DNA of 42,881 bases, from contig NC_057752.1 in NCBI RefSeq assembly GCF_004010195.1, positions 7,586,740 to 7,629,620 on the forward strand. The letters are read 5' to 3'. Shown piece after piece: positions 1 to 42,881 of the stretch. The stretch is from Chiloscyllium plagiosum (lineage: Eukaryota). How positions within the stretch are numbered: the first letter of the stretch is position 1; the number at the start of each line of letters is the position of its first letter. The notes beneath the pieces are model-generated. The model was given only the letters and a program-made list of their open reading frames with translations, ran no database searches and was not told the origin of the DNA. The translations under genes were made by a program, and so were the position numbers.

Positions 1-264
1 CCGTGACCAGGTGTATCTATGCTGCGCTCCGTCTGCAGGGGTGCTGAAGACGTCATGCAGCTTGGCATCTTTTACCATGTCCATCAGGGCTCTGGACATG
101 GCGTCCAGTTTACTGTCCCCCCCGCCAGATCGTCCTTCTGCATCAACTATACAGTTGAAGTCACCGGCCAGAATGACCAGCCTGGACGTAGCCAGCAACA
201 GTGGAAGCTGCTGCAGGACAGCCAACCGTTCACTCTTACCCACTGGGGCGTACACATTAATCAG
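1..264 (-). mobile_element. Tx1/L1-clade LINE ORF2 apurinic-like endonuclease fragment (runs off window start)
   Basis: Manual minus-strand translation gives LINVYAPVGKSERLAVLQQLPLLLATSRLVILAGDFNCIVD...LHDVF...RYTWSR, with the NVYAP and GDFN motifs of L1-type APE domains. Confidence 0.9.
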
Positions 265-577
265 TACACATCCACTGCTTCAAGCCCGCAGCACTCCAGC
301 AAAATCTTTTTCACAAACACCATCTGATCGACTGGTGTGTGCTCCTCCACCTTCTTCACAGTCACCCTGACTGTGTTGCGAATGCCCTGGCCAGGGCTGC
401 GGGCGGCTGCTGAGGCCATAGCTCTGAGGTTGGCTGGTACCTGAATTGGTGTTAGGCCGAAGCCAGCATAAAGATCCACCAAGAGCAGGTCAGCACAACC
501 AAACGATCCTCCAACATCCAATCACGATCCAGCAATGGTCTCTACTAGCTCTGATGACTCGCAACCCAATACCTGTC
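261..577 (-). mobile_element. Tx1-clade LINE 5' UTR and ORF1 N-terminus (ATG at 419-417), truncated by internal deletion
   Basis: ORF 261..521 contains MASAAARSPGQGIRNTVRVTVKKVEEHTPVDQMVFVKKILLECCGLEAVDVY, which resembles the Tx1 ORF1/ZCCHC3-like N-terminus (recalled). It directly abuts the APE fragment. Confidence 0.7.
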
Positions 578-621
578 CTGATAAGAACAGTCACTTGATC
601 TTAGCCAAAAGGCCAAGAAGC
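578..621 (-). pseudogene. U2 snRNA 5' fragment (nt 4-33 and 40-52)
   Basis: Minus strand reads GCTTCTTGGCCTTTTGGCTAAGATCAAGTG-A-CTGTTCTTATCAG versus vertebrate U2 GCTTCTCGGCCTTTTGGCTAAGATCAAGTG-TAGTAT-CTGTTCTTATCAG. Confidence 0.92.
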
Positions 622-660
622 AGGAGAATTGACGTTTCAGCAAAAGCACTTCATCAGGAA
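622..660 (-). ncRNA. Minimal hammerhead ribozyme motif (PLE-associated, stem II degenerate)
   Basis: Minus strand reads TTC-CTGATGA-AGTGCTTTTGCT-GAAAC-GTC-AATT. Confidence 0.6.
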
Positions 661-1175
661 TAGAGCTGTGAGCCAAGGGGGTGGAGAGATAAATGGGAGG
701 GGCTGGGGGGAGGATAGCTGAGAGTGCGATAGGAAATGGAGGTGAGGATGATAGGTCGGAGAGGATAGGCAGGAAGGATGATGGGCAGGTCATGAGGGCG
801 GTGCTGAGTTGGAAGGTTGGAATTAGGATAAGGTGGGGGGAGGGGAAATGGGGAAACTGGTGATATCCACATTGATCCTGTGGGGTTTGAGGGTCCCAAG
901 GCGGAAGATGAGGTGTTCTTCTTCCACGCGTCGGGTGGTTAGGGAGTAATTATTGAGGTGGCGCTGGACCTGATGGAGTGGAAGGGGGAGTTGAAGTGTT
1001 CGGCCACGGGGCGGTGGGGTTGGTGGGTGTGGGTGTCCCGGAGATGTTCTCTGAAGCGCTCTGCGAATCGGCGTCCTGTCTCCCCAATGTAGAGGAGACT
1101 ACATTGGGAGCAACGAATACAGTAAATGACATGTGCGGAAGTACAGATAAATCTCTGATGGATGTGGAAGGCTCC
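622..1175 (-). mobile_element. Penelope-like element 3' fragment (GIY-YIG tail and terminal repeat)
   Basis: Reverse complement is homologous to 17560-18150 (GACACCC..ACCAACC..ACCGCCC..GTGG.CGAACACTTCAAC; GGGACCCTC.AACCCCA). It ends in a CTGATGA..GAAACGTC motif. Confidence 0.88.
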
Positions 1176-1211
1176 CTGGCTGTGACTTGTTTGATAAATT
1201 TTTTTAAAAAA

Positions 1212-2545
1212 CCAGGAGTTTCAGAATCTGCTCAGTTTAGGGGACTGACTGTGCTGGCTGGGCCACAGTCAGTGTGTTGCTGCTGTAGGTTTCTGCTTTT
1301 TTGGGGGAAACCTGATTCCTGAACTGATTGAATTATTTAGCCAGTTTGTTAACTGGCATTCCTTTGGTGGGGACTGATTTCTGGGCTGCCTGATGCACAC
1401 GATGTGTTTCAGGTGTAACTCAGTTCTCGTTGGGGGACTGTTGTTTCACTGGCTGGTTACAGCCTGTGTGTTACTCTTTTCTCTCTTTGAGAAAAGGACT
1501 ATGTTGATTTTGAGGCAGGGCTTAGCCCTTGCACTCTGTTTATTTTTGTTTTTGTATATGTCTTCACTGTGTTTCGATGTTTGGACTGAGCCCTTGTGAG
1601 GACTGTTCCTGTGGGGAGGCCTAGCCCTGGGACTGGGCACCTGTGTGTGTGCTGGGAGGTGAGCACTTGCTGTGTCCTAGGGTTTGAGGGTTGGCCCTGC
1701 CTTCGGGGTTGGGCTAGGCCCCTGTGGATTGGCTGTGCCTTTACAATATACTGTGGGCCTGGTTTTCCAAGGATGGGCCAGGACTCTGTGGAGACTAAAC
1801 ACTTGTGTATGTGTTTGCTGCCCTCAGTTGTGGACTCCATTTTTTTGCAATGGGCTCTGCAGTTTGGAGTGGACCCCATTTCTGACAAGGCACTCTGTAT
1901 ACTGGAGCGGACTCTGATTCTGGGAATTGATTCTACATTTTGAAGAGAACTGTTTGTGATAATAGACTCTGGACCATTTGTTTATTGATAATTGACTCTG
2001 TCATGTAGTTTGTTGGGTTGATCACCTGCACTGTCTTGTGTCCCTGGGTCTGGTAGGCCTTAGTGTGAGCTGGGAGGCTCATCGGTCGTCCTGAAAACTG
2101 TCACCCTGAGATGAGAGCTGGAGGGTGGGTAGGCCACTCTGATGCCAATCGCCCTGAGAAGGGGTAATCGGGACGGGCTGTCCTAAAGGTGGTCGGAAGG
2201 CGTGTCAGGGCGGACGGGTCACGGGAAGGACCGAGAGCTGGAAGGGACGTAGGGGCGGGCTGCATTAGAGTGGCTGGAAGGTGGGAGTGGATTGCTGGGG
2301 GTCTGTATCGAATGCACTATTTTTTTAATGTAATTGGACTGTCTTTTATGTACAAATGTCATTGTTACTGTTTTGTAATGAATGAAAGCGGGATTTGAGA
2401 TTTGCCCTCATTTCCCTGTAAACTGGTTGAATGGTAGGGTTTGGGGTCTGTCTTTGCTCCTCTCCCTTGTAAAATTGCTGTTTCTCTGTATACAGCTGTT
2501 AATGTTAACTGTTTTGTAAACTACGTATCGTCTAATTAAAAAAAC
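1212..2545. repeat. Unclassified non-coding repeat, copy 1
   Basis: 1212-1930 aligns by eye with 2545-2700 plus 3176-3790 (CTCAGTTTAGGGGACTGA, TTTGGACTGAGCCCTT, GCAATGGGCTCTGCAGTTTGGAGTGGAC). The unit ends in an ATTAAA/A-run at about 2536-2544. Confidence 0.7.
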
Positions 2546-3790
2546 AGGATATTCAGAGTCTCCTCAGTTTAGGGGACTGACACTGTGCTGGCTGGGCCAC
2601 AGTCAGTGTTTTCCTGCTGCTGTTAGTTTCTGCTTTTTGGGGGTAAACCTGATTCCTGGTCTGGCTGAATTATATGGCCAGTTTGTTAACTGGTATTCCT
2701 TTTTTATTTTTTTTTAGGGAAAGACACAAAGTGCACGAATCTTTATTCAAATTCCACTGCCAGGAAGATAGGAAAACACCCGGGTGGCCAGTGACAAACA
2801 CTGCCCTTCACATCAAAGGGCAGTGCTGTGTGAACAAAACAGTGAAGGGGAGGGTAGGGACTAAATCAAAAATTTCCTGTTTATTTTATTTTTTTTTTTC
2901 CTTTTTTTTTCTCTTCGTTTTAACCCCCACACTACCACCTAAGTGCGGTAGTGCTTATTTTATCCCCAGAACCCATGGTGTGTGTGTGCAGGTGTGAGAC
3001 ACAGTGAAAGACAAAAAGTGCACAAATCTTTATGTTGGGCTGGGAGTCCGTGAACCACCGCAATCTGCGGTTGCAGGGGACTGCTGCGTGCAACACCTTC
3101 CACCCCAGATCCCCGAGAGAAAGGGGGAGGACTCCCGCGTAGAGAGCCCTCCACTGGGGGTATTCCTTTTTTATTGAGGACTGATTTTTTTTTTAAACTG
3201 CCTGTTCTACACAGTTAATGTCTTTCAGGTGTAATGGTTCTCATTAGGGAACCGTTGTTTCACTGACTGGTTACATCCTACATGTTACTCTTTCAGAAAA
3301 GAGTATGTTGATTTTGTGGTAGAGCTAAGCCCTTCCACTCTAGTTTTCTTTGTTTTTTTTTGTATGTGTCTTCACTGTTATTTGGTGTTTGGACTGAGCC
3401 CTTTTGAGAAAATACATCTTAACAGATGAGCCGTTCCTGTGGGAAGGCCTGGTCCTGGGATTAGGCCTCTGCAAAGACTGAACACCTCTGTGTGTGTGTG
3501 CGCGCACTCTAGGAGGTGAGCACTTGCTGCATCCTGGAGTTTGGGAGTGGACCAAACCCCTGTTAGTTAACTGCACCTTCACAATGTACTGTGTTCCTGT
3601 GAGATGGCCTGGTTCTTTGTGGATAAACCAGGCCTCTATGGAGACTGAACACCTGTGTGTGTGCTATGGGGTGTACATTTGCTGCCTTCAGGAGTGGACT
3701 CTGTTTTTAGCAATGGGCTCTGCAGTTTGGAGTGGACTCCATTTCTGACAAGGCATTTTGTATACTGAAGTGGGCTCTGTTCCTCGGGCC
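2545..3790. repeat. Unclassified non-coding repeat, copy 2 (interrupted by Tx1 insertion)
   Basis: Diverged direct copy of 1212-1930, split at 2709-3158. Confidence 0.7.
2709..3158 (-). mobile_element. Rearranged Tx1-clade LINE 3' insertion with 17-bp TSD
   Basis: TSD GGTATTCCTTTTTTATT at 2692-2708 and 3159-3175. 3158-3034 translates QWRALYAGVLPLSLGDLGWKVLHAAVPCNRRLRWFTDSQP (ORF2 C-terminal region). 2717-2872 and 2915-3033 match the Tx1 3' UTR at 35385-35630. Confidence 0.88.
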
Positions 3791-4295
3791 TTGCTGTCAT
3801 ATTCTGTTAAATGTCAATCTCCCCCCTGTTCTAGAGTTCAGCTCTTTTGTCTATGCTTGGACCAAGAATGTAATGAAGTTGAGTTGAGCTGGTGGAATCC
3901 AAACTGAGTGTCAGTGAGCAGGTTATTGTCGAGTAAGTGCCACTTGATAGCATTGTCAATGACCCTTTTCATCACTTTGATTTAAGAATAGACTAATGAG
4001 GTGGTAAATACCTGAGTTGGGTTTGTCCTGCATTTTGTAGATAGGACATACTGAGCAATTTTTCTGTTGATAGGTAGATCTTTCAGTGTTATAGCTGTAC
4101 AGTTTAAGGATATGGTTGATTCTGGAACAGAAGTCTTCAGGAATACTGTTGGAATGTTGCCAGGACACCTAGTTATTGCAGTATCCAGTGCTTTTAGCTG
4201 TTTAATGATGTGATGTGGAGTGAATTGAACTGGCTGAGTATTAGCAAGTTGGATGCTGGGGAGCTCAGGTCCTGGCACTTTTGGCTGAAGGTTAC
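3790..4295 (-). mobile_element. Decayed Jockey-group (CR1-like) LINE RT fragment
   Basis: PVQFTPHHIIKQLKALDTA..PGNIPTVFLKTSVPE and QDKPN motifs; homologous to 18960-19390. Confidence 0.8.
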
Positions 4296-4489
4296 TGTGA
4301 TAACTCCTACAAGGCCCACGGGGAATCACCACTAATTATCCTCATGGAGCTTGTTGAGTTTGAGTTCCCTTGGTAACCAGCAATGGCTTGTCCGTCTGGA
4401 ACACATCACCTGACTCCAAGATAAAGCAGACCCTTTCAACAAGTGATGATTGCTAATGGTAATTCATAGTTTAAAAACATAAAGAAGTC

Positions 4490-7422
4490 ACAGTGATTTG
4501 GTGAGGGCAGAAACAGGAAAATAGAGCAAATGAATGCATGGCTCAGGAGCTGGTGTACAGGAGAAGGATTCACATTTTTAGATTATTGGAAGCCATTTTT
4601 GGGTCGAAGTGACCTGTACAAGAAGGACAGATTACACCTAAATTGGAAAGGGACTAATATACTGGCAGGGATATTTGTTAGAGCTGCTCGGGAGGATTTA
4701 AACTAGCAAGGTATTGGGGGGTGGGAAATAGTGAGGAAAGATTGCAATCTGAGACTGGTACAGTTGAGAACAAAGACGAGTCAAAGTCAGGGTAGGCAGG
4801 GACAAAGCAGAGAACAAGGTAGGACTGATAAATTGAACTGCATTTATTTCAATGCAGTTGGTGTATCAGGGAAGGCAGATGAACTAGGGCATGGTTACGA
4901 ACATGGGACTGGGATATCATTGCAATTACAGAAACATAGCTCAGGGATGGGCAGGACTGACAGCTTAATGTTCCAGGATACAAATGCTACAGGAAGGATA
5001 GAAAGAGAGGCAAGAGAGGAGGGGAAGTGGCATTTTTGATAAGGGATAGCATTACAGCTGTGCTGAGGGAGGATATTCCCAGAAATACATCCAGGGAACT
5101 TATTTGGGTGAAACTGAGAAATAAGGAAGGGATGGTCACCTGATGATTGGGATTGTACTATCAGAGGAAAATTGAGAAACAAATTTGTAAGGAAATCTCA
5201 GCTATCTGTAAGAATAATAGGGTAGTTATGGTAATCGGATCTAAAAGTTGAAGTTCTAAAGTGGAGAAAGGCCAATTTTGAAGGTATTAGGCAAGAACTT
5301 TCGAAAGCTGATTTGGGGGCAGATGTTGGCAGGTAATGGGATGGCTGGAAAATGGGAAGCCTTCAGAAATGAGATAACGAGAATCCAGAGAAAGTATATT
5401 CCTGTCAGGGTGAAAGGGAAGGCTGGTAGGTATAGGGAATGCTGGATAACTAAAGAAATTGAGGGTTTGGTTAAGAAAAAGGAGGAAGCATATGTCTGAT
5501 ATAGACAGGATGGATCAAGTGAATCCTTAGAGTATAAAGGCAGTAGGAGTATACTTAAGAGGGAAATCAGGAGGGCAAAAAGGGGACAAGAGATAGCTTT
5601 GGCAAATAGTTACTGTATTTGTAAAAACCTTTTGGAGTCTCCTTAAGGACAAAAGGGTAACTGGGGAAAGAATAAGGCCCCTCAAAGATCAGCAAGGTGG
5701 CCTTTGTGTGGAGCTGCAGGAGATGGGGCAGATACTAAATGAATATCTTGCATTAGTGTTTACTGTGAAGAAGGACATGGAAGATATAGAAAGTAGTGAA
5801 ATAGATGGTGACATCTTGAAAATGTCCATATTACAGAGGAGGAAGTGCTGGATATCTTGAAACGCATGAAAGGGGATAAATCCCCAGGACCTGATCAAGT
5901 GCACCTTAGACGTCTGTGAGAAGCTAGGCAGGTGATTGCTGGGCCTCAATACTGAGAGATTTGTATCATCTAGTCACAGGTGAGGTGCCAGAAGACTGGA
6001 GGTTGGCTAATGTGGTGCTACTGTTTTAAGAAAGGTGGTAAGGACAAGCCAGGGAACTATAGACCAGTGAGCCTGATGTCATTGGTGGGCTAGTTGTTGG
6101 AGGGAATCCTGAGTGTGTGGATGTACCTACTAGAGAAGGTGCAAAACTTGACGTCCAGTTGGGAAATAAGGCAGGGCAGGTGACTTTGGAAAGGCAAAGA
6201 CTGATTAGGGATAGTCAACATGGCTTTATGTGTGGGAAATCATGTCTCACCAACTTGATTGAGTTTTTTTGAAGTATCAAAGAGAATTGATGAGGGCAGA
6301 ATGGTAAACGTGATCTATGTGGATGTCAGTAAGGCATTCGACAAGGTTCCCAATGGGACACTGGTTAGCAATGTTATATCTCATGGAATACAGAGAGAAC
6401 TAACCATTTGGATACAGAACTGGCTCAAAGATAGAAGACAGAGGGTGGTGGTTAAGGGTTGTTTTTCAGACTGGAGGCCTGTGGCCAGTGGAGTGCCACA
6501 AGGATTGGTGCTGGGTCCTCTACTTTTCATCGATTTGGATGTGAGCATAAGAGGTACAATTAGTAAGTTTGGAGGTGGAGTGGACAGCGAAGAGAGTTAC
6601 CTCAGATTACAACAGGGTCTTGACCAGATGGGCCAATGCACTGAGAAGTGGCAGATGGAATTTAATTCAGATAGTTGCGAGGTGCTGCATTTTGGGAAAA
6701 CAAATCCTAGCAGGACTTATACACTTAATGGTAAGGTCCTGGTGAGTGCAGGTTCATAGCTCCTTGAAAGTGGAGTTGCAGGTAGATAGGATAGTGAAGA
6801 AGGCGTTTAGTATGCTTGCTTTTATTGGTCAGAGTATTGAGTACAGGAGTTGGGAGGTCATGTTGCGGCTGTACAGGACATTGGTTAGACCACTGTTGGA
6901 ATATTGCGTGTAGTCCTGGTCTCCTTCCTATCGGAAAGATGTTGTGAAACTTGAAAGGGTTCAGAAAAGATGTAGAAGGATGTTGCCAGGGTTGGAGGAT
7001 TTGAGCTATAGGGAGACGCTGAATGTTTTCCCTGGAGCGTCAGAGGCTGAGGGGTGACCTTATAGAGGTTTACAAAATTGAGGGGCATGGATAGGATAAA
7101 TAGACAGTCTTTTCCCTGGGGTCGGGGAGTCCAGAACTAGAGGGCATAGGTTTAGGGTGAGAGTGGAAAGATATAAAAGAGACCTAAGGGGCAACTTTTT
7201 AATGCAGAGGGTGGTACGTGTATGGAATGAGCTGCCAGAGGATGTGGTGGAGGCTGGTACAATTACAGCATTTGGCATTTGGATGGGTATATGAATAGGA
7301 AGGGTTTGGAGGGATATGGGCTGGGTGCTGGCAGGTGGAGCTAGATTGGGTTGGGATATCTGATTGGCATGGCAGGTCGGACCAAAGGGTCTGTTTTGGT
7401 GCTATACATCTATGACTCTATG
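4490..7422 (+). mobile_element. CR1 LINE (HER1-like): ORF1 C-terminus, disrupted ORF2 (EN and RT), 3' UTR
   Basis: ORF1 esterase-like end (QMNAWLRSWC..DLYKKD.LHLN). ORF2 motifs KLNCIYFNA, KSPGPD, PGNYRPVSL, SQHGF, DVSKAFDKVP, SGVPQGLVLGPLLF. Tail CTATGACTCTATG. Many stops and frameshifts. Confidence 0.95.
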
Positions 7423-7533
7423 GTGGTGGGAAAGCCATTCAATTCTATATGATAACACGTCTGGATTTTTAAAACAATATTAAAAAAGCAGATGTTGACA
7501 ATGCTGTTGATGCCCTTAGAGAGAGGTGAGCAC

Positions 7534-7763
7534 TGAAATCACTCCATGGAGGCTGGTGGCCTATCACCAAGTTATCCTTTATTTACATGCGTGTGTGGTA
7601 CTTGACACTGGACCAGCTTCCTCAGCACCAGCTCTCTGTGAACAGAACCTTTGACACTTCTTTTTCTATCTGTCAGCCAGGGCTCCCTGTTTGGGGCTGT
7701 TAATCTGGTCTAATCAGGGAACTCATTCTATGCGGCCCACCTGGGTGACCTTGATACCATCAC
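7534..7763 (-). mobile_element. Solo LTR (Gypsy-type), related to 14104-14327
   Basis: Reverse complement matches 14104-14327 (GGTCA.CCAGGTGG, CCCTGGCTGACAGATA, TAAATAAA.G, terminal ATTTCA). Confidence 0.75.
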
Positions 7764-8430
7764 TGCAACCAGAGTGTTTCTTTCCATTGTCCTCAAAAAT
7801 GGTTTCTGATCACCACATCATTGTCAAACCAAAGGGTTAAAGTTTTATTCCTTCACATACCGCCATGATAGAATTTTTTTTCACAAACATTTGCAACCGC
7901 CATTTTGAACACAATTTCTTTAATTATTTGAAAAAGGGCAGACATTTACAACAGGAAATGTCTATTACATTGTAACAACCTCTCAAAAATGTGACTAGAA
8001 TGTTTGTTTGCATTTAATGACTTGTCCAGAAATGAAGGATAGCTCAGGGATCTTGTCTAGTTTCATATGTGCATTGACAGGAAAGATTAGGTCACATGAC
8101 CCCTCAACTTCGTTTTGTTTTAAAGCATCCATTTTCGGTTTTGTTTGGAGACTGTGCCAGTGGTCAATGCCTCCAATAGGTGGAGCACTGTTCACTCGTG
8201 TAAAATTAGAATATTCTTTTAAAATTCTTGTCTACAGTGTTTTGCTTTTATTTATATTTAATCAAAGCACTGTTTTTTCAAATGAATCACTCAATGTTAG
8301 TTGTGATGCATAAATAATTGCAATACCTTTCACTGTTGTAGCAAATCCAGTCAACAGGAATAACTGTTCGTTCCAGATGAGATGAGAAAGTCTGGTCTGT
8401 ATTGGCTATCATAGCTATTTAATCATAACT

Positions 8431-8520
8431 AGAAATCACACAACACCAGGTTATAGTCCAACAATTAAAATTGGAAGCACACTAGCTTTTGGAGCGACGC
8501 TCCTTCATCGGGTGATTGTC
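8431..8520 (-). mobile_element. Short PLE terminal fragment of a third family with a mutated hammerhead motif
   Basis: Minus strand reads ACAATCAC-CCGATGA-AGGAGCGTCGCTCC-AAAAGCTAG, i.e. hammerhead layout with both core boxes mutated. Flanked by AATCATAA at 8421-8428 and 8523-8530. Confidence 0.65.
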
Positions 8521-9159
8521 TGAATCATAATCAGAACTAGGGCTTCTGCCAAAAATTAAAACTGCTGGTCCCCAATATACAGCCCCATCAAATAACAAAA
8601 ATCAATTTATGATCAGAATACATTATAAAATGCAACAACAGGAAGACCATTCCAAATCACCAAGTCAACCCAGAAATTCGTGTTAAGCAGAGCTGAGGAA
8701 GGCCCATGTAACTCAATTTGCCTACAGACATGCTTTATGTGGAAAAAAAACGAAATCATTCTGATGCAATAAATATGTGAAAAATGTCTTTAATTTTCAA
8801 TTTCTTCTTTGTTTGCACCTTGCAATGGCCTGTTCTTGTCCAGGAAAAGACATTGAAAAACAATGAGGATTAACTCTGGAAAAACCCAAATCTTTTCTGC
8901 TTAGGGTGCTGTTTTTGGACAAGTCTGCCATGTTATCAGTGCACTCAAACAGGTTCTCCTTGTTTTATGTTGCAATACAAAATCTCTTCTGCCTCTGCAG
9001 CTTCATCTCGGGAAACAGATGGTCAAGTGGGTGGCCATTTATCAAACTCTTCAGAGCCAGAAGTGAAATAATCTTTCTTCTGTTGATTTTTTTTTTAAAA
9101 CTACTTCATTATTCTGTTATATTGTTTTGGCCTTTCTTTGTAAATGTCTGAGTTTCCAA

Positions 9160-9268
9160 TCACCCGAACCATTTTGCCTAGTTAAAGTTCAAATGACATT
9201 TTTTCAGCCAAGGAAAAATTAATTTAGGCCATTTCATTGCAAAATCTATTATTTCAACACTTAGTCAT
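9160..9268. repeat. ~110 bp diverged direct repeat, copy 1 (copy 2 at 11102-11209)
   Basis: Both copies share TTAAAGTTCAARTGACATTTTT.CAGCCAAGGRAAAATTAATTTAGGC..TTCATTG.AAAATCYATTATTTCRACACTTAGTCAT. Confidence 0.9.
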
Positions 9269-9869
9269 TTCCTAACCCACACCTGAAAAATGCTGGGGGT
9301 CAACTAGGCAGTTTTTCTAGCGTGATTAGTTGCCTGACATTCATAAAGCAATGTAGCTTCTTGGGCTTTCCTATCACAAGCAGCAGCAGCTTTTTAGTAC
9401 CATCCATGTTGGTGCAGACCATAGCAGTGATGCAGTGCTTGCTTCACTTCCCACCAGACACTTTATCTTTCAAGATGAAAAAGCAATCTGGCAAAGTTTC
9501 ATCCATGTTAAATATATCCCTTAAAACATTCTCATTCCAGACGTGTGAAGCCACTTTCCAGCCATCACTACAGACTTGCCTGTAATTTTGCTTTCATGTG
9601 TCCAAACTGTACCCCAATTAGTTGACACGGTCATATGGCAAGCCTGCGTGAGTTCAGCCAATCCAGATAAGCTGGGTTATCCTTTTATTGGATTTCCTAT
9701 TCTGCCAATGGGAATGGTTAACAACTTTGTCATAACAGGAGTTTCAGGTTATCTAAATTTGACTCCTTGTGATTTTCTCTGTACAGCTTTGCATCCAAAA
9801 GGCCTATCAAGATTCTCCCTGTTCCTATTGTTTCCTGCTGCAACTTTTGGGTACATCAGCACATGGACA

Positions 9870-10650
9870 GATGGATCACAGTAGGCATTTTAAAAGGATT
9901 GGTGCTGGGTCCTCTACTTTTTGTCATTTACATAAATGATTTGGATTCGAGCATAAGAGGTACAGTTAGTAAGTTTGCAGATGACACCAAAATTGGAGGT
10001 GTAGTGGACAGCGAAGAGGGTTACCTCAGATTACAACAGGATCTGGACCAGATGGGCCAATGGGCTGAGAAGTGGCAGATGGANNNNNNNNNNNNNNNNN
10101 NNNNNNNNNNNNNNNNNNNNNNNNNNNNNNNNNNNNNNNNNNNNNNNNNNNNNNNNNNNNNNNNNNNNNNNNNNNNNNNNNNNNNNNNNNNNNNNNNNNN
10201 NNNNNNNNNNNNNNNNNNNNNNNNNNNNNNNNNNNNNNNNNNNNNNNNNNNNNNNNNNNNNNNNNNNNNNNNNNNNNNNNNNNNNNNNNNNNNNNNNNNN
10301 NNNNNNNNNNNNNNNNNNNNNNNNNNNNNNNNNNNNNNNNNNNNNNNNNNNNNNNNNNNNNTAGAGGGCATAGGTTTAGGGTGAGAGGGGAAAGATATAA
10401 AAGAGACCTAAGGGGCAACTTTTTCACGCAGAGGGTGGTACGTGTATGGAATGAGCTGCCAGAGGAAGTGGTGGAGGCTGGTACAATTGCAAGGTTTAAG
10501 AGGCATTTGGATGGGTATATGAATAGGAAGGGTTTGGAGGAATATGGGCCGGGTGCTGGCAGGTGGGACTAAATTGGGTTGGGATATCTGGTCGGCGTGG
10601 ACGGGTTGGACCGAAGGGTCTGTTTCCATGCTGTACATCTCTATGACTGT
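9870..10650 (+). mobile_element. 5'-truncated CR1 LINE spanning the assembly gap
   Basis: [27 protein letters not shown] before the gap, RGHRFRVRGERYKRDLRGNFFTQRVV after it. Same 3' UTR as 7140-7420. Confidence 0.95.
10084..10361. other. Assembly gap (N run)
   Basis: Run of n characters. Confidence 1.
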
Positions 10651-10764
10651 ACAAGGTGCACCCCCTCCTGCATTGGGGTACGCACTCCAGTGTTTTAAAG
10701 TAAAGTGTCCATTTTGGATTTGTCTCTGCATGTCCTTATTGTATGAGTGTGATAATTAACAGAA

Positions 10765-10900
10765 CTACTCTACCTATTTTTCCTTCTTTCCTTTCGAATT
10801 GTCAATTACCCTTGGAAATCCAGTTACCCAGCCTGGGTCACCTTGCAACCATGTCTATGTAAATGGCTATTATATCAAACCCAGTCATTTCTATTTGTTA
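10765..10900 (-). mobile_element. Old CR1 ORF2 endonuclease N-terminal remnant
   Basis: Minus strand resembles FDIIAI(T/E)TWLQGDPGW, the AITETW motif region, with a frameshift. Confidence 0.55.
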
Positions 10901-11101
10901 TCAATTCATCTTTCTTATTACAAATGCTACATACATCCAGATAAAGAGCCTTTAATTCTCTCTCTTTTTAGCATTTATCCCGACTCTGATCCAACTTCAT
11001 TGTCCATTTGTACAATCTGTCCTTTCCTGCCACATTCTGGTGATCATTGTTATTTCACTATCCTGCTCTATTGTCTTGACCTTTCTCTAAATTTCTTCCC
11101 C

Positions 11102-11209
11102 TCACCTGTATCATTTTGCCCAATTAAAGTTCAAGTGACATTTTTCAGCCAAGGGAAAATTAATTTAGGCAAATTCATTGAAAAATCCATTATTTCGACA
11201 CTTAGTCAT
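11102..11209. repeat. ~110 bp diverged direct repeat, copy 2
   Basis: Matches 9160-9268. Confidence 0.9.
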
Positions 11210-12124
11210 ACCAATTTTGTTACACAAACATTGATGAAAATAGTGCCATTCACTCTTTACATCGTGCAAGTGTTTGCATTTGTCTTATATCAGCTTTGAT
11301 ACAGCTGAATACTTTGAATGACATATATCTTCATTAAATTAAAGCTGCCAAGCCTGAGGGACACAAAAATGTGATATTCACGAGCATGTCAACACTTTTT
11401 TTTAATTGGGCAAAGGAATCATTAGAAACTGATTTTTTTTATGTAAGGAAAGGGTATTTTGCTGAAATGTTCATTCGCACATGAAATGAGCTCAACACAT
11501 AAAATTGTTGCCATAAGGCGTGCACACCACTGACTGAATTGAATGATTTTGCAGATTTAACTTTTAGCTCATTTAAATTTTAGCTCTTCCACCTACCGTT
11601 AAATGAAAGCTGAATGGAAAGGTCATGTGGATTAGTAGAAGGTTGCTGTGCTAGAGCACCCTGCAGCGTAATGCATTTACACTTTGCCTTAAGATAAGTT
11701 ATGGACTTTTTTTAATCTAATGTCAACTTCAATCTGAGGGGCATCATTGATGCATCACCAAGGCCTTTTGGGGAGTATTAGATGGGACATATGTGTATGC
11801 ATGACTTTGTGTGGTTGAATTGGCATTTTGGTTTATAAGTGGGTAAAATGTATATCAAGTAAATTCCTACGCTTTTAATGGATCTTCTTAATGTTTTTTT
11901 CCTTAAAATTTGACACTTTTGATTCCAAATAGAGGCACACTAACCAGAAGAATGCTGATATTTCTCTTTGCAATGGACTCTTTTAATGAATGGGTTAAAG
12001 TTTTATTGGTGATAAGTTGTAAGGAAAGCAGTTGAACCAAGAAATATCAAAATGGCAGTCTAATTAAATCTACTATGACTTTGACATTAAATGTTCTGTA
12101 TTTGACTGATATCATTATATCTGA

Positions 12125-12920
12125 AGGAAGGCTCTCTGGTCCATCAAGCTTGCGCTGATCAAAAACAACCATCCCATTTCCCAGCACTTGGCCCATAGTC
12201 TTGTCTGCTTTGGCATTGCAAGCGCGCATCTAAATATTTCTTAAATATTATGAAGATTTCTGCCTGTACAACCCTTACAGGTGGTGAATTCTAGACTCTC
12301 ACCACCCTCTGGGTGAAAAAGAAATCCTCATATCCCCTCTAAGCTGTCTGCCCCTTACCTTAAATCTCTTCCCCTGCCCCAATTCATTGATCCCTCATCA
12401 AGAGGAAATGTTTCTTCCAGTCTACCCTATCTATGCCCCTCATAATCTGATATATGTCAACCAAGTCCCCTCCCAATCTCCTCTGTTGTAAGGAAAACAA
12501 CCCTGGTCTGTCCAATCTCTCTTCATAACTGAAACTCTCCAGCCCAGGCAACGTTCTGGTGAATCTCTCCTGCACCCTCTCCAGTGCTATCACATCCTTC
12601 CTGTAATGCGGATTCCAGAACTGCACGCAATAATCCAGCTGTGGCTTGACCAACATTTTATACAATTCCAAAGTCACTTTCCTGCTCTTAAACTCTATGC
12701 CTCAGCTAATTAAGGCAAGTACCAAAACTGCCGCCTTAACTACATTATTCACCTGCCCCACTCCCTTAAGTGACTAGTGGAAATGCATACCAAGGTCCCT
12801 GTGATCCTCGATGCTTCCCATGGTGTTACTGCTCATCAGATATTCCCTTGCCTTGTTTGTCCTGCCCAAGTGCATCACCTCACACTTATCTGGATTGAAT
12901 TCCATTTGCCACTGATCAGC
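12125..12920 (-). mobile_element. CR1 LINE 3' fragment
   Basis: ORF 12384..12677 reads LYKMLVKPQLDYCVQFWNPHYRKDVIALERVQERFTRTLPGL. Confidence 0.92.
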
Positions 12921-13344
12921 ACTTAAGCAGTTATTATAGAAGAGAAGAAAAGCTCTGGAGACCTCAAAACCAGTAGAAGCTGTTCAAAAAAATGATACTG
13001 AATGATACCAATGATGTCAATTTTGATATTCCTGACTGCCTGCCCTTTTTCGTCATCTAGTTGAACCCCTTATTCCCCGAATGAACATCAATGTTGAGAA
13101 TATTGATCAGTTTATCATTCTTAGTTTAAAAATGCAGAATTCATCATTATTATATTTTAACAGTTGTAAGAGAATGATTAACAAAAACAAAGCCATTTAC
13201 TTCATTGTGTATCTTATTTATTTCAGTAATTAACTTTATATTATCAATTTCAATAGGTTTTAAAAAAAGTGAACTTATCCATCAACATATGTTTGCCTTT
13301 CCATGATACAAATAGCTGACTTGTCGCCGGTAAGTTTTTGCATT

Positions 13345-13500
13345 TTCTTTCTTCACTCATGGAACATGAGCAACACTGGCTGGGCCAGCATTTGTCTGTC
13401 CCTAGTTGCCCTTGAGAAGGTGGTGATGGGCTGCCTTCTTAAACCGCTGCAGTCCATCTGCTGTAGGTAGATCCACAATGCCATTTAGGAAGGGAATTCC
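13345..13500 (-). mobile_element. 3' end of Jockey-group LINE
   Basis: Matches 15125-15275 (GCTGGGCC.AGCATTT, GCCCTTGAGAAGGTGGTG, AACCGCTGCAGTCCA). Confidence 0.8.
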
Positions 13501-13994
13501 CTAATGTGAGTATGTGAGGTGCCACTTGAATTTGTTTGGGGGGCCGTGAATGAAATATTTGTCAGGGTACCTTGCACTTTGGCTCTGTAACCTAACAGGG
13601 CCTCTATATACTCCAAACCGTTCTTGTCCGCTTTGTTAAATCTAGATTGCATCATTGACTCAGATCTGTGTATTTCTAGGTGAACAAAATATGTCCCATT
13701 TTATGCCAGTTATCTGCTGATTTAACAGCTTAAGAAATGTGAAATAAATGTTTATGTTGGCTGAAATCAACCAATGTATCCAAAATTTGATCATGGCCAT
13801 CAAATATGATTGATAAATTGAGAAATTTACTCCTTTACTCCACTATGTTCTTTTGTTCCTTGCCCCACTTAGACTGTGAAGCATACAATGCCTCTAGTTT
13901 ATCATTAACCATTAGCAAGTGTGGCAAATGTGTTCCACTGGAACTGAGGATATTGCAAAGTGTAAAGGAAGAAAGCATGAACAGGGCTCTGCAT

Positions 13995-14082
13995 TGGATG
14001 ATCAGCCATGATCATATTGAATGGTGGAACAGGCTTGAAGGGCTGGATAGCTACTCCTGCTCTTGTTTTCTATGTTTTTATG
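13995..14082 (+). mobile_element. CR1-type 3' tail fragment
   Basis: GATCAGCCATGATCATATTGAATGGTGGAACAGGCTTGAAGGGC..TACTCCTGCTC..TTTCTATGTT; a homologue lies on the minus strand at 33300-33370. Confidence 0.7.
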
Positions 14083-14103
14083 TTGTGAGGCTATTGTACT
14101 AAC

Positions 14104-14327
14104 TGTAATGAGGTCAGCCAGGTGGACTTCACAAAATATGAGAGCCCTGATTGGGCTGTCAATCTGTTCCAATCAGGGAACCCTGGCTGACAGATATAAA
14201 CAAGAGTGTCAGAGGTTGTTCACTATGAGAACTGGCTCTGAGGGAGCTGGGACAATATTAAGGACCCTCTGTGTATAAATAAAAGGTGACCTGATGATGG
14301 GATATCAGCCTCTGGGCAGGTATTTCA
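14104..14327 (+). mobile_element. Solo LTR (Gypsy-type)
   Basis: TGTAAT...ATTTCA termini, TATAAA and AATAAA inside. The 5' part resembles the LTRs at 22268 and 23183. Confidence 0.78.
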
Positions 14328-14949
14328 GCTAGAGGAAAGGCAGGGTTGGAATGAGTAAGAATTTTAACCTGCATCTGAAATTGCTATTTCTGCCTGGAAG
14401 CAATTCCTCCTAATACAAAGGGACAGCGAAGCATTCCATCTCTAGCTCTGATGTCCCACACCTTGACTAGTGCAAAAATAAATTTAAAATTACATTAGAA
14501 TAATTCAAATTTTTAAAAATTAATGTCTTTGCAAAAGACTTCTCAAAATTCTCAGCATATAATTAGGGTAAAAATGTGTGGTGGGATTAATTCATTTGCC
14601 TTCAATTACTTGCTGCATCTTTCATTTAATTATTGCTATGTTATCTGACACCTTAAGTTTAGTCATCTTTGAAATCAATGTTTTCCTCATAATTAGTTTG
14701 AAATTCTAGATTTCTCTGGGACAGCTAGATGGTCCCACTTACCATAAGTTAATGAGGAGAAAAAGGAATAGAGCAGGGTTGTTCAACTTTTTCATGCGAG
14801 GGGCTACATTTTAATCTTTTTCTCTCTCAAGGGGCCAATGAGAAAAATTTGGATAAATAGGGCTTGCCACAATATTAAATATGAATTTGAAAATAAATGT
14901 TGAGATATGAAGCAAGTGTGAATAATTTACTGAGCAAAGTAATTTGCAG

Positions 14950-15108
14950 ATGCAGTGGCACAATGGTAATGTCACTGGTCAATGTTATGGGGTTCGAATA
15001 CCACTTTGGCAGATGATGAAATTTGAATGCAATAAGAATCTGGCCTGATGGTGACAGTGTAACCAATACTGATTATTGTAAAAATCCATCTGGTTCACAA
15101 ATGTCCTT
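14950..15108 (+). mobile_element. tRNA-headed Deu-domain SINE (SacSINE1-like), 5' half
   Basis: A box TGGCACAATGG, B box GGTTCGAATACC, then CCATCTGGTTCACAAATGTCCTTT. Colinear with the copy at 30585-30895. Confidence 0.75.
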
Positions 15109-15720
15109 TTTTTGTAAATGTATTCATTTGTGTGATGTGGGCATCGCTAGCTGGGCCCAGCATTTATTGCCTGTCCCTGGATGCCCTTGAGAAGGTGGTG
15201 CTGAGCTGCCGCCTTGAACCGCTGCAGTCCACCTGCTGTGGGTTGACCCACAGTGCCATTATAGAGGGAATTCCAGGATTTGGACCCAGCGATAGTGAAG
15301 GAATGGTGATACATTTCCAAGTCAAGATGGAGTGGCTTGGAGGAGAACTTGAAGATGGATGGTGTTCCCACTTATCTGTTGCACTTGTCCTTCAAGATGG
15401 AAGTGGTCATGGATTTGGAAGGCGCTATCTGCCAATCCTTGGTGAATTTCTGCAGTGCATCTTTTAGATAGTACACACTGCTGCTGCTGAACATTGGTGG
15501 TGGAGGGAGCAGATGCTTGTGAATGTGGTGCCAATCAAGCAGGCTGTTTTGTCCTGGATGGTGTTGAGCTTCTCGAGTGTTGTTGGAGTTGCACTTATCC
15601 AGGCAAGTGGGGAGTATTCCATCACACTCTTGACTTGTGCCTTGTAGATGGTAGACAGGCTTTGGAGATGAGAGTGTGGTGCTGGAAAAGCACAGCAGGT
15701 CAGGCAGCATCCGAGGAGCA

Positions 15721-15760
15721 GGAAAATCAACGTTTCGGGCAAAAGCCCTTCATCAGGAAT
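15721..15760 (-). ncRNA. Minimal hammerhead ribozyme motif
   Basis: Minus strand reads ATTC-CTGATGA-AGGGC TTTT GCCC-GAAAC-GTT-GATT. Confidence 0.75.
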
Positions 15761-18110
15761 GAGGCTAAGGGCCTCGGAGGTGGGGGGAAGGTAGCTGAGC
15801 GTGTGATAGGTGGATGGAAGTAATGGTGATAGGTCGGAGGGGAGGGTGGAGCAGATGGGTGGGAAGCAAGATGGGCAGGTCATGAGGGCGGTGCTGAGTC
15901 GAAAGGTTGCAACTAGGGTAAGATGGATGTGGAAGGCTCCTTTGGGGCCTTGGATGGAAGTAAGGGGGGAGGTGTGGGCACAGGTTTTGCAATTCCTGTG
16001 GCAGGGGAAGGTGCTGACAGGGGAGGGTGGGTAGTTGGGGGATGTGGACCTGACCAGGTAGTTGCGGAGGGAACGGTCTTTACAGAAAGCAGGTAGGAGT
16101 GGGGAGGGAAATATATCTCTGGTGGTGGGGTCCGTTTGTAGGTGGTGGGAATAACATAGGATGTATATGATGCTTAAGTGTCCAGGCGCCAACTTGAAGA
16201 CACCTCCACCTACCGCCCCCTCGACCACTACCTCATCTCCTACCACCAAGCCATCATCTCCCAGACCGTACACAACCTCCTCACCTCAGGGGATCTCCCA
16301 CCCACAGCTTCCAACCTCATAGTTCGGGAACCCTGCACTGCCCGGTTCTACCTCCAACCCAAGGTCCGCAAGCCTGACCACCCTTGCCGACCCATTGTCT
16401 CAGCCTGCTCCTGCCCCACTGAACTCACCTCCACATACTGTCCTATCCCCCCGGTCCAGGAACTCCCCACATACATTCGGGACACCACCCATGTTCTCCA
16501 CCACCTCCAAGACTTTTGTTTCCCTGGCACCCAGTGTCTCATGTTCACCATGGACAGCCAGTCCCTATACACCTCCATCCACTCTGACCAGGGCCTCCAA
16601 GCCCTCTGTTTCTTCCTCTCCCGATATGCCCACCAGTACCCTTCCACTGACACTCTCATTCGTTTGGATGAACTGGTCCTCGCCCTCAATAATTTCTCCT
16701 TTGAATCCTCCCACTTTCTCCAGATGAAAGGGGTAGCCATGGGCCCCAGCTATGCCTGTCTCTTCGTCAGCTATGTAGAACAGTCCATCTTCTGTAGTTA
16801 CACTGGCACCAGTCTCCACCCTTTCCTCTGCTACATTGATGACTGCATCAGCACCACCTCGTGCTCTCACAAGGAGGTTGAACAGTTCATGAACTTCACC
16901 AACACATTCCACCCTGCCTTAAATTCACCTGGATTATCTCAGGTAGCTCCCTCCTCTTCCTGGACACCTCCATCTCCATCAATGGTGACCAATTCAACAT
17001 TGACATCTTCTACAAAGCCACCGACTCCCATAGCTACCTGGATTACGCCTCCTCCCACCCTGCCTCCTGTAAAAATGCTATCCCTTATTCTCAATTCCTC
17101 TGCCTCCACCACATCAGCTCCCAGGAGGACCTGTTCCACCCCAGAACACACCAGATGCCCTCCTTTTTTTTAAGTATCGCAATTTCCTCTCCCACATGGT
17201 GGTTGATCCCTCCAGTGCATCTCATCCACTTTCCGCGCCTCTGCCCTCAAACTCCACCCCTCCAACCGCAACAAGGACAGAACGTCCCTAGTCCTCACCT
17301 TCCACCCCACCAACCTCCGTGTACATCGCATCATCCTTGGCCATTTCTGCCACCTACAAACGGACCCCACCATCAGAGATATATTTCCCTCCCCACTCCT
17401 ATCTGCTTTCCATAAAGACATTTCCTCCACGACTGCCTCGTCAGGCCTAACCCCCCTCCCCCCAACAACCCATCTCCACTCCTAAAATCTTCCCCTGCCA
17501 CCGCAGGAATTGCAAAACCTGCGCCCTCACCTCTGTCCAAGGTCTCAAAGGAGCCTTCCACATCCATCAAAGTTTCACCTGCACTTCCACACATGTCATT
17601 TATTGCATCCGTTGCTCTCGATGCGGTCTCCTCTACGCTACGTTGTGGAGTTAGGATGCCTACTGGTAGAGCACTTCAGAGAACATCTCCGGGACACCCG
17701 CACCAACCAACCCCACCGCCCTGTGGTCGAACACTTCAACTTCCCCTTCCACTCCACCAAGGACATGCAGGTCCTGGGCCTCCATTGCCACTCCCTTACC
17801 ACCCGATGCCTGGAGGAAGCATGCCTCACCTTCTGCTTTGGGACCCTCCAACCCCATGGCATCAATGTGGATTTTACCAGTTTCCTCATTTCTCCACCCC
17901 CCCCAATTTATCCCAGTTCCACCCTTACAGCTCAGTCCCGCACTCATGACTTGTCCTACCTGTCCATCTTCCTTCCCACTTATCCACTCCACCCTCCTCT
18001 CTGACCGATCACCATTACCCCCACCTCCATTCACCTATTGCAGTGTCAGCTACCTTCCCCACAGCCCCACCCCCTCCCATTTATTTCTCCACCTCGAGGC
18101 TCCCAGCCCA

Positions 18111-18150
18111 TTCCTGATGAAGGGCCTTTGCCCGAAGCGTCGATTTTCCT
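18111..18150 (+). ncRNA. Hammerhead ribozyme motif with core mutation (GAAA to GAAG)
   Basis: TTC-CTGATGA-AGGGC CTTT GCCC-GAAGC-GTC-GATT. Confidence 0.65.
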
Positions 18151-18571
18151 GTCCCTCGGATGCTGCCTGACCTGCTGTGGGCTTTTCCAGCACCACACTC
18201 TGGACTCTAATCTCCAGCATCTGCAGTCCTCTCTTTCGCCTAACAGGCTTTGGGGAGTCAGGAAATGCGTTACTCGCCGCAATATTCCTAGCCGCTGACT
18301 TTTTCTTATAGCCATTGTGTTTATGTGGTGAATCCGGTTGAGTTTCTGGTCAGTGATCACCCCCAGGATTGCTAGTCAGGGATTCAGTGATGCTAATACC
18401 ATTGAGTGTCAAGGGGCAGGGATTAGATTGTCTTTTATTGGTGATGGTCATAGCCTGGCATTTGCGTGGCGTGAATGTTACTTGCCACTTGTTAGCCCAA
18501 GCCTGGATATTGTCCAGATCTTGCTGCATTTGGACACTGACTGCTTCACTATCTGAGGAGTCACAAATGGT

Positions 18572-18628
18572 CGGCACGGTGGCACAGTGGTTAGCACTGC
18601 TGCCTCACAGCGCCAGAGACCCGGGTTC
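18572..18628 (+). mobile_element. HE1-type SINE tRNA-derived head only, between 92-bp direct repeats
   Basis: CGGCACGGTGGCACAGTGGTTAGCACTGCTGCCTCACAGCGCCAGAGACCCGGGTTC matches the head of the SINE at 27165-27484. Flanks 18480-18571 and 18629-18720 differ at one base. Confidence 0.9.
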
Positions 18629-19469
18629 ACTTGCCACTTGTTAGCCCAAGCCTGGATATTGTCCAGATCTTGCTGCATTTGGACACTGACTGCTTCAGTA
18701 TCTGAGGAGTCACAAATGGTGCTGAACATTGTGCAATCATTAGTGAACATCCCCACTTAGGACCTTATGATGGAGGGAGGGTCATTGATGAAGCAGCTGA
18801 AGATGGTTGGGCCTACCCTGAGGAGCTCCTGCAGAGATGTTCTGGAACTGAGATGACTGACCTCCAACAACTATAACCATCTTCCTATACATCAGGTATG
18901 ACTTCAACCAGTGGAGAGTTTGCCCCGATACCTACTGATTGCAGTTTTGCTAGGACTCCTTAATGCCACTCTCAGTCAAATGTAGCCTTGATGTCCAGGG
19001 CTGTTGCGCTCACCTCTTCACTGGAATTCAGCTCATTTTTCTGTGTTTGAACCAAGACTGGAATGAGATCAGGAGCGGAGTGACCCTGGCGAAACTGAAA
19101 CCGGGCGTCACTGAGCAGGTGCTGCTCGATAGCGCTGTTGGTGACACCTTCCATCACTTTACTGATGATTGAGAGTAAACTGATGGGGCGATAATTGGCC
19201 AAGTTGGATTTGTCCTGCTTGTTGTGTACAGGACTTACCTGGAAACTTTTCCACATTATCGGGTAGATGCCAGTGTTATAACTGTACTGGAAGAGCTTGG
19301 CTAGGGGAGCAGTAAGTTCTGGAGCACAGGTCTTCAGTACTATTGCCAGAATGTTGTCAGGGCCCAGAGCCTTTGCAGTATCCAGTGTCAATTGTCCACC
19401 ACCATGATGGATGCAGCAGGACTGCAGAGCTTAAATCTGATCTGTTAGTTGTGGGATTGCTTAGCTCTT

Positions 19470-19630
19470 CCTTTTAGGGAAGAAAATCTGCTATCCTTAC
19501 CCGGTCTGGCCTACATGTGACTCCAGACACAGCAATGTGGTTGACTCTTAACTACCCACTGGGCATTTAGTGATAGATAATAAATGCTGGCTTAGCCAGT
19601 GCCAACCATATCCCAGTAATTAATTAAAAT
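19470..19630 (+). mobile_element. Deu-domain SINE, 3' half (continuation of 14950-15108)
   Basis: TTTAGGGAAGAAAATCTGC..GTCTGGCCTACATGTGACTCCAGAC..ATGTGGTTGACTCTTAAC..AATAAATGCTGG. Confidence 0.78.
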
Positions 19631-20009
19631 TAAGCAACTGGTCATTTTTTTGAAAAAGAGTTATAAATAAAGATGACCATTAAGAAGTGGCAGGTAACAG
19701 AGCCAACCAGTAAAAGCTTTTTTTTTTAAATCGTGGTATTTGAGAAGTAAAGCTGGAGTCAGAATCCGATAAGCTCCAAATCCTGGTCACCACGCAAGGG
19801 GGAGGGGACTGAGGCAAAGTTAAGGCTTTAATTAACACTAGCTTAACATTCGCCTTTGGCGGTGTACACGCCATGCTGGCACCAGCAGAATTTATACAAG
19901 AAGCAGATTGTCTTTCAGCCTGAGTTTTCTTCCTGTCCCAATCTGAAGAGGAGAAGTGTGTGTGTTTCTCAGTCTCAGGGTTCACACGTGCTCTCTCACT
20001 CACATTCTC

Positions 20010-21365
20010 TCTCTGAGAAATTTGTCTATCTCAGCCTTGAACATACTTAACAATACAGTTTTGACAACCCTCTGCAGTAAAGAATTCCACAGATACACTA
20101 CCCTCTGAGAGAAGAAATTCCTCCTTATGCCTCCTGATGAAGGGCTTTTGCCTGAAACGTCGATTTTCCTGCTCCTCGGATGCTGCCTGACCTGTTGTGC
20201 TTTTCCAGCACCACTCTGATCTAAACTCTGGTTTCCAGCATCTGCAGTCCTCACTTTTGCCTTAAATGGTTTACCCCTTACTCTGAGATTATCCCCTCTG
20301 GTTCTACGGGCTCCCACCAGGGGAAACAACCTTTCCACATCTACACTGTCAAGTCCACTAAACATCTTATGTTTCAATAAGGTCTCATCTTACTCTTCGA
20401 AAGTCCAATGGGTTCAGGTCCAACCTATGCAACCTCTCCTCATAAGACAGTCCCTCCATACCTAGTATCAGCCTCTCCTCATAAGACAGTCCCTCCATAC
20501 CTGGTATCAGCCTCATGAATCCTCTCTGGACTGCCTCCAATGCCAGTATATCTTTCCATAGATAAATGGCCCAAAACTGTTCACTTGTATTCCAGCTGTG
20601 GTCTGACTAGTGCCTTGTATAGTTCTAGCAACATTTCCCTATTTTATACTCCATTCCCTCTTAAATAAAGGCCAACATTCCATTTGCCTTGCCCTTTACC
20701 TGCTGAACTTGGATACCAACCTTTGATGATTCATGAACGAGAACCCCCAGTTCCTCTGTTCTGTAGTTTTATTCAGTCTTTCTCCACTTAAATAATCTTC
20801 AGCTCTACTATTCTTCCTTCCAAAGTGCATAAGCTCACATTTTTCCCATGTTATATTCCATCTCAAGTTTCCACCAACTCATTGAACTTATCTCTATCCC
20901 TCTACAGACCCCTTGTGTCACCTTCACCACTTGCGTTCCCACCTATTTTTGTGTCATCTGCAAACTTGGCAATAGTACATTCACTTCCAGCATCCAAGTC
21001 ATTAATACATATTGTAAATAATTGTGACCCCAGCACTGATTCCTGTGGCACCCCACTAGTTATAGACTGTCTTCCTAAAAATATTTCCTTTTATCCCAAC
21101 TCTGTCTTCTATCAGTTAGCCAATCCTCTATCCATGTTAATATACTGCCTGTGACAGCCAATGGTGTTATCTTATTAAATAGCCCTGTGTGCAGTATCTT
21201 ATCAAATATCTTTTGAAAATCCAATACAGTACATCTACTTATTCCTCTTTATTCACCCTGCTTGTTACCTCAAAGAATTCTAGTAAATTTGTCAGGCATG
21301 ATTTCTCCTTTATGACACACTGTGCTGACTCTGTTTGATTATGTCATCTGTTTCTAAATGCTGTG
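20010..21365 (-). mobile_element. Decayed CR1 LINE (RT to 3' region)
   Basis: RNFFSQRVVYLWNSL; SGVPQ.SVLG and [10 protein letters not shown] (TCATCTGCAAACTT on +). A 39-bp tandem duplication lies at 20433-20510. Confidence 0.9.
20132..20262 (+). mobile_element. Solo PLE terminal unit beginning at a hammerhead core, inserted in CR1
   Basis: CTGATGA-AGGGC TTTT GCCT-GAAAC-GTC-GA followed by the same tail as 18150-18242. CR1 sequence resumes on both sides. Confidence 0.88.
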
Positions 21366-22149
21366 CTATTTAATCAGCAGTGGGAATCTTAGCAAGCAAA
21401 GTCTAAGCTGGCCTAATTCTCCAAGTACAAGAATTATTGCTTATCTTCGACTACAATCCATCTTCGTCCCAGCTACCAGGAAGAGAAATTACATAAATCA
21501 AGTAAGCTAAAACCAACACCTCTGAATTTTAAGAAACTCATCATTTGTACCTTTTCTTTTCTTCTCTTTCTCTTTCCTTCTACCGTGTGTGTGTGTCTGT
21601 GTGTGTGAATGACGTAGCAAAGCAACTCCCTACATTTTGAATGTTTTGATTTGATTACATCTTAAATGATTTTTGCTGTGAGCTTATTTCTAAACTTGAA
21701 ACACAATAAAAAAGGCTTTAGAGAACATGCCTTGGCCTACTTTAATCAGGGACAGAATAAAAGGGAAACATTTCTTCAAATAATACATCCCAGTCACATG
21801 CGTAAGAGAGGAAAAGCAATAATGCAGCAATGTTTTTATTAACCAGCACCTGTGGAAAATGTGCCGGTTGGTCAAATATTCCGGATAATCAAAGGTACGC
21901 ATAACTGCAGTAAACCCTGACCAAGCAAAGCTTCGAGACATCAACATCCATCAAAAAAAATGTTTAAAACATCAACACACCTCCTAAACTCAATGTAAAA
22001 ATACATATTAAGTAATAGAAATTGAATACTGGGGGTATACACACTGTTATACTTTATTTACAGCATAAATACTCAGACATCGCAGTATTTGAGGTATATA
22101 ATTTTTGCTGGTTTATCAAGAATCCCAGTCAAAACAAAGTTTGCTGCAA

Positions 22150-24710
22150 TTGAAATTCAGTCCCATTCCTCCTTTGTCCATGACACCACTTTATTTTCTC
22201 CACCAAAATGGATAATTTCACACTTCCCGCATTATACCCCATTTGCCAGATCTTTGTCCTCTCACCTTGTAGTGAGTAGAACGATGTTGGCCAGGTGGAT
22301 CTCATTCAGTATGAGTTCCCTGATTGGACTGTTAACCTGGGCCAATCAGAGTCCTGGCGAAACTGAAACAGCTGGTGGTGATTGGAGGAAACAAGAGGGC
22401 CGTCATGACCAGAATTGAAACCTTTCTGGACCCATAGGAACCAGATCACCATAGAGGACAGCATTTTATTATGGGGAGGAAGAGTGATTGTCCCGAGCAA
22501 AGTTTGCTGTCAGATGCTGGTTGAACTCCATCAGGGTCACCCAGGGGTGTCCAAAATGAAGATGTTGGTGAGAAGTTAAGTCTGGTGGCTCGGATTGGAC
22601 GCGAGAACTTTGCACCAGGTTAAACCTATTATTTTCAGACCTGCTGAGGAGGGTGAAACAGCATCAGAAACACTAATGCCGGCCACATGCCTCCTCTAAG
22701 TGAGAGTCAGATTGCTTCAGGCGATGAAGTTTGTTATGAAAACCATGGGAATGGCCCTGCTTGGGTACAAGACGAGGTCGGGTCCCATGACTGACTTAGT
22801 TAGGGCAGGTGAGACAGTCCTGAACAAACACGTGGATCACGTGAAAGCCGCTACTGTGCAAACGAAGCAGAAGCAAAACATACCCAGCCCCTCAGAACAG
22901 CCAGAAAGGCAGTCAGAAACCTTGGGTTCTCCCCCGCCATCTAGTGTCAAAGAAACCTCAGAGTCCAAGATGGATGCGGCCGATGTCGCAGCCTCAATAC
23001 TTTTAGCACGTGAAGAGGAGGAATTTCTTCTGAGACACTCTAGGTGCAAGAGATGGGCTAAGGTCCAGTATACTTCACCTGTATCCGAGTCAGAGGAACC
23101 GGACATGTTGTGAAAATGTCCCAAGAGAAGCTACAAGAAAAAGAACAGGCCTACATCCTCAGACTTAGTCAGGGAGGGATGCTGTGATTGAAACGAGATT
23201 GGCGAGGTGGATCTCATTGAGTATGAGTTCCCTGGATGGGGCACCAATCCCTGTGGCCCACCATTTGCTACATCTTACCAATCTCAATAAGACCCATTTA
23301 TATCTACTGTTTCCTGTTAGCTAGCAATCTTCTACCCTGCAACTTTTATCTTCCACAATAACCTTTTTAATGTGACACCATCAAATGCCTCTGAAAAACT
23401 AAGTACACCACATCCACAGTTCCCCCTTAATCACCGCACAAGAACTCAAGTAGTTTGGTCAAGCATGATTTCCCTTTCACAAAGCTACGTTGACACTGCC
23501 TAATTACCTTGAACATATCCGAGGCCCCTGCTGTAAGTTCATTAATAATAGCTCCAACACTTTCCCTATGACAGAGTTAAGCTAATAGGCCTGTAGATTT
23601 CTGCTTTCTGTTTCCCTCCCTTTTAGGACAAAGTAATTACATTTATTTTCTTCCAAACTCATGGATATTTCTCAGAATCAAGGAGCTTTAGAAAGTTAAA
23701 ACCCATGCATCAACTATCTCATTAACCACTTACTTTAAGACCCCAGGATGAAGCCCATTTGGACCCAGGCACTTGTCAGCCCATAGCTTCAACAATTTAC
23801 CCATACCACTTCCCTGTTGCTTGTGATTTTCCTGAGTTTCTTCCTCACTCCCACTCTGTGATTTAGTGCTGATTCTGGGATATTACTTGTATCCTCTTTC
23901 ATCGAGTCATACAGCACGGAAACAACCTGCCCATGTCAACCATAGTCCCAAACTAAACTAGTCCCACCTTGCCCTTTATCACTCCAAGCATTTCTTATTC
24001 ATGTACTTATCAAAATGTCTTTTAAATATTGTAATTGTATCAGCATTCACCACCTCCCTCTGGAAGTTCATTCCACACATGAAATAGTCTTCATGTAAAA
24101 AAAAAAATTGTCTGTCATGTCTTTCTAAAATCTTTTGTAAAGACTGATGCAAAATACCTGTTCAATTCATTGGCCATCTCCTTATTTTCCAATTATTAAT
24201 TATCCAAATTCATTGCTCAGTATTTTAAGCTTTATTTAAAATATTTATTGAAACTGTTACTATCCATTTTTATATTTCTATTGAGCTTTCCCTTATCCTC
24301 TCAGTTCTTTTCCTCCTTTTTAGTAGTTCTTTGCTTTTTTTTAAAAAGATTCTGTCCAATCTTCTGCCCTGCTACCTGACTTCAAAGATTATGGTTTTTC
24401 TTTAGGTTTTATACTATTTTTAATGCCTGTAGTTAACTACAGATAATGAGTCCATCCCATGGAAACTTCTTACTCTTTGGAATGTATCTATTCTGTGTAT
24501 TCTGCAATAAATGTCTCCCACTGCATCTCTGTTGACTTATCCTTTAACCTAGTTTGCCAATTCACTTCAGGCAGCTTTCATGCCATCATAATTACCTTTT
24601 TATTTAAACTTAGCCTTGGACCCATTCCTCTCTTTCTCAAACTGAATGTAAAATTCAACCATAATATACTCACTGGTAGCTATCTTTGCCACCTGTATTT
24701 GCTTATGTAA
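22150..24710 (-). mobile_element. Old CR1 LINE remnants interrupted by a Gypsy remnant and a younger CR1 3' end (~23900-24130)
   Basis: Antisense CR1 motifs CCAAAATGGATAATTTCACACTT, GCATGATTTCCCTTTCACAAAG, AAGCTAATAGGCCTGTAG (YRPISL). Confidence 0.75.
22268..23242 (+). mobile_element. Internally deleted Gypsy LTR retrotransposon
   Basis: Two partial LTRs at 22268-22352 and 23183-23242 (AGGTGGATCTCATT.AGTATGAGTTCCCTG). Integrase zinc-binding region LLWGGRVIVP..ELHQGHPGVSKMKML.RS*VWW, C-terminal KHVDHVK, purine tract AGGGAGGGA before the 3' LTR. Confidence 0.88.
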
Positions 24711-26209
24711 TAGCAGTGAGTACACTTTCAAATTCATTGGCTGTGAAGTATTCTGGAATGTTCGTAAGATATGAATCAGTCTCTCCAATTGCATTTACTT
24801 TATAGAATTTGAACTGTTTTATGGTCAAACAACATATCGTAGTTTTGATTAAGTTGTTTAATTGTTTGCATTTTTGGGTGACTAGTTTCATCTAAAGTGT
24901 AACATGTATTAAGAGGAAGAACCAAAATTTATTTAAACTAATCTTGTTTATCAGAGACAAGCTAATTACAATTTATAAATGTTTTAAAATGTGTTAAAAA
25001 TCTTTCTTGTAATGGCATAAAAACAGAGGAAATGGAAAATAATTATCGCAAATTGTAGGGAATAATATTGCAGGATGCTAGCAGCAATGGCATATTTAAG
25101 AAATTTGCATGATGGGTACCTACTGTCACCCAGCAAGGCCCCTCAGTAATCACCGGTTGCAAACTCTGGCAGACCTTGTTACTAATATGGGCGTTGTAAA
25201 TGTCAACCAGCCAAATCGTATTGCACATTTTTGATCTGGCTTAATAACACTTTGTTTATTGAAGAAGGTTATGCAGTAATTGTCATTTTTTGGCACTTGC
25301 TTGTGATACTTGGGTCAAATCCTATTACTGTTGACTACCTGCTGGGCAGCATCAATTAAGTTCATATGCCACTGATTTCACCGATGCAGGCACTTTGTAT
25401 ATTATTGGTGCAGCATGGCATAGTGAACAGTTCTGAATAAATTTGGCTTGGGAACTTCAACTAGAAATGAAAAGCAAAGACATGCATGAAAACATTGGCA
25501 TTTGATGAGTTCTTCATTTGTGTAAAGGAATCGTTTGGGCTAATTGCCCAATGTTGTGAAGCCAACTTTCTCTATCATCTACAATTGAAAGTAGTAGAAT
25601 TGCACTTAAATGTAAGCTACAGATGTAAAATATTTGAGCAAGTGTTAGACTATCCATGTGCTGTACCCTAGTTTGGAACTTGCTTTACAATGAGTTTCCA
25701 GGCTTCAGTTGGTCCTGTCATCACTGGGAGAAGGTGCTGTACAACAATCAAACATGTCCACAAGGGACACAGAAAATTAGAGAGGAGATTACTCCTAGCA
25801 CTGTTGCCTACCATTTCCATGGCAACATTGATGGAGGCCTTTGAGTAGGTCAACATAAATTTTGGTTTCCCTTTTACATCCTGATTAGGACTGGACAGTC
25901 TGGCTATTGAATTGACTATTTAAAATTTAAGTAAGAGTTGAATAAAATTAGACTCTTAAATCTATGATATTGAGGTATTTGTCATTAAATTCAGGATGGA
26001 ATAACCTCATTTGCGAGGCAGCTTAAGGTGAGATTTTTATTTAATACGCTAAATAATTTGAAGTCAATGGAGACTAATATCAGGAAGAATATAAAATGGG
26101 TGTAGACCCAATTCCAACCCATAGCATTAGGTTCAAACCAGGGCTGAAAGTTCAGCAAAAACAAACCTCAAAACTCAAATCATAATCCAATCTACTCTTT
26201 CCTGGATCC

Positions 26210-26342
26210 AAAGATAAAATACCTCAGATGCTGGAAATCTGAATTAACAACAGACGATGCTGGAAATACTCAGGAGGTGACAGCATCCGTGTAAAGGCAC
26301 AGAGTTGGTGTTTCAGGCTGATGTTGACTCTTAATCAGACCT
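26210..26342 (-). mobile_element. Old PLE-type terminal repeat with degenerate hammerhead layout
   Basis: CAGATGCTGGAAATCTG..TGCTGGAAATACTCAG..CAGCATCCGTG. Minus strand has CTGATTAAGAGTC..CCTGAAAC. Related to 31180-31290. Confidence 0.6.
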
Positions 26343-26384
26343 GAGATTGATATCAGCCATGATATATTTATAAGCCAAAGATTG

Positions 26385-26640
26385 AGAGATCCTACACAGG
26401 TCCCCAGTGGATCCTTGGAAACAGTCAGTTGCATAAACATTTAGTGCAGCTGTCACCTTGGGATCAGGATAGGAGGACCACATCCCTCAGGTTGCAGGAC
26501 CCTCTGTAGTTGGCACAGTTCTGTGGTGTGTTCCAGGATATCCTCAGTCTGTGGCGAGGCTAAATTTGACTGCACCTGGAGGAAATGGTTTGAGGACCAT
26601 AGACCCTGGGCCTCCTGGAATTAGTTCAGCCTCACATGGA
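26385..26640 (-). mobile_element. PIF/Harbinger transposase remnant
   Basis: Minus strand reads KVTAALNVYATDCFQGSTGDLC, homologous to 32470-32545. Confidence 0.8.
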
Positions 26641-27164
26641 AGCCTATGTTCAATTTGCAAAGTTCAATATCATAGTCAAGTTTGCTCGTGACCAGCTTTC
26701 CATACAGTTGTATGTTATGTGTATTTCAATTACACAGTCATATGTTTACAAATTACTTCAACTTGTGCTCTACACATGCATGTTGATGGAATTGCCCCTT
26801 GATAAGATGTTGCTCACAAATAGAGTCCATGTTGTGGCTTAGAGAAAAAGCACTGTCTGTGCCCTCTCCTGTTGCAGCCATTTTTCATTCCCAGGCTTAG
26901 TCTCCTCAGGAAGCCCACCACTAAAGCTCCTGGTGCCTTTCTACTTGGCAATCATTTGACAGCCCATCATGATTGCTCCCTCAAATATTCTGACCCACCT
27001 CATGGTTATGACTGCAATTCTCAACCTTACCCCCTGAACCTCATCCCTGTGGTTTAGCCCTGCCCACCATTTGTAATGTACATTCTTCACATCAAGGCCA
27101 TGGTGCTGGTGACTGCCTATAAGACCGACCCCTCTCACAGAATACCATGTTCTCCCAACCAACT

Positions 27165-27484
27165 GATTAGATTAGATTAGCTACAGTGTGGAAACAGGCC
27201 CTTCGGCCCAACAAGTCCACACTGACTCTCTGAAGAGCAACCCACCCAGACCCATTCCCCTACATTTACCCCTGCACCTAACACTATGGGAAATTTAGCA
27301 TGGCCAAGTCACCTGACCTGCAAATCTTTGGACTGTGGGAGGAAACCAGAGCACCCAGAGGAAACCCACGCAGACACTGGGAGAATGTGCAAACTCCACA
27401 CAGACAGTTGCCCGAGGCGGGAATTGAACCCGGGTCCCTGGTGCTGTGAAGCGGCAGTGCTAACCATTGAGCCACTGATGCCCC
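27165..27484 (-). mobile_element. Full-length HE1-type V-SINE
   Basis: tRNA head (TGGCTCAATGG; GGTTCAATTCC), V-domain TGTGTGGAGTTTGCACATTCTCCC..GTGGGTTTCCTC, CR1-like tail GGCCGAAGGGCCTGTTTCCACACTGTA and (TCTAA)n end. Confidence 0.93.
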
Positions 27485-28684
27485 ACCGTGACTGCCCCAC
27501 TTATATGTCAAATTGTCCACCACCATTATCGTTTTCCCCTCAGCCCCACAGATTGCAGTCTACAATCTGCAGCATCGTTTCTCCCACCTTCCTACCACAA
27601 CAATGTTCCCTGATTCTCCCCATCCCGACCTTCATTGCACAGATCCCCAGGACTGACTATGGACCCAGCCCCCTGACCGATGTAGGTGGGACAGCTTGAC
27701 TGATGACTGACCATACCACTGAACACACTCCATGTAGTTAGTTGGTGTGTCTGACCCTGATAACCCCAAATGGCCAACTGTCCTTGATTGACTGTAGAGC
27801 AGAACCCCCTGACTGACAGCAGATCCCCTAGACCTAACTAAAAACTGGTGCCCTTTGACTTTGAGACATGGCCATTTGGTTGATGCTTCTGTTGTGTGTA
27901 GGCAGCTGCCACATGCTGTAGGTGTCAGATTGTCAGAGTAAAATGTCATACAGCACCATGTTCAACCTGCTTGACTGGTGAGTACTAAGAACCTAAGCAC
28001 TGGCTCTGTGGCTGCACTAAAAGGTAAGGTATAGAGATGTAATGTATGCCTGTAAGGTCTGACTGTGGTGGGGGGCCAAAGTGGCAAAAAGACAAGATCG
28101 GGATGCTGAGAGCACCCAGGTAGCCACCAAATGAGTGTGCACTAAGGGAGTGAATGAGCAGTCCTGAGATGCAGTCTGATCCAGTGTGTCAGCTGGGTAT
28201 GTATCCCCAGTGCACAAAGTGTCCTTATAGCAGCCTTTCAATGCGATGTGCCAGTTCAGTTCAAAGTGCAGCATAGCAGTGCAGAACCAGACCATATGTG
28301 AATCAAAGATGTGCCATGATGATGTAGCAAGGCTGGCACATGTTAGATACCAACGTCCATGGACGTAGAGTGTGTTTGGTTGTTGCACTGGAGCATGCTT
28401 GAAATGTTCGAGCTGAGTGTTCAAGATGGAGTTTGGGAGGAGTAAGCAGGGAGCCGGACTTGCCAGGTACAGGTCAGACTTTCATGTCAAGAATTCTCAG
28501 TGTCTGGTTTAATGAGGCAAAATTAGGAAGGAATGAGGATGATTATGAGCAATAGTTGCTGTTAATAGATCTCTTACTGCTCATTAGCGAGAATCTCATC
28601 TCAATTTCCAGAACATGGTTGGAAAGCATGACTAGTTAATCTTGACATTGAGAAAGGGCTGGGGAGATTCCACCCCATCAAACT

Positions 28685-28915
28685 ACTATCGATTGTCGCA
28701 AAAACACCTCTGCTTCACTAATGGGCTTGAGGGAAGGAAATCTGACATCCTTTCTTGGTCTGATGTACATATGACTTCAGATCCATAGTGATGTGGTTGA
28801 CTCTTAACTGCCCCCTGAAATGGCCTAGCAAGCCACTCAGTTCATGGGTAATCAGAGGGCAATGGGCGATGAGCAATAAATGCTGACTTTCTCGGCCATG
28901 TAAGAATCAAGAAAA
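28685..28915 (+). mobile_element. Deu-domain SINE fragment
   Basis: TTCACTAATG..AGGGAAGGAAATCTG..ATGTGGTTGACTCTTAACTGCCCCCTGAAATGGCCTAGCAAGCCACTCAG..AATAAATGCTG. Confidence 0.8.
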
Positions 28916-28979
28916 GTTCCAAATTAGCAGCAGAGCTTCAAGTAGGCAAGTGAATAGAAGCATCTCTACCACTTTCAGA

Positions 28980-30065
28980 AGTGATTCCTGAAAGATCACC
29001 ACCAATGTCTCCACAATCTCCTCAGCGATTTCCTTCAGAACACTGGGGTGTAGTCCATTCAGCCCAGTGATTTATCCATCTTTAAACCTGACAGCTTCCC
29101 CACACCTTCTCCATAGTGATGGTCACCACACTCGCCTCTACCCCCAACTCTCTTGAAGTTCTGGTATGCTGCTGGTGTCTTCCACCATGAGGACTGTCAC
29201 AAAGCTAGTCTCTTTTTTTCTAAAAGCTATTCCTTCGCTCAAGGAGACTGTCCTTGATTTATTTTCAGAGGGGTAATAAGCCGGGCCGGGGTCTGATCAG
29301 TCTGGTTTGATACAAAGATGAAAAAGATTTTGAGGTCTTCTGTTTATATGTAAACAAATGAGACTTCAGGCCAAAGTAGTCATGCTTTCGAAGTTTTAGT
29401 TCAGTCTTGAACTGGGAAGTTCAACAGGGAGCCCTCTCTCTCTCGCCCTCTCTCTCTCGCCCTCTCTCTCTCTCTCTCTCGCCCTTCAACTTCAACCTGT
29501 AAGCGTGTGTTTCATGAATACTGGTTTTTAAAGGGAAGTTGCTTATTGGGATTGTTGTGTGTATTTTGAACAGCATAAATAGATCTAGTTGGATCGGCTG
29601 AGTTCTGTAGGGGTTCTTTATTCTGTTCTTTTGTGTTTCATTGTGTAATTTTGTGAATTTGTTTGGTCTGTTTTAAAATCTAGTAGTCAACCCAGCTATC
29701 TTACTCCGGTTAATTTTCCCTGTACACTTACTGAAACAAATTGTAAAGTGAGGTCTTGGGCTGCCTGCTTAAGAACGTTTTGAGTGGTCTGGCCTAGTCC
29801 ATAACAGGACTGATGCAAAGTATGTCTTCAGTTCCTCTGCCATTTCTTTGTTCTCCATGACTACTTCTCCAGCCTCGTTTTGCAGCGGTCCAATGTCCAC
29901 TCTTGCCCCTCTTGCTTACCTGTTATATTTTTTTTTAAAAACTTGCAATCTTCTTTTATATTACTAGCTAGCTTACCCACATATTTCCTCTTCTCCCCCA
30001 CCCCTTACAGGTTTTTTAGTCATCCTCTGCTGGTTTTTACAAGTTTCCCACTAATCTTGACACTG
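28980..30065 (-). mobile_element. Old CR1 ORF2 fragment split by a solo LTR
   Basis: The antisense CR1 motif TCTTCCACCATGAGGAC|TGATGCAAAGTA (YFASVLMVED) is continuous once the LTR and one TSD copy are removed. Confidence 0.75.
29195..29806. mobile_element. Solo LTR, 612 bp, with 4-bp TSD GGAC
   Basis: TGTCAC...ATAACA termini; GGAC at 29191-29194 and 29807-29810; internal (CT)n tract at 29433-29482. Confidence 0.85.
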
Positions 30066-30584
30066 CATGATGAGATGAGTGCCTCTCCTTTTCCTTGTCC
30101 TTGCCTTTTTCTTGTGGGCTTATTAAAGCAGCAGGCTTTCCTTACAGCACTCTTATGGTCCACGCTGAATATTCAGAATGAGGCCTGTGCCTCCAAGGGC
30201 AAAACAAAATTGACATTTACATTGTGTGGAATCAGTCTCATCGAGGCACAGTTTCTTGTTGTTGTTGTTGTTAAGTAGCTGGTTAAACTAGAAATTATCA
30301 TCCTTCAGCAAGATTCAAAATGGCAGTCAGTAGACAACCTGCCTTTAGGAAAGTGGCAAATAGTAGTGATTGAACAGCTTATTTGAACAGAAAATGTAAA
30401 TGAATTGACAGAGTTGTGATTTCCAGTTCTAATCAGGGAGAAGATGATTTCTGGGGGAGAGGCAGTCTGCAACTGCACATTCCTAGCCACCTGCCCCTGA
30501 ACTAAAATCCATCAAACAGAATTACAGTGTCATGTTATCGGGATTCATTTCTGCAGGAGATATCATGCTATTATTTTTTTATAA

Positions 30585-30895
30585 TTCACTCATGGAATGA
30601 GGGTATCACTGGCTAGGCAAGCATTTATTGCCCAGAGGGTGCTTAAGAGTCAAACACATTGTTGTGGGTCTGGAGTCACGTGTAAGGTTGCAGTTTCCTT
30701 CCTTTAGGGAAATTAGTGAACCAGATGGGTTTTTTGACAAAATTGACTCATGGTCATCGTTAGACTCTTGATTCCAGATTTTCATTGAGTTCCAATTCCA
30801 CCATCTGCCATGGCAGGATTCAGACCTGGGTCCCCAGAACATTACCTAGGTTTCTGGATTAACAGTCCAGTGATAATACCACTAGGTCATTGCCT
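30585..30895 (-). mobile_element. Deu-domain SINE, near full length
   Basis: Minus strand has head GGCAATGACCTAGTGGTATTATCACTGGACTG, then CCCATCTGGTTCACTAATTTCCCT and tail AATAAATGC. Confidence 0.82.
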
Positions 30896-31179
30896 CCATC
30901 AAAATGTAAAGGCAGTTTACTTATCTATTAGCTAATTTGTTTAAAAGAAAATATCTACTGCAGGAATAAGCCCCAGTAACATAACACTGTAATTCAGTTT
31001 GTTGGCTTTTACATGTAAAAAAGGTGCCATTAAAAATAGATTGTCCCACTTTCAGCTGGCTGGGGGATCTACACTCTGCAAGATTGCCATTTTTTTGTGG
31101 TCGAAGAAAGAAAACTGTTTAAAATTTGCAACTGATAATGCTGGACAGATCATCAAAGTTTTCAATGAGTGATGAAGTG

Positions 31180-31290
31180 TTTGAAGAAGTTCTGAGGTCA
31201 TTGGATCTGAAACATTTGATTCTTCTTTCTCTCCACAGATACTGGCAGACCTGCTGAGTTTCTGCAGCAATTTCTGTTTTGGTTCAGAAT
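31180..31290 (+). mobile_element. Old PLE-type terminal repeat with degenerate hammerhead layout
   Basis: GGTCATTGGATCTGAAACA..TCTCTCCACAGATACTGGCAGACCTGCTGAGTTTCTGCAGCA. Confidence 0.6.
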
Positions 31291-32189
31291 TTAAAGTGGT
31301 GTGTGGAGCACTTGGATGCTCAGTAGTGATGGGCTTGCCAAGGAAGAAAAGAACATGGAGGTTCAGAGAGGTGGGGAGGCATGATTAGCAGACTGAAGCT
31401 GCGACTCATTGTGTCGAGCACAGACTGCATTACCCACCATACTAATGTGACCTGTGAATGCACACTGGAAATGGAGAATGGCAGCAGCCATACCCAGAGT
31501 GTGTGAATTGTGTTTTTATTTCTTTCTGGGCATAGGGGCTTTATATGCAAGTGATGTGAGGTCCTTCAAAGCACAAATCAGGCACTTTCAGTACAGGTTT
31601 AAGACATCTCGAAGTATAGTATAGTGCCTGTGAAATGCCTGCAGTATCTCACTGTGTGTGGTCACAAGCAACCTTGACCACATCATTGTTTGTTGCTGAT
31701 TGATCATAGTCATTTTTGTGAAGATGAAATAATCATAGGTAATCTTTAAAAATCCCACCTGCGGACCACAATTCACAAAGAAATTCCAAGATCTCGTCGG
31801 CTGCACAAGGGCATGGAACCGACTTCCTCTCACCTTGAACTGTAAGTATTCACCAACATGTTCTGATATACAATGCAGCCTTTGAATGATGTGGGGTTGG
31901 AAGGATTAGGTGCGAGTAATCCTACCACACTTACAATCTCTTACTATATTTTTGCGACATGCCTTGTGCTGCATTCATCAGAATAAGGTTCTTTTGTAAT
32001 AGGTGCATGAAGAGGTTTTCCATGTCCCACTGTATGGAGCACTGTGTTAAACCATCATTTGTGTATTTTGCAAAAACTGACTGCTCACGTTACTAAGGAC
32101 CTGCTCTGTTTCTGATATTCCCCACCCTAGCTAATTGGAACTGTGGCTGATGATGGATCCAGCCACAGCAGAGGACACATCACTGTTGC

Positions 32190-32850
32190 TGCAATGCAAC
32201 AAAGACATGGAGAAATGGAGGAGCAACAGGCATGGTAGCAAGCCCAGGACAAACAGCAATGTCTGCCGGCTGCTGAACAGCCTCCACATGGAGGTCACAG
32301 CTGACGATCCCCTCGGGAGGCCCAGGGTCTATTGTCCTCAATGCTATTTTGTCCAAATGAGCAAAGGTACAGTGTCGTCGCAGACAGTGGATGACCCTGA
32401 ACACAAAACGGTGCCAACTGCTGCAGTGGGACCTGCAACCTGAGGGATGGATGGCTCTCCTATCCTGAGGGCCATCAGGGTGACAGCTGCATTCAACTTT
32501 TATGCAACTGACTGCTTCCAGGGAGCCACTGGGGACCTGTGTGGGATCTCTGAACCCTGGTCCCACAAATGTATTAAGGCTGGTGATGCATCTTGTTTCC
32601 TCATATTGAATTCAGTGCTGCAGCTCAGCCATTCGGCTTTGCCAAAATAGCAGGCTTCCCCTGGTACAGGGAGTCACAGACTGTACACACACAACATTGA
32701 GAGCACCAAATCATAATGCAGCAGAATTCATCAACAGAAAAGGTTTCCATTCCATCAATATCATAGTCATCTGTAATCATCAGTATCAGATCTTAGAAGT
32801 CTGTGCCAGATACCCAAATGTACTTGACCAGGTATACGGCTGGCCACCAG
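32190..32850 (+). mobile_element. PIF/Harbinger (HARBI1-like DDE) transposase remnant
   Basis: RVTAAFNFYATDCFQGATGDLCGISE; AGFP.VQGVTDCTH..RAP..EFINRKGFHSINI.VICNHQYQILEVCARYP. Frameshifted. Confidence 0.88.
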
Positions 32851-33294
32851 CCCCTGGGATCCTAGAAGCCCTGGCAGTTATGTGTGCGTCCACCTGTAGT
32901 GAGAGGGACAATACAATGAGTGATGTGCTGCATAGCCAATGAGGTGAGTTTTGAAAATAGCATGAGAAATCTCATTAGGGCTTGTAGAAAGAACACCTCC
33001 AATGAAACTCACCAAAAAATGGCTTATTGAGCCACTCAATTCAAGGGCCATAAATGCTGGGTCAGCCAGTTATGGCCACATCCCATGAGTCAATTAAAAA
33101 CAAAAATTGGCACTGAGCCGATTTCTTGTAAAATTCAGTCCCATGACCTCCCTCTTTAACACGCACAATATGCAAATATAAATCAAACTTATACATAACT
33201 CTGTCCACTTTTGGAACCCAAATTTCCAAATAATAGGAATAATATCTCATGAAACTTCTTCACACTTGGCCATCAAGCTGCATCATGCTTTAGT

Positions 33295-33620
33295 CACAAC
33301 ATAGAAAACAGGAAAACATTTGGCACTTCAAACTTGCTCTGCCATTCAGTATGATTATGGCTGATCATCCAACTCAGTACCCTGTTTCCACTTTCTCCCC
33401 ATATCTGTTGATCCATTTAGTCCAAAGATCTCTATTGAATTCCTTCTTGAAAATGTTCAATGTTTCAATTTTAACCACTGTCTGTGGCAGAGAATTTCAC
33501 AGGCTCGCCACTCTCTGGGCGAAGACGTTTCTCCTCATCTCAGACTTAAATGGCCCAACATCCTTAAATTGTGACCCCTGGTTCTGGACTCCCCCCAATA
33601 GGAGGATCATTCTCCCTCCA
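33295..33620 (-). mobile_element. CR1 LINE 3' end
   Basis: Antisense of RNVFAQRVASLWNSLPQ and the CR1 tail (ATGGCTGATCATCC). Confidence 0.85.
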
Positions 33621-35089
33621 TCATAATGATGAGACGGAGTGCTAGCACTGAAGGAAAGGAAAGAAAATTTGAAGCAAATCCTACACTCAGGATCCTAGTG
33701 TCTTGTGGGACATCCTGCCTATGTGCCAAAACTCTGCAAGCTGAAAATTGGCCAGCTCAGTCACTTGTGCTGAAAAATCACAATCTTGTATAAATGCTCG
33801 CAAAAATGTAAGTGTGAATTAAAGCATGTTTCCCAGCTTTATATTTGTCCAATGTTGTTTTGAACTCAAACACACCAGAGAATAATGTGGGAGATAAAAG
33901 TATTTTGAACTGTGAATGACACAAAGGTGCATGTCATGTCACAGACTCCAGTTTGTTCTTCTGTATGTATAATATGCTTGGTCACAAGTCTGACAGAAGA
34001 GGTATCTTATTTCACTAGAACTATAGCATTTGAAAGGATAATAGAGTTTGTGACAATCAATATTTATCACTTAAGCCTATGAATACATTTCAAATTGCTA
34101 AACAATTCAAATGTGTCATTTGGGAAAAGGTTCTGTTTTATCCTGGCAAATGCAGATCTTGCAATTCTTCAACGTTAACTACTCCAGTAACTTTGGCCTT
34201 GTATGTGCTGGGGTTACTTCTCATGGATGACAATTTTGCAATGTTGACCATGTAATTAAGGAGGCAAGGTATTTCTCAGATACCCAAGGGAAAATCCAAG
34301 AGAGAGTCATGGCTGACCTACTCCTGTTCAGCATGCCTTCATAACCATGACTGTGCTTCAGCTGTAATTCCTGTTATCCAAAATGTTTTGGGACACTCCT
34401 GATACATGCAAAAAGGTAGCTATATTAATGTAACTTTATTTTGTTTTCCTTCTCTACTTTTCAATTCTTTTCCTTTTTTATTTCTTTTATTTAGATCTGG
34501 GAGCAGGATATCTGCCTTGTCCTTCAGGCTGAATTGTGAATGGAGCATTACACATTTCCCCATTTGATATGATTTTATTCCTATCTGTTATCTCGATCAT
34601 TTGCCTCCAATCTGTTTGTCACTGGCATCTCTAATCCAGGTATAATACAGCATCACTGTAACACCCTTTGTGTAATACAAGGGAGAACTGACAATGGCAG
34701 TTTTTTGAAGGTTTTCATCAAGTGATACAATAATGTGACACTGCTGAAGTGATGCACAATTACTATCATAATTCTCATGATAGTGTGCATCCTGTTGTCC
34801 TCTTTTATTCAATGTTTAAGGAGATGGTACTGATTTGAAAACAACAGTTTCGGATCAGAGCCATTGTCACCTGTCAGAGAGGTGGCTTGATTAATTAAAG
34901 GGAGCACAGACGTTACAATCCATGGATTGCTCTCTCACCATCTATTCACCAATTTTCTTTGTATAAACATATTGCCATCCAAAATTGACAGATAAGTAGA
35001 TGTTGGTGCTCTAAGACGTTTTGGAAGCTGATGTCATTTGTGCTATTTTGAACAATGGAGCAGATAACTTGAAAAACAATTTAGATGTT

Positions 35090-35365
35090 ACTGTTAAGTT
35101 GAAACTGCAACTAGAGTACAGCACATATTCCAAAAAAGATGTCATATTATTGAAGTCCATCTAGAGGAGAGCAACAAGGCCCATTCCTGAACCTGACAAA
35201 AGTCTTGAGATTCTAATAGGCAGGGAAAATTTGGATTCTGGAAAGTTTGTCTGTTGGCACAGGTTTAGAGAAACAGGGAACACTGTATATAGTGAAACAT
35301 GTTAAGAGAAATAAGAAATTTACGTAATATTTTCTTCATAAGAGAATGCTAGTATTATGAGAGGT
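35090..35365 (+). mobile_element. Highly decayed CR1-like 3' ORF2 remnant
   Basis: KKDVILLKSI*RRATRPIPEP resembles the CR1 KDI.LLE.VQRRATK.IP motif. Confidence 0.45.
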
Positions 35366-35381
35366 TACCTTTAGGTTTGTA

Positions 35382-37434
35382 TTTTGTTTTAATCTCTCCC
35401 TTGCACTACCACCTAACTGCAGTAGTGCTTATTTTTCCCCAGCACCCATGTTGTGGTTGTGCAGGTGTGAGACGCAGTGAAGAACAACAAGTGCGTAAAT
35501 CTTTCTTTATAATCTAGCGCCAGGAAGAAAGGGAACACCAGTGTGGCCAGTGACGAGCAGTGCCCATCTCATCAAAGGGCAATGCTGTGTGATCAAAAAT
35601 GTGAAGGGGAGGCCAGGGATTAAATTAAGAGTTGGAGGGGGAAACACACACTCCACTCCCCGTGGTGCCCACCTCTCCCTGAACAGCTCAAGGGTGCTGA
35701 TAGATACCGTGTACTCCTTCTTTAGGGACCCTTGGGCTTGAACGTAACCGCGGAAGAGGGGCAGGCACTTGGCCATAACGACACCCTCCAATGCCCGCTG
35801 CCTGAACCTGGTTATGGCCAGTTTGGCCAGGCCCAGGAGCAGACCCACGAAGACATCTTCTGACCTGCCCTCTCCCCTCTGTACCGGGTGCACAAAGATC
35901 AGGAGCATGAGACTGAGCATCCTCCAACTGATGCTATATGTCAGGTCCAAGCACCGCCATTTTAAGGCATCGAACAGCACAGGCCACGAACAGGACATCT
36001 GCCCTGCTCATTTTATCCTGCGGCAGCATCCAGCCCAGCCCCCCTGCCACCCAGCATCTCCCCGACCCCGGTCACCGTTACCGCCACGGCCCTCCCCTCC
36101 AACAGCCACTCGAACCCGCGAGTACGGAGGTGTGCTTTCCTGAGCAATGGCTCCCTGATGACAGCCGCTACTCCTGTCTGAGGGTAGGCACAATGCGATT
36201 CGGCCATGTTCCAGACAGCGATCAGGTCCTGGTAAAAGGCAGCATGCTGAGACCAACCTCCAAACAATCGCATTCAATAAACAGGAGCTGTGTGCCATAG
36301 TTGAGGCGACGCACCTGGCGGAAAAAGTACGTCACCAGGGCGCACCATCTAGGAGGAGGCTTAAAGTAAAGGTATCGCTGCAAGGTCTGAAGACGTAAAG
36401 TCGCTACCTGGGTGCGAACGCACCCCAGTGACTGACCGCCCTCCTCAATAGGGAGACTCAGGACGTGCATCAGCAACCCAGTGCATCCTTTTGGCCCAGA
36501 AGAAGTGAACCAGCATTCTCCGGATGTCAGCGACAAACCCAGGAGGAGGGACCAGAGGGACCAGCCAGTACCACAGCATGGCAGCCACCTGCTGGTTTAT
36601 GACCAACACTTGACTCCTGTAAGGCAGAACTCTGAGCAGTCCTGTCCAGCGGCCTAGGCGAGGCAAGACCTTGGCTTCTAGCTCCTGCCAGAATTCCTCA
36701 GCCGGGCTGAGGTAGATCCCCAAATAGAGGAGATGGGTGGTACTCCAGCTGAATCCCCGTAACTCCTCTGGTAGAGAGTCCACCCTCCACGGACTGACCA
36801 GTCATCCAGAACATTTGGCCCAGTTGATCCTGGCGGAAGACGCTGCCAAGTACACGGCCTGGCACTCACGGATCCTCCCCAAGTCAGCCAGGTCGGTGAA
36901 AGTAAGGAGCACATCATCTGTGTAAGCTGAGAGGACCACCCCCGTGCCCGCACCGCCCAGAACCAGCCCCGACAACCTCCTCCGCAAGAGGCACAGGAAC
37001 GGCTCCATGCACAAAGAATACAGCTGGCCTTGACGTACACCTCTCCCAAAATGAAGGGGCGCCATCGGGGACCTATTAACTTTAACCAGGCACTCTGCGG
37101 TGTACAAAAGTTGGATCTGGGCGACGAACTGTGTCCTGAGCCTGAATGGCTGCAGAGTCCCGAGTAGATACTCATGAATCGGCCCCATTGAATGCCGCCT
37201 TCTCATTGAGTCAGGGAGGCGTTCAGCAGACTAGCCCATTGACCGGTGGATCAGGTCCCAGACCAGATGGACGTTGTCATGTACCCTCCGGCCTGGGACC
37301 GTGTAGGACTAGTCTGGGTGAATCATGTGGGCCAGCACAGATGCCAGGTGAGAAGCCAACACCCTGGCGAAAATTCTGGAATCCGTGCCAAGGAGGGAGA
37401 CCGGATGCCAGTTCTTTAGTGAACGAAGGTCCCT
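35382..37434 (-). mobile_element. 5'-truncated Tx1-clade LINE (RT, C-terminus, 3' UTR) with TSD
   Basis: FGRGVRQG..LYSLCMEPFL..SAYTDDVL..ASSARINWAKC; YLGIYL; LSLPIEEGGQSL; LLLGLAKLAI..FRERWAPRGV. TTTAGGTTTGTA repeated at 35370-35381 and 37435-37446. Confidence 0.93.
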
Positions 37435-38169
37435 TTTAGGTTTGTAAGAAGTACTGAATAAATTGTTGTTGGATCAGGGGACACCGAGCTATTGGGGTTA
37501 AGAATTACTACAAAAAAGGGTGGTTTGTCGAGTGTGGACGAGATTGAGCCATAATTGTTTGCCCAAATGAACAGTGTTGCTACCAGGCTTGACATGAACC
37601 ACGTGAGGTGAATAGCAAACCTCAGCTATTTTGAATCTTCCCTCTTCCCAACTGAATTGAAAGGAAACACAATTCAAAATGCTATACATTAGAAAATTGA
37701 ATAACATGGCTTGTAGATCACAATCAATGTAGTTTGTAACAACCATTGATCATTTTCTAGCCTGTAATTTCAAGACATACCACAACCATTCAAGCTAATT
37801 TAAAGTGTTAAATAATAAAGAGCAAATGGTTTAAGATCCCTTGAGTGACATTTTGTAGAATGGAATCCTGATAAATCCATTTGGTTTGCCAAGTACCGCG
37901 ATTATTATTAGAGTTGGAAGTAAGAATGGCTCTTTAATGGGACTGATGGAAAATTCTTCGTGATGTTACAAATGATCTTCAGCATGAAACTAATTTGAAA
38001 ACTTCCATGCATTACTGAGTATCTCAGAACCATTAACTCTGTCCAGTTCCTGTTCAATTTTTGCTCCTTCTGATTAATCTACTGACCAACAGACTAATTG
38101 GAGTTGGTTACAAAAGCTGTAACATGATAGAAGTCACAATTGAAAGGGTGGCTGAAAATCCACTGAAAT

Positions 38170-38820
38170 TGAGGTAGTTGGTTAGCTCACTGAGCTGCTG
38201 GGTTATCATGCAGACATTTCATTACCATGCTGGGTACCATCATCAGTGTGACTTCTGTGAAGCACTGTTGATGTGTCCCATTTGGTTTTTACGTGGTTCA
38301 GTCTGTTGGGATGAGTGTCACTTCTGAGTCTTCTCTAGGTCTATCTCTGTTTGTTGATGGCCTTTTTGGTTGAAAACCAGGCTTCCAAGGACACTCTTGC
38401 ATGTCTCTGGTTGGCCTGTCCGAGAGTGGTTATTTTATCATAGTCAAATTGATGGTTCTCTTGGTCTGTGTGTATGGAGATGAGGGAGAGTGGATCATGT
38501 CGTTTAGTTGCCAGTTGGTGTTCATGAAGTTGGATGGCTAGTTTTCTACCTGTCTGTCCGATGTAGTGCTTGCTGCAGTTGTTGCAAGGGATTTTATACA
38601 CAATGTTGGTCCTGCATGTTGTGGGTATGGGGTCATTAGTCCTGGTAAGTAACTGACGTAGTTTGGCTGTTGGTGTGCTGCCATTATTCCTAGTAGTCAT
38701 AACAGCTGGATATGTTCTTCATTTAGGGTAAGGTGGCCAGTGTAATGGTAGGTATAGTGGCTTCTTGGCGTTGTCTGTTGACAGGCATCAGCAGACGAAG
38801 CTGATGGGCTATCCGAATTT
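38170..38820 (-). mobile_element. Penelope-like element 3' fragment (GIY-YIG), second family
   Basis: ORF 38341..38700 reads NIVYKIPCNNCSKHYIGQTGRKLAIQLHEH..LEAWFS. Downstream motif CTGATGA-TGGTACCCAGCATGGTAAT-GAAATGTC at about 38211-38246. Confidence 0.92.
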
Positions 38821-38821
38821 T

Positions 38822-39006
38822 GAGTTGAAAAATGTGGTGCTGGAAAAGCACAGCAGGCCAGGCAGCATCCGAGGAGCAGGAGAATCGCCGTTTCGGGCAC
38901 AAGCCCTTCTTTCCTGAAGAAGGGCTTGTGCCCGAAACGTCGATTCTCCTGCTCCTCGGATGCTGCCTGGCCTGCTGTGTTTTTCCAGCACGACATTTTT
39001 CAACTC
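38822..39006. repeat. Palindrome of two PLE terminal units (90-bp arms, 5-nt spacer); intact hammerhead core on +
   Basis: 38822-38911 is the reverse complement of 38917-39006 with 3 mismatches. The + strand reads TC-CTGAAGA-AGGGC TTGT GCCC-GAAAC-GTC-GA. Confidence 0.95.
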
Positions 39007-39029
39007 TGGTACTCCAGCATCTGCAGTTC

Positions 39030-41890
39030 TGAGTTTTGAGATGATTTGTAGCTGAGGTCGAGGTTCTGGATATAAGTTTGCTTACTAAGCTGGAAGGTTT
39101 GTTTTCAGATGTTTCGTCACCATGCTAGATAACATCATCGATTATCCTCCAGTGAAGCACTGGTGTTTTTCCCCACTTTCTATTTATGTCTTGGTCTCAA
39201 GGTGGGTGATATCATTTCTGGCCCTTTGTCTCAGTGGTTGGTAAATGGGATCCAAATCAGTGTGTTTATTGATGGAGTTCCGGTTGGAATGCCATGCTTC
39301 TAGGAATTCTCGTGCGTGTCTCTAGCTGGCTTGTCCTAGGATGGATGTGTTGTCCCAGTCAAAGTGGTGTTCTTCTTCGTCTGTATACAAGGATACTAGT
39401 GATAGCAGCAGGTCATGTCTTTTTGTGGCTAGTTGATGTTCATGTATCCTGGTGGCTAGTTTTCTGCCTGATTGTCCAATGTAGTGTTTGTTACAGTTCT
39501 TGCACGGTATTTTGTAAATGATATTAGTTTTGCTTGTTGTCTGTATCGGGTCTTTTAGGTTCATCAGCTGATGTTTAAGTGTTTTGGTAGGTTTGTGGGC
39601 TACCACGATGCCAAGAGGTCTGAGTAGTCATTTCAGAGATGCCTTTGATATAGAGTTTCTAGCTGCGTTGTCTGCTTGTTTAGGTTTGTTGTTGAGAAAT
39701 CGGTGGACTGTGTATATTGGGTATCCGTTCTTCTTGAATATATTGTATAGATATTTTTCTTCTGCTCTTCATAGTTATTGGGTGCTGCAGTGTGTTGTGG
39801 CTCATTGAAATAATGTCCTGATGTAGTTCCGTTTGTGATTGGATTGGATTGAATTGAATTGAATTTATTGTCACGTGTACTGAGGCACAGTGGGAAGATT
39901 TGTCTTGCCGAGCAATGCAGGCAGATCACACAGTTAAGTGGCATAGATAAGTAAATAATAGGTAAACAGCAGCAAAAACAAAAACACAGGTACTGGCGAA
40001 TGTTAAGGGTTTGTGAGTCCATTCAGTATTCTAACAAACAGTAGGGTAGAAACTGTTGCGAAACTGGCTGGTGCGTGTGTCCAGGCCTCTGTACCTTCTC
40101 CCCGATGGTAGAGGTTGTAGTAAAACATTGCCAGGGTGGGATGGGTCTTTGAGAATGCTGGCGGCCTTTCCTTGACAGTGGGCCTGCTAGGTGGATTCTA
40201 TAGATGGGAGGTTGGCCTTAGTGATTGCCCGGGCTGAGTTCACCACTCTCTGTAACAGTCTCCGATCTTGAATGGTACGGTTGCCATACCAGGTAGTGAT
40301 ACATCCAGACAGAATGCTCTCGATGGCGCACCTATAAACGTTGGCAAGGGTATTCGCCGTCATGCCAAATTTCCTCAGCTGCCTGAGGAAGAAGAGACGT
40401 TGTTGGACCTTTGTAACCAGTGCATCCACATGAAGAGTCCAAGAAAGCTTGTTGTGGATGACCACTCCCAGGAGCTTGACATTCTCCACTCGTTCCACCT
40501 CTGTGCTGTTAATGTGGAGGGGGGGCATGATGATTGCTTCTGTAGTTAAGTATTTGGTTCGTGTCTGTTGTTTTTCTGTAGATGCTGGTTTGAAGTTCCC
40601 CATTGACTGTTCGCTCTACTGTGACAACTAGGAATGGGAGTTTGTTGTCGTTCTCCTCCTCTTTTGTGAATTTTATGCCAGTAAGGATATTGTTGATGGT
40701 GTTGTGGGTTTCCTCTAATTTGTTCCATTTTGTTATGACGTCCATGTAGTGGACCCAAAGTTTAGGTTGGATAGTTGGGAGGGCCATTTGTTTGCGTCTC
40801 TGCATTACTGCTTCTGCTAAGAGCCCTAACATTGGTGGGATCCCATGGGTGTTCCATTAATTTGTTTGTAGGTTTTGTTATTTAAATGTGAAGTGGGTGA
40901 TGAGGCACAGGTCTACTAGTTTGACAATGTTATCTCTGCTGATGAAGTTGGTACTGTCTGGTGTGTGTGTCTTTGGTTCTTCTAGTAGTGCAGTCAGTGT
41001 TTTCTTTGGCCAGGTTGATGTTAATTGATGTGAACAGGGCTGTTGCATCAAAGGAGACCATTATTTCAACCTCTTCTATCTTGGTGTCTTTGGTGTTTGG
41101 GAATTCTTGGGTGGAGTGAATGGAGTGGTGTGAGTCGTCTTCTAGGTGTTTTAGTTTTCAGTGTAGTTCCTTGGCCAGTCTATATGTCGGTGCTCCAGGT
41201 AGTGAGATTGTGGGTCTGAGGGGGCTCCTGGTTTGTATACTTTAGGTAGTCTGTAGAAACGGGGTGTGTTGGATCCATCTGGCTTCTTTTTTTGGAATTC
41301 TGTTTTGTTTATTTCTCCAGATTTCTGAAGCCTTTTCAGTAAGGACATGATTCAGTTTTCTAGTTGTGGCATTGCGTCTATCACCGCCTGTTGGTAAGTG
41401 CCAGTATCTGCAGTAGTGAGTTTGCTTTTTCAAAGTAGTCCATTTTGTTTAGAATGACAGTCATGTGCCATTTGTCTGCAGGTAGGATTATAATGTATTT
41501 GTCTTTTTGAGTCTTTCTAGGGCCTTCCTTTCCTGTGTGTTGAGTGTGTTTCCTTCCTTTTTCCTGCTTAACGTTGGTGCAACTGTCTATCTGATGGTCT
41601 GCTGGGTTTATTCTGTGAATCTGTTGTCCTTCACTGTTGATTCTAATGCTACTAGGAAGTCCTTTTTGTCCGCATATCTGTAGTTGTAGTTTAACCCTCT
41701 TACGAAGACTGCTTTTTCTGTATCTATTAGTGGTCAGTCTGATAGGTTTTTGACCCAAGCCTCTGTTGATCTTTTGTGAGTTTGTCCAATTTTACCTGAA
41801 AGGCTAGATTTTTTTCGTGTTGGGTTTGCTGCTGTTTGATGCTTATGGCTTGTTCTAGTGTGTCTGTCCATTCATGGTCTGTCACATGAG
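39030..41890 (-). mobile_element. Long decayed Penelope-like element (RT and GIY-YIG), interrupted by a Rex1/Babar fragment
   Basis: IIILPADK, PRFYRLPKVYKP, MVSFDATALFTSIN, QINGTPMG, IKFTKEEE.DNKLPFL, TSIYRK.T.T; NIIYKIPCKNCNKHYIGQSGRKL. Degenerate hammerhead layout near 39105-39140. Confidence 0.92.
39842..40530 (-). mobile_element. Rex1/Babar-type LINE 3' fragment with (TTCAA/TCCAA)n tail
   Basis: ORF 40187..40603 reads VERVENVKLLGV.I...LSW..H..KVQQRLFFLRQLRKFG..YRCAIESILSGCITTWYGN. AATAAA then a pentamer tail. Possible TSD TGATTG at 39836-39841 and 40531-40536. Confidence 0.85.
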
Positions 41891-42627
41891 TGCATCACGT
41901 TTTTTGGCGTGAAATTTCCCGATTTGTATTTATGGTGTCAGTTGTGGGCAATTCATTGAACAGCGTTACACTCAGAACGTTACACTTTTGAATTAATTGC
42001 AAAGAATGAAATAAAATCAAGGCAGTTAATGGTGTGATTATATTCTGGGACAAAAACACAATGATGTTTTTGAGTAAAAGACTGAATGTCTCCCCATGCA
42101 AAAGCATTTATTTCCTCCTGTGAAAACGACTGTCTAATCAATGTCTTGTTTACCTAGTTCTTCTTTGTGGGAACTGCAGTTCAATGAAACTCATCTTTCT
42201 TTAATGTTGCTCATATCAAATGCAAAGATGCCACTACATTTAATCACCTCTGGATAAAATATTATTACGTCACTCCAGTAATTGCTTTCACTGGTAATTT
42301 GAAAACTTGGTTCCAGTTTTTGAAATTTTCCCTTTTCTCTTTTAATATTCTTTTTCCAGTATTCTTCCTTTCCCTCAATAAAGTTACATAAACCTCAAAC
42401 TTTAAGAACAATCACTTGGATGAGGAATTATAATGTGTGAGCCTAGACTTTATGTGGCTGCAGGTTATTTGGTCATGCTGTGAAACATAGGATTAGCCTA
42501 AATCCACTCTTGTCCTTGCCTAACATTTACTCATGCATATTTTCCATTAGGGATCACTGGAACACAATCTTTTGAGCTGATCGTCTCCGAGTGCCCCAAA
42601 CTGCTCACAGTACTCCAGTGTTTGTCT

Positions 42628-42881
42628 GGAGAAAGTGAGGTCTGCAGATGCTGGAGATCAGAGCTGGAAATGTGTTGCTGGAAAAGCGCAGCAGGTCAGG
42701 CAGCATCCAGGGAACAGGAGAATCGACGTTTCGGGCATAAGCCCTTCTTCAGGAATGAGGAAAGTTTGTCCAGCAGGCTAAGATAAAAGGTAGGGAGGAG
42801 GGACTTGGGGGAGGGGCGTCGGAAATGTGATAGGTGGAAAGAGGTCAAGGTGAGGGTGAAAGGTCAGACTGGGGTGGGGGC
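42628..42881 (-). mobile_element. PLE 3' terminal repeat (runs off window end)
   Basis: Same unit as 18110-18242 in reverse complement. Confidence 0.9.
42717..42756 (-). ncRNA. Minimal hammerhead ribozyme motif, core intact
   Basis: Minus strand reads ATTC-CTGAAGA-AGGGC TTAT GCCC-GAAAC-GTC-GATT. Confidence 0.8.

Follow-up and report, generated by a model that had tools for sequence, protein, structure and literature searches.

A U2 snRNA-headed, internally deleted Tx1-clade LINE beside a Penelope-like repeat in the shark Chiloscyllium plagiosum

In the present study, a stretch of 42,881 nucleotides from Chiloscyllium plagiosum (NC_057752.1, positions 7,586,740 to 7,629,620; referred to as the window, and numbered from its first base) was analysed. 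At its left end, the 5' part of a Tx1-clade LINE carrying a fragment of U2 small nuclear RNA as its head abuts a Penelope-like element. The following features were observed at this locus.

1..264, minus strand: middle of the ORF2 AP endonuclease, leaving the window at the left (aa 113-200 of P0003)
264..419, minus strand: first 52 codons of a Tx1-type ORF1, then a stop (shark protein matches; PF23057)
420..577, minus strand: 5' UTR of 158 nt, not U2-like (no match to U2 nt 53-192; folding z = 0.48)
578..590, minus strand: U2 3' block, U2 nt 40-52 (13/13 against the intact U2 gene L007:72-263)
591..591, minus strand: lone base substituting U2 nt 34-39 (alignment to L007:72-263)
592..621, minus strand: U2 5' block, U2 nt 4-33 (29/30 against L007:72-263)
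613..621, minus strand: microhomology at the junction, between U2 nt 4-12 and the tail of the Penelope-like element (8/9 in 3 of 5 intact tails)
622..1175, minus strand: 3' part of a Penelope-like element, minus its last few tens of bases (75.7% to 17550-18151, plus four shorter copies)

An intact animal U2 gene (L007:72-263, 190 bits) was used as the U2 reference. When this reference was compared with the window using blastn, the U2 piece was recovered at E 4.6e-11, the remaining three U2 matches in the 42.9 kb had E values of at least 0.94, no further part of U2 was found, and U2 nt 53-192 were absent from the window. A 23-base core of the piece has a single occurrence in the window, and 0 of 100 shuffles contain it. 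The Rfam U2 model (RF00004) matched 624-425 on the minus strand with 35.8 bits and E 4.7e-5, and good alignment was confined to the first ~50 positions. With a gathering score of 46 for this family and with nt 53-192 absent, identity as a U2 snRNA gene was rejected; no family reached its gathering score in an Rfam scan of the whole window. The original prediction had read 621-578 as U2 nt 4-33 plus nt 40-52, with a single base in place of nt 34-39, running into a 5' UTR and the ATG of a Tx1 ORF1, and each of these observations is borne out by the alignments. The gap at nt 34-39 falls in the region that pairs with the branch point and covers the site (nt 38/39) nicked by the U2-targeting elements Keno and Utopia.

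Behind the head, the U2 piece and ORF1 (ATG at 419) lie on the same strand with the 158-nt 5' UTR between them. The fold of this UTR is unremarkable: 136 of 200 shuffles fold equally well, no ribozyme fold was found, and a structured or ribozyme-like 5' UTR was rejected at a z of 0.48. The 52 residues of ORF1 share 54% identity with the horn-shark copy P0030 and 60% over 43 aa with the whale-shark copy P0002, and match PF23057 (ZCCHC3 RNA-binding domain) at E 0.0018; the ORF1 protein search gave 0 of 11 candidates. The endonuclease piece is 70-80% identical to P0001-P0003 and matches PF03372 at E 0.0091. Both Pfam scores are under the cut-off because the ORF1 and endonuclease pieces are short. 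The nearest named relatives come from carpet and horn sharks, with 91% over 44 aa to a Chiloscyllium punctatum model, and the PDB yielded only distant relatives, L1 ORF2p and R2. Four bacterial endonucleases at 25-37%, from a scan of prokaryote genomes, were rejected as unrelated, and scans of viral contigs revealed no related loci.

The two coding pieces are joined by an internal deletion at 264, where codon 52 of ORF1 has been fused to mid-endonuclease sequence (aa 113). The deleted part comprises the remainder of ORF1 plus residues 1-112 of ORF2, amounting to ~1 kb or more as estimated from P0028, and includes the invariant Asn14 and Glu43 columns of the endonuclease alignment. Because these columns are deleted, the copy is considered dead. 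A 6-base repeat at 269 and 255 was tried as the microhomology behind this deletion and was rejected as out of register. In the original prediction, the U2 head, the UTR and the ORF1 start were described correctly, but the deletion at 264 went unmentioned. Judged from its sequence, the U2-headed copy is a dead, internally deleted Tx1-clade LINE.

Several other repeats were observed in the window. At 35404-37467 on the minus strand lies a Tx1-clade copy that is frameshifted and truncated at its 5' end, and that retains a piece of RT (PF00078, E 2.4e-7). This copy is unlikely to be the 3' half of the U2-headed family (34% to P0033 versus 27-31% to Keno-like ORF2s), and its sequence probably represents a different family. 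Rearranged 3'-end pieces of this second Tx1 family, 79-87% identical to 35404-35628, lie at 2692-3175 on the minus strand inside another repeat; on either side of them stands a 17-bp direct repeat, rich in A (at 3175 and 2708). The segments 1204-1924, 2536-2702 and 3218-3787 belong to two copies of one repeat, 67-87% alike, with no match among the stored proteins. A 278-base assembly gap (N) at 10084-10361 lies in a decayed LINE piece.

Upstream of the head, Penelope-like DNA directly abuts U2 nt 4, and neither a U2 promoter nor U2 nt 1-3 are present; no PSE-like site was found nearer than 606 bp upstream, allowing up to five mismatches to a PSE consensus. It had been predicted that a Penelope repeat, instead of an snRNA promoter, stands upstream and that this Tx1/Keno-like element lies outside a U2 locus. 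The former agrees with the 75.7% identity to 17550-18151 and with the lack of a PSE-like match within 600 bp, and the latter is supported by the lack of a U2 gene in the window and by the endonuclease and ORF1 matches. At 657-631, the flank contains a minimal-hammerhead-like core (recognised by its motif, with no Rfam match), and the predicted cut sits 9 nt ahead of the U2 head in the studied copy. At least six Penelope-like ends with such a core were observed, at 657-631, ~15.7 kb, 18.1 kb, 20.1 kb, 38.9 kb and 42.7 kb among them, and an unrelated repeat starts at 1204, beyond the far end of the Penelope piece.

The junction itself is informative. The AGC proposed to be shared by U2 and the Penelope repeat is indeed the exact overlap of three bases, but the likeness in fact extends to eight of nine bases, and U2 nt 4-12 are matched to this degree in three of the five intact Penelope tails at the same offset, 9 nt past the hammerhead-like cut. 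An 8/9 likeness was reached in only 9-19 of 1000 shuffles, with a window background of 12 in 85,172 positions. The likeness is in register, and therefore the junction is considered to have been guided by microhomology. This favours the annealing of a U2-headed cDNA to its target, and a later DNA deletion fits as well; that the remaining two of the five tails reach only 6/9 counts against arrival with the U2 head. In R2, cDNA ends are annealed or joined by microhomology to the upstream target (PMC11331408). The Penelope tail was also compared with the Keno target (U2 nt 39-52) and was rejected as its mimic, with 178-700 of 1000 shuffles as good across all five copies. The tail is no more like the target than shuffles are, and therefore U2-like targeting of the site is unsupported.

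Two rival histories concern this junction. First, a Keno element might have been inserted on target in a U2 gene or an orphan U2, and a later microhomology-mediated deletion might have removed the promoter and nt 1-3. The 9-base likeness suits end-joining equally, an on-target insertion with a 14-bp duplication would leave U2 sequence through nt 52 on its 5' side, and the large deletion at 264 in the same copy shows that a later DNA deletion could also explain the 5' junction, which weighs against retrotransposition with the head. However, neither a U2 gene nor a further U2 piece was found in the window, PSE-like matches nearer than 606 bp are lacking, and close relatives are found inside unrelated host gene models, so that we regard this history as unlikely. 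Second, and less probably still, the Penelope-like element might have been the newcomer, inserted into the U2 head and primed via the 9-base likeness near the 3' end of its RNA. The Penelope piece does end exactly at the likeness and on the same strand, yet neither a duplicate of U2 nt 1-12 nor a PSE-like site was observed near 1175.

The comparison with known systems begins with Keno, a U2-specific Tx1-clade LINE (PMC4640811, PMC4494074, PMC6136364). The 3' flanks of Keno and Utopia begin at U2 nt 39 (PMC4640811, PMC6136364), and reptile Utopia generates a 20 bp duplication (PMC4640811). Given flanks that begin at nt 39, the gap in the shark head would fall on the nick and nt 39-52 would correspond to a target-duplication length; the duplication around the other Tx1 piece of the window (2692-3175) measures 17 bp. 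The shark copy resembles Keno in being a Tx1-clade LINE with an ORF1 and an AP-type endonuclease, in the co-oriented U2 5' sequence that immediately precedes it, and in the break of its head at the Keno site. In contrast to Keno, which is inserted in the U2 gene with the promoter and U2 nt 1-38 upstream, the shark copy has Penelope-like DNA up to nt 4, without a U2 promoter or nt 1-3; its relatives also appear scattered, and it falls outside the teleost core described below.

The relationship to Keno was further examined in an endonuclease tree of 81 rows, gathered by their likeness to the query family, with a query of 88 aa. Thirteen near-duplicates and rows under 185 aa coverage were left out, and three shark fragments, the query and L007 were added by hand. 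The 88-aa piece groups with whale- and horn-shark copies (support 96/88), and amphibian elements form the sister group of the shark copies within a clade of 14 rows (100/99). This clade lies inside a clade of 58 of the 81 rows (99/93) that also holds Fugu BAD04856, and the outgroup is not monophyletic. We infer that BAD04856 is Fugu Keno, since its accession falls in order with those of Tetraodon BAD04858 and of Keno_Tn (AB111948). In AU tests of groups named after the first tree, with this single Keno reference of inferred name, the union of the shark, amphibian and wider Fugu elements was not rejected (p 0.31, 30-row tree), whereas the union of the shark elements with the three-row teleost core around BAD04856 was rejected (p 0.00046), as was a control union (p 0.0011). 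The endonuclease falls within the broad clade that includes the probable Fugu Keno, outside the teleost core. On these alignments, the element is Keno-like and may be a relative of Keno, close to its teleost core, more than a Keno in the strict sense.

The closest architectural counterparts are crocodilian. Kojima 2015 (PMC4494074) describes a Tx1-Mar group that clusters with Keno and inserts into other transposons. It also describes elements outside snRNA genes that carry a U2 head (Tx1-11_Crp) or U1 heads (Tx1-2_Crp, Tx1-2B_Crp and Tx1-4_AMi). A dispersed, U2-headed Tx1 architecture is therefore already known from crocodilians (PMC4494074). The shark copy likewise has a U2 5' end joined to a UTR and ORF1 outside an snRNA gene, and is a Keno-related Tx1 LINE with an snRNA-derived 5' head located within another transposon. 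It differs in its shark host and its Penelope-like tail, where the crocodilian type lands in Mariner-N4 or an LTR element. The shark head, for its part, lacks U2 nt 34-39. As to a preference for transposon targets, there is one insertion, beside the Penelope-like tail, and no named Tx1-Mar sequence appeared among the returned protein matches.

SINEU elements offer a second comparison. SINEU-1, -2 and -3 also have U2-derived heads, and the first U2 block of SINEU-3 likewise ends at ~nt 32 (PMC4494074), but in the shark copy ORF1 and ORF2 remnants are kept and the element is longer than the 621 bases in the window, which makes it a LINE remnant. With coding remnants at 419-1, identity as a SINEU (under ~500 bp, non-coding, with a poly(A) tail) was rejected. 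The SINEU precedent invoked in the original prediction holds in that snRNA-headed SINEs are in print, but the same paper also contains U1- and U2-headed Tx1 LINEs (PMC4494074), which are nearer. R2 with its 28S rRNA leader offers a model of the mechanism: its RNA begins with target sequence transcribed along with the element, through which the end of the cDNA can anneal to upstream DNA (PMC11331408). It differs in clade, endonuclease and target, and no ribozyme fold was found in the shark 5' UTR. No snRNA-headed Tx1 LINE from a shark or chondrichthyan emerged from the literature search, Repbase lying outside its scope, and no shark is named in the Utopia supplements. Novelty is confined to the shark hosts, to the gap that covers the nick site and to the junction at a microhomology.

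Whether the head is particular to this insertion or a family trait was addressed through its relatives. Residues 5-14 of the whale-shark model P0001 agree at 10/10 positions with translated U2 nt 5-34, and this peptide occurs in one of 198 stored proteins (P0001), with a chance of about 1e-4. P0001 is also the best match of the endonuclease piece (80%) and its nearest neighbour in the tree. In this gene model the peptide is probably spliced to the endonuclease, and its occurrence ahead of the same endonuclease hints that the family as a whole may carry the head. The residue that follows it in P0001 differs from the translation of intact U2, a hint of a lesion in this region of U2 as well. The peptide was present in one of the 27 close relatives, which counts weakly against a U2-headed family; UTRs are rarely translated.

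The relatives also suggest dispersal. In total, 27 of 190 matches reached an identity of 57% or more across 40 aa or more, and the 12 of these that were looked up comprised seven whale-shark models, one bamboo shark, two horn-shark and two unnamed entries. The two horn-shark relatives are fused to protocadherin and ABCC5 gene models, and these Heterodontus francisci models (P0028, ABCC5-like; P0030, protocadherin) have absorbed ORF1 and endonuclease pieces; the fusions are probably mis-annotated intronic copies. Relatives in at least seven whale-shark models and in two horn-shark host gene models suggest, at the level of sequence matches, that the family is dispersed.

Sequencing runs and metagenomes were also consulted. 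Part of window 1-700 is carried by 20 of 24 sequencing rows and half of its words by none; 14 of the 24 rows (3 organisms, 6 studies) carry 0.33-0.41 of its words, and no RNA runs were among the rows listed with window 1-700. Metagenomes were scanned with a U2-head pattern that allows the gap to vary, and at least 122 loci were recovered, of ~340 stretches estimated. The 6-base spacer was intact in all 126 metagenome U2 matches among those listed, and LINE ORFs stood near U2 in one of the 122 loci listed (L007), behind a complete U2 gene. This contig (OFEP01001224.1) carries a complete animal U2 gene at 72-263 and L1/Tx1-type ORF1- and ORF2-like frames at 770-4124. At ~483-515, ~220 nt past the U2 gene, it bears a stretch that by eye resembles the U1 5' end, with no Rfam match, and the LINE may have landed in the U1 gene of a cluster of U1 and U2 genes.

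These observations bear on a further rival, in which the head arose in this insertion alone as a one-off chimera, through a jump of the RT from the LINE RNA to U2 snRNA or to a U2 retro-fragment. U6/L1 chimeras and the repeated addition of SINEU heads are parallels for such an event. Recurrent template-switch additions of U1 and U2 pieces have been reported in crocodilians (PMC4494074), and the two-block head could represent nt 4-33 added to an element that started at nt 40-52. However, in a second shark species this endonuclease is preceded by sequence from the U2 5' end, the intact 5' UTR and ATG place the head at the true 5' end of a copy that is not 5'-truncated, and a random switch leaves the break at the Keno nick site unexplained. 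A one-off chimera is therefore judged improbable.

Herein, we propose that the dead copy likely arrived with the U2 head on its cDNA into the Penelope-like repeat, and that it belongs to a dispersed, U2-headed, Keno-related shark family. Retrotransposition of this copy with its U2 head, as originally predicted, is supported as the most likely history by the junction microhomology, the whale-shark peptide and the end of the head at nt 52. The position of the sole U2 match in 42.9 kb, on the strand of ORF1 and 158 nt away, also counts in its favour. First, a Keno-related founder would have inserted at U2 nt 38/39, duplicating ~nt 39-52 and leaving U2 1-52 as a leader; a head ending at nt 52 would be the 5' flank expected of such an on-target founder with a duplication of ~14 bp. 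Second, transcripts reading through from the U2 gene of the founder, or at a later stage from adjacent DNA, would have yielded U2-headed RNA. Third, the family would have relaxed its targeting and scattered. Fourth, the cDNA 3' end would here have paired with the 9-mer of the Penelope tail that resembles U2, with U2 nt 1-3 clipped. Fifth, in what is the weakest step, the gap at nt 34-39 would likely be a repair scar of the element's own endonuclease; a head with this gap would resist re-cutting and could not pair with the branch point.

By itself, a single dead copy is ordinary repeat debris. If the family is confirmed, snRNA-headed Tx1 LINEs would extend from crocodilians to cartilaginous fishes, and many dated copies would inform the origin and transcription of the head, questions left open by Kojima 2015 (PMC4494074). 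The gap at the nick site, if common to the family, would be a tidy case of self-immunity. It is possible, though doubtful, that this is an old, dispersed, Keno-derived shark family in which the U2 5' end has been fixed as a leader and the branch-point-pairing bases at the element's own nick site have been lost family-wide. If so, the leader would be immune to self-insertion and inert in splicing, and would still give transcription from the U2 promoter at master loci and direct the joining of 5' ends to microhomologies that resemble U2. The family would then represent a transition caught between strict U2 targeting and a free-roaming snRNA-headed element.
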